Notes under the pieces: model-generated
What the model saw: only the letters and a program-made list of their open reading frames with translations
What the model was told of the DNA's origin: nothing
Databases searched by the model: none
In this document: piece after piece, positions 1 through 64,000 of the stretch
Layout: every line of letters begins with the position of its first letter
Numbering within the stretch: the first letter of the stretch is position 1
NCBI GenBank assembly: GCA_040755995.1
Contig: JBFMAF010000021.1
Span: forward strand, 1 to 64,000
Reading direction: 5' to 3'
Source: Acidobacteriota bacterium
GTDB lineage: Bacteria > Acidobacteriota > CAIWXX01
DNA length: 64,000 nt
Translations under genes and position numbers: made by a program

Positions 1-118
1 GGCGTCACCCACCTCGATCCCCCAACGCCGCCCGAAAACGCCGAAACCATCATGTAGTGACCAAATCGAAAACCCGACCCAGGCTTTTCAATGACTTATG
101 GCAGCCTCCAGCAAACAT

Positions 119-144
119 GCGCTAGGCGCTAACGCGCCTAGCGC
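119..144. terminator. Perfect 11-bp inverted repeat hairpin downstream of the pilin gene (possible terminator or REP-like element)
   Basis: GCGCTAGGCGC-TAAC-GCGCCTAGCGC; no clear U-tract. Confidence 0.35.
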
Positions 145-256
145 GGCCGTTCGCGAGACCGGCCAGGTCCTCTCGTGCTCACGCAAGACCGGCGGGGTGA
201 GCTGGGACGAGAACGGCCCGGGACCCCGGGAGCGGGACGGCTTGCCCGAAGCGTCG

Positions 257-745
257 CTACTTATGCCCTGCCAGGCAGGTGAAGCGCCCGTCTGAGAAAT
301 AGATGTCGAACTGAAAAGACCTCAGGTCGTATTCGCCCAGCGAGGCCGCGAGATCATCTGCGCCGTAGCGTCCGAAACTATAGACGGAATAGGACGCCGC
401 CGTTGTGGCGCCTGCGAAGGCACCTGTCTCCGCGTAGTACATCGAATTCGACCATCCATCCGTCGTCGGGACCAGCTTGATGTAATAGGGCACCAGGAAT
501 GGTCGATCCAGAACCGCGTCTACCGTGCCCGTTCCCGCAGGCGGGTAGGTCTCGTCAATCTGATACTCCTCGATCGCCGACCCGAGATTCCGCAGGTCCG
601 CGGTCGTTCTCTTCTGTTTGCCCCGCTGGATCGCGGACATCAGCCCAGGTATTGCGATGGCCGCAATGAGAGCGATGAGAGATGCTGTGATGAGCAGCTC
701 AAGCAACGAGAAACCGCCGTTTCGGCGGCGATGCGGAAGCGTCAA
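257..745 (-). CDS. Type II secretion GspG-like pseudopilin / type IV pilin-like protein
   Basis: Class III signal RRRNGG|FSLLELLITASLIALIAAIAIP; C-terminal DGW..MYY and YSFGRYG as in T2SSG; start probably TTG at 745 after a GGAGGG RBS. Confidence 0.85.
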   Translation of the reverse strand: MTLPHRRRNGGFSLLELLITASLIALIAAIAIPGLMSAIQRGKQKRTTADLRNLGSAIEEYQIDETYPPAGTGTVDAVLDRPFLVPYYIKLVPTTDGWSNSMYYAETGAFAGATTAASYSVYSFGRYGADDLAASLGEYDLRSFQFDIYFSDGRFTCLAGHK

Positions 746-772
746 GAAACCCCCCTCCCGGCAGCACAAAAG

Positions 773-787
773 GCAAGAACCGTGCCA
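773..787 (-). promoter_or_regulatory. Sigma54 (-24/-12) promoter of the pilin gene
   Basis: Minus strand reads TGGCAC-GGTTC-TTGC, matching the TGGCAC-N5-TTGC consensus. Confidence 0.8.
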
Positions 788-803
788 GGGGGCCCGGCCT
801 GGG

Positions 804-816
804 AATCAATGAGTTG
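804..816. promoter_or_regulatory. IHF-type binding site upstream of the sigma54 promoter
   Basis: AATCAA-TGAG-TTG matches WATCAA-N4-TTR and lies between the promoter and AT-rich putative enhancer boxes at about 840-875. Confidence 0.55.
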
Positions 817-889
817 CGATGGTCTTCCGCACCCGACTTACAAAATTTGGCGACCCTGCGGGAAATAATTGACGCCCAATCCGGGCGGC

Positions 890-1834
890 TCAGTGGGCCA
901 ACGCCGCGCGTTCCGCGTCAGTATCGCGCGGAATGCGCTGCTGCGACGGTTCGTGAGTCACCTTGGTATAGGGCGGCACCGAGCTCGTGAGCCAGACGTT
1001 GCCGCCTATCACTGCCCCTCGCCCGATCACCGTGTCGCCGCCGAGAATCGTCGCACCCGCGTAGATCACTACCTCGTCTTCGATCGTGGGGTGTCGCTTC
1101 ACGCCACGAATGACCTTGCCTCGTTCGTCCTTGGGGAAACTCAGGGCGCCCAGGGTCACACCCTGGTAGATCTTCACGTGGTTGCCGATGTCGGTGGTCT
1201 CGCCAATCACGACGCCGGTCCCGTGATCGATGAAGAACGATTCGCCGATCCGTGCCCCAGGGTGAATGTCGATGCCGGTGCGGCTGTGAGCGAATTCAGT
1301 CATGATGCGCGGGAGCAACGGGACGCCGAGCAGCGTCAGCTCGTGCGCCACGCGATAGATGGTGATGGCCCGCAGCCCGGGATAGCAGAAGATGATCTCA
1401 TCGAACCCGCTCGCCGCGGGGTCTCCATCGTAAGCGGCTATGATGTCCTTGGCCAGAAGTCGCCGGATGTCGGGGATGCGATTGAGCAGGCTGACGACCG
1501 CCTGGTCTGCGAAGGCCCGGCATTCGTCCACCGGCTGGCATCGCTTGCGGCAGCGGTGCATCCATCCCATGTAGACCTGGTCGGCCAGCTCCTCTGCAAG
1601 CGAATCCAGGACAGATCCAACGTGATACTTGAGATTCCCTGCGCTCAGGTCCTGAAATCCGAAGTAGCCCGGATAGAGGACCTCCAGGAAGCGGTCCAGG
1701 ATGGAGATGACGGCAGTCCTGGATGGCAGCGGCGAGCTGCCGATGTTTTCTTGTTCGACACCGAATCGACCGTAGGTATCTACGATGTTGTCAACCGCTG
1801 TCGCGAGACTGTCCTTTATCAGGTCCTTGCTCAT
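890..1834 (-). CDS. cysE: Serine O-acetyltransferase (EpsC/CysE type)
   Basis: [37 protein letters not shown] motifs; start MSKDL after AGGGGA RBS. Confidence 0.93.
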
Positions 1835-2016
1835 ATCGGTTCCCCTTTGTGGATGCATCGCATGAGCCGTATCGGGGCTGCCGGCTGTGCGCGCCCGGCG
1901 GCAGTGGCACCGGCAACGATCCGGTGGTCCAGACGACACCAGTAGGTCGCGCACATCCGTCCACCCTGCTCATCAGACTCATGCCCCAGACGAGATTATA
2001 GATACCGGCACGATTC

Positions 2017-2049
2017 CAATGCAAAAGGCAAAATGCAAAGTGCAAAATG
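2017..2049. repeat. Heptamer tandem repeat (AATGCAA-like, about 4 copies)
   Basis: caatgcaaaaggcaaaatgcaaagtgcaaaatg. Confidence 0.6.
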
Positions 2050-2114
2050 TTGAAGAGCGGGAGCAGCCCTGATAGAGTGTCTGGTTCGATTTCATCGCAG
2101 GGGGAGAGAAGACT

Positions 2115-3149
2115 GTGCTGCCGACGATTGAATGGAGAGACGGATCGGTCGTCATGATCGATCAGCGCGTGCTTCCGGGCTCGGAGGCATACGTGCATGC
2201 GAGGACTCACGAGGAGGTCGCTCAGGCGATTGAGACCATGGTGATTCGCGGGGCGCCTGCCATCGGGGTGGCGGTCGGGATGGGAATCGCCTTGGGCGTG
2301 CTCAATTGTGACGACAGCCTTTCCCACGACCAGATCAGGGCGGAATTCAGCCGGATCTGCGATCGCCTGCACCGCACGCGCCCGACCGCCGTCAATCTTT
2401 TCTGGGCCATCAAACGAATGCGGCGGGTGTTCGACGAGGCCCTGCCGGCCGGGCTGCCTGCCTTGCGCAGGCGTTTGAAGGAAGAGGCACTCTCGATCGA
2501 GCGCGAGGACGTCGAGATGTGCCGGACGATGGGCCGGCATGGACGTGCGTTGATCCCGAAATCGGCGCGTGTTCTCACGCATTGCAACGCGGGGGCGTTG
2601 GCCACCGCAGGCTACGGCACGGCGCTCGGCGTGATTCGGGCCGCCCACGAAGCTGACCCAACCGTGACAGTCTATGCAGATGAGACTCGTCCCTTTCTGC
2701 AAGGGGCTCGGCTCACCGCCTGGGAACTGATGAAGGACTCCATCCCGGTGACACTCATCACCGACAACATGGCCGGCTACATGATGAACCAAGGGGTCAT
2801 CACGTGCGTGGTGGTGGGCGCCGATCGAATCGCGGCCAACGGAGACACTGCCAACAAGATAGGGACTTACTCGGTCGCCGTGCTGGCGCATGAGAACGGC
2901 ATTCCGTTCTACGTGGCCGCCCCCTACTCGACCTTCGACATGAGCATCGAGTCGGGCAAGCAGATACCGATAGAGGAGAGGGACCCCAGGGAGGTCACCG
3001 TCGTGAACCGCGCACGCATCGCGCCGGAGGGTGTCGGCGTGCGCAATCCCGCGTTCGACGTGACGCCCGCTCGCTTCATAAGCGCCTTCATCACCGACCG
3101 CGGCCTGCTTCTCCCGCCATACCCGGAGACTCTGGCCGCGATGCGCTAG
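2115..3149 (+). CDS. mtnA: S-methyl-5-thioribose-1-phosphate isomerase
   Basis: [45 protein letters not shown] motifs. Confidence 0.96.
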
Positions 3150-3200
3150 CGGAGGGGTTGCGGTGGGACGGACGGACGAGGTCAGCGGGAGCATCGCGAC

Positions 3201-4187
3201 ATGCATGTCCTGGGCATAGAGACGTCCTGCGACGAAGCGTCTGCTGCCGTCGTGGAAGACGGCCGCCATGTGCTATCCAACGTCATCTACTCTCAGGATC
3301 ATATCCATGGACGCTACGGAGGTGTCGTTCCGGAGCTCGCTAGCCGAGAGCACCTTCGCAGGATCGATTCTGTGGTCGCCGCAGCGTTGGAGCAGGCTGG
3401 TAAGAGTCTGCAGGATATCGACGCCTTCGGCGTCACCTGCGGCCCGGGCTTGATCGGCTCTCTGCTCGTCGGCGTCTGTTATGCAAAATCCCTGGCGTAC
3501 TACTTCGACAAACCACTCATCGGGGTCAACCACCTCGTGGGGCACATGCACGCCGTATTTCTCGAGCACGATGAGCCGAAGAGGCCCTACATCACGCTGA
3601 TCGTCTCAGGTGGCCACACGAGCCTCGTGTATTCGAACGAGGACGGGTCGGTGACGACCCTGGGTCGCACTCGCGACGATGCCGCCGGCGAGGCGTTCGA
3701 CAAGGTCGCCAAGATGCTCGGCCTGGGCTACCCCGGCGGGCCCAAGATCGAGAAGCTGGCGACCGGCGCGGAGCCGTCAATCCGTTTCTCCCGCGTAAGA
3801 ATCACTGACCGAAGCCTCGACTTCAGCTTCTCAGGTTTGAAGACGGCAGTCCTCTACCATCTGCGAGATAAGCCCGCGACGGAGTCGTCGATCCCATCGC
3901 TATGCGCATCCTTTCAGAAGGCGTGCGTGGATACGCTCGTCGAGCAGACGGCGCGAGCCCTCGACGACTATCCTGCAAATGCGCTGCTCCTTTGTGGCGG
4001 TGTGGCCTGCAATCGAAGCCTCCGGTCGGCCTTCTCCGCGCTGGCGTCCAGATACGCACTCCCGTGCCTCTACCCTTCTCCCAGACTCTGCATGGACAAC
4101 GGTGCCATGATCGCCGCAGCAGCGACGGACGCAGGCAGGCCCATCTCGCCTCTCGATCTCGACGGCGACCCCAACCTCAAGATTTAG
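3201..4187 (+). CDS. tsaD: tRNA N6-adenosine threonylcarbamoyltransferase
   Basis: GIETSCDE, GGVVPELASREH, NHLVGH, SGGHT, DDAAGEAFDK, FSFSGLKT, DNGAMIA. Confidence 0.96.
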   Translation: MHVLGIETSCDEASAAVVEDGRHVLSNVIYSQDHIHGRYGGVVPELASREHLRRIDSVVAAALEQAGKSLQDIDAFGVTCGPGLIGSLLVGVCYAKSLAYYFDKPLIGVNHLVGHMHAVFLEHDEPKRPYITLIVSGGHTSLVYSNEDGSVTTLGRTRDDAAGEAFDKVAKMLGLGYPGGPKIEKLATGAEPSIRFSRVRITDRSLDFSFSGLKTAVLYHLRDKPATESSIPSLCASFQKACVDTLVEQTARALDDYPANALLLCGGVACNRSLRSAFSALASRYALPCLYPSPRLCMDNGAMIAAAATDAGRPISPLDLDGDPNLKI

Positions 4188-4276
4188 CGAGGCGCAGCCT
4201 CGGCCCGAAGAACCATGGTAGGCAGTGTCGGCCGCCCGTCGTGTGAAGAGTAGAGAGTGCATGATCTGGCGGGAAG

Positions 4277-4351
4277 TGGTAGCGCTACGGGGATTCGAAC
4301 CCCGGTTTGATGGCTGAGAACCACCCGTCCTAACCCCTAGACGATAGCGCC
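4277..4351 (-). tRNA. tRNA-Glu (anticodon CTC)
   Basis: Minus strand GGCGCTATCGTCTAGGGGTTAGGACGGGTGGTTCTCAGCCATCAAACCGGGGTTCGAATCCCCGTAGCGCTACCA; cloverleaf, GTTCGAA T-loop, encoded CCA. Confidence 0.96.
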
Positions 4352-4461
4352 GTGGAGCAATGCGGAGGGTAGCACTTGGGGGTGTCAGTGTCAAGGCATC
4401 CACGAGAGAGAATCCACGAGAACCCACCCGAGACGTGAGACGCGGAGACGCGGATCCTCCG

Positions 4462-4490
4462 TTGACATGTCCGGCGCATGATGCTACCTT
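4462..4490 (+). promoter_or_regulatory. Sigma70-type promoter of the FHA-activator gene
   Basis: TTGACA-17 nt-TACCTT with an extended -10 TG. Confidence 0.55.
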
Positions 4491-4525
4491 CGCACGTATA
4501 TGAACAGCCGGAGAGGGTTTGTCGG

Positions 4526-5668
4526 ATGATGCGCCAGATGTACAGGCTGATCGCCTTTTCCGGGGACGATCGCGGGCGCGAGTGGCCGCTGCGGCTGGGG
4601 CGGAACACCCTCGGACGCGCGCTCGGGACCGACGTGCAGCTCCAGGATGGGAAAGCCTCCCGCGTCCACTGTGCGATCGACTTCACCGACGACGGCGTGT
4701 GGATCGAGGACCTGGGGAGTCTGAACTCGACTTACGTCAACGGCCGCCGGATCGAGAAGGAGAGAATCTCCAACGGCTGCCAGATCACGATCGGAGACAC
4801 CAATCTTCTGCTGAACGAGGTGCAGGAGGATGAAGGGGAATACCTCGAGAGGACGGTCGTGCAAACGGTCTCGGGGCCGCGCAAGCTGCGGGATTACGAG
4901 GAGCAGCTGATGGGGCACGGCATCGTCGGTCAGAGCGGGGCGATGGTCGGCGTTCTGGACCTCATTGATCGGGTAGCTCAGACGGATGCCCCGGTGCTCG
5001 TGTCGGGGCCCCCTGGGAGCGGCAAGGAGCTCTGCGCTTACGCCATACACTGGAGGGGCGCGAGGCGCGAGAAGAGCTTCGTGCCGATCGGCTGTGCCGC
5101 CCTGTCAGACCGCCTGCTGGAGAGCCTGCTGTTCGGCCACGAGCGCGGCGCCTTCGCCGGGGCCACCACAACGCGCGACGGGGCGCTCCACTATGCCAAA
5201 GGCGGCACCATTTACCTCGAGGAGATCGCCGAGATGCCGTTGGGCTGCCAGGCGAAGCTCCTGCGAGTGATCGAGGACCAGACGTTCTTCAGGCTCGGGA
5301 GCGACAAGCCGGAGCTAGTCGAGAGCCGCATCGTCACTTCCACCAGCCAGGACCTTGAGCAGGCAGTTCGAGAGAAGCTCTTCCGGCAGGATCTGCTCTA
5401 TTCTCTGAACGCCGTCAGGTTGGAGATCCCTCCGCTCTCACAACGAGGCCAGGACATCAGACTGCTGGCAGAGCAGTTGATCGAGAAGGTCTGTTGCCGT
5501 TATTCGGTGCCGCCGAAGACGCTGTCGCCGGATGCTATAGAGGCGCTCGAAACTTACGATTGGCCCGGCAACGTGCGCGAGCTGCACTCGTGCATGGAGC
5601 GCGCTGTGCTGCTCGGCGGCTCCACCCTCATTCTCCCCGGCGACCTGGGTCTAAGATTGCGGCGCTGA
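4526..5668 (+). CDS. FHA domain plus degenerate sigma54-interaction AAA+ domain protein, no C-terminal HTH
   Basis: FHA: LGR...ASRVH...DLGSLNSTYVNG. AAA+: GPPGSGKE, ESLLFGHERGAFAGA, YLEEI, WPGNVREL. Start chosen after the GGAGAGG RBS. Confidence 0.85.
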   Translation: MMRQMYRLIAFSGDDRGREWPLRLGRNTLGRALGTDVQLQDGKASRVHCAIDFTDDGVWIEDLGSLNSTYVNGRRIEKERISNGCQITIGDTNLLLNEVQEDEGEYLERTVVQTVSGPRKLRDYEEQLMGHGIVGQSGAMVGVLDLIDRVAQTDAPVLVSGPPGSGKELCAYAIHWRGARREKSFVPIGCAALSDRLLESLLFGHERGAFAGATTTRDGALHYAKGGTIYLEEIAEMPLGCQAKLLRVIEDQTFFRLGSDKPELVESRIVTSTSQDLEQAVREKLFRQDLLYSLNAVRLEIPPLSQRGQDIRLLAEQLIEKVCCRYSVPPKTLSPDAIEALETYDWPGNVRELHSCMERAVLLGGSTLILPGDLGLRLRR

Positions 5669-5697
5669 TCGAGTGAAGCCGGCCGGTGCGGCCCGGT

Positions 5698-6594
5698 TCA
5701 GCCGCCCCGGAGGACGTGCCTGAGAGCCGACTCGATGTCGGGGTGGCGGAACGTGAATCCGCATGCGAGCAGCCTTGCGGGCACCAGACGAGCGCTGGCG
5801 AGCAGCAGGTCTTCCGCCATCTCGCCCAGCGCAAGACGGGCGATTCGCGCGGGCATTCTGAATACGGTCGGGCGTGAGAGGGCCTTGCCCAGCGCGCGGG
5901 TGAACTCGGCGTTCGTCACCGGGTTGGGAGCGACGGCATTGACGGGCCCTTCCAGCCCCTCGTTCTCCAGCGCGTGGCGTATGACACCCACGAGGTCATC
6001 CAGCGAAACCCAGCTCATGTACTGACGGCCGTCGCCGATGGTCCCGCCGACACCGAGTTTGAACGGCGTGATCATCCTCGCAAGAGCTCCGCCCAGCGCG
6101 CTCAGCACAAGCCCGGATCTCAGATGAACAACCCTTATGCCGGCTTCCCGTGCCGGGTCGGCTGCGGCCTCCCACTCGCGGCACACATCCGCAAGAAAGC
6201 CGCTCCCCGGCGGGCTCTCCTCGCGCAGCACCTCGTCACCACGGTCGCCGTAGTAGCCCATCGCCGACGCGCTCACGAGCACAGCCGGGCGATCCAGCAG
6301 TCTCGCCAGCGCCTCGCAAAGCAGGCGAGTGCCGCGCACACGGCTGTCTCGGATGCGCGCCTTCTTCCGTCGCGTCCAGCGACCCTCCGCGATGCTCTCG
6401 CCAGCCAGGTGAATCACTGCTCCAATCCCGTGCAAAGCAGCTCTATCGATCTTCCCCGCTGCAGGATCCCAGCGAACGCCCGTATCCGAGCTTGTCGTGC
6501 GCACCAGACGGACCACATCGTGGCCTGCTGCTTGGAGATAGTTGATTGTGGCTGGGCCGATCAACCCCGAAGCCCCACTCACCAGCACCCGCAT
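5698..6594 (-). CDS. TIGR01777/YfcH-family NAD-dependent epimerase-like protein
   Basis: VSGASGLIG, HLAGESIAEGRWT, SASAMGYYG, GGTIGDGRQYMSW. Confidence 0.92.
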   Translation of the reverse strand: MRVLVSGASGLIGPATINYLQAAGHDVVRLVRTTSSDTGVRWDPAAGKIDRAALHGIGAVIHLAGESIAEGRWTRRKKARIRDSRVRGTRLLCEALARLLDRPAVLVSASAMGYYGDRGDEVLREESPPGSGFLADVCREWEAAADPAREAGIRVVHLRSGLVLSALGGALARMITPFKLGVGGTIGDGRQYMSWVSLDDLVGVIRHALENEGLEGPVNAVAPNPVTNAEFTRALGKALSRPTVFRMPARIARLALGEMAEDLLLASARLVPARLLACGFTFRHPDIESALRHVLRGG

Positions 6595-6755
6595 TCCCGC
6601 ACCTCCGTCCCCGTGACCCCAGCCCCGCCCCAACCCTATGAGCCTATCACTTGCGAGCAGCGATGTGATAGAGTTCGCGACCAGGATGTGGGGTGCAAAC
6701 CTCGTCGCGGGAATCACGGTGTAAACGAATCGCACGTCTCAGAGGGAGGCGAAAA

Positions 6756-9700
6756 ATGAGAAGGCAATTCAGGTGGTCTTTTCTCTTCTCCGCGCTCATG
6801 CAGCTGTCGTGCGCTGGGCTGTTCGCGGCGGACGATGGGCTCTCGGTGGTGCAGGCGGGCCCCGAGGGCGAGATCTCCCAGCTCGAAGAGGCCAACGAAA
6901 TCCGCGTGCGGTTTTCGGAGCCGATGGTGGCGCTCGGACGCATACCCGAGACTGTGACCGCGCCGTACTTCAAGGTTACCCCGTTCATCAAGGGCGCGTT
7001 CCGCTGGTCTGGCACGAGCCAGCTCATCTTCACTCCGGACCACCAGACGCCGCTTCCCTACTGCACCAAGTACACGGTCACCGTAGACACCTCCGCTGAG
7101 TCCATCGACGGAAGCCGCCTCGCGAAGCCGTACGAGTTCAGCTTCACGACGCCGACGGTCCGGCTGCTCCGCAGCGGCTGGCACCGGAAATCCGCTCGAT
7201 ACGACTCGCCGGCGATCTTCGCGTTCCGGTTCAATCAGCAGGTTTCGGCCAAGGCGGTGATCAGCCACCTGAAGCTGCGATACAACAGCTACAAATGGAC
7301 TGCGCCCGAGTTTCAGAAAGAAGTGATGGCGAGGCTCCCTAACGAGGCGCCTGACGCTTTCGTGGATTTCCAGAAGAAGGTTGCGGAGACCACGATGGTC
7401 ACGCAGTCCACGGCGCCGGTGGCGTTCTCGATCGCCTCTGATTGGGACAAGGTGACATATCCTCCCGGGAGCGATCTCGTCGTAGTGCAGACCAGCGTGG
7501 CGCCGCCGCCACAGGCTCAGATTGTCGCCGAATTCGACGCGCAGCTGCCCGGTGTCGAAGGCAAGGAGACGCCCGCAACGAAGCAGTCGTATCTGTTCAA
7601 GATGGAGCCCGCTTTCTTCGTCAAGCACCTGGAGTGCTCGGCGCAGTGCAGCGTCGAGTTCTACAACGCGATCTGCTTCAAGGGCACAGTTTCGGTGGAC
7701 GACGTGCGATCGAAGCTCGGCGTGCGTGACGTGACCGATCCACAGAACGAGACGCGGGTCCCTTCGACTGTGAAGAAGACGGAGGAAGAGGAGGAGGAAG
7801 AGGGCGGGTACTGGGAGGACGACGAGGAGATCACGACGTCGGTCTCGTTTGACAGGCTCGGCCTTCAGGTCAAGCCGGCGCGAACGTATCTGTTCAGAAT
7901 CGAGAAGGACCTGACTGCGGCCGACGGCCAGAAGCTCGGTTATACGTGGTACGGCCAGGTGGAATACTGGCACAAGAGTGCGTTTACGAGCTTCGGGACG
8001 GGACATGGGGTGTGGGAGTCTTCGGGTGGACCGCAGCTCCCGTTTTACGCCCGCAACCTGACGCGGATCAGCGAGTGGATTGCCGCGGTGAAGCCCGAGG
8101 AGCTGGTCCCGACGATCCTCAAGATAGACGGATGGCAGCTGAAGCCGGACGGGACGCCCGAGCGGAGCGGCCAGTCGAACATGCCGCCGCCGGTCGAGCC
8201 CGTGGTCCGGAGGCTGAAGCCCGAGCGCGATACGATTCAGTCGTTCGGACTGAACCTCGCCAGGTTCCTGTCACCTTCCGGGACGGGGCTGGCGTGGGCG
8301 GCCATCCAGGGACGTGATGCCATACCGCGCAGCTACCGGATCGAGCATGACCCGAACGCCACCTTGGTCCAGGTGACGAACCTCGGCATCAGCGTCAAAG
8401 ACAGCCCGCAGAATACGCTCATCATGGTCACTCGCCTCGATGACGGCATGCCCGTCGAAGGGGCCCAGGTCGAGATACGAACGCTCGACAACCGCGTGTT
8501 CTGGAGCGGCGTCACCGGTGCGGACGGAGTCGTCGTGGCTCCTGACACCGACATGCGCGCAGGCCTGAAGCTGGACCGGTGGGAAATCCCGTGGACGCTC
8601 GCGTTTGTCGTCACCGCGCGCAAGGGGGAGGACTACGCGTACGCCTGCAGCGACTGGAACGACGGCATCCGCAGCTGGGACTTCGGCATCGGCTACAATC
8701 CCGACGAGGCCAAGCCGCTGCTCCGCGGCACGGTCTTCGCGGACCGCGGCGTGTACAAGCTCGGCGAGGAGGTCCATCTCAAGGCGATTCTTCGCTCCGA
8801 CACAGTCACAGGGATCAAGTTCATCCCGCCGGACGCGAAGCTGAACCTGGTGCTGCGCGACTCCGAGGGCGAGGATGTCTCGAAGCAGACGACGCTGCTC
8901 TCCGAGTGGGGCACCACCGACTGGGTCTGGAGACTCCCGACAGACGGACCTCTGGGCCCATACACCGTAGAGGCGGAAGTCTCCGGCCAGCAGGGGTCAG
9001 TCTACGGCAACTTCCTCGTGGCGGCTTATCGCAGGCCCGATTTCCGCGTGGACGCGAATCTCGGCGGCGCCGATGACATCGCCGGGGCCGCGCTCAAAGG
9101 TGTGATCACTGGACGCTATCTTTTCGGCGCTCCGATGGCCGAGCGGGACGTGCGGATCACATACTACAAAGTGCCGGTGGGCAACGTCCCGCAGGCCGTG
9201 ACCGACCGCTTCCCGGCAGAGCGTTACGCGTACTTGCTGGAGGCGTGGCAGAGCTCGCCGCCTTCGGAGACGCAAACGATTCTGACGAAGGAAGACAAGC
9301 TTGGGCCGGACGGCTCGATCAGCCTCGATCTCGAGACCGAGCTGAAGGCCGGCTACCCGTACCAGTACACGCTCGAGGGTGAGGTGACAGACGTCTCGCG
9401 CCAGACGATCGCCGGCAGCGCCGGCTTCGTTGTGCATCCCGCGCCGTGGTACCTGGCCCTCAAACGCCCCAGCTTCTTCGTTGACTCCAAGGACGGCCTG
9501 CATTCCGAAATTCTGGCCGTCACTCCGCGAGGCGATGCGGTCCCCGGTGTCAAGGTGACGGCGACGCTGAACCAGGTGCAGTGGAACAGCGTCAGGCACG
9601 CCGAGGGCGGCGGCTTCTACTGGTGGGAGAGCCAGAGGGTCGAGAAGGAGCGGTGGACGGGAGAAGTCACGACCGCCGGACAACCGGTACCCATCGATGT

Positions 9701-12614
9701 GCCGCTCGAAGACGGCGGCCTCTTCGTGCTCGAGGTGACGGCGAGCGACCCCGATGGCAGGAATACCACTACCAACACCGACTTCTACGTGCTGGGCGCC
9801 GGCTACACCGCCTGGGAGCGCTACGATCACAATCGAATCGACCTGGTGCCCGAAAAGAAATCGTACAAGCCGGGCGAGACGGCTCGAATCATGATCAAGT
9901 CGCCGTGGGAGAAGGCCACGGCACTGCTCACCACCGAGCGCGAGGGCATTCGGACCCACAAGGAATTCCAGCTCACGTCGACACAGCAGACCGTCGAGGT
10001 GCCGATCACGGAAGGCGAGATCCCGAACGTGTACGTATCTGTGCTGCTGATCAAGGGCAGGACGAGCACCACCATCGAGAAAGACGGCAGCGACCCGGGC
10101 AAGCCCGCGTTCAGGCTCGGGTACACGGCCCTCAAGGTGGACAGCGGCCGGAAGCGGCTCTCGGTCGAGGTCCGCACGGACAAGGAAGAGTACCGCCCGG
10201 CGGAGAACGCCAAGATCTCCGTTCAGGTCAAGGACGTCGATGGAAAGCCGGCCGTATGCGAGGTGACGCTGTGGGCCGTGGACTACGGCGTCCTGAGCCT
10301 GACCGGATACAAGACGCCCGACATCCTAGATTCGATCTACGTGCAGAAGGCGCTGCAGGTGATGAACGCCGACTCGCGGCAGTGCATAGTCAGTCGCAGG
10401 GTGATCACGCCGAAGGGCGCGGAAGAGGGAGGTGGAGGCGGCTACGAAGAAGGCCCAGAGAGCAAGATCCGGAAGGACTTCCGCGTCCTGGCCTTCTGGC
10501 TCGGATCGCTGGTGACCGACGACAACGGGAGGGCCAGCACAACTCAGAAGCTCCCCGAATCCCTCACCACCTACCGCATCATGGCCGTGGTCCACGACAA
10601 GGCGAGTCGATGTGGATGGGGTGAGCGGGAGATCCGCTTGAGCAAGCCGGTGATGCTCACGCCCGCGTTCCCGCGCTTCCTCGCGCTCGGTGACAAGGCC
10701 TACTTCGGCTCCGTCGTGCACAGCCTGCTGAAGGACCCTGGCAAGGCAATCGTTACGATGAAAAGCCTCGACCCGTCGGTGTTGAAGCTCACCGGCGACA
10801 GCTCGCAGACCGTCACCGTCGCCGCAAAGGGATCGGCCGAGGTGCGATTTGACGTCGAGGTCAAGTCCGTCGGAACCGCGCGCATACTCATGTCGGTCAA
10901 GCTGCTGGGCGAAGAGGACGCGTTCGAGCTGGCGCTGCCGGTGAGATTGTTGTCGTCGCCTGAAGTGATGGCTGCATACGGCATCGCAGCCCCCGACGCG
11001 CACGAGATGCTCGAGCTCCCATCGGGTGTCGTCCCGAGCTTCGGCGGGCTCCACCTGGAGATGGCTTCCACTGCAATGGTCGGGCTCGGTGAGGGCGCCC
11101 GGTACCTCGTCGACTACCCATATGGCTGCGCCGAGCAGCGCGCGTCATGTGCCGTCGCACTGCTCCTCACGGCCGATCTCGGCAATGCATTCAGGCTGCC
11201 CGACATCAAGCCGGACGAGCTCAAGGAGATCACTCAGGCCACGCTCAAGGACCTCGAGGAGTTCCAGTGCCAGGACGGAGGGTTCTGGTACTGGAAGGGT
11301 GGCTGCCCGTGGAGCAGCCCATACTTGACGAGCTACATACTGTGGGTTTACCAGCGCGCAGCCAAGCTCGGCTACAGCGTATCGCAGCCGGTCGTCGATC
11401 GCGCCTACGCATTCCTCGAGAGCCAGCTGGGGACGCCGCCCGTGACCAACGAGGCATACTGGCCCGGCTACACCGCCTGGCAGGCGTTCGCCACCAAGGT
11501 CCTCGCCGAAGGCGGCAAGACCGTGGACAGCCACATCACTCGACTCTACGGGTACAAAGACCGTATGCCCATCTTCGGCCTGTGCTACCTCTGGGATGCG
11601 ATGGCTGCGAGCGGTGAGAAAGGCCAGCGCCCGGATGACATCCGAAGGCGCGTGATGAACGCGATTCTGATGGAGGCCGGTGCGTCGCACGTGGAGGAGC
11701 TCACCGACCCGTATCTATTGTGGTACTGGAACAGCAACGTGCGGTCCACGGCGATTGCTCTGGAGAGCCTCGTGCGCAACTCGACACCGGACTCCAACGT
11801 GATCGCCGGCATCGTCCGCTGGCTCATGCAGGTGCGGAAGAAGGGGCGATGGGGCAATACGCAGGAAAACGCCTGGGCGATGGACGCGCTCGTGGAATAC
11901 TACAAGAAGTACGAAGCCGAAATTCCGGATTTCACCGCTCTGGCTGCTCTCGGCACGCGCACGATCATGACCGAGACGTTCAAAGGACGCACGACCGAGG
12001 CGAGATCGAGCGACATGCCGATGGAGAAGCTGCTCACGAGGGGACGGGCGGGCGAGCGCCTGCCGCTGACGTTCAGCCGCCAGGGCACCGGATCGCTCTT
12101 CTACACGGCGCGTCTGAAGTACGCTTCGGCAGAACCGATGCTGAATCCAATGGACGTCGGTTTCCAGGTGAGGCGCAGCTACGCGCCTCGCGAGGGTGGA
12201 GCCGCCACCCAGACGTTCAAGGCGGGCGAGCTTGTCGAGGTGACCCTGACTTTCGAGCTCACCAAGGAGAGACGCTGGGTCGCCGTGACCGATCCGATCC
12301 CGGCCGGGTTCGAGCCGGTCGAGTCATGGTTCGCCACAACAGCGGCTGACCTGGCCCGCGATCAGCGCGAGGAGGAATCCGGAGGAACCTGGGTGCAGTT
12401 CTGGCAGAAGGGCGGCTTCGATCACGTTGAACGCCACGACGACCGCGTGCTGTTGTTCGCCACGCGCCTGTCCGAGGGGCAGCATACGTTCCGATACGTC
12501 TGTCGCGCCACAACGGCGGGCACCTTTGTCACGGCGCCGACGCATGTGGAGGAGATGTACTCGCCCGAGGTTTTCGGCAGAACCGCGAGCGATGTGGTGG
12601 AGGTGAAACCCTAG
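6756..12614 (+). CDS. Bacterial alpha-2-macroglobulin
   Basis: Signal peptide; DRGVYKLGE, YRRPDF, LPESLTTYRIMA; thioester motif YPYGCAEQ; WGNTQEN; EEMYSPEVFGR. Confidence 0.95.
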   Translation: MRRQFRWSFLFSALMQLSCAGLFAADDGLSVVQAGPEGEISQLEEANEIRVRFSEPMVALGRIPETVTAPYFKVTPFIKGAFRWSGTSQLIFTPDHQTPLPYCTKYTVTVDTSAESIDGSRLAKPYEFSFTTPTVRLLRSGWHRKSARYDSPAIFAFRFNQQVSAKAVISHLKLRYNSYKWTAPEFQKEVMARLPNEAPDAFVDFQKKVAETTMVTQSTAPVAFSIASDWDKVTYPPGSDLVVVQTSVAPPPQAQIVAEFDAQLPGVEGKETPATKQSYLFKMEPAFFVKHLECSAQCSVEFYNAICFKGTVSVDDVRSKLGVRDVTDPQNETRVPSTVKKTEEEEEEEGGYWEDDEEITTSVSFDRLGLQVKPARTYLFRIEKDLTAADGQKLGYTWYGQVEYWHKSAFTSFGTGHGVWESSGGPQLPFYARNLTRISEWIAAVKPEELVPTILKIDGWQLKPDGTPERSGQSNMPPPVEPVVRRLKPERDTIQSFGLNLARFLSPSGTGLAWAAIQGRDAIPRSYRIEHDPNATLVQVTNLGISVKDSPQNTLIMVTRLDDGMPVEGAQVEIRTLDNRVFWSGVTGADGVVVAPDTDMRAGLKLDRWEIPWTLAFVVTARKGEDYAYACSDWNDGIRSWDFGIGYNPDEAKPLLRGTVFADRGVYKLGEEVHLKAILRSDTVTGIKFIPPDAKLNLVLRDSEGEDVSKQTTLLSEWGTTDWVWRLPTDGPLGPYTVEAEVSGQQGSVYGNFLVAAYRRPDFRVDANLGGADDIAGAALKGVITGRYLFGAPMAERDVRITYYKVPVGNVPQAVTDRFPAERYAYLLEAWQSSPPSETQTILTKEDKLGPDGSISLDLETELKAGYPYQYTLEGEVTDVSRQTIAGSAGFVVHPAPWYLALKRPSFFVDSKDGLHSEILAVTPRGDAVPGVKVTATLNQVQWNSVRHAEGGGFYWWESQRVEKERWTGEVTTAGQPVPIDVPLEDGGLFVLEVTASDPDGRNTTTNTDFYVLGAGYTAWERYDHNRIDLVPEKKSYKPGETARIMIKSPWEKATALLTTEREGIRTHKEFQLTSTQQTVEVPITEGEIPNVYVSVLLIKGRTSTTIEKDGSDPGKPAFRLGYTALKVDSGRKRLSVEVRTDKEEYRPAENAKISVQVKDVDGKPAVCEVTLWAVDYGVLSLTGYKTPDILDSIYVQKALQVMNADSRQCIVSRRVITPKGAEEGGGGGYEEGPESKIRKDFRVLAFWLGSLVTDDNGRASTTQKLPESLTTYRIMAVVHDKASRCGWGEREIRLSKPVMLTPAFPRFLALGDKAYFGSVVHSLLKDPGKAIVTMKSLDPSVLKLTGDSSQTVTVAAKGSAEVRFDVEVKSVGTARILMSVKLLGEEDAFELALPVRLLSSPEVMAAYGIAAPDAHEMLELPSGVVPSFGGLHLEMASTAMVGLGEGARYLVDYPYGCAEQRASCAVALLLTADLGNAFRLPDIKPDELKEITQATLKDLEEFQCQDGGFWYWKGGCPWSSPYLTSYILWVYQRAAKLGYSVSQPVVDRAYAFLESQLGTPPVTNEAYWPGYTAWQAFATKVLAEGGKTVDSHITRLYGYKDRMPIFGLCYLWDAMAASGEKGQRPDDIRRRVMNAILMEAGASHVEELTDPYLLWYWNSNVRSTAIALESLVRNSTPDSNVIAGIVRWLMQVRKKGRWGNTQENAWAMDALVEYYKKYEAEIPDFTALAALGTRTIMTETFKGRTTEARSSDMPMEKLLTRGRAGERLPLTFSRQGTGSLFYTARLKYASAEPMLNPMDVGFQVRRSYAPREGGAATQTFKAGELVEVTLTFELTKERRWVAVTDPIPAGFEPVESWFATTAADLARDQREEESGGTWVQFWQKGGFDHVERHDDRVLLFATRLSEGQHTFRYVCRATTAGTFVTAPTHVEEMYSPEVFGRTASDVVEVKP

Positions 12615-12670
12615 GGCATCAGGCGCGCCTGAGCTCCGCATCCAGGGGGTAGCCCGAAGGAGCAGACACG

Positions 12671-15022
12671 GTGACCAGACTGGTTGGCGCGTTCACGCGC
12701 ACTCGCCGCCGCTGTGTCTTTTTCGCAGGCGCGATCTGCGTGGTCTGCATCACCTGTTGGGCGCGGCTCGGCCCGCTTCCGGACCAGCTACTGGACCCCG
12801 CAGCGCACCGCTCCACGCTGGTCACCGATCGCTACGGGCGCATTCTGTACGAATCGTTGTCAGAGAGAGAGACTCGCAGCCGCTGGCTCTCTCCGGAGGC
12901 TCTCCCGACACCGCTAGTGAATGCGACTCTAGCGGCCGAAGACCGGCGCTTCTATCGACATCCCGGCATCGACCCGATCGCGCTGGCTCGGGCCGCGTGG
13001 GTCGATCTGCGCGCGTGGAGGATCGTCGAGGGGGGCTCGACGATCTCGCAGCAGGTGGTAAAGCTGCTGATGGCGCGCAGCCGCACGCTTGGCGGGAAGC
13101 TGCGCGAGATGCTCCTCGCTCTCCGCCTCGAACACCGTTTCTCCAAGAACGAAATCATGGCGATGTATCTCAACCTTGCGCCGTACGGGAATCAGTACGC
13201 CGGCGTCGAGGCTGCATCGCAAGGCTATTTCGGCTGCTCCGCGGCGACGCTCACGCCGGCGCAGGCCGCATTTCTGGCTGGACTGCCGCAGCGGCCTTCG
13301 GTGTTTGACCCGTATCACAACCTGGCCGGGGCGTTTCGGAGGCAGCGATGGGTGCTTGACCGCATGAGCGCGCTCGGCTTGCTCGACGAGGATTCATACA
13401 GGCACGCCATGCAGGAGAGGCTGGCGCTCATTCAATCGAAACGCGGCTTCGAGGCGGCTCACTTCGTTGAGCGTGTGCTCTCCGAGGCGAACGGATGCGG
13501 GCGCATTTGCACGACTCTCGACCTCGACCTGCAGCGTGAAGTGCAAGGCATAGTCTCGGCACATCGCAAGCGCCTCGCGACCAAAGGCGGATTCAACGTC
13601 GCCGTCCTGGTCGTGGCCAATCCCACCGGCCAGGTGCTTGCCTACGAGGGGTCGGGAGACTATTTCGATGCGGAACATGGCGGCACGATCGACGGTGTGA
13701 CGACACCGCGCCAGCCCGGCTCGGCTCTGAAGCCGTTCACTTACGCTCTCGCGTTCGAACGCGGTTTGACGCCGGCCACCGTTCTGCGCGACCTCCCGAG
13801 TCACTTCCCGACCGCCGAAGACGGCGTCCTCTACAGCCCGCGCAACTACGACGGCACGTTTCGCGGACCCATGCGCGTACGCAAGGCGCTGGCCGGTTCT
13901 GAGAATGTCCCCGCGGTGCAGGTGCTCTCGCGAGTCGGAGTGCCTCGGCTGCTCGATCTTTTCCGCAATCTGGGCTTCACCACATTCGACAAGAGCGCAG
14001 ACTACTACGGCTACGGACTGACGCTGGGCGATGCCGAGGTACGGCTGGACGAGCTCGTGGGCGCATACGCATGCCTTGCTCGAGGCGGCGAGCTCGTTCA
14101 TACTTGCTCGATTCTGGAGTCGGGCACGAATTCGCCTGCCACGTCTGTCCCGGGCGGCCGCCGCCAGCTGCTTTCTCCGCGCACCGCGTTCTGGGTCACC
14201 GACATCCTGTCCGACGCGAAGGCGCGGGCCTATGCGTTCGGGCGAGGCGGTTCGCTAGAGTTCCCGTTTCAGGTGGCGGTGAAGACCGGCACTTCGCAGG
14301 GGTATGCGGACAACTGGACGATCGGCTACACGCGCGAAATCACAGTCGGCGTCTGGGTCGGCAACTTCGACCGCAAACCGCTCCGATCGTCATCGGGTGT
14401 CACCGGTGCCGCACCGATCTTCCACAACGTGCTGCTCGCCGCGCAGAAGCGCGTGACCGGGCGCCTGCCGACGCCGGCAGATCCGCCTATCGTCCCGCCA
14501 CCGGAGAACCTGCACCAGATCCCCGTGTGCGCGCTCTCGGGGATGAAGGCGAGTGATGCGTGCCCGTCGTTCGAGGACGAGTGGCTCGACAGCGAGCGGC
14601 TGCCATCGCTCTGCTCGTGGCACGTCCAGCCCGACGGCCGCCGCACGGTAACTGTGTGGCCCGTCGAGTACCGCAGCTGGGCGCAGAGCCGCGGACTGCT
14701 GAAAGAGCCTCAGCTGCAATACGCGAGCTTCCGCAAAGCGGCGAAGAGCACGCCCTCCTCATCGTACTTCGAGATCGAGACCCCGCCCGACGGGGCGACC
14801 TACCTGATCGATCCGACGCTGCGAATGGAGTACCAGGCGTTGGAGCTCCGCGTAGCGTGCGGCGGCGCGCCCCGCAGACTGGCGTGGACTCTGGACGGCC
14901 AACCCGCGGGCGAGTGCATGTCCGACGCCACGCTAAACTGGCCGCTCCAGCGCGGCAAGCACACGCTGGAAGCGCGCGACACGACCGGCGCCCACGCGAG
15001 CGTCTCGTTCGTCGTGAAGTGA
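12671..15022 (+). CDS. pbpC: Penicillin-binding protein 1C
   Basis: Transglycosylase EDRRFYRHPGID and GGSTISQQ; transpeptidase SALK, SEN, KTGT; lies downstream of A2M as usual. Confidence 0.93.
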   Translation: MTRLVGAFTRTRRRCVFFAGAICVVCITCWARLGPLPDQLLDPAAHRSTLVTDRYGRILYESLSERETRSRWLSPEALPTPLVNATLAAEDRRFYRHPGIDPIALARAAWVDLRAWRIVEGGSTISQQVVKLLMARSRTLGGKLREMLLALRLEHRFSKNEIMAMYLNLAPYGNQYAGVEAASQGYFGCSAATLTPAQAAFLAGLPQRPSVFDPYHNLAGAFRRQRWVLDRMSALGLLDEDSYRHAMQERLALIQSKRGFEAAHFVERVLSEANGCGRICTTLDLDLQREVQGIVSAHRKRLATKGGFNVAVLVVANPTGQVLAYEGSGDYFDAEHGGTIDGVTTPRQPGSALKPFTYALAFERGLTPATVLRDLPSHFPTAEDGVLYSPRNYDGTFRGPMRVRKALAGSENVPAVQVLSRVGVPRLLDLFRNLGFTTFDKSADYYGYGLTLGDAEVRLDELVGAYACLARGGELVHTCSILESGTNSPATSVPGGRRQLLSPRTAFWVTDILSDAKARAYAFGRGGSLEFPFQVAVKTGTSQGYADNWTIGYTREITVGVWVGNFDRKPLRSSSGVTGAAPIFHNVLLAAQKRVTGRLPTPADPPIVPPPENLHQIPVCALSGMKASDACPSFEDEWLDSERLPSLCSWHVQPDGRRTVTVWPVEYRSWAQSRGLLKEPQLQYASFRKAAKSTPSSSYFEIETPPDGATYLIDPTLRMEYQALELRVACGGAPRRLAWTLDGQPAGECMSDATLNWPLQRGKHTLEARDTTGAHASVSFVVK

Positions 15023-15186
15023 ACCGCCGCTTGCGCACGACGATGCCGCACGGCGTGTGCACGGGAAGAACTCGGGTCCACTGGTGCCCAGACGATGGCC
15101 GCATCCCCTGTCAGAGCGCAGGCGTCGTTGCTGCACCTGTGCCTCGCGCTCCCCGACGCGATTGCCGAGCGGCGTTGAAGGTCGCA

Positions 15187-15789
15187 TCACCTCGCCAGTC
15201 TTTCCGCCATCTGGTCGCACCGCACCCTTCCCAATGTCGGCCTTCTCCGGCCCAAGAACATGCTTCGATCGCCCTCACCAGCGGTGGATTGCACCTGGTG
15301 AAAGAACAGTTGACAAATGGTCATTCCGGGCTTGATAGAGATGGGGATCTCACCGAGGTTTCTCATCTCGAGAGTCAAGCAGCCTCTGAACCCGGGGTGA
15401 ACACCGGTGGCGGTGGCGATCACGAGCCCGCGCCTGCCCCAGCTAGATCTTCCTATCACATATGCAGCCAGGTTCTTGGGGAGACAGACCCATTCCAGCG
15501 TCACGCCCAGGACGAACCCCTGCGGGTGCAGGAAGTACTTGTGGCCGAAGGGCACGTAGTGAGTCTTGGTCAGCTGCATCTGGGGCTCCTGGTCGTCAAC
15601 CTCTAGATGGCTCATCCTGGCATTCCGCAGCGTCACAAACCAGCTCCCAAGCCTCAGATCGATTGATGCCGCCCCGCTGTCACGTAGCTCTCTCACATTC
15701 GGGAGTGGGACTATGATCAACGGATCCTCGCAGTTGGCTTCCCCGGCCTTCAGCAGCTCCTCAGCAACCCGGCCTGCACTCAGAATCAT
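15187..15789 (-). CDS. dcd: Variant dCTP deaminase (trimeric dUTPase fold)
   Basis: MILS start, ASIDLRLG, FVLGVTLE, GRSSWGRRGL, VHPGFRGCLTLE, ICQLFF; ATG overlaps the upstream TGA (ATGA). Confidence 0.85.
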   Translation of the reverse strand: MILSAGRVAEELLKAGEANCEDPLIIVPLPNVRELRDSGAASIDLRLGSWFVTLRNARMSHLEVDDQEPQMQLTKTHYVPFGHKYFLHPQGFVLGVTLEWVCLPKNLAAYVIGRSSWGRRGLVIATATGVHPGFRGCLTLEMRNLGEIPISIKPGMTICQLFFHQVQSTAGEGDRSMFLGRRRPTLGRVRCDQMAERLAR

Positions 15790-17051
15790 ATGGCCCTGCG
15801 CATGCGCCATTCGACTTCGAAGACTTCGATGTTCTTCAGAACAAGCTCCTTGAGAATCTCGTCACGCCTCTCATGAACGACCGGTAGCTCCTTCCAGAAC
15901 CCCGGGTCTTCGGCGACCAGCCATCCGGCGTTGAAGATGTCTGCAAGACCCCTGCAATGCTCGGCTGGGGCAACAAGCTTGAACCGCTCCAGTATGCGAT
16001 TCGTCTCCTCCTCCGAGGACAACTGCACACTGGAAGCCGCGACTAGATCGGCTGCTCTTTCGATGAGCCGCGGTTCAAGGATATCCCGTGCCTCATCAGC
16101 CACGGAAAGCAGGAACTGGCTCGTCTCGCTCAGGTCGCCAACGTCCTCTAGGTCGCAATCGAAAAGGTCGGCATACTCTCTGGGCACGGCCACGTTGAAC
16201 CTCTGTGCGGCGCGCTCCAAGCCCGAGAGACGCGCTTTGCTACTGGGATAGGACTCTGAGCGTCCGGTAAGGCCAGGTGACAGGAGGTAGGCGAATGCGT
16301 AAAGAAAGGAGAAGCCGAAGAGATGTAGGCCGATGAAATCAGCGAAGGACTCCTCCGCTTGCTGCAGGGTCCACTCGGATGCTGCTCGCCACTGGCCGAG
16401 GTGGAAGATGCTTCTTCTCAGGTCCGTGTCGGGTTGGATCTTGTAAGGGAAGACTCGATTGTAGTCCTGTGAGCGCCGTTGCAGTACCTGCACTACTGCG
16501 TCCGTGCACGCATCCTGGAGTTCCGTCTGGAGATTGTACTTCAGCCAGACTGAGTGTCCCAATTCGTGACCAGCCAGGGGTATGAGCAGTGGATTGGCCG
16601 ATTCAGGTGCAGGCAATCCGATCAGCACGTACCCTGGCAACGCGGGAAGCAAACGATATATGAAGGGCGAGTAGTCCCATTCGGACGAGAGAAGTAATCT
16701 GATGTTTGCGTCCTTGGCATCCTTGCCCGGCTCGAGCAAGGTCGCGGCCATCCTGAATAGCGGGTGAACAACTTCAAATGCATTCCTGACATTTGTGGAT
16801 CTGAGGAGGAATCCCGCGATAGGCAGGTAGTCGACCATGTTCTGGAGTGCGACTCTACATGCCTGCCTGACGGTCTCCTTGTCAGCAAGTTCGTCCTGGG
16901 ACTTGATTCTCTCGAGAACCGCCTCCAGAAAGGCCCTCAGGTCCTTGAGTGCGGATTCAGAGTACGGATATGGGAATTCGGACTCGCCCAGCCTTCGGAT
17001 TTCCTCCACCAGAGCAGTCAAACGCCCGATGATGGACTGCTCGAGCTTCAA
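15786..17051 (-). CDS. Uncharacterised HExxH zinc-metallopeptidase-like protein (421 aa)
   Basis: LAGHELGH, later EESFADFIG (ExxAD third ligand) and YPSSKAR; TTG start 3 nt after the upstream stop. Confidence 0.75.
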   Translation of the reverse strand: MKLEQSIIGRLTALVEEIRRLGESEFPYPYSESALKDLRAFLEAVLERIKSQDELADKETVRQACRVALQNMVDYLPIAGFLLRSTNVRNAFEVVHPLFRMAATLLEPGKDAKDANIRLLLSSEWDYSPFIYRLLPALPGYVLIGLPAPESANPLLIPLAGHELGHSVWLKYNLQTELQDACTDAVVQVLQRRSQDYNRVFPYKIQPDTDLRRSIFHLGQWRAASEWTLQQAEESFADFIGLHLFGFSFLYAFAYLLSPGLTGRSESYPSSKARLSGLERAAQRFNVAVPREYADLFDCDLEDVGDLSETSQFLLSVADEARDILEPRLIERAADLVAASSVQLSSEEETNRILERFKLVAPAEHCRGLADIFNAGWLVAEDPGFWKELPVVHERRDEILKELVLKNIEVFEVEWRMRRAI

Positions 17052-17054
17052 CTG

Positions 17055-17519
17055 TCATCTCCGAAATGGGTGTCCCGGCCTCCCCTTCTGGAACGACCTG
17101 TGCGAGATCAGAGCTTCCCTCGATAAGGCCACACAGAACGATCGAATGTCCTTCAGCTGTTCACAACTCGTTTCCCTGTATTTCTCGGGATCTGCAGTGA
17201 CCTGATCGAGTTGTTCGGTGATCCTGCGAGTCTGTTCTGCCAGCTGATCCAAGTCATCCTGTTGTTCGGTCGGTCTGAGGGCGCTATGAATGACCCATGC
17301 CATGGTCGGGTTGAGCAGGGAGGCCTTAGACGATGTCTGGTCAACATGGACGACGGTCTTCGTAATCCGGTCCCTCAATTGCGGCACGGCGGTCAAGGAA
17401 GGTTTGCGCCCCAGGATAAGCGCGTCGATTTCCATGGCTGCACCGCATGCCAAGGAGGCCAGATCCATAACGGCCACCGGTCCACACCTGGACGAAGGCA
17501 CAGTTCTCTGTGGAAACAT
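17055..17519 (-). CDS. Uncharacterised small helical protein (about 154 aa), first gene of the dcd operon
   Basis: Strong GAGGAGGAG RBS before ATG 17519; abuts the next gene. Confidence 0.7.
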   Translation of the reverse strand: MFPQRTVPSSRCGPVAVMDLASLACGAAMEIDALILGRKPSLTAVPQLRDRITKTVVHVDQTSSKASLLNPTMAWVIHSALRPTEQQDDLDQLAEQTRRITEQLDQVTADPEKYRETSCEQLKDIRSFCVALSREALISHRSFQKGRPGHPFRR

Positions 17520-17630
17520 GCTCCTCCTCGCTTCCTGCACCGATTGAGAAATATGCTAGACACGATTGAATCTCGGCTGGATCTCCTCATGTTCGGGAGG
17601 TCCTAGTCGAGCCTGTATCCAACCGCGCCT

Positions 17631-17659
17631 ACAATAAGGGACTGCCGTATTACTGTCAA
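17631..17659 (-). promoter_or_regulatory. Sigma70 promoter of the three-gene dcd operon
   Basis: Minus strand TTGACA-17 nt-TATTGT. Confidence 0.6.
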
Positions 17660-18058
17660 GCGTTCATTTGCATTCCTTGCATTCCGTGTATTCTCATTCG
17701 TTGCGTTCGAGTCACTGCGTGCGTCCGTGTGATTTCCCGTGATTCGGAGCTCACCGAGATGGAACGCCTGGTGGGGAGGCTCCTAGCACCCGCTGATGCG
17801 CCCTCGTCCTGCCACCGGCGTGCATGCGAGCGCCTCGTTCCTCGTCAAGTGAGCAGCCGTTCGCGCCCGATGGCGCGGCACCCTGTGCCCGCGGGTGCAA
17901 CGAGCGTCCCGCTGGGTGGTGATGCCAATCGTCCAACAGCTCGTTGGACAAATGCCCGGAGCCACACCTTGGTCCTTCTAACCCCGTCGAAGGAAGCCGA
18001 AAGCCGCCGCCAGTACGCCATGCAGGCCATCGCTCACGACAGATCGGTCTTCATCCGC

Positions 18059-18087
18059 TTGACACCAACTGACACCAGGCCTATGTT
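18059..18087 (+). promoter_or_regulatory. Sigma70 promoter of the hsd operon
   Basis: TTGACA-17 nt-TATGTT about 80 nt before hsdM. Confidence 0.55.
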
Positions 18088-18167
18088 CTAGCGGTGGTCC
18101 ACGGAGTGTCGGTCGAGGGCTGGTTCGGGCGTCAATCCGCACGCGAGACAACGAAGACGGGGGCTCG

Positions 18168-20179
18168 GTGAACAACTTCAGCGAGAAGGCCAATTTCATC
18201 TGGGGCGTTGCGGACCTCTTGCGAGGACCGTATCGTCCCAATCAGTACAAGGATGTAATGCTGCCGATGACAGTGCTGCGGCGGCTCGACTGCGTTCTGG
18301 AACCGACGAAGGATAAGGTCCACGAGAAGCAGAAGAGCCTCGAGGGCGGCAAGGTCAAGAACGTCGAGCCGATCCTCTGCCGGGTGAGCGGCGTGCCGTT
18401 CTACAATGCGAGTCGCTACACGTTTGAGAAGCTGAAGGGCGATCCGAACCACATCGCCGCCAACCTCACCAACTACATCAAGGGATTCTCCAGCCGCGCC
18501 CGGGAGATCATCGATCACTTCGGCTTCGAGGAGCACATCGCCAAGCTCGACAAGGCCGATCGGCTGTTCTTGCTCGTCTCGAAGTTCTGCGACATTGACC
18601 TGCATCCGGACAGAGTCTCGAACGTCGAGATGGGCTACATCTTCGAGTATCTCACCGGCGATTCAACGAGGCTTCCAACGAGGAGGCAGGTGACCACTTC
18701 ACCCCGCGCGAAGTCATCCGCCTGATGGTGAACCTTCTCTTTCTGCCGGACGCGGACATCCTCACCACGAAGGGCATCGTCAAGACGCTCTTCGATCCCG
18801 CCTGCGGCACAGGCGGTATGCTCTCCGTCTCGGAGGACTACGTCCGCGAGCTGAATCCCGACGCGCGGCTGGAGGTCTTCGGCCAGGACTACAACCCGCA
18901 AGCCTACGCAATCTGCGGGTCGGACATGATGATCAAGGGCCAGAACATCGACAACATCTGCTTCGGCGACAGCTTCACCGACGACCACTTCGCTGCGCAG
19001 AAGTTCGACTACATGCTGGCCAATCCGCCCTTCGGGGTGAAATGGGAAGCGCAGGAGAACTTCATCCGAAAGGAGCACGAAGAACAGGGCTTCGGCGGCC
19101 GCTTCGGCGCGGGCTTGCCCCGCATAAACGACGGGTCCTTCCTCTTCCTCCAGCACATGATCAGCAAGATGAAGGACCCGAAGGAAGGCGGGGCGCGGCT
19201 GGCCATCGTGTTCAACGGCTCCCCTCTTTTCACGGGCTCCGCTGGCTCGGGCGAGAGCGAGATCCGGCGCTGGATCATCGAGAACGACTGGCTGGAGGGG
19301 ATCGTCGCGCTCCCTGATCAGCTTTTCTACAACACCGGCATCTACACCTACCTCTGGATCGTCACGAATCGGAAGGAAAAACAACGTCGGGGAAAGGTAC
19401 AGCTCGTAAATGTTGCGAGCTTCTTCAAGAAGATGCGCAAGAGCCTCGGAAACAAGCGCAACGAGATCTGCGAACCGCAACGAGACGAGATCACACGGCT
19501 ATACGGGGACTACAAGGAGAACGAGTTCGTTCGCATCTTCGACAACAGCGACTTCGGCTATCGGCGCATCACGGTCGAGAGGCCGCTCCGGCTGAGCTTC
19601 TCCGTGTCCGAAGAGCGCCTTGCGCGCCTCCGAGAAGCCACGCCGTTCCGGTCGCTCGCTGAAAGCCGCAAGCGCAAGGACACGAAAGCGGCTGCGATGG
19701 AAGAGGTGGCGGGCAAGAAGACGCAAGACGCGAACCTCGGAGCGCTCCAGAGTCTGGCCTCCATGGGAACGGTGAGGAACCGCGCCACGTTCATCGAGCT
19801 GGTTGCGTCGAAGCTGCGGGAGGCGGGGCTCAAGGTCCCAGCGCCGCTGCTCAAGGCGATCTTGGAGGCCCTGTCCGAGCGTGATGAGTCAGCGGATCTC
19901 TGCACCGACGCGAAAGGGAACCCCGAGCCCGACCCGGAACTCCGGGACAACGAGAACGTGCCCCTCAAGGAAGACGTCGCCGAGTACATGAAGCGTGAAG
20001 TCCTCCCGCACGTGCCGGACGCCTGGGTCGATGACTCGAAAACAAAGGTCGGCTACGAGGTCAACTTCAACCGCTACTTCTACAAGTACACGCCTCCGCG
20101 TCCGCTGTCGGAAATCGAGGTGGACCTGAAGCAAATCGAAAAGGAGATTGCCGAGACCCTCGCCGAGGTAACAGGATGA
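18168..20179 (+). pseudogene. hsdM: Type I R-M methyltransferase HsdM, split by a 1-nt deletion near 18654 (real or sequencing error)
   Basis: N-part FIWGVADLLRG...MGYIFEYL; restoring one base in CTC A[T]C CGG CGA gives LIRRFNEASNEEAGDHFTPREVIRLMV, continuous with DPACGTGGML and NPPF. Confidence 0.88.
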
Positions 20180-21543
20180 AGTGGCGAGCCTATCTGGATT
20201 ACAGGCCTTCTGGCATGGATTGGTTGGCAGAGGTGCCCGCGCATTGGAAGGTCCGCAAGCTAAAGCACATTGCATCAACCACGTTCAGCAGCGTAGATAA
20301 GCATGCTGTGGATGGCGAGGAACCGGTTCGGCTTTGCAACTACACTGACGTCTACTACAACGAGCATATCACGTCCGACCTCGAGTTCATGGAAGCCACG
20401 GCGACTCAGGAGGAAATCGCCAAGTTCCGACTGAGGAGAGGCGACGTGCTCGTCACGAAGGACTCTGAGGAGTGGGACGACATAGCGGTCCCGGCGTACG
20501 TTGCCACAGACGTCGACAACATTCTCTGCGGTTATCACCTCGCACAAGTCCGCCCGAACGATGTGCTCATAGACGGACGATACCTCCTCAGATCATTCCG
20601 CGCGCGCGGCATTAACGACCAGTTCCGAGTTGCCGCGACGGGTATAACTCGCTTCGGTCTCGGCAAATACTGGCTTGACAGCGCACTCTTTCTCGTGCCT
20701 CCTCTGGATGAACAGCGGGCCATCGCGGAGTTCCTGGACCGCGAGACGGCCCGGATCGACGCGCTGATCGCCAAGAAACAGCGTCAGATCGAGCTGCTCG
20801 AAGAGAAGCGTGCAGCCCTGATCACGCGAGCTGTCACGAAGGGGCTTGACCCCAATGCCAAGATGAAGGACTCCGGCGTCGAGTGGCTCGGAGAAATACC
20901 CGCGCGTTGGGGCATCAGGCGCCTCCGCTTCGTATCCACACTTCAGACGGGTCTCACCCTTGGCAAGAAATACGCTGGCCGGGGGCTTGTGACACGGCCG
21001 TACTTGAGAGTGGCGAATGTGCAGGACGGCTATCTGGACCTGGGGAGGATAACCGATATCGAGCTTCGGAGAGAGGAAGCCACGCGCTATGAGCTTCGGT
21101 ACGGCGACGTGCTGATGACCGAGGGCGGCGATTTCGACAAACTCGGGCGTGGGTATGTTTGGGAGAACCAGATCCCAGGGTGTCTCCACCAAAATCACCT
21201 CTTCGCTGTGAGGCCCAACCCCTCGGAGTTGAACCCGCACTTCTTGGCGGCCCTGCTCGCCTCATCCCACGGAAAGAACTATTTCACAAGTACCTCCCAG
21301 CAGACGACGAATCTAGCCACCACCAACAGCACCAAGCTGCGTAATTTCATTCTTCCGCTTCCACCAGTGCGCGAGCAGGACCAGATACTTGGGCAAATGA
21401 GACAGGAGATGGGTCGGCTCGATGAGTTGACAGAGAAGGGCACTTCGAGCATTGAGAAGCTCCGCGAGTATCGCACGGCGCTGATCTCGGCGGCGGTGAC
21501 CGGGAAGATTGACGTGCGCGGGGAGGCGGCGCGATGCACGTAG
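20176..21543 (+). CDS. hsdS: Type I R-M specificity subunit
   Basis: Two TRDs with repeated SGMDWLAEVP/DSGVEWLGEIP, PPLDEQ/PPVREQ, ALISAAVTGKIDV. Confidence 0.95.
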   Translation: MKWRAYLDYRPSGMDWLAEVPAHWKVRKLKHIASTTFSSVDKHAVDGEEPVRLCNYTDVYYNEHITSDLEFMEATATQEEIAKFRLRRGDVLVTKDSEEWDDIAVPAYVATDVDNILCGYHLAQVRPNDVLIDGRYLLRSFRARGINDQFRVAATGITRFGLGKYWLDSALFLVPPLDEQRAIAEFLDRETARIDALIAKKQRQIELLEEKRAALITRAVTKGLDPNAKMKDSGVEWLGEIPARWGIRRLRFVSTLQTGLTLGKKYAGRGLVTRPYLRVANVQDGYLDLGRITDIELRREEATRYELRYGDVLMTEGGDFDKLGRGYVWENQIPGCLHQNHLFAVRPNPSELNPHFLAALLASSHGKNYFTSTSQQTTNLATTNSTKLRNFILPLPPVREQDQILGQMRQEMGRLDELTEKGTSSIEKLREYRTALISAAVTGKIDVRGEAARCT

Positions 21544-22673
21544 AGGTCAAGCCCGAGCTCCTGCGCTGGGCGCGCGAGCGAGCCGGCCGGAGCCAGGCGA
21601 GCCTGCGCAAGAGGTTTCCTCATCTCGAATCGTGGGAACGCGAGGAGGCCAAGCCCACACTCAGACAATTGGAAGCGTTCGCTAGGGCCACGTTCGTGCC
21701 GATCGGATATCTGTTCCTTGCCGAGCCGCCTCAGGAGGTGGTCCCGATTCCGGATCTTCGCATCAGGGGCGGCGAGCCTCTCGGGCCGCTCAGCCCTGAT
21801 TTGTTAGACGTGCTCTACCTCTGCCAGCGCCGGCAGATGTGGTACCGCCATCACGCCATGTCGGTTCGACAGGAGCCCCACCGTTTCGTGGGTTCAGTAC
21901 GACTAGGGGATCCTGTCGACCGCGCGGCCGATGCGATGAAGCGCAACCTGGGCTTCGACCTGGAGGTGCGGCGTGCATGCCCTACATGGACCGATGCGCT
22001 CCGGCTGTTCATCGACCAGGCCGAGGATCTGGGCGTTCTCGTGATGGTGAGCGGCGTCGTGGGAAGCAACAACAAGCGAAAGCTCGATCCGGACGAATTC
22101 CAGGGGTTCGCTCTGGCCGACCACCTGGCACCGCTTGTGTTCCTCAACGGCGCGGACACCAAGGCGGCGCAGATGTTCACCCTCGCCCACGAGCTGGCGC
22201 ACGTCTGGCTGGGCGAGAGCGCGATCTCCGACGTGAATCCCGACTCGGCACCTTCGCAGCCGGTCGAACGCTGGTGCAACGAGGTGGCGGCCGAGCTCCT
22301 GGTCCCGCTTCAAGTACTGCGGGAGGTTCTGCCGAAAAGGGAGCCACTCGCGGAGGTGCAGGATCTCGCGCGCAGGTTCAAGGTAAGCACGCTTGTGATC
22401 TTGCGCCGAATTCTCGATGCCGGACGCATCTCGCGCGGCACTTTCCAGGAGGCATACGATCAGGAGCTCGAACGCCTCCGGAGCCTGTCGAAGTCGAGCG
22501 GTGGTGACTTCTACTTGACGCAGGGGGCGCGCTTGAGCAAGTGCTTCGCGCGGGCGCTGGTGGTGAGCACACTGGAAGGTCAGACTTCGTTCACCGAAGC
22601 GTTCCGGTTACTCGGGGTCAAGAAGATGGCCACCTTTCGCGAGCTCGGCTCCAGCCTGGGCGTGGCGATATGA
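21534..22673 (+). CDS. XRE-HTH plus ImmA/IrrE (M78) metallo-endopeptidase
   Basis: LLRWARERAG...WEREEAKPTLRQLE HTH; FTLAHELAH; ERWCNEVAAELLVP; ARRFKVS. Confidence 0.9.
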   Translation: MHVEVKPELLRWARERAGRSQASLRKRFPHLESWEREEAKPTLRQLEAFARATFVPIGYLFLAEPPQEVVPIPDLRIRGGEPLGPLSPDLLDVLYLCQRRQMWYRHHAMSVRQEPHRFVGSVRLGDPVDRAADAMKRNLGFDLEVRRACPTWTDALRLFIDQAEDLGVLVMVSGVVGSNNKRKLDPDEFQGFALADHLAPLVFLNGADTKAAQMFTLAHELAHVWLGESAISDVNPDSAPSQPVERWCNEVAAELLVPLQVLREVLPKREPLAEVQDLARRFKVSTLVILRRILDAGRISRGTFQEAYDQELERLRSLSKSSGGDFYLTQGARLSKCFARALVVSTLEGQTSFTEAFRLLGVKKMATFRELGSSLGVAI

Positions 22674-25600
22674 TGGCACGCCGACACACCGAACAGGCAT
22701 TCGAGGCTGCCATCGAAGAGTATCTCATCGCGTCCGGCGGATACACCAGGGGCGACCGCGAGGCGTTCGACCGTGACCGCTGCGTTGATCCGCAGACCTT
22801 CTTTGCGTTCGTGCGCGAGACGCAACCCCGGGAGTGGGAGTACCTGAAGAGCCTCCAGAAAGACAAGGCTGAGGCCACGCTGCTCGACGACCTATGCCGG
22901 GCGCTCAACTCGGAGCACGAGGGCTGCCTGTCGGTCCTGCGCCACGGATTCAAGTGCTTCGGCAAGCTCATCCATGTTGCGTACTTCGCGCCGGCTAGCG
23001 GCATGAACCCGGAGACGCAACGGCTCTACGCGGCGAACCGCCTCACGATCACCCGCCAGCTCCGCTACTCGGATCGTCATGCCAAGACGCTCGACGTCAT
23101 GCTGGCGCTCAACGGGATTCCCGTGGCGACGGCCGAGCTCAAGAACCCGATGACGGGGCAGAGATGGCACGACGCCGCACGTCAGTACAGGCACGACCGT
23201 GATCCGGCGGACTTGATCTTCCAGTTCAAGAAGCGCGCCCTCGTTCATTTTGCGGTAGACCCCGACGAAGTCTACATGACGACCCGTCTGGCAGGCGCTA
23301 ACACTCGTTTCCTGCCATTCAATCGAGGGCGATCCGGCGGGGCGGGCAACTCGGACAACCCGGATGGGTGGAAGACGGCCTATCTGTGGGAGGAGGTCCT
23401 GGAGCGGCATGGTTTCCTGGACATCCTGGCGCGATTCATTCACCTGCAGATAGATGAGAAGAACCTCGGCGGAAAGAAGGTGCGGCGCGAGGCGATGATC
23501 TTCCCGCGCTATCACCAGCTCGATTGCGTGCGAAGGCTCATCGCCGAAGCGCGCGAAAGGGGCGCGGGGACCAACTACCTTGTGCAGCATTCCGCCGGCA
23601 GCGGCAAGAGCAACTCCATCGCCTGGCTGGCCCATCGACTGGCAAGCCTCTACGACGCGAAGGACCAGAAGGTATTCGACTCCGTGATCGTCGTTACCGA
23701 CCGAATCGTGCTCGACCAACAACTTCAGAACACCATATACCAGTTCGAGCACAAGCAGGGCGTCGTGGAGAAGATCGACGTGGACGCCACACAACTCGCG
23801 CAGGCGCTCGCAAGCGGCGTCCCCATCGTCATCACGACCCTCCAGAAGTTCCCCTTCGTCACCGAGAAGATCGGCGACTTGCCGAAGCGTCGATACGCGG
23901 TGATCGTCGATGAGGCCCACAGCTCCCAGGGCGGCGAGACCGCGACAGAGATCAAGGGTGTGCTGGGAGGACAGGCCATCAAGGAGGAAGCACGCAGGAA
24001 GGCAGAGGAGGCAGGCCTGCCCGATTACGAGGAGGAGATCCTGCGCACGATGGCGAAGCGCGGGCGGCAGCCCAACATCAGTTTCTTCGCCTTCACGGCC
24101 ACGCCCAAGTACAAGACGATGGAGGTGTTCGGGCAACCAGGACCGGACGGGAAGCCGCGCCCATCCCATCTCTACAGCATGCGGCAGGCCATTGAGGAAG
24201 GCTTCATCCTCGACGTGCTGCAGCACTGCACGACCTACAAGACGTACTACCGGCTCATCAAGTCGATCGAGGATGATCCCAAGGTCGACAAACGGAAGGC
24301 AGCTCTGGCACTGGCGCGGTTCATGAGTCTTCATCCCCACAACATCGCGCAGAAGACCGAGGTGATGCTTGAGCACTTCCGCCTCTTCACCATGCACAAG
24401 ATCGGCGGCAAGGCGAAGGCCATGGTGGTGACGTCAAGCCGCCTGCATGCCGTTCGGTACAAACAGGCCTTCGAGAAGTACATCTCCGAGAAGGGGTACC
24501 GCGGGATCAAGGTGCTCGTGGCGTTCTCCGGGACGGTGATCGATCCCGATGTCCCTGGCCTCGATTACACCGAGGTGGGGATGAACAAGGGCATTCGCGA
24601 GAAGGAACTCCCCGAGCGCTTCGCCACGGACGAATACCAGGTTCTCCTCGTGGCCGAGAAGTACCAGACCGGCTTCGATCAACCGCTCCTTCACACGATG
24701 TACGTCGACAAGCGCCTGGCTGGCGTGCAGGCGGTGCAGACGCTCTCACGATTGAACCGGATCCACCCGGGCAAGGAAGACACCTTCGTCCTCGACTTCG
24801 TCAACGAGAGGGAGGAGATCCTCGCCGCCTTCCAGCCCTACTACGAGCAGACCGGCGTGGGCGAGCAGGCCGACCCGAAGCAGCTCTACGAGCTTCAGGC
24901 CAAGCTCGACGGGCATCAGGTCTACCACAAGGCCGAGGTCGAGGAGTTCTGCAAGGTCTTCTACAAGCCCGCGCGGAACCAGTCGCCGCCCGACCACGCC
25001 CGGATGAACGCCTGCATCGATCCGGCGGTGAGCCGCTACAAGCAGCTTGGCGACGACGTGCGAGAGGAGTTCCGCAAAACGCTCGTGGCATACCGGAACC
25101 TTTACGCCTTCCTGTCGCAGGTCATCCCGTTCCAGGATTCCGATCTCGAGAAGCTCTACTCATACATCCGGTTCCTCCTGACCAAGCTGCCGAAGGGCGA
25201 CAGGGGGCCGGTGTACGACTTCGACGAGGACGTCGCGCTCAAGTACTACCGCCTTCAGAAGATCAGCGAGGGGGCCATCAAGCTGGAGGCGGGCAGGGGC
25301 GGCGAGGTGTCGGCGCCCACCGAGGTCGGAACCGGCGCAGCACACAGTGAAGAGATCGAGCTCTCGAAGCTCATCGACATCCTGAATGAGCGATTCGGCA
25401 CGGACTTCAAGCCAGCCGACCAACTCTTCCTCGATTCCATCCGCGAGGACGCGATCGGCAAGACGGACATACGGCAGGCTGCTCTAGCAAACACGATGGA
25501 GAACTTCGGGTACGTCTTCCTGAAGGCGCTGGAGGGCCTGTTCATCGATCGGATGGAGCAGAACGAGGAGATCACGGCTCGGTTCATGAACGACAGGGAG

Positions 25601-26197
25601 TTCCAGGATGTGGTCGGCAAGCACCTTCTCAAGGAGGTGTACGAGCACATCCGGTCGCAGAAGCCGGCGATTGAGGTCGTCTTGCCTTTCCGTCGTGTCA
25701 CGCCTCGCGAGGAGGACAAGTTTCGCACGTGCGTCCCGCTCCTGACGCTGAAAGCCGCCGCCGGAGCCTTCGGCAACGCGCAGGCCGTGGAGCCCGATGG
25801 ATGGGTGGAGTTCAAGACCTCACGGCGTCTCCGCCCCGGCATGTTCGTGGCGCAGGTCATTGGCCACTCGATGGAACCGCGCGTTCCTGATGGTTCCTGG
25901 TGCCTGTTCCAGACGCCGGTCGAAGGGAGCCGCCAAGGGCGCATCGTACTTGTGCAGCACCGCGACATCAGCGATCCCGAGACAGGCGGCAGTTACACGG
26001 TGAAGCGCTACAGGAGCGAGAAGGAGGCAGACGGCACCGGCGGCTGGCGTCACGCTGAGATTCGCCTCCTACCGGACAACCCCGACTTCAGTCCCATTGT
26101 CCTCAAAGACGTCGCAGACGACGAGGTGCATATTGTGGCAGAACTGGTCGAGGTGCTCCTGCGGAGCGATGAGCTGGCGACTTCCGCCACACCGTGA
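22670..26197 (+). CDS. hsdR: Type I R-M restriction subunit HsdR with a C-terminal LexA/S24-like domain
   Basis: Nuclease D-x13-ELK; QHSAGSGKS; DEAH; FTATPK; QTGFDQP; QTLSRLNR; extra C-terminal AAAGAF...GHSMEP...YTVKRY. Confidence 0.93.
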   Translation: MMARRHTEQAFEAAIEEYLIASGGYTRGDREAFDRDRCVDPQTFFAFVRETQPREWEYLKSLQKDKAEATLLDDLCRALNSEHEGCLSVLRHGFKCFGKLIHVAYFAPASGMNPETQRLYAANRLTITRQLRYSDRHAKTLDVMLALNGIPVATAELKNPMTGQRWHDAARQYRHDRDPADLIFQFKKRALVHFAVDPDEVYMTTRLAGANTRFLPFNRGRSGGAGNSDNPDGWKTAYLWEEVLERHGFLDILARFIHLQIDEKNLGGKKVRREAMIFPRYHQLDCVRRLIAEARERGAGTNYLVQHSAGSGKSNSIAWLAHRLASLYDAKDQKVFDSVIVVTDRIVLDQQLQNTIYQFEHKQGVVEKIDVDATQLAQALASGVPIVITTLQKFPFVTEKIGDLPKRRYAVIVDEAHSSQGGETATEIKGVLGGQAIKEEARRKAEEAGLPDYEEEILRTMAKRGRQPNISFFAFTATPKYKTMEVFGQPGPDGKPRPSHLYSMRQAIEEGFILDVLQHCTTYKTYYRLIKSIEDDPKVDKRKAALALARFMSLHPHNIAQKTEVMLEHFRLFTMHKIGGKAKAMVVTSSRLHAVRYKQAFEKYISEKGYRGIKVLVAFSGTVIDPDVPGLDYTEVGMNKGIREKELPERFATDEYQVLLVAEKYQTGFDQPLLHTMYVDKRLAGVQAVQTLSRLNRIHPGKEDTFVLDFVNEREEILAAFQPYYEQTGVGEQADPKQLYELQAKLDGHQVYHKAEVEEFCKVFYKPARNQSPPDHARMNACIDPAVSRYKQLGDDVREEFRKTLVAYRNLYAFLSQVIPFQDSDLEKLYSYIRFLLTKLPKGDRGPVYDFDEDVALKYYRLQKISEGAIKLEAGRGGEVSAPTEVGTGAAHSEEIELSKLIDILNERFGTDFKPADQLFLDSIREDAIGKTDIRQAALANTMENFGYVFLKALEGLFIDRMEQNEEITARFMNDREFQDVVGKHLLKEVYEHIRSQKPAIEVVLPFRRVTPREEDKFRTCVPLLTLKAAAGAFGNAQAVEPDGWVEFKTSRRLRPGMFVAQVIGHSMEPRVPDGSWCLFQTPVEGSRQGRIVLVQHRDISDPETGGSYTVKRYRSEKEADGTGGWRHAEIRLLPDNPDFSPIVLKDVADDEVHIVAELVEVLLRSDELATSATP

Positions 26198-26279
26198 CGA
26201 TGTGGTTCGAGCAGAAGAGTTGCTTTCATTGCGCTTTTATCTTGCCGACGCAACCGTAGCCTTCCTGATCCGGGCGTGA

Positions 26280-27272
26280 TCACACCCAACCGTCATTCAG
26301 AAAGACCCTTCCAAACCTCTTCTTCACGGCTGCCACACCGGCAGATCTGTCATCCGGAAAGCGCTCATACTCGTCCGCGGCGATCCGAGCCGCGATGTCC
26401 GCGGCCTGGATGCCGAGTAATTGCGCCGAATCATGCTGCTGGAGTGTCCCGCCGTGCAGGGTGGAGACAAAGAAGCTCTCCTTCACCCCCTCCAAGGAGC
26501 GCAGGACGCGGTCGTGAACACGTGTGAGTTCCTTGAACGAAGACTGAAACCCCCGGTCGAAGTGCCTGTCAACCGATATCGTTTGGCCGAGGGTGACAAA
26601 TCCCAGGTACCCTGGCGTGAGTATTCGTTTCGTTCGTTGGGCAGCCGAGATCGCCGCCTCTTGGCGCTCTGGAGCGAGGGCATCCGCAAACGTGTCGGAA
26701 AGCCTGGCCACGAATTGCTCAAACTCCTGTCCGCTCATCGTCCGCAGATCCTCACGGTTGACGAACAGCTGCCGATCAACGGCCCCTGATCCCGCCTCCT
26801 GCAAAAGATCTCGGAGCATCGTCTCGATCTTCGGAACAGCCGTCGACTCGATTGTTCCCTCACGCAACCTGACAACATACGCACGCGCGAACTCGCGTGA
26901 CGTTGCCCGCTCCAAAGCGTGGCTGAGGGCCTCACCTCGCGTTGGTGGCGGATTCCCAGTCATCTCACATATGCGAGTCAGCAGTCGTCGATAGTGTTCG
27001 CTGATATCCACGATGACTATCGTCGCTGATGAGACATTATCAAGCACCTGTTTCCGAACAAGGTTGTTTGTCCCCATCACAGCCAGGACGAGGGGAGCTT
27101 TCAACTCGACCTTGTCCGGGAAATGATCGCGCTTCAACGCGCGTACCCACTCGAAGCCACTTGGATCTTCGGTGCGTGCAGCAATCGACGCCCGACCAAT
27201 GCCCCGAAATGCATCACATCGACTGCCGGTCGATGTCTCATCCGAGTAGGTGCCGTCGAAGGGCTTGTTCAT
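26280..27272 (-). CDS. DUF3800-like putative nuclease (RNase H-like fold)
   Basis: N-terminal YSDETS and C-terminal DS...GIQAADIAA match the DES...QxAD signature. Confidence 0.65.
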   Translation of the reverse strand: MNKPFDGTYSDETSTGSRCDAFRGIGRASIAARTEDPSGFEWVRALKRDHFPDKVELKAPLVLAVMGTNNLVRKQVLDNVSSATIVIVDISEHYRRLLTRICEMTGNPPPTRGEALSHALERATSREFARAYVVRLREGTIESTAVPKIETMLRDLLQEAGSGAVDRQLFVNREDLRTMSGQEFEQFVARLSDTFADALAPERQEAAISAAQRTKRILTPGYLGFVTLGQTISVDRHFDRGFQSSFKELTRVHDRVLRSLEGVKESFFVSTLHGGTLQQHDSAQLLGIQAADIAARIAADEYERFPDDRSAGVAAVKKRFGRVFLNDGWV

Positions 27273-27637
27273 CTGCGCAACCCGACAACCCGAATCCTAC
27301 CACGTGTGCAAACGTCGTGACTGTTTCTCCGTGCAACGGTCAATCGTTCCTCAGATACGCCCGACCGCCAGGAAGTGAATGATTCAATCCCGGCCATCAT
27401 CGGCTTGGTCCTGAACGGCTTGCTCCTACTGGTCGCCGCGACCAACTTCATCAACGCGTACAACCGTGCGAGAGCGTCCCGGGTTGCGTTACCCAGTGCC
27501 TCGGGCGTGTCCATCCGACTTGGAGCGACTTCGCAGTCGGGATCACCATCGAAAGCCTGAAGGGGCGCATCGGTCACGACCGCGTCTTCCTTGGCGATGC
27601 GAAGAGGTGTTCCCATGCACCGTTTCTGGCGCCGTTC

Positions 27638-29116
27638 TCAGAGCGCGAACGCGTACAGTCGGCCGTCGAGGCTGGAGACGAACAGGAAGCCCTCCCCTAT
27701 CGCTGGTGAGCCAGGGAAGCCGAACGCCCCCGACCCGGGTGCGGCTGCCTCGTAGTGCCACACCGTGCGGCCCGTGGCGCGGTCGAGCGCAATCACGCCG
27801 GCGCGGTGGCCCGCAGGGTAGCCGACCTGGCTCGACGTGCCCGCGTAAACGCGCGTGTCGGTGACGGCCGGCTGCCCCCATGCCCAGCCGAAGACGTCGG
27901 CCGACCACACCCGCCGGCCCGAGGCCACGTCGAATGCGAAGACGCTGGCCGCATCCGAAGACCCGACGTACGCCACTCCATCGCGAATCGACGCCGACGA
28001 CTCGATCCACGAGAACCATACGTAGCGCGTCCAGACCACGGCCCCGGTCTTCGCGTCTAGGGCCAGGAAATCGTAGGCGCGGTTGCCGACGACGACCCGA
28101 TCTCCGGCCACCGCCGGCGTCGAGACGACCGCGCCATTCGTGGCCCGGTTCCACAGCAGCCGGCCGGTGGCGGCGTCGAGCGCACATACGTGCATGTCGA
28201 AGCTGCCCGCGTAGACACGGCCCGAGTCCACCGCCGGGGTGGCCAATACCGAGTCGGCCGTGGCGAAGCTCCACAAGCGCGCGCCCGTCGATGGGTCGAT
28301 CGCTAGCACGTTCCCGTCGTGCGTGCCGAGATAGAGCCGCCCGTCCCTCACTACCACGTCCGATCCAAACCGGTCGTATCGCGACTTCGGGTCGTCGAAG
28401 GCGAGCCGCTTGATGGGCTTCTCGACGACCTTCACGCGCCATACCTCCTCCCCGCCGGCCGCCTTCAGCTTGTAAAGGAAACCGTCGTCGGCCTGGACGT
28501 AGACAGCCGCGTCCACCACCGTCGGCCGGGCTCGGATCGCGCCGCCCGCGCGAAAGGTCCAGAGCTGTCCCCCTTTCCGCGCGTCGACCGCGTGGATCCG
28601 CCCGTCCTGACCTCCCACATATACGACGCCGCCTGCACAGCTCGGCCCCGCCCAGAGCGGCGAGGCTGCCTCGTACGTCCAGGCCGGACGGACGAGCGCG
28701 CCGGCGGGCGCGGGCCGAACCGGCACCTCGATCCGCTCGACCCGGTAGAGCACGAGCGGGATCTTGTAGAACGGCGCGAGCCCCTCGGGCACTACACCGC
28801 TGAGGGAGCGGGCCGCCTCGTCGTAACGGAAATCGAAGGAGCCGAGTATCACCCGGTCCCCGTCAACCTTGAGGGGCACGCTTCCGAAGGGCTGTCCTGC
28901 GAGGTGCATACTCGGAATCGTCGCCTTGAGCAGCAACTTCCCGTCGGCCTCGGGTATGATCTCCAGCGCGAAGGCGGTCGTCTCTCCGTCGTGCGTGATG
29001 GAGCCCGACCAGGCCCCGGCGAGGTCGGTCGCAGTGGGGACGTCAGTGGAGTTGCCCCGGCCCACGGCCGGTGTGAGAGCGAGCCCGAGAAGAAGCAGAC
29101 CGACGGGAGCGTTCAT
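27638..29116 (-). CDS. Secreted PQQ-like (BamB/AfsK-repeat) beta-propeller protein
   Basis: Signal peptide MNAPVGLLLLGLAL; repeats such as VYVGGQDGRIHAVDARKGGQLWTF. Confidence 0.9.
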   Translation of the reverse strand: MNAPVGLLLLGLALTPAVGRGNSTDVPTATDLAGAWSGSITHDGETTAFALEIIPEADGKLLLKATIPSMHLAGQPFGSVPLKVDGDRVILGSFDFRYDEAARSLSGVVPEGLAPFYKIPLVLYRVERIEVPVRPAPAGALVRPAWTYEAASPLWAGPSCAGGVVYVGGQDGRIHAVDARKGGQLWTFRAGGAIRARPTVVDAAVYVQADDGFLYKLKAAGGEEVWRVKVVEKPIKRLAFDDPKSRYDRFGSDVVVRDGRLYLGTHDGNVLAIDPSTGARLWSFATADSVLATPAVDSGRVYAGSFDMHVCALDAATGRLLWNRATNGAVVSTPAVAGDRVVVGNRAYDFLALDAKTGAVVWTRYVWFSWIESSASIRDGVAYVGSSDAASVFAFDVASGRRVWSADVFGWAWGQPAVTDTRVYAGTSSQVGYPAGHRAGVIALDRATGRTVWHYEAAAPGSGAFGFPGSPAIGEGFLFVSSLDGRLYAFAL

Positions 29117-29477
29117 CGCGCTAGCCCCGTCACATAATGCGCGCGACCTTGTTCGCGAATGTGGCGGTGTGAGTCTTGACCAGAGGTAGCTTGCGCTCAT
29201 CCAATACCTCCTTCCGCTCTAGCGAGTATCCGACGAGAAACGGGGTCATCTCCCTTCTCGAACGCATACGGATTGGGTGAATCGCGGCCATTCTCGGACT
29301 CCCCCTGCAGGCCAACAACCAACTCAATGGCTACATGTATGGCCAAACGCCCGGCGCGTCAAGTCTCATTATCGGTATCCGTACTTCCTTGTGGCGTCAT
29401 TCCGGCCCCGAAGGGCTGGAGGAATGTGACGTGGGTCCGCTCGTCCCGCGCTATAGTTAGAGGCGGAGGAACTTACG

Positions 29478-30431
29478 ATGAAAGCCGCTGTCTTAAGGCA
29501 ATTCGGCCAGCCTCTCTGCATCGAGGACCGCCCGACGCCCGAACCGAAGGGTGAGGAGATCCTGGTGCGCGTCCTCGCCGCCGGTGTCTGCCATAGTGAT
29601 CTGCACCTGCAAGACGGTGCGTATCCGAACCTGCACCTTCCGCTTGTTCTGGGCCACGAAATCGCGGGGGTGGCCGAGGGAATCGGTCAAGTATTGGTTT
29701 ACGCCAGTTGGTCCTGCGGGCTGTGCAACTCGTGCAGAGCGGGGAACAATCAACTTTGCCCTGAAGCGACCGAAGCCGGCTGGGCTCGCGACGGCGGCTA
29801 CGCCGAGTATGTGCTTGTGCCATCCAGGAAGTATCTCATTCCTCTTGAGGGGCTGGACCCCATCACCGCAGCTCCGCTTGCCGATGCCGGGTGCACTCCT
29901 TATCGGGCCGTACAACGCATCTGTCCCTGGCTTGATCGAGGATGCAACGTTGTCGTTATCGGTGCCGGGGGCCTTGGGCAGTTCGCCATCCAGTATCTGC
30001 GGCTCCTCACCCCGTCCAAAGTCATCGTCATTGATCATAGCGATGCAAAACGCCTCCGCGCGCTGGAGTTGGGTGCCCATGAAGCCTCATCACCCGATGC
30101 GGCGCCGGAACACGCACGAGCTGTTCTGGATTTCGTTGGATCGGATGACACCTTGAGGATGGCGGCGCGAATCGTCGACCGGAGCGGAATCGTCGTTCAA
30201 GTCGGCGAGGGGGGCGGGCGACTTCCGTTCGGGCTGGGACTGATCCCCCATGAAGCCGTGTTCACGACGTCCATCTGGGGCTCGCCAGCGGATCTCGCAG
30301 CCGTGCTTGAACATGCCCGGCGCGGTGAGATCCAGATGCAAGTGCAAACGATGCCTCTGCAAGAAGTCAACGAAGCATTCGACCGTCTGAGGCGGGGTGG
30401 TGTCAGGGGCCGCCTGGTCTTGCTCCCCTAG
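29478..30431 (+). CDS. Zinc-dependent alcohol dehydrogenase (MDR family)
   Basis: GVCHSD, GHE, CGLCNSC...C, GAGGLG. Confidence 0.93.
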   Translation: MKAAVLRQFGQPLCIEDRPTPEPKGEEILVRVLAAGVCHSDLHLQDGAYPNLHLPLVLGHEIAGVAEGIGQVLVYASWSCGLCNSCRAGNNQLCPEATEAGWARDGGYAEYVLVPSRKYLIPLEGLDPITAAPLADAGCTPYRAVQRICPWLDRGCNVVVIGAGGLGQFAIQYLRLLTPSKVIVIDHSDAKRLRALELGAHEASSPDAAPEHARAVLDFVGSDDTLRMAARIVDRSGIVVQVGEGGGRLPFGLGLIPHEAVFTTSIWGSPADLAAVLEHARRGEIQMQVQTMPLQEVNEAFDRLRRGGVRGRLVLLP

Positions 30432-30692
30432 ACCGAGGCGTGATCTGCGCCGCCGCTCGAAACGGACGCCCCGGGCCGCGCGCCGCTGGTTCGAGATCCA
30501 ATCGACACGGGCAAAACGATGCCAGTAGTCTGACGCGCCATTCTTGAAGTCGAGCACCATCATTCCGATGCTGACCGTGCTCTCACAGGTTTCTCGCAAG
30601 CACGACGGGTGGACGGATGCGGATGCGCGCATGCCGCGCCGCCCACGAGCCGAGGTGCTATAATCTGACCAGCCGTACCCCGTGCGAGGTCA

Positions 30693-33600
30693 TTGATGAG
30701 AACGAGAGGGGTGCTTCTCAGGGACGGGGGAGTGGGCCCGTCCAGGTTCTGTGTTCACGGCGCGCCGTTGCGCCATCGGCATGCGTTTGCAGAGTGTGTA
30801 GCATCGAGAGTCGGCGTGCAGGGCGCGCGTATTCCACTGATCGCTTGTGGGTCTGTCGTCTGGCTGGTTTTCGCCCCCAGCGTTCACTCAGCGGGCTACG
30901 TGCGGATCGAACAGACGGAGATTCGCAAGATCGTTGAGGAGGGCTCCGGCGTCGTTCGCGACCCGGACTGGTCACCTCGCGGAGACTGGATCGCATACGA
31001 CGGCCCGCGTGGGATCTGGATCGTCCGCCCCGACGGCAGCGAAAAGCGGATCGTTCTCGAAGACATGGACGAACAGCACATCGAGATGGATCCAAACACG
31101 TTTGTCCAGGCGACGGCCGGCAAGGCCGCGTTCTACTGGGACCCGTCGTTCTCTCATGACGGGACGCATCTTGCCATTCGGGTGAAACGGAAGGATGGGG
31201 ACACGGAGCTGCCGCCGGCCATCGGCACCGCCAGCATCGATTCCCCCGGTGATGTCGAACTGCTCACCGTGGGAACCCAACCCGCGTGGTCTCCTGACGG
31301 AAGTCGGATCGCATTCGTCGACAGCGGAAGGATCTACACGATCACGCCACAAGCGACGGGACAGACCGAGCTCACAAGGGAGACCGCGAATGCGGCCAAT
31401 CCCATGTGGACTCCCGATGGCCGGAGCATCGTCTTTCTGAACGCCGAAGGCGCCTGGATCGTCCCGGCCGACGGATCGGGCTCGCCGCAGCTGGTGTTTG
31501 CATCGAAGCCCGTGGTGTCTGTCCATCCGCCTCTGCAACGATTCAGCAACGAGCCGCCATCGACGAGTTGTCGGCTACTGCTGCGCAGCGCCGCGCTCTC
31601 TCCACAGGGAGACATTATCGCCATCAATGGCATCGCCTGCGACAGCCGGGATGTGCTCGCCGTGGGCGCACGGAACGGCACGGACTTATCTGTCGCACTG
31701 GAGGCAGTGCTGACGGCTAGTCGAGGATTCGAGGACCGCGTAAGCCCGGAAATCCCCCCCGATGGCTGGAATGCGCCCTCCTGGTCGCCTGACGGCAACG
31801 AGATCGTCATCGCCTACACTCCGCCCTCACAGTCAGGTGCGACGTGTGCCCTGGGGATCGTGACATTGAGGAAGGACGCACTCCCGGGGCTGCTGTCTGG
31901 AATGCCCCGAGGCCTTCCCGCGGCTGCTGCCGCCGTCGCAGTGCTGGTTCTGGGCAGCCTCGGTGGTCTCATGCTGAAACTGCGCCGAGGTCCCAAGCGG
32001 ACGAAGGCGCCTGCAAGAGCGGTGGTGCCATCGGAGCCTGCTCGCAGGACGCATCGAGGCCCGAAGCCCGCCGCGGGCAAGCGGGCTCCCTCGTCTGCTC
32101 GCCAACCGACACCCACTGAGCGAGGGCCGCGCATTCAGTTCGAAGAACCGGAGCCGCGAAGCAGCGGTCCGGCACTGGTGTTCGAGGACAAGCCGGCGGC
32201 GCCCCGCAAGAAAGCCGCATCGAGAGAGGTCATGAGAAGTCGGCCCGAGGAGAAGCGCAGGCCGCACACGCTTATACTCACTTCCAGCTCGTCCTGGGTC
32301 AGGCTAGGGACCGACGACGATGCTCCGCTCAAAGCCCGTGTGCTCGATCAGTTGGGCGATGAGCTCGAGGGATGCGTCGTCAGGTTCGAGGCAGACGAAG
32401 GGATGCTGGATACTGAGCAAGCCGCTACCGATCGGCGTGGCATTGCTCGATCCGTCTGGAGGCCGGCTCCTGCGACACCCCCCGGCGGCTGCAAGACAAG
32501 AGCCTGGTGTTTGGAAGCTCCGATTGTCGAGAGCGAGATGCGGATTCGAGTGACTCCCAGATCGCCTGTGGAAATCGAACTCGAGATCGATCCTGAGGAG
32601 CTTCCCGCCGACGGGCGGTCTATCGCGAAGATAACGGCGCGTGCGCTCGACGAGCGTGCGAACCCGGTGGCCGAAGTCCCCATCTCGCTGCGGACCGACG
32701 AAACGGGGCTTCCCGGCAAATGGGCCAACTCCGCGGGTCTCACAGACACGGAGGGCCGGTTTCGCGCCGAGTACACGATGCCGGCCCAGTGCGAGTCGCA
32801 ACAGATCGCCATCATCGCCGAAGTGAAAACTCAGCCGCCGGAGCAGGTACGCCTTGAGCGCCGGCGGTGGATCAGAGTCCGACAACTCGTTGTCGAGCTT
32901 CTCCCTCAGAGCGCGAAGACGTCTGCCGGCTCCCAGGAACCGGTCAGAATTCGGGCCCGCCTCGCCGACTCATCCGGAACACCGATCGCGGGTGAGCCGC
33001 TCAGAGCCGAGATCATGCCCTCTGAAGGCGGCTCGGTGGAGCCGCCCATGGACATCACGGATGACAACGGGGGACTGGAGTTTGTCTATCGCCCAGGCAT
33101 GAGAGCCGGCAGTTTCAGCATGACAGTCCGGCTCGACGGCAGGCCGGACGTCGCCGCGACTGCTGCAATCGAGCAGACCGGCTGGTACTTCGACGTTCAG
33201 ATAGAGGACCACCACGAAGAGATAGTCATCCGGGTCTTCAAGAACGAGGCTGCGGCCGGCCGCATGCGCGATCTTGACATGCCGGACTTCGAGGGAGTCC
33301 AGGTGCTGTGTGCCGACCGGTCAACACCGTGGACCGGCACCGTGGGCCAGGAGTGCTACCAGCTCGCGGCGCTCGTCGCCATGTGCGGCACGGAGCCGGA
33401 CAGCGCGTTCTATCGCCAGCGGGCGGCAGATCTCAGCGGGCTTGCCGAACACAGCGCACGCCTTGCCGCTGCCATCCGTCAGAACAACGAGAAGGCTGAT
33501 CGATACCTGGCGATGGCGGAAGGACTGCGCGATTTCAGAGATTACTACGACTTCGTGACGGGGCTCATCCGGTCGGTCGCTTCTCCGGCCGACCGCATGG

Positions 33601-34214
33601 TCGAGGTGGTTGACAAGGCGTTCGATCTCGGCTCGACTCTGGTCCTGGGTGCCGGCGAGGCGGTGAGAGCCTTGGCCGATGCCGCGAGAGCTCTATCCAC
33701 GATCGCCTCGAAAGGCCCGGTCACGTCGCGAGGCCTCATCGAAGGCGCATTGGAAGGGCTCAAGGACGCATTGCTGGGAGCTGAACAGGCTGCGCAGCGC
33801 GTCCGCCCCCGCGAGCAGCTCCTGGGGCTGCTCCATGGCATTCTCTCGAAGGAGGCTGCGGTGCTCGACACAATCGGGCGCTATGCCGGCGATCTCGCTC
33901 CGATCTGGGCCCAGCTGAAATCCGCCGGCGGGCCCGCCCGTCAGGTGGCCGAGCTGCTGCCGCTGGAACGCGGGAGTTGGTCTAGCGGCCTGCTCGAAGC
34001 CCAGCCCAGATTCCTGACACTGGAGGCCGAGCGATTGGCGCTCTGGGCCGAGCTCAACCGGGTCAGCCCGCCGGAGGAGTTGATCGCCGCACGCGCGGCG
34101 ATTCGCGAAGCGGCAGAAGGCAGGTGCGAGGCCTACGCGGTTGCGAGCAGAGTCCGCGACGAGGCCCGCGGAATCGCGGAACTGGCACGCTGGCATCTCG
34201 GACGGCCGCAATGA
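30693..34214 (+). CDS. Membrane protein: TolB/PD40 propeller, TM helix, Pro/Arg-rich linker, Big_1-like Ig repeats, helical C-terminal domain
   Basis: PDWSPRG/PAWSPDG/PMWTPDG/PSWSPDG repeats; TM AVAVLVLGSLGGLML; LPADGRSIAKITA, TDTEGRF, TDDNGG; true start may be GTG 30816. Confidence 0.75.
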   Translation: MMRTRGVLLRDGGVGPSRFCVHGAPLRHRHAFAECVASRVGVQGARIPLIACGSVVWLVFAPSVHSAGYVRIEQTEIRKIVEEGSGVVRDPDWSPRGDWIAYDGPRGIWIVRPDGSEKRIVLEDMDEQHIEMDPNTFVQATAGKAAFYWDPSFSHDGTHLAIRVKRKDGDTELPPAIGTASIDSPGDVELLTVGTQPAWSPDGSRIAFVDSGRIYTITPQATGQTELTRETANAANPMWTPDGRSIVFLNAEGAWIVPADGSGSPQLVFASKPVVSVHPPLQRFSNEPPSTSCRLLLRSAALSPQGDIIAINGIACDSRDVLAVGARNGTDLSVALEAVLTASRGFEDRVSPEIPPDGWNAPSWSPDGNEIVIAYTPPSQSGATCALGIVTLRKDALPGLLSGMPRGLPAAAAAVAVLVLGSLGGLMLKLRRGPKRTKAPARAVVPSEPARRTHRGPKPAAGKRAPSSARQPTPTERGPRIQFEEPEPRSSGPALVFEDKPAAPRKKAASREVMRSRPEEKRRPHTLILTSSSSWVRLGTDDDAPLKARVLDQLGDELEGCVVRFEADEGMLDTEQAATDRRGIARSVWRPAPATPPGGCKTRAWCLEAPIVESEMRIRVTPRSPVEIELEIDPEELPADGRSIAKITARALDERANPVAEVPISLRTDETGLPGKWANSAGLTDTEGRFRAEYTMPAQCESQQIAIIAEVKTQPPEQVRLERRRWIRVRQLVVELLPQSAKTSAGSQEPVRIRARLADSSGTPIAGEPLRAEIMPSEGGSVEPPMDITDDNGGLEFVYRPGMRAGSFSMTVRLDGRPDVAATAAIEQTGWYFDVQIEDHHEEIVIRVFKNEAAAGRMRDLDMPDFEGVQVLCADRSTPWTGTVGQECYQLAALVAMCGTEPDSAFYRQRAADLSGLAEHSARLAAAIRQNNEKADRYLAMAEGLRDFRDYYDFVTGLIRSVASPADRMVEVVDKAFDLGSTLVLGAGEAVRALADAARALSTIASKGPVTSRGLIEGALEGLKDALLGAEQAAQRVRPREQLLGLLHGILSKEAAVLDTIGRYAGDLAPIWAQLKSAGGPARQVAELLPLERGSWSSGLLEAQPRFLTLEAERLALWAELNRVSPPEELIAARAAIREAAEGRCEAYAVASRVRDEARGIAELARWHLGRPQ

Positions 34215-34248
34215 TCTGCGGAAACGTTGGTCTTGTGAGGAGGCTTTG

Positions 34249-34761
34249 ATGGCTACTTCGGCGTTCGGACTGCTCTTGGTGGTCGGGGTTCTTGTTGTCG
34301 TAGCGATCGCGGGTTTGGTACTCATGTTTGCCCTGCGCAAGCAGCAGGATCCGGGAGTCGCCGCGCGTGGGCAATCGATCGCGACGCCCCCGGCGCCGGC
34401 GGCCGTCCCTCCCGCGCCGTCGCCGGCTTCCGTTCGAAATTGCACATCGGCTATCCTCGGTGTGGCAGCGGATCAGATCCCGTCGTTGTGCGAACACGGC
34501 GAGTCGCTGTCCTCGGCACTCGCCGGCGTCGCGTTGGATCGTGGAGCTCGAATCTTGTTTCGCAAAGCATGTCTGGTCGTGGAGGAGATCGAACCCTGCG
34601 GCCCATCCACCGTCGACCAGAAGACCGTCATACGGATTCGGTCCGCAGAGGTTATTGCGTCCCTCTGCTGCCCCAAGTGCGGGACGGAACAGGATCGAGC
34701 CACGAGGTTCTGCGGCGACTGCGGAGCCCCGCTCGGCGTAATCGTGCTTTCAGAGAAGTGA
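34249..34761 (+). CDS. Membrane-anchored protein with C-terminal double zinc ribbon
   Basis: N-terminal TM helix; CPKCG...FCGDCG. Confidence 0.7.
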   Translation: MATSAFGLLLVVGVLVVVAIAGLVLMFALRKQQDPGVAARGQSIATPPAPAAVPPAPSPASVRNCTSAILGVAADQIPSLCEHGESLSSALAGVALDRGARILFRKACLVVEEIEPCGPSTVDQKTVIRIRSAEVIASLCCPKCGTEQDRATRFCGDCGAPLGVIVLSEK

Positions 34762-34920
34762 AGCTCTGTTGCGCGGCCTCGCGCAAGTATCCGCTTCCCT
34801 GCTCAGCCAGAGGCCGCTGGCCCGGCCGCGAATTGGCGGCGGGAGCTGTGATGTCCGTCACCTCCAGCCACCACCCGTGTGCTACAATAAGTGCATCCTG
34901 AGTCGCGTGAGGAGGAGACC

Positions 34921-35871
34921 ATGTCCAATCGGATGTTTCCACTGATCATGCTGTTGGGCTTCGGGTCGGTCGCTCTGGCCGGACGCGCCCCGGAGATCTA
35001 CTCGCCCCTGGCCCCAGCCACGCCAGTCAAGCTCGTCTTCATCCATCATTCGACTGGTGAAGCGTGGCTATCGGACTGGGGCGGCCGCTTGGGGATCACG
35101 CTCCGTAACAACAACTACTTCGTGAGCGACACCAACTACGGTTGGGGGCCGGACGGAATCGGCGATACGACAGACACGGGCCACTGGTGGTTGTGGTTCC
35201 GAGGACCCAAGCGGACAACCTATCTCAATGCCCTCTACAAGGAGAGCGGCCGGAACTGCTCCTACTCTCGCCTGTCCACGGATCCGGGCGGCGAGAACAA
35301 GATCATCATGTTCAAGTCCTGCTTCCCGAACTCGCACATCGGCGGCAAGCCCACCGACCCACCGAAGACGGGCTCGAACCCGCTCCGCGGCCAGGACGCC
35401 TACTCGCAGTATATGACCGTGGCGAACGTGAAGGGGATCTACAACGACATCCTTGCGTACTTCAAGACTCGCCAGGACAAGCTTTTCATCCTGATCTGCT
35501 CGCCACCGCTCATCCAGGCGGAGACCGATCCTGCGCACGCGGCGAACGCCCGGGCTGTCAATGACTGGGTCTACTCGACCTGGCTCAAGAACTACCCGTA
35601 CAAGAACGTCGCGGTGTTCGACTTCTACACTGTTCTGACTTCCAACGGCGGCAACCCCAACAAGAACGACCTCGGCAAGTCGACAGGCAACCATCACCGT
35701 TTTCGCAACGGCAAGATCGAGCACATGCAGACCGTCGCCAGTAACTACAGCGCATACGGTTCGGGTGACAGTCACCCAACAGCGGCGGGAGGAAAGAAAG
35801 CCAGCGCCGAGTTCGTGACCCTTCTCAACGTATACTACAACGCCTGGAAGGGCTCTCTGAGGGCGCCGTAG
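34921..35871 (+). CDS. Secreted hypothetical protein, possible SGNH-like hydrolase
   Basis: GAGGAG RBS, signal peptide, FIHHSTG, FKSCFPNS, C-terminal GDSHP. Confidence 0.7.
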   Translation: MSNRMFPLIMLLGFGSVALAGRAPEIYSPLAPATPVKLVFIHHSTGEAWLSDWGGRLGITLRNNNYFVSDTNYGWGPDGIGDTTDTGHWWLWFRGPKRTTYLNALYKESGRNCSYSRLSTDPGGENKIIMFKSCFPNSHIGGKPTDPPKTGSNPLRGQDAYSQYMTVANVKGIYNDILAYFKTRQDKLFILICSPPLIQAETDPAHAANARAVNDWVYSTWLKNYPYKNVAVFDFYTVLTSNGGNPNKNDLGKSTGNHHRFRNGKIEHMQTVASNYSAYGSGDSHPTAAGGKKASAEFVTLLNVYYNAWKGSLRAP

Positions 35872-35905
35872 TCTGACTCGATTGCAGACCGAAGGGCCAC
35901 TCCCG

Positions 35906-36535
35906 ATGGCCGTTCCGCTGACGCTGCCGTACGCCCACCTCAACCTGCGCCGCAATCCCTTCGGAGAGCTGGAGCGGGCGGAGCGGGCGGAGCTGGCGGA
36001 GGTTGAGGTGGACGAGCTGGTAGAGTGTGTTCGCCGGCCCGGTGTAGCGGTCCAGCTCCTCGGCGGCAGCGGCTGCGGCAAGACCACTCATCTGCTCGCT
36101 ATCCACCGCCGCTTCGCTAGTGCCCCCTACGTGAAGGTCATCGATGGGACTCGGGCCCGTGTGCCGTTCGGCCATCCCGTGCATGTTGACGACGCGCACC
36201 TGTTGGCGTCCAGCGAGCGCCGAAGGTTGCTCCACAGGCCCGCGTCGTTCGTCCTCACGACCCAATGCGACCTTTCTGAGGAAATCGCTCGCTCCGGGCT
36301 GCGGTCAGTGGTTGTGAGGCCCCATCAGCTGCTGTCTGCGGACCTGCTTGAACGCGTGTTCGCCCGCCGCGTCGAGGCCGCGCGGCGAGGACCAGGGCCT
36401 GTGCCACGTCTGGCGCGATCGACGGTGGAAGCACTGATCGAGCGCTGGGGCCCGGACGTGCGGAGTATGGAGCGGGCATTGTATGAGGCGCTTGCCCGCC
36501 TCGAGGAGTGTGGATATGTGCGCGTGCCAACTTGA
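35906..36535 (+). CDS. Small P-loop NTPase (AAA/Hda-like)
   Basis: NLRRNPFG, GGSGCGKTT, VHVDDAH, DVRSME. Confidence 0.7.
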   Translation: MAVPLTLPYAHLNLRRNPFGELERAERAELAEVEVDELVECVRRPGVAVQLLGGSGCGKTTHLLAIHRRFASAPYVKVIDGTRARVPFGHPVHVDDAHLLASSERRRLLHRPASFVLTTQCDLSEEIARSGLRSVVVRPHQLLSADLLERVFARRVEAARRGPGPVPRLARSTVEALIERWGPDVRSMERALYEALARLEECGYVRVPT

Positions 36536-37580
36536 GGTGTGTTTCGATCGAGAGGGCCGATCGTACCGGCCCGGCGAAACCATTCGTGGCGAAGTTGTGG
36601 TCACATCTAACAAGGAAGTCTCATGCCGCGGGCTCGAGATCGAGCTCCTCTGGCAGACCCACGGCGCCGGCAATAAAGACCGCACGGTACTGGATCACAT
36701 TGCTCTGGGGCCGCAGCGATGGAGCCCAGGCAGTCCGTGGCACTATACATTCTCCTTCGCTGCCCCAGTGAAGCCGCTGACCTACCACGGGCACTTCCTG
36801 AACGTCGACCACTACATCGCGGCGCGGGCGGATCTGCCGATGGCGATCGATGCCAAGACCAGCGAAGAGTATCTGCTTCTGCCCGGTCCGTCGAGCCGCA
36901 CCGAGTACCTAGCCGCTCCGGTCGATTTCACCCAGTCCCAGTCGGCACAGAGCGGCCCGGCTGGGAAGGTGATAGGCTGGATACTTCTGCCGGCTATCCT
37001 CGGACTCGTTGCCGTCCTCTTGGGATTCCTCCTGCCGATCCTCCTGGCTGTAGGTGCGGTTGTGGTGTTGAGGAGGTGGCTGGCCGAGCGGCGCCTCGGC
37101 CGGGTCACGGTGGATGTGAACACGCCTGAAGTGGGCCGCTCCCGCTCCGCTGCTGCAGTGCCGCTCGTCGGGCGACTGTCCTCGTGGTGGCGCGGCGACA
37201 AAGTACACGCTGTCAGTCCGGGCGAACCTGTCCGCTTCCACGTTCGCTTCCAGCCAAGAGGTCACGTCGATCTCGACCGTGTCTCCGCCAAGCTGATCGG
37301 CACAGAGGAGTGTCGCTCGGGGTCGGGCAGCGATGCCAAGACTCACAAGCATGCTATCTGTGAGCAAGAGCTCGTGCTGGCTCAGGGGCTCGCCTGCTAC
37401 CCCGGCACGCCGATGGACCTTGCCGGCGAGCTGCTTGTTCCCGATATCGAGGCATACAGCTTCCGCTCGCACAACAACGCGCTCAAGTGGAGAATCGAGG
37501 TCAAGATCGAGGCGCCCCGCTGGCCCGACTGGAGCCGCGACACGACTCTGGCATTGGTGCCTCGCGCGGTTTCTCCGTAG
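36516..37580 (+). CDS. Arrestin/SpoOM-like fold membrane protein
   Basis: YRPGETIRGEVVV...PLTYHG N-domain; central TM hairpin; similar second domain SPGEPV...YSF...WRIEV...WPDW. Confidence 0.65.
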   Translation: MCACQLEVCFDREGRSYRPGETIRGEVVVTSNKEVSCRGLEIELLWQTHGAGNKDRTVLDHIALGPQRWSPGSPWHYTFSFAAPVKPLTYHGHFLNVDHYIAARADLPMAIDAKTSEEYLLLPGPSSRTEYLAAPVDFTQSQSAQSGPAGKVIGWILLPAILGLVAVLLGFLLPILLAVGAVVVLRRWLAERRLGRVTVDVNTPEVGRSRSAAAVPLVGRLSSWWRGDKVHAVSPGEPVRFHVRFQPRGHVDLDRVSAKLIGTEECRSGSGSDAKTHKHAICEQELVLAQGLACYPGTPMDLAGELLVPDIEAYSFRSHNNALKWRIEVKIEAPRWPDWSRDTTLALVPRAVSP

Positions 37581-37601
37581 CTCGCCATCGGCGCGGGCCG
37601 C

Positions 37602-40487
37602 TCAGAAAGAGTAGCGGACTCCGAGCCGGAACAGGCGCGGATTCATGATGTCTGCTACGTAGTTCAGGCGCGAGCTCGACAGTGATTCCGTTACGTGCAG
37701 TGGCGTATTCCGGTTCAGTACGTTGAAGATGTCCAGGTCGAGATTGACAACGCCCTTGTCGCCCAGGCCGATGGCCTTGGACAGGCGCAAGTCCAGCTCG
37801 ATCGGATTCGGAAGCTTGCTCGACCCGATCGGCTGGGCTCGGACTGCGAGGGCAGCCAGCCCCGGATCGACGTAGTACTTGCTGCGGAAGTACACGATCG
37901 GGAAGCCCTCGCGACCGGAAAGGACGCCAGCGACGCTGAAGCCTCTCGGCAATGAGTACACGGCGTTCAGGTTGAACATCCACCTCGGAGTGCTGATCCA
38001 GTAGGCTTCTGCGCCTTCGCTCGCCGACTGAAATGCCGTGTCCTCGCCGTCGATCTCGTTTGTTGGATTGCTGATGCCGGTCGTGCCAGCGAAGTGCCTG
38101 CGGCTGGTCTGCCAACTCGCCCATGCGTTTAGCAGGAGCTTGTCTTCGCACGGACGCTTCATTGCATAGATCTCGACTCCGCGATACGTCTCGCTGTAGC
38201 CGGATCGATTGGTGAGCAGACTGTCTACACCTGCACCGTCCAGCGACCGTCGCTCATCGCTCAGCCGGTAGAACGGCATGTTGTAGGGCGTTCCATCAGG
38301 CAGCGTCCCGGTGATCGTTCCGGCGAGCACGTAGTCGTCGTGTGTATATGGACGATCGGGCCTCTGGTAGTCCGTGCCGACCTTCCAGAGGAGATTGCGC
38401 GCTCGCTGCCAGACGAAGTTCGCTCCTGCGAGGAAGTTGTCGGCGATCTGCCGTTCGCCTCCGATGATGAGCTCAGTCCGGCGTGGTGCCGTGAGCTCCG
38501 GGTCCAGAGCGGTTGTGCTCGGGAGCGGTTCTTCCCAGTCGTATGGTGGGTAGAAATCCACCTCCGACGGCTGCACGTAGCCATCGGCGTTGACGTCGTT
38601 CCAGTAGTAGTCGAGCTCCGTGATGCCCGACGCGATCGGGCTGAGATTCGACACGATTTCCGATCCAAGCTGATCGGCATAGTCTGCGAAGCTGGTTCTG
38701 AGCAAAGTCTTGCCGTCTCCCGTCACGTCGTAGGTCGCGCCGAGCCTCGGCGAGAAATCGTTCCACGTGAAGGGCGCGTCTCTTGCCGCCACATTCACGG
38801 CCGGGAGCACGTCCGGGAACATCTGGTTGGCTGGAGTGCTCGCAGCGAGAATTCCGCCGGCCTGGCGGTCGAACCTGAATCCGAGGTTGAGCACCAGGCG
38901 GTCTCGTGCGAACGAGTCGCCTGCGTAGAAGCTCAGATAGTTGTTTCGCGCGAGGTTGTGCGAAGCGCGCGTCAACCAGGCCGTGCCCGTGTAAGCGTCC
39001 GCGACGACACCCTCGCCCGGCCAGCGGGACACAGACTCGGTGTCGACCCTCCGGAACGAGAAGCCGAACTTGAAGTCGTGGTTGCCCCCAAGCGCGTTCG
39101 AATAGTAGTGTGAGTTCAGAGTCGCCTGCCATTGCGGCCGTTCTGCGACGGAGTCGATGTAAGATCCGTGGTAGACGAGGTTAGCATCGCGCTGCACCTG
39201 CGCGTTCAGGCCGCCCTGCGCTGCCAGGTGATACTTGCTTCGCACAATACCCAGGGTCCCGCTGAGATAGAGATCCGGATTCAACATGTGGCTCAGGTCG
39301 AGCTTGTAGATGTCGGTGGGACTACCGAGGTTCCACGCAGTCTCTGGAGGTCTCGTCGGGCTCGCATCGCGGCCGCGCTCGATCTTGTCTCCCCTCATGT
39401 AGAAGAACGTCAGCGAATCGGAGTCCTTCCACTGACCATTCGTCTTGAAACTGTAGTTCTCGATCTGCGTGTTCTGCGGGCCTTTGTTGACGGCGGCCCT
39501 CTGGATGTCCTGAACGGCGACTGCTCCCCAGTACCACAGCTTGTCCTTGGCGATCGGCCCGCCGAATTCCACACCATACTCCCGCAGCTTGACGAGCTTC
39601 GTCGGGACGAAGCTCGGGTTCCACTTGAAGCCGTCCAGTGTAGTCGCACCATTGGGGTTGGATGGAGATGCCAGATCTTTCGTGTTGTCACTCTGCAGCC
39701 CCTCGCTCGTGGTATAGAACCGCGTCGATCCCCTCGGAGTATCTCCACCACGCTTAGTGATCATGTTGATCGACATGCCGCCGGTGGCGAGTGAGGGATC
39801 GTTCCCGCCGGTGGTGATCTGGATCTCGTCGATCGAGTCGAAGTCATAGTAAGTCGGTGACATGCCGAGCGCGGCCATGTCGGTGATCGTGAGCCCGTCG
39901 AGCACCCACATCGAGTTCTCGCCGCCCACGTCCCCGCGGCAAGTGAGCTCGGGCTGCCGCCCGGCTTCGCTCCCGCCTACGTTCACGCGATCGAGCACAA
40001 TGCCCGGCGTCATCGCCAGGATCGCCCAGGGATCGCGGCTGGTCGGCAGGTTGCGCAGCTCGCCATAGCTCACGTCGCGCCCGAGCCAGGTCCGGCGAGG
40101 GTCGACTCCGAAGCAGCATAGGAGAATCGTCATCGTCTGCGGAGTGCCTGCAGGCTTCAGCAAGATACTGATCTGTGTGGCGCGGCCGCCCTTCACCTCA
40201 ACATGCTTGTATACATACGCTTCAAACCCCTCGGCCTCGCACTGGAGACCGTATCTCCCGCCGCGAAGTCCAATGAACCGGAAGTCGCCGTTGATTCCCG
40301 AGGTCTGATCTGCGACCTGTGTGAGCCCGTCAAACAGGCTCACCTTGGCGCCTGGCAACACGCCGCCGGTCTCATCCTTCACTACGCCACGGATCTCGCC
40401 AGTGGCCTCCTGCGATAGACAGATTCCCGACCCGAGAATGATAAGACAAACGAGTACGGCACATAACCTGATTCCCCTGGTCATCAT
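37602..40487 (-). CDS. TonB-dependent receptor, Oar-like, with carboxypeptidase-regulatory N-domain
   Basis: Signal peptide, GVVKDETGGVLPGA, LPTSRDPW, ITKRGG, FSPRLG, terminal LGVRYSF. Confidence 0.92.
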   Translation of the reverse strand: MMTRGIRLCAVLVCLIILGSGICLSQEATGEIRGVVKDETGGVLPGAKVSLFDGLTQVADQTSGINGDFRFIGLRGGRYGLQCEAEGFEAYVYKHVEVKGGRATQISILLKPAGTPQTMTILLCCFGVDPRRTWLGRDVSYGELRNLPTSRDPWAILAMTPGIVLDRVNVGGSEAGRQPELTCRGDVGGENSMWVLDGLTITDMAALGMSPTYYDFDSIDEIQITTGGNDPSLATGGMSINMITKRGGDTPRGSTRFYTTSEGLQSDNTKDLASPSNPNGATTLDGFKWNPSFVPTKLVKLREYGVEFGGPIAKDKLWYWGAVAVQDIQRAAVNKGPQNTQIENYSFKTNGQWKDSDSLTFFYMRGDKIERGRDASPTRPPETAWNLGSPTDIYKLDLSHMLNPDLYLSGTLGIVRSKYHLAAQGGLNAQVQRDANLVYHGSYIDSVAERPQWQATLNSHYYSNALGGNHDFKFGFSFRRVDTESVSRWPGEGVVADAYTGTAWLTRASHNLARNNYLSFYAGDSFARDRLVLNLGFRFDRQAGGILAASTPANQMFPDVLPAVNVAARDAPFTWNDFSPRLGATYDVTGDGKTLLRTSFADYADQLGSEIVSNLSPIASGITELDYYWNDVNADGYVQPSEVDFYPPYDWEEPLPSTTALDPELTAPRRTELIIGGERQIADNFLAGANFVWQRARNLLWKVGTDYQRPDRPYTHDDYVLAGTITGTLPDGTPYNMPFYRLSDERRSLDGAGVDSLLTNRSGYSETYRGVEIYAMKRPCEDKLLLNAWASWQTSRRHFAGTTGISNPTNEIDGEDTAFQSASEGAEAYWISTPRWMFNLNAVYSLPRGFSVAGVLSGREGFPIVYFRSKYYVDPGLAALAVRAQPIGSSKLPNPIELDLRLSKAIGLGDKGVVNLDLDIFNVLNRNTPLHVTESLSSSRLNYVADIMNPRLFRLGVRYSF

Positions 40488-40587
40488 GCACCTCCGAATT
40501 GTGACCATGCTAACACGCCCATGCACTCTGCCAAACCGACCCAGGCCGGCCTCGAGCATCCAGCCTGAACACCTCTGTTTGTAGCGG

Positions 40588-40603
40588 TGCAATGGGCGTG
40601 CCA
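40588..40603 (-). promoter_or_regulatory. Sigma54 promoter of the first TonB receptor
   Basis: Minus strand TGGCAC-GCCCA-TTGCA. Confidence 0.8.
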
Positions 40604-40822
40604 AGAAACAGCATTCGTCAGGCCGCTGTGACGCACCGCACACATGAACAAGAATTTGAATCGTCGCGCCGGAGATTCGCACCGGCTTGTAAGAAGTTGC
40701 TCTCTGCAAGCCCCCGACGCGGTGATCTGGCGGGCTGGATCGAGGCTCGCGGTGGAGGAAACCCGGTCAGCATGGATGCCCCCTCAGTCGGCCGACCGAC
40801 CCGCTGCGACTGTCTCACGGAG

Positions 40823-41088
40823 GTGGTACACCATTGTCACATTGTGAGAACACGTGCAGAGCCGATCGGCTGGACCAACGTCTCACGAGTATATGAGTTC
40901 CACTATTGCCTTCAGCCCCTCGGCGTCGAACTGTGCCGGATTCTCGGAAATCGACTACGCGATTCACTGGATGCTGCGGCAGGGGATTCACCTCCGCGCG
41001 TTTGTCAGTGCCTTGACCATCTCGATCCTTCCGACGCCTTGGCGACCATCCCCCGTCGTGGTACACTGCTGTCACATCGTGAGAACAC
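40823..41088. repeat. 31-bp imperfect direct repeat (40823-40853 and 41058-41088) with an internal TCACA-n-YGTGA dyad
   Basis: GTGGTACACCATTGTCACATTGTGAGAACAC vs GTGGTACACTGCTGTCACATCGTGAGAACAC (27/31). Confidence 0.8.
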
Positions 41089-41173
41089 TGAGACTACGGG
41101 CGCCGATCCCGACGAACTCTACTAGCCAGTGGGAGCCCGGCCCAGGCTGAACCACGGAAGGAGGAGGGGTTTC

Positions 41174-42811
41174 ATGACACAGATTCGAAGCTGCCCACCC
41201 GGTACGGCGGCGCAGGTTACCCAGCAACAGCACGAGCCGGCCAAGGCCATTCGAGGCCAGACGCTCAAGGACGTCGCTCGGGTGCGCAACGTGGCCCTGA
41301 GGGACCTCCAGGCGGCGAATCCGCAGATCCGCAACCCCAATCAGAAGCTCCGCGCGGGTCAGACCGTCAATCTACCACCCACCAGGGGCGTTATCTGCAA
41401 GGCCACACCAACAGCGAGCGGGCAGAGCGATACGATCGAGCGGGTCCGGCCGAACCTATTCGCGCAGGTTACCCGCACGGGTGCCGATACTCAGCCCGCG
41501 CGTGCCTGGCAGCACGGGAATGCCACTCCAGCTGACCGGCAGCTTCGCGAGAGTGCGTTCAACGACGTGATGCAGGGCGTGAGGAACAGCGGCGCTCAAC
41601 TCGACGCCGCAGACCGGGCGCGCCTACAGGGTGTGCTGGAAGGCCAGTCAGGAGAGCAGCTCGCAAAGACTGCGCAGTTCTTCAAGCAACACGTTGCGGG
41701 ATCGCCCAACGCCCTCCAGGCTGCGCGGACCTTTCTCGACCTGAAAGAGAAGCAGGCCAAGCTGCCGGCATCAGTCGCGGGCAGGCTGAATGATGAGACG
41801 ATCCAGACGCTCACGCGCGCGGTCGCGGATCGCAGGGGACCGGCGCTGGCGGGGGCCAAGGGCATCATGGGGCAGCAGCAGGCCCTCGACGCCGCCGATG
41901 CCATCGCCAAGATGAGCCCGAAGGACCACACAGCGCTTGATGGGCTCTTGCGGTCTGCCGGCACAGGCGGTGCCAGGGGCGCTGACCCGCAAACAGAGAG
42001 GGCGCTGATCCTGAAGGCGGTTGCGGCGCGGCGGGACAGGATCGACACAGAGAAGGCCGGACGATGGGAGACACTGCGGAGGTGGGCCGGGAGGAACACG
42101 AATGCCATGAACGAGGTCAGCGCATACGCAGCCGAAATCCGGGGAAAGCCGAGAGAAGAGCTGTTGAAGAAGTCGACCACGCTGGACCTCAACGAGGACG
42201 CGAAAGACGAGGCCCTGCAGCAGCGGTGGCTCTCCTCTTGCGGTGCCACTGTGACTCAAATGGCCCGCGCCGAAGCCGACCCGATCTATGCCTTGGATTT
42301 GCACAAGCGGGCCGCCGAAGGGATACACCCGGAGAAGATCACGTCTTACGAGGCTGTCCACAAGTCCCAGGTCGCGGATGAACAGAAGAAGATGATGCGA
42401 GAAGCAGGGGTCCGGAGTCTGCGGTCGCGAGGACAGGAGAGCGAGAGCTACTGGGGAACCAATCTCGATACGGATGACAAGACGAAACTCCTGAACAGCC
42501 ACGTGGCGAAGCACACCAACAAGACCTACAGCTACAAGCAGGTCGAAGCAGGCAGGCAGGGGCTTGAAGCCGCACTCAATCGCATAGACGGCAACCTCCG
42601 CCGAGGCGGGGATGTGCCCGTGCTTCTGAAATCCGGCGACGAAGGTCACTATGTACTTCTGAGCGACGTGCGAAACACGCGCGATGGGGTGAAGTACCTG
42701 GTCACCGATCCGTGGGACGGGAAGACAACATGGGTCAAGCGTGAGGACTTTTTGAGGGGCCAGATCCCGGTGACCGGTGGCTCGTATGCATTGCGGGGCT
42801 CATTCGAGTAG
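41174..42811 (+). CDS. LysM-domain protein with C-terminal papain-like (C39-like) peptidase; no signal peptide
   Basis: LysM GQTLKDVAR...LQAANPQI; LQQRWLSSCGAT (Gln/Cys), GHYVLL (His), VTDPWDG (Asp); GGAGGAGG RBS. Confidence 0.8.
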   Translation: MTQIRSCPPGTAAQVTQQQHEPAKAIRGQTLKDVARVRNVALRDLQAANPQIRNPNQKLRAGQTVNLPPTRGVICKATPTASGQSDTIERVRPNLFAQVTRTGADTQPARAWQHGNATPADRQLRESAFNDVMQGVRNSGAQLDAADRARLQGVLEGQSGEQLAKTAQFFKQHVAGSPNALQAARTFLDLKEKQAKLPASVAGRLNDETIQTLTRAVADRRGPALAGAKGIMGQQQALDAADAIAKMSPKDHTALDGLLRSAGTGGARGADPQTERALILKAVAARRDRIDTEKAGRWETLRRWAGRNTNAMNEVSAYAAEIRGKPREELLKKSTTLDLNEDAKDEALQQRWLSSCGATVTQMARAEADPIYALDLHKRAAEGIHPEKITSYEAVHKSQVADEQKKMMREAGVRSLRSRGQESESYWGTNLDTDDKTKLLNSHVAKHTNKTYSYKQVEAGRQGLEAALNRIDGNLRRGGDVPVLLKSGDEGHYVLLSDVRNTRDGVKYLVTDPWDGKTTWVKREDFLRGQIPVTGGSYALRGSFE

Positions 42812-42828
42812 CCGAGAGGGGGTGGAAC

Positions 42829-43266
42829 GTGGCCGAACAGCTAAGTGGAGATCCGGCAATCTACCTGCGCGACGGCTTTTATGCAGCAGACGGTTCCATG
42901 AGAGAGGGCATCGACGGTGAGCACTCGCTCGCGTTGGCGTACAGGCTCAGGAGCGAGGGGCTGAGTCTGGACGGGCTGGACTCGCTGCTGCAGGCAGTCG
43001 GTGACATCGTCGATGCCCACGCGGGGAATGATGTTGAGACCGGTGAGGAGCCCATCTCTGCAGGTGGAATGAAGGCCTTCGACCAGTTGGGCACGAGACC
43101 AGAGGTCACCCGATCAGCCGCTCTCACTTCCGTCTTGTCGGCTGCGCACCCCTGGGTCAGGACATGGCGTGACTATGCAGCCCTCGCCATCCACCTCGAA
43201 CGCGCCCGCAGCCAGCTCGCACTGCTCGCGGTCTGGCCGCAGTTCACCAAACAGGAGCGGAGCTGA
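42829..43266 (+). CDS. Small helical partner of the LysM-peptidase (candidate immunity/chaperone; Csm2-like pattern)
   Basis: 17 nt after the upstream stop, with GAGGGGG RBS; 145 aa. Confidence 0.7.
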   Translation: MAEQLSGDPAIYLRDGFYAADGSMREGIDGEHSLALAYRLRSEGLSLDGLDSLLQAVGDIVDAHAGNDVETGEEPISAGGMKAFDQLGTRPEVTRSAALTSVLSAAHPWVRTWRDYAALAIHLERARSQLALLAVWPQFTKQERS

Positions 43267-43297
43267 TAGACTCCCTGAGCCAGCAGCAGGAACGCAC

Positions 43298-43774
43298 TCA
43301 CTTCCATGCGGTCGCCAGAGACCTGACCAGCTCGAGCGCCTCGTCGACGTGTCTCTGGTAGTGAAGCTGGGAGGAGAAGACCATCCGTACGGTGCCCTGT
43401 TTGTCGATGACATAGGTGACGCGGCCGGGGAGCAACCCGAGCGTCGCTGGCACGCCATATAGCTCACGCACCTTCGACCCTTCATCGCTCAGCAGGATGA
43501 ACGGCAGGCGATTGTCTGCAGCGAAGCGCCGGTGCGACCTCTCAGAGTCAGAGCTGATGCCGATGACTTCGGCACCCGCGTCCTTGAAATCCTCGTATGC
43601 GTCCCGAAACGCGCACGATTCCGCCGTGCATACCGGCGTGTAGTCCTTCGGGTAGAAATAAAGCACAACGCATTTCTTGCCTCGGTAGTCGCTCAGACGC
43701 ACACGCTGGCCTGCCTGCGAACTCAGCTCGAAATCAGGCGCCGCATCACCGACGTCAATCATCTTTCGTGCCAT
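43298..43774 (-). CDS. bcp: Peroxiredoxin BCP/PrxQ
   Basis: YFYPKDYTPVCTAESC, GRVTYVIDK. Confidence 0.92.
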   Translation of the reverse strand: MARKMIDVGDAAPDFELSSQAGQRVRLSDYRGKKCVVLYFYPKDYTPVCTAESCAFRDAYEDFKDAGAEVIGISSDSERSHRRFAADNRLPFILLSDEGSKVRELYGVPATLGLLPGRVTYVIDKQGTVRMVFSSQLHYQRHVDEALELVRSLATAWK

Positions 43775-43841
43775 CGAGAAGGGCCAAAGAGGATCGGGGA
43801 TGTGGCGCCCCTGCACGCCGCAGTCGGCACGGAAGACGGTG

Positions 43842-43911
43842 AGGGGGAGATGCGGGGAACCGTTTCCGGGCTTATCTCCGCGTCTCCGTGTCCCCGCGTC
43901 ACCGCGTCTCT
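43842..43911. repeat. Octamer (CCGCGTCT-like) tandem/inverted intergenic repeat
   Basis: tctccgcgtctccgtgtccccgcgtcaccgcgtctc, preceded by complementary ggagatgcggggaa. Confidence 0.6.
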
Positions 43912-43951
43912 TACGTCGGGTATCGGGCCCCCTTTCGCCTTTCTCCTGCTA

Positions 43952-46309
43952 CTAGTTAATCAGCGGCTTGCCGTTCTTCAGCATGTACGCCATGCGCTCT
44001 TGAGTCTTGGGCATGCCGCAGAGCGACACGAACTCCTCGCGTTCTAGCTCGAGGATGTAGTTCTCGTCGACGGGATTCACCGACGAAGCCCGCTCGCCGC
44101 CCGTCAGTATCCTGGCCTGCTTGAGTGCGATCACGAGGCTGTGCTCCGTGACCTTCTTCTGCTTGAGCGCTCCCTTGAGGTTGTCCTCGATGACGTAGAA
44201 GCCGCCCTTGCCGGGAAGCGTCAGCTCGCGCTGCGGGATCGGCTCGAAGCCCGTGAGCCGACCGATTGCCACTTCCTTCGCTCTCCTGATCTGCAGGTCC
44301 TTGTCGAAGACGATGACATCGGTGGGCCGCAGTAGACCCTGGTCGATGGCATCGTGCGCGGACTTCGAGACCCGGCCCCACCCGATGAGATCCAGTGCCT
44401 TCATTGCCGGAGGCATCGGTCCGGGCTTGTCCTTCGCCGTAGTCTCGATGAGCTGAGCCAGCAACTGCAGGCACCCTCCGCCGGCCGGTACGAGCCCCAC
44501 CCCGACCTCCACAAGGCCGCAGTAGAGCTCGGCGTGCGCCACGCGCACCTGCCCCGCAAGCGTGATCTCCTGCCCGCCGCCGAGCGTCAGGCCGTGAGGC
44601 GCCGTGACGACCGGGAAGTCAGCGTGGTAGAGTGCCATGTTGGCCATCTGCAGCGCCATGCTCACCTGTTCGATCTGCGTGAACATCCGTGCTTTCGCCA
44701 TCTCGAGCATCATCTGGATGTTTGCGCCCGCGCAGAAGTTCTGCCCCTGGCTCCCTATCACCAGGGCCCGGTGCCCCTTCTTCACCTCCCTGATCGCCTG
44801 CCCGATCATCGAGATTACGTAATCGTCGATCGGGTTCATCTCGGGCAAAATGCTCGATGCGATCTCCAGCAAGAGCACGCCGTCGTCCAGATCATAGATC
44901 CGCGCGCTCAGGTTCTCGCGCACGACCTTGTTGCGGTCCTTGAGCGCCTTCAGCAGAATGGCGTCCGCACGCGCCGGCACGCTCTTCATGGACTTCGAGC
45001 CGACGTCGAAGTACAGCGTCTCGACCGGCGTCTGTTTGCAGAGAGTCCGGGTGGAGCCGATGGCGTCCTTCAAGGCCTGCGGCACCCTGATGCTGCATTC
45101 CTGCATCATCTCGGCGGACTTCTCGAGGCCGATAGAGTCCAGGATCTCGATCGGGCCGACCTCCTTGGCGAATCCCCACTTCATCGCGTTGTCGATCGTG
45201 AGCAGGTCGCCGGCGACCTCGCCGATCCGGTTCATCGCGTACGCGGCGCTCGCGAGCACGATCTCGCGAGAGAACCGGCACACGACATCGTCACCGCCTG
45301 GCCATTGGCTGCTGCCCATCATGGCACGAATGCGGTCTGCGGCCCGGGCATACCCGCGCGCTCCGCGCACGACGTCCGACTTCGGCTCCGTCTTGTCCTT
45401 GTACTCCCAGCTCTTCACGTCGAGCGTCTTTATCTTGTCCTTCTCTTTCGTAAAGAACCCGCACTTGGTCTTCTCGCCGAGCTTCTTCTCGCTCACCATG
45501 CGATCGAGGAGAGCCGTCGGCTTCAGATGCTCGCGCTCCTCGTCATCCGGGCAGTTCTGATACTGGTTCATCGCGGCGTGGTACAGGGTGTCGACGCCGA
45601 CCATGTCTGCGAGCCTGAACGTGGCGGTGCGCGGGTTGCCGAGAGCCGGGCCCGTGATCATGTCGATCTGATCGACGCTGAGCCCGTACTTCTCCATCAG
45701 CTGGAATACTTTCATGATCTGGAAGATGCCGACGCGATTGGCGATGAAATTCGGCGTGTCTCTCCCGACTACAGGCTTCTTGCCGATGCGGACGAAATAG
45801 TCCCGCATCGTCTCGATGACGCCGGGAACAGTGTCCTTTCCCGGGATTAGCTCGACCAGCGGCAGGAATCGGACGGGGTTGAAGAAGTGCGTCCCGAGGA
45901 AGTGCTTCCGCATGTCCTCGGAGCAGCCGTCGACCATCCCGCTCACGGAAAGCCCCGACGTGTTTGTCGCGACGATCGATCCCGGCTTGCGATGCTTGTC
46001 GATCTCCTGGAAGGTCTGCTTCTTGATCTTCATCACCTCGGGCACGGCTTCGATGATGACGTCGGCCTTCCCGAGCTCCTCGGCGTACTGCGAGATCGCG
46101 AACGGCTTGATGTACTTCGCGTACTTCGTGGTATAGAGCAGAGGGATCTTGGCGTTCGGATCCTCAAGCAGAGCGATGCACTTCTTGGCGAGCGGCAGAT
46201 CCAGGTCGAAGACGCTCGCACCGATCTGCTGGTTCGCGAACAGGGCGGCGATGCCGCCCCCCATGATGCCTCCGCCGATTACGGCGACATGCTTGATCTC
46301 GCTCGTCAT
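43952..46309 (-). CDS. 3-hydroxyacyl-CoA dehydrogenase / enoyl-CoA hydratase fusion (FadN-like)
   Basis: GGGIMGGGIA, EAVPE, NTSGL, HFFNP, NFIANR, FCAGAN, LGGGQE, KPLIN. Confidence 0.93.
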   Translation of the reverse strand: MTSEIKHVAVIGGGIMGGGIAALFANQQIGASVFDLDLPLAKKCIALLEDPNAKIPLLYTTKYAKYIKPFAISQYAEELGKADVIIEAVPEVMKIKKQTFQEIDKHRKPGSIVATNTSGLSVSGMVDGCSEDMRKHFLGTHFFNPVRFLPLVELIPGKDTVPGVIETMRDYFVRIGKKPVVGRDTPNFIANRVGIFQIMKVFQLMEKYGLSVDQIDMITGPALGNPRTATFRLADMVGVDTLYHAAMNQYQNCPDDEEREHLKPTALLDRMVSEKKLGEKTKCGFFTKEKDKIKTLDVKSWEYKDKTEPKSDVVRGARGYARAADRIRAMMGSSQWPGGDDVVCRFSREIVLASAAYAMNRIGEVAGDLLTIDNAMKWGFAKEVGPIEILDSIGLEKSAEMMQECSIRVPQALKDAIGSTRTLCKQTPVETLYFDVGSKSMKSVPARADAILLKALKDRNKVVRENLSARIYDLDDGVLLLEIASSILPEMNPIDDYVISMIGQAIREVKKGHRALVIGSQGQNFCAGANIQMMLEMAKARMFTQIEQVSMALQMANMALYHADFPVVTAPHGLTLGGGQEITLAGQVRVAHAELYCGLVEVGVGLVPAGGGCLQLLAQLIETTAKDKPGPMPPAMKALDLIGWGRVSKSAHDAIDQGLLRPTDVIVFDKDLQIRRAKEVAIGRLTGFEPIPQRELTLPGKGGFYVIEDNLKGALKQKKVTEHSLVIALKQARILTGGERASSVNPVDENYILELEREEFVSLCGMPKTQERMAYMLKNGKPLIN

Positions 46310-46311
46310 GA

Positions 46312-47460
<1,149 letters not shown>

Positions 47461-47475
47461 CTCCTTCCTGTGATC

Positions 47476-49263
47476 CTAGAGGTTGTATCTGCCGGCTTCG
47501 ATGACCGAGTCGGTGATTGTCCGGCGAAGCGCAAACACATCGACGGAGGCTGCGTGAGCGTGGTTGAGCGCGCTTAGCTTCTTGAGCTTCGCGGCATGCT
47601 CGCCGCCGGTCACGACGTGGTTGATGAGGTCGCGGGTGAGCCCGGAAATGGCGGCGGATCCCCGGTCAACCGTGAGCCGCGCGATCGCGACCGGAATCGC
47701 CGGGTACCCGCACGCATGCACGCGCGACACAGTCGAGTCCATGGCGTAGAGCGCGATCAGGCAGTCGGCCACCGCCTGCATCACCTGCTGTTCGTTCTTG
47801 ATGTCCTTGCCGCAGTTGACTATCGCCTCCTGCACGGCGTAGGCCACGGCGCGCTTCGCCGCTGTCACCCGGGCGATCTCGACACCCAGCGGCCCCTCGG
47901 CCGCTCTGACAGCCAGCCTGTTCTTGCGGCACGCCGAGTCAACCTGCTCCATGTACTCCCTGAAACCGATGGCCGCGCCGAAGATGTTGCGCACGAGCGA
48001 GTCGACAACGACCATCCGGTTGATGTCGTTCGTCCCCTCATAGATCATCTCGATCACATTGTCGCGCATCAGTCTTTCGACCTGGTACTCCTCGATATAG
48101 CCATACCCGCCGTGAATCTTCACGGCGTCCACCGCGACGTTGTGCAACGTCTCGGAGGCCGCGATCTTGACGATCGAAGCCTCGAGAGCATGCGTCTTGA
48201 GCACGGCGGCGAGCGCATCCGAGGAGTCGTGGTTCTGGCCGAGCTGCGCTATGTCCGCGTCGATCGCGCCGATGGCACGATAAGCCATCGCGTCCAGAGC
48301 GTACGTGCGCGCGACCATCTCTCCGAGCTTCCCTCGCTGCATGTCGAACGTGATGATCGGCTGCCCGAACTGGCGCCGCTCGCGCCCGTAGGCCACGGCG
48401 AGGTTGATGGCGTGCTTGCAGGAGCCTAGTGAGCCGAAGCCGAGCTTCAGCCGGCCCAGGTTGAGGATGTTGAGGGCGATCTTGGCCGCGTCTCCCGGCG
48501 CACCCAGCAGGTTCTCCTTCGGCACGAGCACGTCCACGAAGGTCAGGCTGGTGGTGGACGACCCGCGAATCCCCATCTTCTTCTCTTCGGCCCCACGGCT
48601 GACGCCTGGCGACCGCAGGTCGACGATGAACGCCGAATACTGCCCGTTGATCCCCGCGAAGACGACACCGATGTCGGCCCATCCGCCATTGGTGATGAAT
48701 TGCTTTGAGCCGTTCAGGATGTAGTGGGTGCCTTCCGGATTGAGCACTGCTTTGGTCTTCCCTGAGAGCGCGTCCGATCCGGCGCCGGGTTCGGTCAGTG
48801 CGTAGCAGCTGATGAGCCCGGCCGATGCAAGAAGGGGCAGCCACTTCTTCTTCTGTTCTTCATTGCCGAATAGCACAATCGGCTGCGTGCCGATGCCGGT
48901 GTGCGCGCCGAAGGTGACGGCGAAGCTGGGGCTGCCGTACGACACCTCTGCTACGTACATCGCAGTGGTCTTGTCCAGCCCGAGTCCCCCGTACTCCTCC
49001 GGGATGTCAATCCCTAGGAACCCGATCTCGCCGCCCTTCTTGAGCAGATAGATTCCCAACGGAATGTCCTGCCCGTTGAAGGTGATGTGTTTCTTGTGCT
49101 CGATGTCCTCGATCCGGGTCATGACCTCCGTGTCGACGAACTGGCGCGAGGTTTCTCCGAACGCGATCTGGTCCTCGTTGAGCTTCTCACGCGTGAAGAT
49201 GCTCTCGGACGGGACGGGCGAGGTCAGAAATCCGCCTCCTCCCTTTGCCGATGATGAATCCAT
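47476..49263 (-). CDS. Acyl-CoA dehydrogenase (FadE-like)
   Basis: YALTEPGAGSDA, KMGIRGSST, RRQFG, IHGGYGY, IYEGTN. Confidence 0.94.
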   Translation of the reverse strand: MDSSSAKGGGGFLTSPVPSESIFTREKLNEDQIAFGETSRQFVDTEVMTRIEDIEHKKHITFNGQDIPLGIYLLKKGGEIGFLGIDIPEEYGGLGLDKTTAMYVAEVSYGSPSFAVTFGAHTGIGTQPIVLFGNEEQKKKWLPLLASAGLISCYALTEPGAGSDALSGKTKAVLNPEGTHYILNGSKQFITNGGWADIGVVFAGINGQYSAFIVDLRSPGVSRGAEEKKMGIRGSSTTSLTFVDVLVPKENLLGAPGDAAKIALNILNLGRLKLGFGSLGSCKHAINLAVAYGRERRQFGQPIITFDMQRGKLGEMVARTYALDAMAYRAIGAIDADIAQLGQNHDSSDALAAVLKTHALEASIVKIAASETLHNVAVDAVKIHGGYGYIEEYQVERLMRDNVIEMIYEGTNDINRMVVVDSLVRNIFGAAIGFREYMEQVDSACRKNRLAVRAAEGPLGVEIARVTAAKRAVAYAVQEAIVNCGKDIKNEQQVMQAVADCLIALYAMDSTVSRVHACGYPAIPVAIARLTVDRGSAAISGLTRDLINHVVTGGEHAAKLKKLSALNHAHAASVDVFALRRTITDSVIEAGRYNL

Positions 49264-49307
49264 CCTGCCTCCTTTCCGGTCAAGCAGACCGGCGCATGGT
49301 ACGTATG

Positions 49308-49340
49308 ACAGTTGTCAGTTGGCGGTTGTCACTTGTCAGT
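49308..49340. repeat. Heptamer tandem repeat (CAGTTGT-like)
   Basis: cagttgtcagttggcggttgtcacttgtcagt. Confidence 0.55.
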
Positions 49341-49434
49341 CGACAAACTACTGTCCGGTGGTCAAACGGCGCGCTTGCCGCTCCACCCCTCGGTGTCGCA
49401 TGCGGCGCGAAGCACCACATCAGGCCAGCAGCAC

Positions 49435-50118
49435 TCATGCTTCCCCCTTCAGGTATGCAAACAGCGGGCGGCCCCAGAGGTTCAGATTCCGTTCGATGAA
49501 CTCCCGGTCGATCCCGAGCAGTCCGATGAGGTTGAGCGTGAAGCCCAGGCTCAAGAAGTGCCAGGCAACCATGTGAGCGTCGATCTTGGGTTTGATGCTT
49601 CCATCACGCACAGCGCGCCGCAGAAGCTGCGCGATGTAGTCCACGAAGCTCGAGTACACCCGTTCGACCGCCCGCTGGATCTCCGGCTCTGACACCTCCG
49701 AGATCGCCTGGAACATCACGCGCGTATAATCACGGTCGCGGATCACCTTCTGGAAATGATGCACGCCGATTGCGTGGATCGACGACAGAGGATCGTTGTT
49801 CTGCGCCTCGATCTCCTTCCATCGCCCAATCATCCTCCTTCCGATGTATTCGATCAGGGTGATGAACAGGTGCCGCTTGGAGTCAAAGTACTTGTAGAGC
49901 GCGGGCTCCGACAGCCCGACCTCCTCGGCCAGCTCGCGTGTCGTGACCCTCATGTAGTTCTTGCGGGCGAAGGCGCGCAGCGACGCCAGCAGAATGGTCT
50001 CTCTGCGGGAATCGACCGCGGCTTCCGCCGGTGGATCGACCGGCCGCGGACCCTGTCGGCGAATTCTGGTCCTGGGTGCGGCGGGCATACGGTGAGCGGC
50101 TGGCGAGATCGGTCTCAT
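49435..50118 (-). CDS. TetR/AcrR-family regulator of the beta-oxidation operon
   Basis: TTRELAEEVGLSEPALYKYFDSKRHL HTH; AAGGA RBS. Confidence 0.9.
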   Translation of the reverse strand: MRPISPAAHRMPAAPRTRIRRQGPRPVDPPAEAAVDSRRETILLASLRAFARKNYMRVTTRELAEEVGLSEPALYKYFDSKRHLFITLIEYIGRRMIGRWKEIEAQNNDPLSSIHAIGVHHFQKVIRDRDYTRVMFQAISEVSEPEIQRAVERVYSSFVDYIAQLLRRAVRDGSIKPKIDAHMVAWHFLSLGFTLNLIGLLGIDREFIERNLNLWGRPLFAYLKGEA

Positions 50119-50237
50119 TCGTGATTTCCTTGATCGTTGGTGGAGCGGGCGCGATGGGGGGCGATGCCGGGGCGGCGCGGGTCACAGACGTTGGCCGGCG
50201 GCCCCTTGTCTTCCGGTCCAGCGTCTCTCGGCCACAT

Positions 50238-50259
50238 GGTTAGTGAGCACTCACTAACC
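50238..50259. promoter_or_regulatory. Putative TetR operator
   Basis: Perfect palindrome GGTTAGTGAG-CA-CTCACTAACC upstream of tetR. Confidence 0.75.
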
Positions 50260-50408
50260 CAGAGTTTACCTCATCGCGCGAAAATGGCAAGAAGTTTTTT
50301 CGGAGGCATGGGGCCTTCTATTCGCCGCGTCGGGACCGAGGAACGTGGGCACGGCGGGAAGCAGTTTGTGCTATCATGATTGGGTGGGAACAGAGGAGGC
50401 GAGCAGCC

Positions 50409-50624
50409 ATGACTATCGGCCACACGGCGTCCACGAGTCCGGTGGGCGAGGAACCGCAACGCCACGCTGATATCGAGGCAGGACACGCGGACAACGAAGG
50501 CGCGCTCGACCTGCTGCGCGAGTGGTTGGCAGACGAGAGCGGATACGACGAGAGCGTTTGGACACGCCTGCATGATGCGATAGAGGCGCATAGACTATCT
50601 GCCCGGCGCAGGTTCCGTGACTAG
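50409..50624 (+). CDS. Putative antitoxin
   Basis: Small acidic ORF with GAGGAGG RBS, overlapping the PIN gene. Confidence 0.7.
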   Translation: MTIGHTASTSPVGEEPQRHADIEAGHADNEGALDLLREWLADESGYDESVWTRLHDAIEAHRLSARRRFRD

Positions 50625-51117
50625 ATCTGTCATTCTGGATTCCGGGCCGTTGGCCAAGATCGCCCATCCGCGCCCGAATCGTGATATCGCCGAATGGTAT
50701 GAGCGAATCCTGCGTGCTGGCGTACGTGTGGTCATTGCCGAGATCGTCGACTACGAGATCCGCCGGAACTTCATTCTCGAGGGCCTCACGAGGTCTATCG
50801 ACAGACTGAACCGACTTGAGACCCGGCTGACCTACCTGCCTCTGAACACGGCAGCCATGTTGAGGGCGGCCCAGCTTTGGGCAGAGGCCAGGCGGCAAGG
50901 GCATCCCACGGCTGATCCCAAGGAGCTGGATGCGGACGTAATCCTGGCGGCTCAAGCCGAGCAGGCCGGCGCAACTGTAGTCACAGAGAACCCCGGCCAC
51001 CTCTCACTGTTCCTCGACGCATGTACGTGGCAGGAAACCGACTTCTTACCCGCGGCTCGTGCTGTGCCCAAGAACTTCTCGCGGCCGGGCCCGGCTACCT
51101 CGCGTACGACTCGATGA
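50617..51117 (+). CDS. PIN-domain (VapC-like) toxin
   Basis: VILDSGPL, YEIRR, LDADVILAAQA, TENPGH. Confidence 0.88.
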   Translation: MTRSVILDSGPLAKIAHPRPNRDIAEWYERILRAGVRVVIAEIVDYEIRRNFILEGLTRSIDRLNRLETRLTYLPLNTAAMLRAAQLWAEARRQGHPTADPKELDADVILAAQAEQAGATVVTENPGHLSLFLDACTWQETDFLPAARAVPKNFSRPGPATSRTTR

Positions 51118-52555
51118 CCCTCACGATGGCGGCCTGGCATACGGGGCAGAAGGGTTTCACACCCTTGCTGAACATGATGCAGTCGACCGACGGACGATAC
51201 AGCCCGCCGCTCGAGTAGCCCGCGCCCTCGAAGACGCCGACCTTGCCCGCATACTTGCTGGCTGCCAGGTACTCGTCGACCTTCTTCGCGTGATCGGCCG
51301 CCATCCGCTCGCTCTCAGCCTCCAGCTTCTCCAGCGCAGGCCCGCCCCCGGCGCGCTTCAGCGCGGCGATCTTCTGCTGCACCTCCTCGCGCACCTTCTG
51401 ATACTCGCTGTCCATCTTGTCGAAATCGGCCTTCTCCCACCGTGTCGGCACCTGGATTCCGGGCGACAGCAGGGTGCTCCACTTGACCTTCGGCGGGTTT
51501 AGCAGGGCGGTGATGTTGGCTTCGAGCGGCTCGCTGCCGCGCGGATAGAACTCGTTGTAGGCGGTGGTGGATGCGTAGTACTCGTCGGCAAGTCCGGCGA
51601 AGCTGTGGCCGAACTCGTGCAGGAACACATAATCGGTGTACTGGTTGTTCGAGGTGGTGGTGCAGTACCAGTTGTAGATGCCCCCTCCGCCGTAGCGCGC
51701 AGTGTTGACGAGGATGTAGAGAGCGTCGTAAGGAGCGTGCGCGGCCAGATCCCGGAGCGCCCGGTTGTCCTCGACCAGGAGATACCGATAAACACCGAGC
51801 GAATCGAAGCTCGACCCCACGACGGTCCTCTTGTAGCTGCCGTGACTGGGCTCGTCGCAACCCCTGTCGGCCGATGCCTTGTAGATCCCGCGCACGTTGA
51901 ACAGAGCCCTCCGGCTCTTGTACGGCTCCTGGGCGAACATCAGCTTCGTGAGACGTTCGGCGTCTCCCTTGAATTTCGCGCGGTCAGCCCCCGTATATCC
52001 TTCGGCCACGAAGAGGATGTCCACCTTCTGGTGCGGATCACCGCTGTCAAGGAAGGTGAGGGCTTCGGCGTCGCCCCGCGGCCCCTCCCGGTTTACCTCT
52101 ATCGCCGCCGGGTCGATAACGATGTCGAAGAAACGACGGAACACCAGGCTGCGGTCGCGTGCCTCGAGTGTGAATTGCACCTTGCCGCGAGGCATGGGCA
52201 TCAGCACCGTCTCGTGGTATGCCCGCCTGGCCCCAGCCAGCGCGGCCGACGTCGTGCGATACTCGCCGAAGTAGCTGTCGAAGCCCTTGGAGAAGATGAG
52301 CCGATTGGTGGCGAGGTCATACACCTTGACCATGTATCGGCCCAGGTTGAGCTCGTCGATCACACTCGTGGTGCTCCCCGCCCAGGCTCCCTGTTCGTAG
52401 AGCTGATCCAGCGTGGCCGATTCGCTCGACGCATCGCCGACGTGCACGTAGTCGACTCTCAAGGTTCGATCCACGAAAACGGCGTCGAACGCCGGGTCGG
52501 CCGCGGCGACCGCTGCCGCTGCCGACAGCGCCAGAGCGATCAGTGCTCTCGTCAT
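51095..52555 (-). CDS. Peptidase M64 (IgA peptidase family), secreted
   Basis: Signal peptide; AEGYT, YGGGGIY, HEFGHSFAGLADEY, CIM...FCPVC. Confidence 0.92.
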   Translation of the reverse strand: MTRALIALALSAAAAVAAADPAFDAVFVDRTLRVDYVHVGDASSESATLDQLYEQGAWAGSTTSVIDELNLGRYMVKVYDLATNRLIFSKGFDSYFGEYRTTSAALAGARRAYHETVLMPMPRGKVQFTLEARDRSLVFRRFFDIVIDPAAIEVNREGPRGDAEALTFLDSGDPHQKVDILFVAEGYTGADRAKFKGDAERLTKLMFAQEPYKSRRALFNVRGIYKASADRGCDEPSHGSYKRTVVGSSFDSLGVYRYLLVEDNRALRDLAAHAPYDALYILVNTARYGGGGIYNWYCTTTSNNQYTDYVFLHEFGHSFAGLADEYYASTTAYNEFYPRGSEPLEANITALLNPPKVKWSTLLSPGIQVPTRWEKADFDKMDSEYQKVREEVQQKIAALKRAGGGPALEKLEAESERMAADHAKKVDEYLAASKYAGKVGVFEGAGYSSGGLYRPSVDCIMFSKGVKPFCPVCQAAIVRVIESYAR

Positions 52556-52581
52556 GAATCCTCCCGATTGTGAGACGCCGG

Positions 52582-53706
52582 TCAAGGAAGCCCGGTGACC
52601 CTGCGGTAGATTTCCAGAATCTGTGGGGAGATGTAGCTCGAGTCTATCCTGAAGGTCGGGCTCGACTGGGCAAGCTGCCGGAACTCTTGCTCGGCGTTAC
52701 TCAGCGCCTCCCGGTCCTCCTCGCCCGACACCAGGTAGATCGCCGCGTAAGAGCAGCCCAGGAAGAAGCGGCATGTGGCGTTCAGGCGATCCCGAGCGAG
52801 TGCCGCTTCCAGGCTCACGACGGCCTCGCGGTAGCGGCCGTCGAAGTAGTTGGCGAGCCCCGAGCGGACCAGGTCCCGAAGATTCATCTTCTCCATGGTC
52901 GCTGCGCGCTCCACCTCCTCCACCTTCCTCAACCACTGCGCCGCCTCGCGATGGGCCGGGTCTATCGCGAGGACCGCGTTGGCGGCGTCGCGGACGGCCC
53001 GGTAGTTGCCCGCGGCAAACGCCTGCGGCACCCCCGAAAGCAATCGTGAGATCGCACGGCGTTGCTCCGCCATCCGCCGCTCGTCCAGCACCTTCCTCGC
53101 CTTCTCGATGCCGGCTGTGGCCTCGGGGTCGCCCGGGAAGATCGCGAAGACCTTCTCGAACTCGACAATGGCCTCCTCGTACTTCTGCTGGTCCAGCAGA
53201 GCGTTTGCGACGAACAGCAGATTGCGGCGCTTCACGTCGGCCCGCTCCACCGCCGTCACCTCCTGTGGTCCAGTTCTGGTCGGCCCCTGGGAGGAAGTTC
53301 CCGGCTGATCGCCGGTCGGCGGCTTTCGGTCAGGAGGACGCTTCAGCCTGTCGTTGGCTTGTTGGCGCAAGTCACGCATCTCCTGGAAGGCGAGTGAGAC
53401 CCGATTGATCTCACCGTAGCGCTCCTCCGTGGCAAACGCGTTCAGAGCGTCTGAGTAGCGCCCCCCCAGATAGTAAGCCTTGCCCATGTAGAAATACGGG
53501 AAGTACTGGATGTAGACCATCCCGTACGTTTTCGCCCTGACGGACGACTCCGGCCGCTTTTGCACGGCGCTCTGAAAATACGAAACGGCCGACGCGCTGT
53601 CCCCACGTTGGAGGGCATCGAGCCCGCGTTGATAGTCGGCGTACCAGGGGTCCTCGGCGAGGAGCGGAGCCGCGACGAGAAGAAGAACCGCAGGAAGGCG
53701 TCTCAT
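52582..53706 (-). CDS. Secreted tetratricopeptide-repeat protein
   Basis: Signal peptide MRRLPAVLLLVAAPLLA; multiple TPR-like helices. Confidence 0.8.
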   Translation of the reverse strand: MRRLPAVLLLVAAPLLAEDPWYADYQRGLDALQRGDSASAVSYFQSAVQKRPESSVRAKTYGMVYIQYFPYFYMGKAYYLGGRYSDALNAFATEERYGEINRVSLAFQEMRDLRQQANDRLKRPPDRKPPTGDQPGTSSQGPTRTGPQEVTAVERADVKRRNLLFVANALLDQQKYEEAIVEFEKVFAIFPGDPEATAGIEKARKVLDERRMAEQRRAISRLLSGVPQAFAAGNYRAVRDAANAVLAIDPAHREAAQWLRKVEEVERAATMEKMNLRDLVRSGLANYFDGRYREAVVSLEAALARDRLNATCRFFLGCSYAAIYLVSGEEDREALSNAEQEFRQLAQSSPTFRIDSSYISPQILEIYRRVTGLP

Positions 53707-53828
53707 CGCCCAAGAATATACCACACCTGGGCGAGGCCGCGCCGCGGACACGCGGACACCCGGGTGCATCCGGCTGCACTCCCTTTGCCTTCGTGAAGAC
53801 GTTCTGCCACCTGCGCCGCATCAGGCGG

Positions 53829-55529
53829 CTAGTAGCCGATAGTCCTGCCCCATCTGCGAGAGTCGCTCGCACCGAGCCACATCTGAGCTTCCGGATCAAA
53901 CCAGATCCCCTGAGCGTCACCCCATGTGCCGTCGGCAACGACTATCTTGTGACCCATCGCTTCGAGGGCCGAGATCCCGTCGGCCGTAAGGCAGCGAGGC
54001 TCGACCTTTATCTGGTCCGGCAGATATTGGTGGTGGAATCGCGGCTGATCGATCGCCTCCTGGATGTCCATTCCATGATCGATCAGGTTGATCAGGATCT
54101 GGATGACCGTGGTCGGGATGGTCGAGCCGCCGGGTGAGCCTACGACCCCCATGAGGTTGCCGTCCTTGACTACTATTGTCGGCGTCATCGAACTGAGCAT
54201 GCGCTTGCGCGGCTGAATCGAATTGGCCTCGGAACCGACCAGCCCATACATGTTCGGATGACCCGGGCTCGCCGAGAAGTCGTCCATCTCATTATTGAAC
54301 AGCATTCCGGCAGCCATACGGCCGCATCCATAAGCACCGTTCAACGTGTAGGTCGTGGACACGGCGTTCCCGGCCGCGTCGACGACACAGTAGTGCGTGG
54401 TCTCCAAGGCCTCGTGCTGGCGCCCTTCCAGCATCGAGCTTGCGGTCGCCCGCGCTGGATCAATCGTCTCTCTCAACCTGACGGCGTATTCCTTGCTCGT
54501 CAGCTTCGCGGCATCAATCCGAACGAAGTCGGGATCGCCAAGGAATCGAGCGCGATCGCAGTAGGCGCGGCGCATGGCCTCGGCGATCCAGTGGACGGCC
54601 CTGGAGGAGTGAAAGCCGAGCGATCGCAGGTCGACCGGCTCCAGCGTGTTGAGCACCTGGGCCAGGATGATTCCACCCGAGCTGGGCGGCGGCATCGAGT
54701 ACATTTCGTACCCGCGGTAGGTCAGCCTGATCGGCTCGCGCCACACGGGCTTGTAGCTCTCGAGATCCTCCCGCGTGATCAGCCCTCCTCCACTGCCCAC
54801 GACCTCCGCGATCTCCTTCGCGATTCGGCCACGGTAATAGGCCGCAGGTCCATCCCTCTGAATCGTCGCGATCGTGGCAGCGAGCGCGGGCTGCTTGAAC
54901 AGTTCACCTTCCTCGAAGAACTTGCCATTGCGCAGGAAAAGCGCGTCGGACTCCGGGAAGCTGCCGAGCAGGTCCTTCTCTTCGCGTAGCGACTGCGCCA
55001 GCGAGTACGGCACCGCGAATCCCGCTTCAGCCAGCTCGCGCGCGGGTTCGAGTAGTTTGTCGAACGGCAGGTGGCCTAGCTTCCGGTGCAGCTCGTAGAG
55101 GCCGGCAACAGTGCCGGGTACACCGGCGGCCAGGAATCCTTCGCGCGAGAGATGATCATCGACCTTGCCTGTTGCATCCACGTACATGTTCCGGGAGGCG
55201 GCCTCTGGCGCGGTCTCGCGATAATCGAGCGCAACGACACGCCCGTCGGCTGTGCGAACCACCGAGAAGCCGCCGCCGGCCAGATTGCCCGCCTGCGGAT
55301 ATGTCACTGCGAGCGCGAAGCCGACCGCTACTGTCGCGTCAACAGCGTTGCCGCCCGCCTGGAGTATCTGCACGCCCATACCGCTGGCGATGGACTCTGC
55401 GCTGGCCACCATGGCATGCGGAGCCCGAACAGGGTGCGGCGACGCGGCGCGACACGGGGCCGCGGCGGCGGCGCCCATCGCAAGGATCAGCCCGGCCCCG
55501 ATCGAGCGCCAGCCCATGTCCGGGCGCAT
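53829..55529 (-). CDS. ggt: Gamma-glutamyltransferase
   Basis: GGNAVDA, DYRETAP, PPPSSGG, ETTH autocleavage site, NNEMDDF, LSSMTP, GSPGGS; start uncertain (55529 or 55517). Confidence 0.95.
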   Translation of the reverse strand: MRPDMGWRSIGAGLILAMGAAAAAPCRAASPHPVRAPHAMVASAESIASGMGVQILQAGGNAVDATVAVGFALAVTYPQAGNLAGGGFSVVRTADGRVVALDYRETAPEAASRNMYVDATGKVDDHLSREGFLAAGVPGTVAGLYELHRKLGHLPFDKLLEPARELAEAGFAVPYSLAQSLREEKDLLGSFPESDALFLRNGKFFEEGELFKQPALAATIATIQRDGPAAYYRGRIAKEIAEVVGSGGGLITREDLESYKPVWREPIRLTYRGYEMYSMPPPSSGGIILAQVLNTLEPVDLRSLGFHSSRAVHWIAEAMRRAYCDRARFLGDPDFVRIDAAKLTSKEYAVRLRETIDPARATASSMLEGRQHEALETTHYCVVDAAGNAVSTTYTLNGAYGCGRMAAGMLFNNEMDDFSASPGHPNMYGLVGSEANSIQPRKRMLSSMTPTIVVKDGNLMGVVGSPGGSTIPTTVIQILINLIDHGMDIQEAIDQPRFHHQYLPDQIKVEPRCLTADGISALEAMGHKIVVADGTWGDAQGIWFDPEAQMWLGASDSRRWGRTIGY

Positions 55530-55631
55530 CACCGCGTCTCCGGGTCTCCGCGTCGGCGCGTCGGTACCGCCTGGGAATCGCGAAGCATCCGGGTTTCCGG
55601 CCTCCAAGCCCTATGGCCAAGAAAAAACAAA

Positions 55632-55707
55632 TGGCGCGCCTGGCAGGAGTCGAACCTGCAACCTGCGGCTCCGGAGGCCGACGCTCTATCCTTTGAGCTA
55701 CAGGCGC
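55632..55707 (-). tRNA. tRNA-Arg (anticodon CCG)
   Basis: Minus strand GCGCCTGTAGCTCAAAGGATAGAGCGTCGGCCTCCGGAGCCGCAGGTTGCAGGTTCGACTCCTGCCAGGCGCGCCA. Confidence 0.95.
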
Positions 55708-55786
55708 GCAACAACGTGATGATAACCGAAAAGCAGGGCGCGACGCAAACTCAAACTACTGTTTGTGATCGCGTTGGGCCGGTGAA

Positions 55787-55921
55787 AGAGACGCGGAGAC
55801 ACGGTGACGCGGCGATGCGGTGAGGCCGTGACGCCGAGGCGCGCATGAGGCTGTCTCTGCGCGTTTCCCCGTCTCCGTTTCTCCCATTCCCCCTTTCCCC
55901 GATTCTCCGTTTCCCCGCGTC
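55787..55921. repeat. Octamer tandem repeats in inverted arrangement
   Basis: gagacgcggagacacggtgacgcggcgatgcgg ... ttccccgtctccgtttctcccattccccctttccccgattctccgtttccccgcgtc. Confidence 0.6.
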
Positions 55922-56043
55922 AGCTCCATGTAAGCAGCCGGCACGCGAACGAGACAGCCTGGAAGAAGCACCACAGCCTGGAAAAAACAGCTATTGCGGG
56001 CCGCTTGGAGCTTGATGTATAAATTGAGTCAGGTGGGATTCAA

Positions 56044-56622
56044 ATGATAGTCCAGTGCACTGAGTGCCACACCAAGTACAAGGTTGACGACTCCAAGTTC
56101 GCCGGCAAGCCCGCCAAGAAGATCAAGTGCCCGAAGTGCGCGCACATCTTCGAGGTGAAGAATCCGGCGGCATCGACTCAGGCGCCTCGCCGCGCCGCGG
56201 TGGAGGAGCCTCCGGAGGCTCCGCCGGACGAGACGACGGACATGAAGGAGAGCCGCGAGCGGATGGTTGCGGACATGATGGGCGGAGGCGTCCTGGAACT
56301 GCCGCCCGACAAGAAGCTCTCATTGGCCGTCATCCGTGGAGCCAACCAGGGCAAGATCTTCCCGATCGACAAGCCGCGGATGACGATCGGGCGCTCCAGC
56401 GCCGACATCGTCGTGAATGACCTGGAGGTCTCCCGCCAGCATGCTGCGATCGAGGTCTTCTCCGACAAGTACGTCCTGCGGGATTTGAACTCGACCAATG
56501 GGACGTTCGTCGAGGGGGTGAAGATCAAGTTCCAGCCGCTGGACAACCACTCGGAGTTCCGGGTCGGCAATACGACGCTGATGCTGATCGTGACGGGTAC
56601 GGAAGAAGACGAGATGCTGTAG
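56044..56622 (+). CDS. MJ0042-type zinc-ribbon plus FHA domain protein
   Basis: CTECHTKY...KCPKCAHIF; IGRS...VSRQHA...DLNSTNGTF. Confidence 0.9.
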   Translation: MIVQCTECHTKYKVDDSKFAGKPAKKIKCPKCAHIFEVKNPAASTQAPRRAAVEEPPEAPPDETTDMKESRERMVADMMGGGVLELPPDKKLSLAVIRGANQGKIFPIDKPRMTIGRSSADIVVNDLEVSRQHAAIEVFSDKYVLRDLNSTNGTFVEGVKIKFQPLDNHSEFRVGNTTLMLIVTGTEEDEML

Positions 56623-56916
56623 CGCGCCGCGCGAGGTCCCTGGCGACATGTAGCCGACCGCCTCGGCGCAACCTCCGTGCGCCCGTTTTTCTAGAACAGA
56701 ATCGGAACTGGGCCATGCGATTGACTCTTCTGGCTTCCTATTGATCGCGGGCCACGACTGATCGTACTGCGCAGGCGCCGGGCCCGTTTCGATACACCTA
56801 TTCGGCTTTTCGTATTCGACTCCAAACAATTGGATGGATCGAGGTATGTGCACACGGTCAGGGCGATACAGATTCGTGTTTTCAATGGCTTAGGATGCGG
56901 CTCTGCAGTGGGCCGT

Positions 56917-56932
56917 TGGCACTCATATTGCA
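56917..56932 (+). promoter_or_regulatory. Sigma54 promoter of the second TonB receptor
   Basis: TGGCAC-TCATA-TTGCA; IHF-like TTTCAA-TGGC-TTA at about 56880-56892. Confidence 0.8.
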
Positions 56933-57209
56933 CAGAATTGCTAATCAGAGGGTTTTCTGCCTAAGCGGAATTTTGGGGACTTTGCTCAAGGAGGTGGACC
57001 AGCGCTTAATCAAGAGTCCATTTCGAGGGACAAGGTCGGTGGTGCAGGCCACTGACCCTGGGTGAATGGTAACCCGTGAGGAGGCCGAGGGGACTTTGCA
57101 GGGGTGGCTGGCGGACCGAGAGGGGAGCCAGGCAGTGGCCTGGGAGGAAGGAAGCAGAGGCGGCCCTGCGGTGCCCGCATGATCGGCTCTTCATAGAAAG
57201 GAGAAGTTG

Positions 57210-60137
57210 ATGAGGGGTTCAATGAAGAACAGTCTGCTGATGGTCATTGCGACCATGCTTTTCGCCTGCCCGCTGGTATTCGGCCAGGCGGACACTGGCA
57301 CGATCGAAGGCATCGTGACGGATACCGAGGGCGGGGTGATCCCTGGGGCCACAGTCACGGGCAAGAACGTTGCCACGGGCATGACCCGTATCGACACGAC
57401 ATCCATCAACGGCGGCTTCAGGCTTTCGGCGATGCCGCCGGGCGTGTACAACGTGACGGTCGAGTTGGCGGGCTTCGCCACGGTGATTCATGAGAACGTG
57501 ACGGTGAACGTCGGCAAGTCCATAGATCTCGACTTCCAGCTGACTGCTGCGAAGGTGGCCGAGACAGTGACGGTCACAGCCGAGGCGCCGTTGGTGGAAT
57601 CGACCGAGTCGGATCTCTCCACGATCGTCAACGAGAAGCTCATTTCGAACCTCCCGTTGAACGGCCGCAAGTTCCAAGATCTCGCGCTGATGGCGCCGGG
57701 CGTCAGGACTGGCAACTACTACGATCCGACTAAGACCGAGATCGGCGGTACGTCGATGGGCGGCCAGCAGGGCCGCACGACCTTCTTCTCGATCGACGGC
57801 GGTGACGACCGCGACACGGTAGTTGGCGGCCTGCTCCAGCAGTACCCGCAGGAGGCCATTCAGGAGTACGAGGTCACGACACAGCGGTTCAAGGCCGAGT
57901 ATGGCCGATCGCCGCAAGGTGTGGTGAGCGTTGTCACCAAGAGCGGGACCAACGAATTCTCGGGCAGCATCTTTGGCTTTTTCCGCGATGACTCGCTGAA
58001 CTCGAACAACTATTTCAACGAGAAGGTCCGAATCCAGGGGGAGGACATCGACCGTCCTGACGATCCCAGTGATCCGAACCACAAGCGCGAGAAGCCCCCG
58101 TTCAGCCAGCAGATGTACGGTGGATCGTTCGGCGGCCCGATCGCGCAGGACAAGGCGTTCTTCTTCGCCACCTACGAGCACAACACGCGCAACGACTACA
58201 CGACGATCGATACCGGCGGACGTCTCCCGAGCGAGGAAGGGAACTTCGCGAAGCCGTTCAAGAACGACATGGTAGTTGCCAAGGCGAACTTCAACATCTC
58301 GTCCGACAACAACATGTACGTGCGCTACGGCATGGAGAACAACAAGCGCGACCACGACTTCATCGGCGGCAACACGCTGAAGAACTCGGGAGCCAAGAAC
58401 ACCAACAAGTTCCACTCAGTTCTGGCTGCGGACACGTGGGTGCTGTCGGCGGACAAGCTGAACGAGATCCACTTCCAGTACTCGTACTTCAAGAACGACA
58501 TCCGGGCGGAGCGGAGCGACTTGCCGGCGATCGTCCTGCCGTCGTACAACTTCGGCGCAAATCTCAACACGCCGCAGCAGACGATCCAGAAGCGCTACCA
58601 GATCCGAGACGATTTCTCGATGAGGAAGACGGGGTGGATGGGCGATCACGACATGAAGATCGGGGTGGAGATCATCCGGACGCACTTCGGCGGGTTCTTC
58701 GTCCCGACGTTGTACGGCGTATTCCGGTACGACACGGATGACTACCAGAACGCGCAGGCAACCTCGTTCAGCGGCTCGGCCTCACTCTACAGCTTGGAGG
58801 AAGGCGGAGGCGGCGCCAACGAGAACTGGCATTACTTCGCCGGCTACTACCAGGATGACTGGAAGGTCAGCAACAAGCTCACGATCAATGCCGGCCTGCG
58901 GTATGAAGTCGAGTTCGGGCCGTTCGAGTACCGGAATGCGACCAAGCCAGGCGACCTGGTCAACTCGCTGGGGCCCGGCACTGGGCTCACGCCGACATCC
59001 GATCGCAAGACCGACACCAACAATCTCGGCCCCCGCATCGGGTTCGCTTATGACGTGGCAGGCGATGCAAAGACGGTCATTCGCGGCGGCTACGGCTTGT
59101 ACTACGACGAGCTCTTCCAGAACATCACGTTGTACGAAGGCTGGATGAACTACAACAACCCGACGCAGTTCGTCAGCTTCGCGAACCCCGACTTCACGCC
59201 CGAGGACTACATCAAGAACAAGGACTACTACCGCAGGATCTGGTTCACGCCCGACTGGACCGGCCAGGTCCTGAGGATGACCGAGAACAGCTTGGTGCAA
59301 CCATACAGCCAGCAGTTCTCCATCGGCGCCTCCAGGCAGCTCACCGACCGGGTGGCGTTCGACGCAGATTACGTGCACGTGCTGAGCCTGGATGAAGTCC
59401 ATCGCCGGGTGGTCAACGGCGGCAACGCCAGGGCCGGCTACGCAGACCGGAGCACTGCGATCATGTGGCCCGATTACGGCCCGATCTACCTCGAGGGCAA
59501 CCGCGGTCACTCCATGTACGACGCTCTGCAAGTGGCGATGCGCGCCCGCTACAGCAAGATGTCCCTGCAAGCGTCGTACGCCTACAGCAAGGCGAAGAAC
59601 ATCGCGAACGACTTCAATACGCAGCCGAGCAATCAGAACGACTGGGAAGCCGACTGGGGCTACGCGCCTAACGACCAGACCCATGTCTTCGCGCTTGGCG
59701 GCGTATTCGCCCTGCCTTGGGATTTCCAGGTGAGCTCGGTCGTCGCAGCGCGCAGTGGCAAGCCTTTCAACACGCGCGCAGGGCAGAACCTGGACAATCA
59801 GGGAGGCAGCGGCGCTGACAGGCCAACGCCGGGGGTCACCGTGCTGCCCGATGGGTCGATCTACAGCGGTACCGCCGATCGCAATGCCAATCGGGCTAGC
59901 AACTTCATCAGCTTGGACTTCCGAGTTTCGAAGATCTTCAGGCTGGGGGACCGCGCTGGCATCGAGGCGCTGTTCGAGGTGTTCAACCTGACGAACCACG
60001 CGAACTTCGACGTGGACAACTACATCACGAGCATCCGCTCCAGCGCGGACGCCAGCACACTGACCAACGGCTTCGGCGATCCGACTAACGCCTTCGCACC
60101 GCGCCAGGCGCAGTTCGGCTTGAAGTTCACCTTCTAG
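57210..60137 (+). CDS. TonB-dependent receptor, Oar-like
   Basis: Signal peptide, ETVTVTAEAP, LPLNGRKF, TKSGTN, GPRIGFAYD, terminal FGLKFTF. Confidence 0.94.
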   Translation: MRGSMKNSLLMVIATMLFACPLVFGQADTGTIEGIVTDTEGGVIPGATVTGKNVATGMTRIDTTSINGGFRLSAMPPGVYNVTVELAGFATVIHENVTVNVGKSIDLDFQLTAAKVAETVTVTAEAPLVESTESDLSTIVNEKLISNLPLNGRKFQDLALMAPGVRTGNYYDPTKTEIGGTSMGGQQGRTTFFSIDGGDDRDTVVGGLLQQYPQEAIQEYEVTTQRFKAEYGRSPQGVVSVVTKSGTNEFSGSIFGFFRDDSLNSNNYFNEKVRIQGEDIDRPDDPSDPNHKREKPPFSQQMYGGSFGGPIAQDKAFFFATYEHNTRNDYTTIDTGGRLPSEEGNFAKPFKNDMVVAKANFNISSDNNMYVRYGMENNKRDHDFIGGNTLKNSGAKNTNKFHSVLAADTWVLSADKLNEIHFQYSYFKNDIRAERSDLPAIVLPSYNFGANLNTPQQTIQKRYQIRDDFSMRKTGWMGDHDMKIGVEIIRTHFGGFFVPTLYGVFRYDTDDYQNAQATSFSGSASLYSLEEGGGGANENWHYFAGYYQDDWKVSNKLTINAGLRYEVEFGPFEYRNATKPGDLVNSLGPGTGLTPTSDRKTDTNNLGPRIGFAYDVAGDAKTVIRGGYGLYYDELFQNITLYEGWMNYNNPTQFVSFANPDFTPEDYIKNKDYYRRIWFTPDWTGQVLRMTENSLVQPYSQQFSIGASRQLTDRVAFDADYVHVLSLDEVHRRVVNGGNARAGYADRSTAIMWPDYGPIYLEGNRGHSMYDALQVAMRARYSKMSLQASYAYSKAKNIANDFNTQPSNQNDWEADWGYAPNDQTHVFALGGVFALPWDFQVSSVVAARSGKPFNTRAGQNLDNQGGSGADRPTPGVTVLPDGSIYSGTADRNANRASNFISLDFRVSKIFRLGDRAGIEALFEVFNLTNHANFDVDNYITSIRSSADASTLTNGFGDPTNAFAPRQAQFGLKFTF

Positions 60138-60150
60138 CCAGCGGTACTAC

Positions 60151-60184
60151 AAGGGCGGCTCCGAAAGGGGCCGCCCTTTTTCTT
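60151..60184 (+). terminator. Rho-independent terminator
   Basis: AAGGGCGGCTCC-GAAA-GGGGCCGCCCTT followed by a T-tract. Confidence 0.9.
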
Positions 60185-60606
60185 GTGTGCCTCATCGCGT
60201 CGAGGTGGAGATTCGTGGGGAGAGACTCTAGAACTTGCTCGTCGCACCCAGGGCTGCGATTGATCTCTCGAGAGATCCGTCCGTCCTTGCACTGGAGGAC
60301 GGCCGCGCAGTCGATGTGAGACTCGGTCCCTGCAACGCGCAGACATGCGGGATCGAGGCCGGTGCTCAGGAGGGCACCAGGCTGAGGGCAGTGCGATGAG
60401 AGTGAGACTATCCGTTGGCCGGAGCGGAGGAATCGCGCTCGTCGGGCTCCTCATCGCGGCCGGCGTATCCCGCGTACCGCGCTGCGCGGCTCGATCCGGT
60501 CGAGGCGCTCGGGTACGAGTAGCGCACGCGGCGCTTGTGGGGCTTCCAGACGGGTGGATGTCGCCACACTCACTCGCTCGCGCTGCTGACAAACGTGACC
60601 GAGTGT

Positions 60607-60637
60607 GTTACACTCGCCGTGTAACCAGGGGTGTAAC
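60607..60637. promoter_or_regulatory. Putative TA autoregulatory operator
   Basis: GTTACAC-N5-GTGTAAC-N5-GTGTAAC just before the antitoxin ATG. Confidence 0.6.
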
Positions 60638-60640
60638 GCA

Positions 60641-60895
60641 ATGAGCACAATCAAGACCGGGATATCGATCGACAGGGTTCTGTTCGACAGGGCCAACCAG
60701 ACCGCTCGTGATTTGAAACTCAGCAGGAGTATGCTGTTCTCGCGGGCCGTCACTGAGTTTATTGAGCGAAGGCAGAACAGGAAGCTGCTCGATGAGCTCA
60801 ACAAGGCCTATGCTGACGGCCCGAGCGAAGAGGAGCGGCGAATCCAGAACGCAATGCGAAAGCACCATAGACGGCTGGTGGAGGGCTCCTGGTGA
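60641..60895 (+). CDS. Ribbon-helix-helix antitoxin
   Basis: KTGISID...LSRSMLFSRAV; GTGA overlap with the toxin gene. Confidence 0.85.
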   Translation: MSTIKTGISIDRVLFDRANQTARDLKLSRSMLFSRAVTEFIERRQNRKLLDELNKAYADGPSEEERRIQNAMRKHHRRLVEGSW

Positions 60896-61245
60896 TCAGG
60901 CAGGGCGATATCTATTGGGTCGAGTTGGCCGAGCCGTCAGGCTCGGAGCCAGGCTACCGCCATCCGCACGTCGTCATCCAGAACAACGTGTTCAATGCCA
61001 GCAGGATAAGCACGGTCATGACCTGCGCGCTGACGTCCAACCTGAAGCTCGCGCAGGTGGGTGGAAACGTGCTGCTCAGGCATGCCGAGGGCAACCTACC
61101 GAAGCGCAGAGTCGTTAATGTCTCCCAGGTATACACCGTCGACAGCAGCCGGCTGCTCAAACGAATTGGCGGGCTGACTGGTGACCGGATGAGAGAGGTG
61201 ATCGAGGGAGTCCGGGGCGTCATTGAGCCGAAGGAGCCGGGCTAG
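60892..61245 (+). CDS. mazF: PemK/MazF-family endoribonuclease toxin
   Basis: QGDIYWV, GSEPGYRHPHVVIQNN, LTSN, NVSQVYTVD. Confidence 0.92.
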   Translation: MIRQGDIYWVELAEPSGSEPGYRHPHVVIQNNVFNASRISTVMTCALTSNLKLAQVGGNVLLRHAEGNLPKRRVVNVSQVYTVDSSRLLKRIGGLTGDRMREVIEGVRGVIEPKEPG

Positions 61246-61348
61246 CGGGCCGGTTGCCCAAGGTATGTTCTCAGCGAAGCAGGGTTCTTACGGCGCGTGA
61301 GATGGTCCAGTTCTCATCGATGAGGCCGACTGGCAGCGGAAGGACCCG

Positions 61349-62095
61349 ATGACACCCGTGCAGACACTCGATCTACCCGAGACAGAGGTCCACGTCTGGT
61401 GGGCACGAACGGATCCGGCTCCGTCTGGAGCTGCCACTCAGCGACTGCTGGCGATCCTGGATGCCAACGAGCGGGCCCGATACGCGCGCTTTCATTTCGA
61501 GAAGGACCGTGTACTGCACCTCTGCGCGCATGCGCTGCTGCGTGTGCTTTGCAGCCGCTACTGCGGTGGAGCTCCCGAGTCGCATCGTTTCCTGGCTGGG
61601 GAACACGGCCGGCCGTACTCTGAAGGCACGGGCTTCGACTTCAACCTCTCCCACACTCGCGGTCTCGTGGCGTGTGGGTTCGTCCGCGGTGGGCGCGTGG
61701 GCGTCGACGTCGAGTCGATAGACAGGCGTTCCGAATGGAGGCAGCTCATCGGGCGGGTGATGGCTCCGGGCGAGCAGGCTCGGTTCGGCGACGCGCCCGA
61801 GGCGTTCCGGCCGCTCTTCTTCGAGTACTGGACGGTGAAGGAGGCCATTGCGAAGGCGTGGGGAACCGGGTTGGGGACCGACTTCCGCGGCCTCGAGATC
61901 AGCATCCAGGGTGGCACCCCGCAGTTCGTGCACGGGCCCTCAGAGCTCCCGCGCCCGGTGCTCCTGCACCTGGAGGCACTGGACCAACACCGCCTCGCTG
62001 TGGCTGCGACGGCCACCGCCGATTCAGACCGGTCGCGCGCGGTAACAGTTCGTGAGTTTCCGCTGTCCTGGGAGAGCATGAGTCTGGACTGGTAG
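61349..62095 (+). CDS. Sfp-type 4'-phosphopantetheinyl transferase
   Basis: HGRP, FNLSHT, VGVDVE, WTVKEAIAKAWGTGL. Confidence 0.92.
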   Translation: MTPVQTLDLPETEVHVWWARTDPAPSGAATQRLLAILDANERARYARFHFEKDRVLHLCAHALLRVLCSRYCGGAPESHRFLAGEHGRPYSEGTGFDFNLSHTRGLVACGFVRGGRVGVDVESIDRRSEWRQLIGRVMAPGEQARFGDAPEAFRPLFFEYWTVKEAIAKAWGTGLGTDFRGLEISIQGGTPQFVHGPSELPRPVLLHLEALDQHRLAVAATATADSDRSRAVTVREFPLSWESMSLDW

Positions 62096-62262
62096 GGAGG
62101 CTCCGCGGCAGACCGGCCGGCTCCTGCCGTCCGAGGGTCCGGTCAGAGGCGGGTACGGGTACGGCTGCGGAAGGGGGAGGGGGAGCGAGTGAAGTGCGGA
62201 TGATGGCGATGCTGTGCTACGATAGGAGCTCGGTATCGGGGTTGGGCTGCGAGGAGGCGCGA

Positions 62263-63183
62263 ATGACGCAAGTCAAGGTGCATGAGGTCGGGTTGCGGGA
62301 CGGGCTGCAGATCGAGAAGCATACCGTTCCGACCGAGTCGAAGGTTCGCTGGGCGGAGGCGCTCATCGAGGCCAAGGTCGATGTGATTCAGCTGGGGTCT
62401 TTTGTGAACCCGGCGAAAGTACCGCAGATGGCTGACACCGAGCAGCTTTTCGCGCATTTCTCCAAGCTGGGCACAAATCGCGCCGTATTGTCCGGGCTTG
62501 TGTTGAACGAGAAGGGTCTGGACCGAGGGTTGGCGTGCGGCGTCGAGATGTTCTGCATGGGAGTCTCGGCGAGCGAAACGCACAGCCGCAAGAACGTCGG
62601 CGCCGGGACGGAGGAGGCGGTGCTGCAGATCGTGCCGATGGCGAAGAAGGCCATGGCAGCCCACAAGCGGGTTCAGGCGTCAGTCCAGTCGGCCTTCGGG
62701 TGCGGCTTCGAAGGTGCGATTCCGGCCGAGCGGGTCCTCAAGATCGTCAAGATGTACCTCGACGCCGGTGTCCGCAACATCAGCCTGGCCGACACGGCCG
62801 GTCACGCGAATCCAGCGCAGGTGGAGGCGCTATTCGCGGCCATACGCGACCTGGATTCGCAGGTCGAGCTGGCCGCTCATTTCCACAACACATACGCGCT
62901 CGGCCTGGCGAACTGCTGCGTGGCGATGAAGTCCGGCGTGACGTATATCGAGACGGCCTTCGGCGGCCTCGGCGGCTGCCCGTTCACCAAGGTGGCTGCC
63001 GGGAACGTGTGCACCGAGGATTTCGTGCACACGCTGCAGCGCATGGGGCTACGAACGGATATCCGGCTCTCGTCGCTCATCGACGTGGCTCGGGACGTGG
63101 GCCAGGTCCTCGGCCGGGAATTACCTGGATTCATTCTCAGGGCCGGCTCAATAGTCGACTTCAAGAGGCCGGCAAAGGAGTAG
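62263..63183 (+). CDS. Hydroxymethylglutaryl-CoA lyase
   Basis: EVGLRDGLQ, SFVNP..VPQMAD, LADTAG, HFHNT, GGLGGCPF...GNVCTED. Confidence 0.9.
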   Translation: MTQVKVHEVGLRDGLQIEKHTVPTESKVRWAEALIEAKVDVIQLGSFVNPAKVPQMADTEQLFAHFSKLGTNRAVLSGLVLNEKGLDRGLACGVEMFCMGVSASETHSRKNVGAGTEEAVLQIVPMAKKAMAAHKRVQASVQSAFGCGFEGAIPAERVLKIVKMYLDAGVRNISLADTAGHANPAQVEALFAAIRDLDSQVELAAHFHNTYALGLANCCVAMKSGVTYIETAFGGLGGCPFTKVAAGNVCTEDFVHTLQRMGLRTDIRLSSLIDVARDVGQVLGRELPGFILRAGSIVDFKRPAKE

Positions 63184-63189
63184 AACTGC

Positions 63190-64000
63190 ATGAAATTGCT
63201 CGAGAACGTCAAAGTCATCGACATGACGAATGTCCTGGCTGGGCCGTTCTGCACGGTGCACCTGTCGCTGCTTGGTGCTGAGGTCATCAAGATCGAGAAT
63301 CCGGACGGAGGGGACCTCGCCCGCAAGCTCGGCAACGTCCCGAAGCTGAACAAGGAGCTGATGGGGACGAGCTTCCTGGCGCAGAATGCTAACAAGAAGT
63401 CGATCACGTTGAATCTGAAGATCGAGGATGCCAAGGAGGTCTTCCGCAAGCTGGTGAAGAATTCCGACATAATCGTGGAAAACTTCCGCCCGGGCGTGAT
63501 GGATCGCATGGGCTTTTCATACAAGGCGCTCTGCGAGATCAACCCTCGCATCATCTATTGTGCTATCTCGGGGTTCGGACAGACCGGTCCGGATGCGTTC
63601 AAGCCGGCATACGACCAGATCATCCAGGGGCTCAGCGGTGTGATGGCTATCAACGGTGATGAGCGCCTGAATCCGCTCCGCTGCGGGTTCCCTGTGTGCG
63701 ACACCGTCGGCGGCCTGAACGCGGCCTTCGCCATCATGGCGGCCATGTATCATCGCGAGAGAACGGGCGAGGGACAGTTCATCGACATCGCCATGTTGGA
63801 TTCGATCATGCCGCTCATGGGATGGGTGGCGGCCAACTGGCTCATCGGCGGCAAGCCTCCGGTGCTCCTCGGCAACGACAACTTCACAGCGGCTCCTTCG
63901 GGCGTGTTCGTGACGAAGGACGGCTATATCAATATCGCAGCCAATCAGCAGAAGCAGTGGGAGGACCTGGCCGATATCCTCGGCGTGCCCGAGCTCAAGA
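63190..64000 (+). CDS. Family III CoA-transferase (CaiB/BaiF), truncated by the window end
   Basis: MKLLENVKVIDMTNVLAGPFC...GAEVIKIE...ENFRPG...SGFGQTGP...AYD; open to the window end. Confidence 0.9.
   Translation, partial: MKLLENVKVIDMTNVLAGPFCTVHLSLLGAEVIKIENPDGGDLARKLGNVPKLNKELMGTSFLAQNANKKSITLNLKIEDAKEVFRKLVKNSDIIVENFRPGVMDRMGFSYKALCEINPRIIYCAISGFGQTGPDAFKPAYDQIIQGLSGVMAINGDERLNPLRCGFPVCDTVGGLNAAFAIMAAMYHRERTGEGQFIDIAMLDSIMPLMGWVAANWLIGGKPPVLLGNDNFTAAPSGVFVTKDGYINIAANQQKQWEDLADILGVPELK

Follow-up and report, generated by a model that had tools for sequence, protein, structure and literature searches.

In the window (the whole 64,000-nucleotide stretch of the Acidobacteriota contig analysed here), three adjacent minus-strand genes, S for a small helical protein, M for a protein resembling zinc proteases and D for a dCTP deaminase (Dcd), constitute a real, conserved and co-inherited mobile module. 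The trio is apparently undescribed, combining two unnamed protein families with a modified Dcd, and is probably a weapon against phage, putatively one that acts in a regulated manner on the nucleotide pool. The features of the locus are collected in Table 1.

Table 1. Coordinates of the trio and of its main sequence features in the window.
Feature	Position	Strand	Basis and remarks
Sigma-70-like promoter TTGACA-17-TATTGT	17631..17659	-	Consensus scan, 10/12 matches; a match alone is no proof of use
Gene S, small helical protein, 154 aa	17055..17519	-	Start most probably at the ATG at 17519, preceded by GAGGAGG, as read from the sequence; the conserved core begins at 17468
Gene M, gluzincin-like, 421 aa, starting with TTG	15786..17051	-	Bundle of three helices at the N-terminus, HExxH domain, and a conserved helical part at the C-terminus
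HELGH motif of M (H162, E163, H166)	16554..16568	-	Invariant, 144/144 aligned relatives
E234 of M, likely third metal ligand, followed by invariant D238	16350..16352	-	E234 in 143/144
Gene D, dCTP deaminase with a trimeric dUTPase fold, 200 aa	15187..15789	-	PF22769 E 1.3e-32; TIGR02274 118.1 bits; PDB Dcd matches; start the ATG at 15789, where the alignment of relatives begins
His131 of D, at the site of Asp119 of M. tuberculosis Dcd:Dut	15397..15399	-	Alignment with relatives and PDB Dcds

The preliminary description had claimed three tightly coupled minus-strand genes behind a promoter of their own, and the layout agrees with it throughout: all three reading frames are present, S and M are separated by a 3-nt gap (the sequence reads TGA-CAG-TTG), the start of D overlaps the stop of M as ATGA, and the promoter motif lies ahead of S. 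Sites like this motif number 5 in 3.4 kb, compared with 1.0 ± 1.1 in shuffled sequences in the consensus scan. One of these five, a divergent site at 18059-18087, precedes hsdM and faces the type I R-M genes; the trio does stand back-to-back with this R-M locus in the orientation claimed, but a frameshift splits hsdM. The impression that the trio is less GC-rich than pbpC is confirmed by third codon positions (GC3 of 0.66-0.73 for S, M and D vs. 0.80 in pbpC and 0.84 in the gene before it, which encodes an alpha-2-macroglobulin). Comparison with the rest of the genome shows a GC content of 0.569 (56.9%) for positions 15187-17659 vs. a mean of 0.627 (62.7%) over 2.5-kb windows, only 0.7% of which have a GC content at or below that of the trio. 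At the trio site we found no Rfam match, convincing flanking repeats or tRNA, and no exact empty site was found, two genomes of the same family carrying other genes after pbpC.

The linkage of M to a single clade of Dcds, as anticipated in the preliminary description, was recovered from both directions. Among the best 80 of 131 GTDB relatives of M, D lies directly downstream in 74 loci; of the six misses, five end within 285 bases of the M match, and the sixth has 507 bases of flank with no match to D. Starting instead from the best 80 of at least 413 metagenome relatives of D, M was found upstream in 78 of 79 loci, and S in all 46 loci with enough flank. By tblastn, S was detected upstream of M in 56 of the 80 GTDB loci; a further 23 have an open reading frame in its place with the same motifs by eye, and in one the contig ends. 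The commonest junction between M and D is the 4-base overlap (33/67). In a quick tree of 52 rows, the Dcds of the close family (24 picks) form one branch with an SH-aLRT support of 99. One candidate member, L115, was rejected as an ordinary dcd, and an apparent M-D fusion (a 620-aa open reading frame) proved to be a frameshift product, with the conserved C-terminus of M in another frame. A search for longer forms, of 806-2300 aa, yielded none, which is weak evidence.

The carriers of the trio include Planctomycetota, Acidobacteriota, Verrucomicrobiota, Nitrospirota, Pseudomonadota and others, and within these groups its presence is sporadic: it occurs in none of 30 relatives of the source genome (two of them from the same family), in 1 of 400 random genomes from the class of the Rhizobium carrier, and in 4 of 300 genomes from the phylum of the Pirellulales carrier. 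The trio was also found on ten conjugative Rhizobium plasmids and on two viral contigs, on one of which it stands beside genes that by eye resemble phage head and packaging genes. In keeping with the preliminary description, which set D apart from housekeeping Dcd, the source genome (completeness 99.8%) holds two other dcd genes; searches of it detected one uracil-DNA glycosylase and neither a separate trimeric dUTPase nor one of the PF08761 type. Among 46 carrier genomes, 20 contain a second dcd over the cut-off, and in 10, mostly incomplete assemblies, D is the sole TIGR02274 match.

The module extends to more distant trios, found by a plasmid search with D and, in one case, recognised as a divergent trio in a locus taken as a control. 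Those from the plasmid search are located on ~90-kb plasmids of E. coli and Salmonella (in E. coli, 8 of 5,426 genomes, all on plasmids), on two Bradyrhizobium plasmids, in Agrobacterium, Rhizobium and Shinella, where they follow multiubiquitin/ThiF/DUF6527 genes (in one case with SIR2 coming next), and in Emticicia within a type I R-M operon, flanked by hsdS and hsdR. Comparison of profiles shows that M of six distant trios is homologous to the family of the window (hhalign probability 86%, E 4.9e-6), over 212 columns that run from HExxH to the last helix. S of the same trios shows no detectable relation to the S of the window. Their Dcds carry Gln or His where the Asp discussed below would stand, and close and distant Dcds are monophyletic in the quick tree with a support of only 80. 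Plasmid matches in Halobaculum and Azospirillum, and one Salmonella plasmid with M in pieces, were rejected because they are not intact trios.

We compared the neighbourhoods of the trio with those of other dcd genes in the same genomes. For the close family, 190 of 194 genes within two places of the trio were covered after five near-duplicate loci had been dropped (146 by Pfam and 126 by PADLOC, many Pfam-named housekeeping genes being left out of the latter). Counting by judgement and leaving two generic matches uncounted, we identified a defence neighbour within two genes in 15 of 70 GTDB loci, compared with a defence gene within three genes in 4 of 19 control dcd loci (p = 1.0, Fisher test) and in 1 of 12 controls of the KYQ type (p = 0.44). 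With about 20% of its loci next to defence genes, no more than in the control, the close family so far lends no support to the enrichment near defence genes that the preliminary description put up for testing. The neighbours that were counted comprise restriction genes of types I to IV, Kiwa, AbiE, GmrSD, ThiF-JAB, capP-like, MzaA and DpdF-like genes, Fic with S8/trypsin/ATPase genes, and PDC-S70 with TIR. In metagenomes (111 of 116 neighbour genes, five duplicates dropped), 7 of 49 loci have a neighbour with a Pfam match of defence or toxin-antitoxin type, and three have a transposase or integrase. No recurring neighbour gene was found in the flanks of the trio, and many copies stand alone among housekeeping genes such as transketolase, ftsZ, rplQ-sufB and gyrB, one of them between two halves of a transketolase gene. 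The distant trios, which are few and related to each other, are more often in defence settings, with clear placement within the type I R-M operon and the islands with ubiquitin-like and SIR2 genes.

D exceeds the curated cut-offs of both of its families (118.1 vs. 92.8 bits for TIGR02274, and 113.4 vs. 27 bits for PF22769), and its closest PDB structures are Dcd and Dcd:Dut enzymes. With the housekeeping Dcd of E. coli (1xs1) and the Dcd:Dut enzymes (M. tuberculosis 2qxx/2qlp, and 4xjc) it shares the fold family and the Ser/Arg/Glu/Gln set: S115, R119, E141 and Q160 align with S102, R106, E129 and Q148 of the M. tuberculosis enzyme and are kept in 74 of 75 aligned rows, the remaining row being incomplete. 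Ser, Arg and Glu are the residues that serve deamination. Unlike in these enzymes, the site of Asp119 (Asp128 in the E. coli type) is occupied by His in 69 and by Gln in 5 of the 75 rows, and by His in 69 and Gln in 1 of the 70 of 80 metagenome copies that fit the residue pattern. The position two before it, aromatic in Dcd:Dut and Arg126 in the E. coli type, is Gly. D thus has neither the combination that marks bifunctional Dcd:Dut (Asp119 together with Ser102 and Gln148, and the aromatic residue two before) nor the Arg126-Asp128 salt bridge of E. coli-type Dcds. Since the Asp needed for dUTP hydrolysis is replaced by His or Gln, D should stop at dUTP, or else its sugar pocket should be altered. 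The same replacement occurs in stand-alone Dcds (L002, from the source genome, L096 and L105), so His or Gln at this site was rejected as a marker of defence. D further differs from the housekeeping enzymes in its separate clade and in its tail, where the usual KYQ is replaced by the motif S.F.G.R.P and a conserved extra segment (R182, P184, D192 and L198).

M belongs to a family that is large (758 matches among 8,000 candidates scored; 1,317 representatives at 50% identity) and strongly conserved at a few positions: H162, E163, H166, D238, P269, R274, P362 and K406 are invariant in all 144 aligned sequences, and Y268 is found in 142. The HELGH...EESFAD...YP signature reported in the preliminary description is present, and all three of its motifs are conserved, so that M combines HExxH with a downstream conserved Glu across the 144-sequence alignment. 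E234 is the putative third metal ligand, a role that we take from the gluzincin pattern. By motif we read M as an M48-like gluzincin and a putative peptidase. The predicted model is confident (pLDDT 93-94), with the N-terminal three-helix bundle, the HExxH helix, a long helix bearing E234 and D238, and the helical C-terminal part. No solved fold is a clear match: ZMPSTE24 comes out best among peptidase structures, with Z of 5.0-5.9 (rmsd 3.8 over 127 residues at Z 5.0). By language-model features, M comes closest to the Atlas clusters named Peptidase_U49 and M48, a weak resemblance (0.79). Pfam at E 0.1 assigned the window's M to no family, M48, U49 and M78 included; NCBIfam gave nothing over cut-off for M or S; fold searches of the PDB and BFVD with M gave nothing at E 0.001; a PDB sequence search returned chance-level matches; GenBank phages contained no match to M; and PHROGs contained no match to the window's S or M. 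VIA structure matches to M were set aside as generic helical bundles.

S matches no Pfam family at E 0.1 and no helix-turn-helix, and an Atlas search with it gave no usable match. Complex prediction nevertheless points to a partner. In a co-folding of the three proteins, as envisaged in the preliminary description, S is predicted to bind M, with which it makes all of its confident contacts. In the job with M, one D chain and the S core, S scored 0.74, compared with 0.01 for the best of three controls; 116 of 157 solved complexes attain this score mark, as do 2 of 215 mismatched pairs, counts that apply only roughly here. At least 60% of the contacts recur between runs, the pLDDT of the partner is 75-80, and the score falls to 0.00 when M is swapped while D stays in the job. 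The predicted contacts on M comprise residues 48-71 in the N-terminal helices, 136, and 179-226 in the helix leading to E234; those on S include its invariant Ala11 (core numbering). The structure prediction supports, short of demonstrating, a complex of S and M. Covariation among S, M and D in 120-127 paired rows hardly set the strongest pairs apart from those of shuffled pairings; of the 50 strongest between S and M, only 2 fall in the predicted interface, compared with 0.8 expected.

We compared the trio with the systems that resemble it most. PADLOC-DB 2.0.0 has no family for S, M or D at E 0.1, in line with the preliminary description, which recognised no named system. In the literature covered, which was main texts and mostly those of papers free of subscription, so that a listing among the candidates of a defence screen is possible, we found no description of the trio. 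Peptidases paired with a small protein switch are known from CapP-CapH and IrrE-DdrO, in which the partner of the HExxH peptidase is a helix-turn-helix repressor. These pairs share with the trio the pairing itself and a defence setting; they differ in that M matches neither Peptidase_M78 nor capP, S has no helix-turn-helix match, and the third gene of the trio is an enzyme in the same operon. HtpX, ZMPSTE24/Ste24 and Lit (U49) resemble M in HExxH, the downstream helix with E..D and the Y/H-P..R motif, whereas M has no profile match to M48-like gluzincins or Lit, adds the three-helix bundle and the conserved C-terminal part, and comes with fixed partners. For the output, the nearest known system is the defensive dCTP deaminase, AvcD. 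Tal et al. describe a single protein of 576 aa in which a kinase domain is joined to a deaminase domain that depends on zinc (10.1101/2021.04.26.441389). The output of D is likely the same, conversion of dCTP to dUTP/dUMP during infection. D is unlike it in its 200 aa, its dUTPase fold and the lack of a kinase and of a PADLOC match, and it is always accompanied by the protease-like and the small gene; the combination of a zinc-dependent cytidine-deaminase domain with an N-terminal kinase in more than 350 aa is absent from D.

We favour the reading in which the S-M pair acts as a switch on D, so that dCTP is drained and dUTP piled up upon phage infection, and assign it a probability of about 0.4. 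S would hold M quiet until a phage cue frees M; M would then turn D on by cutting or binding its extra C-terminal segment; D would convert dCTP to dUTP without hydrolysing the dUTP, and the loss of dCTP would starve replication while uracil is loaded into DNA. We infer this order from sensor to effector within the trio. The uracil poisoning proposed in the preliminary description fits the loss of the dUTP-hydrolysis Asp in D, and dCTP depletion is an established defence output, as in the work on the one-protein deaminase (10.1101/2021.04.26.441389). Under a reverse wiring, which we consider rather unlikely, D would be the part that senses or signals (by binding deoxynucleotides that are modified or that phage infection raises, or by making dUTP as a messenger), with M as a Lit-like killing protease and S as its antitoxin. 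The predicted binding of S to M, lost once M is replaced although D stays, fits this arrangement, as does the absence of detectable homology between S proteins of different subfamilies, which is common for antitoxins. The altered sugar or water pocket of D could likewise change its ligand, and the weak feature resemblance of M to U49 and M48 recalls Lit, a phage-activated protease that cuts EF-Tu once triggered by a T4 peptide (PMC12926258). The invariance of Ser, Arg and Glu in D counts against this wiring, although these residues also serve binding; so does the lack of any Pfam match of M to U49 or M48 at E 0.1. An anti-phage function of the trio under either wiring, still putative, appears fairly likely to us.

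Two further explanations need no phage. The trio could be a selfish or stress-triggered cassette of toxin-antitoxin type, with S as antidote and M, D or both as poison. Consistent with such a cassette are the promoter in front of the trio, its translational coupling, the solitary copies among housekeeping genes with no neighbour that recurs, and defence neighbours no commoner than in the control. The settings of the distant trios, a type I R-M operon for one and ubiquitin-like/SIR2 islands for others, speak against it, and three parts with two enzymes would exceed the needs of addiction; we regard it as unlikely. Still less probable is an accessory nucleotide supply in which D feeds the dUMP/dTTP route and M and S are assembly or turnover factors. 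D does exceed the housekeeping TIGR02274 cut-off and is the only such match in some carriers, and the stand-alone Dcds share its His/Gln change. The source genome, however, already has its two other dcd genes and no separate dUTPase that we found, and extra dUTP would therefore burden the cell; moreover, no thymidylate-pathway gene recurs in the flanks, and the trio is sporadic. Extended to the distant trios, the favoured switch on D would generalize to a widespread superfamily of three-gene immune modules in which the trimeric dUTPase fold, no longer able to hydrolyse dUTP, would serve as a weapon or signal under protease control, and in which a swappable small sensor would release a new gluzincin and thereby dUTP production, leaving phage DNA starved of dCTP and uracil-poisoned, or dUTP acting as an alarm; we give this broader formulation a little less than an even chance.

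If the anti-phage function is true, the trio would represent a second, unrelated route to dCTP depletion, one that builds on a housekeeping fold and in which proteolysis would take the controlling place of the fused kinase in the Tal et al. enzyme. M would then add a metallopeptidase family that comprises more than 1,300 clusters at 50% identity and matches neither a named family nor, clearly, any solved fold; the trio would explain an extra gene annotated dcd in many genomes. Versions of it are present in cultured bacteria, namely Rhizobium, Agrobacterium, Emticicia and, on plasmids, E. coli.

The type I restriction-modification locus that lies back-to-back with the trio (genes S, M and D, encoding a small helical protein, an HExxH gluzincin-like protein and a dUTPase-fold dCTP deaminase, Dcd) is part of an island, features of which are listed with their positions in the following table.

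Features of the type I restriction-modification island adjoining the trio
Feature	Position in the window	Remarks
hsdM, two ORFs	18168-20179	apparent frameshift near 18650 as assembled, real or an assembly error
HTH + Peptidase_M78 (IrrE-like) gene	21534-22673	between hsdS and hsdR
HsdR	22541-26197	C-terminal Peptidase_S24-like domain, residues 1087-1203
330-aa ORF	26280-27272	low GC3; end of the island; weak hint of DUF3800

A type I restriction-modification operon on an Emticicia plasmid holds a distant trio between hsdS and hsdR, on the opposite strand (L209:4489-6583). Another genome, G004, carries a trio of the close, window-like type together with a second, very divergent one (L106:4138-6609, contig C41), the M protein of which has almost no close relatives.

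The superfamily Asp, which is needed for dUTP hydrolysis and is replaced by His131 in D of the window, is substituted by Gln or His also in a branch of stand-alone Dcds (L002:1453-2010, on contig C41 of the window's own genome, L096 and L105), two of which have TIR or PDC-S01 neighbours. Genome-wide searches of the window's genome (99.8% complete) found neither a separate trimeric dUTPase nor a PF08761 dimeric dUTPase. In genome G017, a Dcd-like protein (L103:5797-6468) ends in a hydrophobic, membrane-like tail, and a methylase-like gene is located nearby.

At loci L026, L022/L035, L038/L134 and L054, the cassette is flanked by housekeeping genes, being located between two halves of transketolase (L026), after ftsZ, or between rplQ and sufB, and no adjoining integrase was found at these loci. 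At 3 unrelated loci, the trio is immediately preceded by a gene for a MerR-type regulator in the same orientation (L016:9167-9436, L061:8873-9409 and L198:1720-2094).
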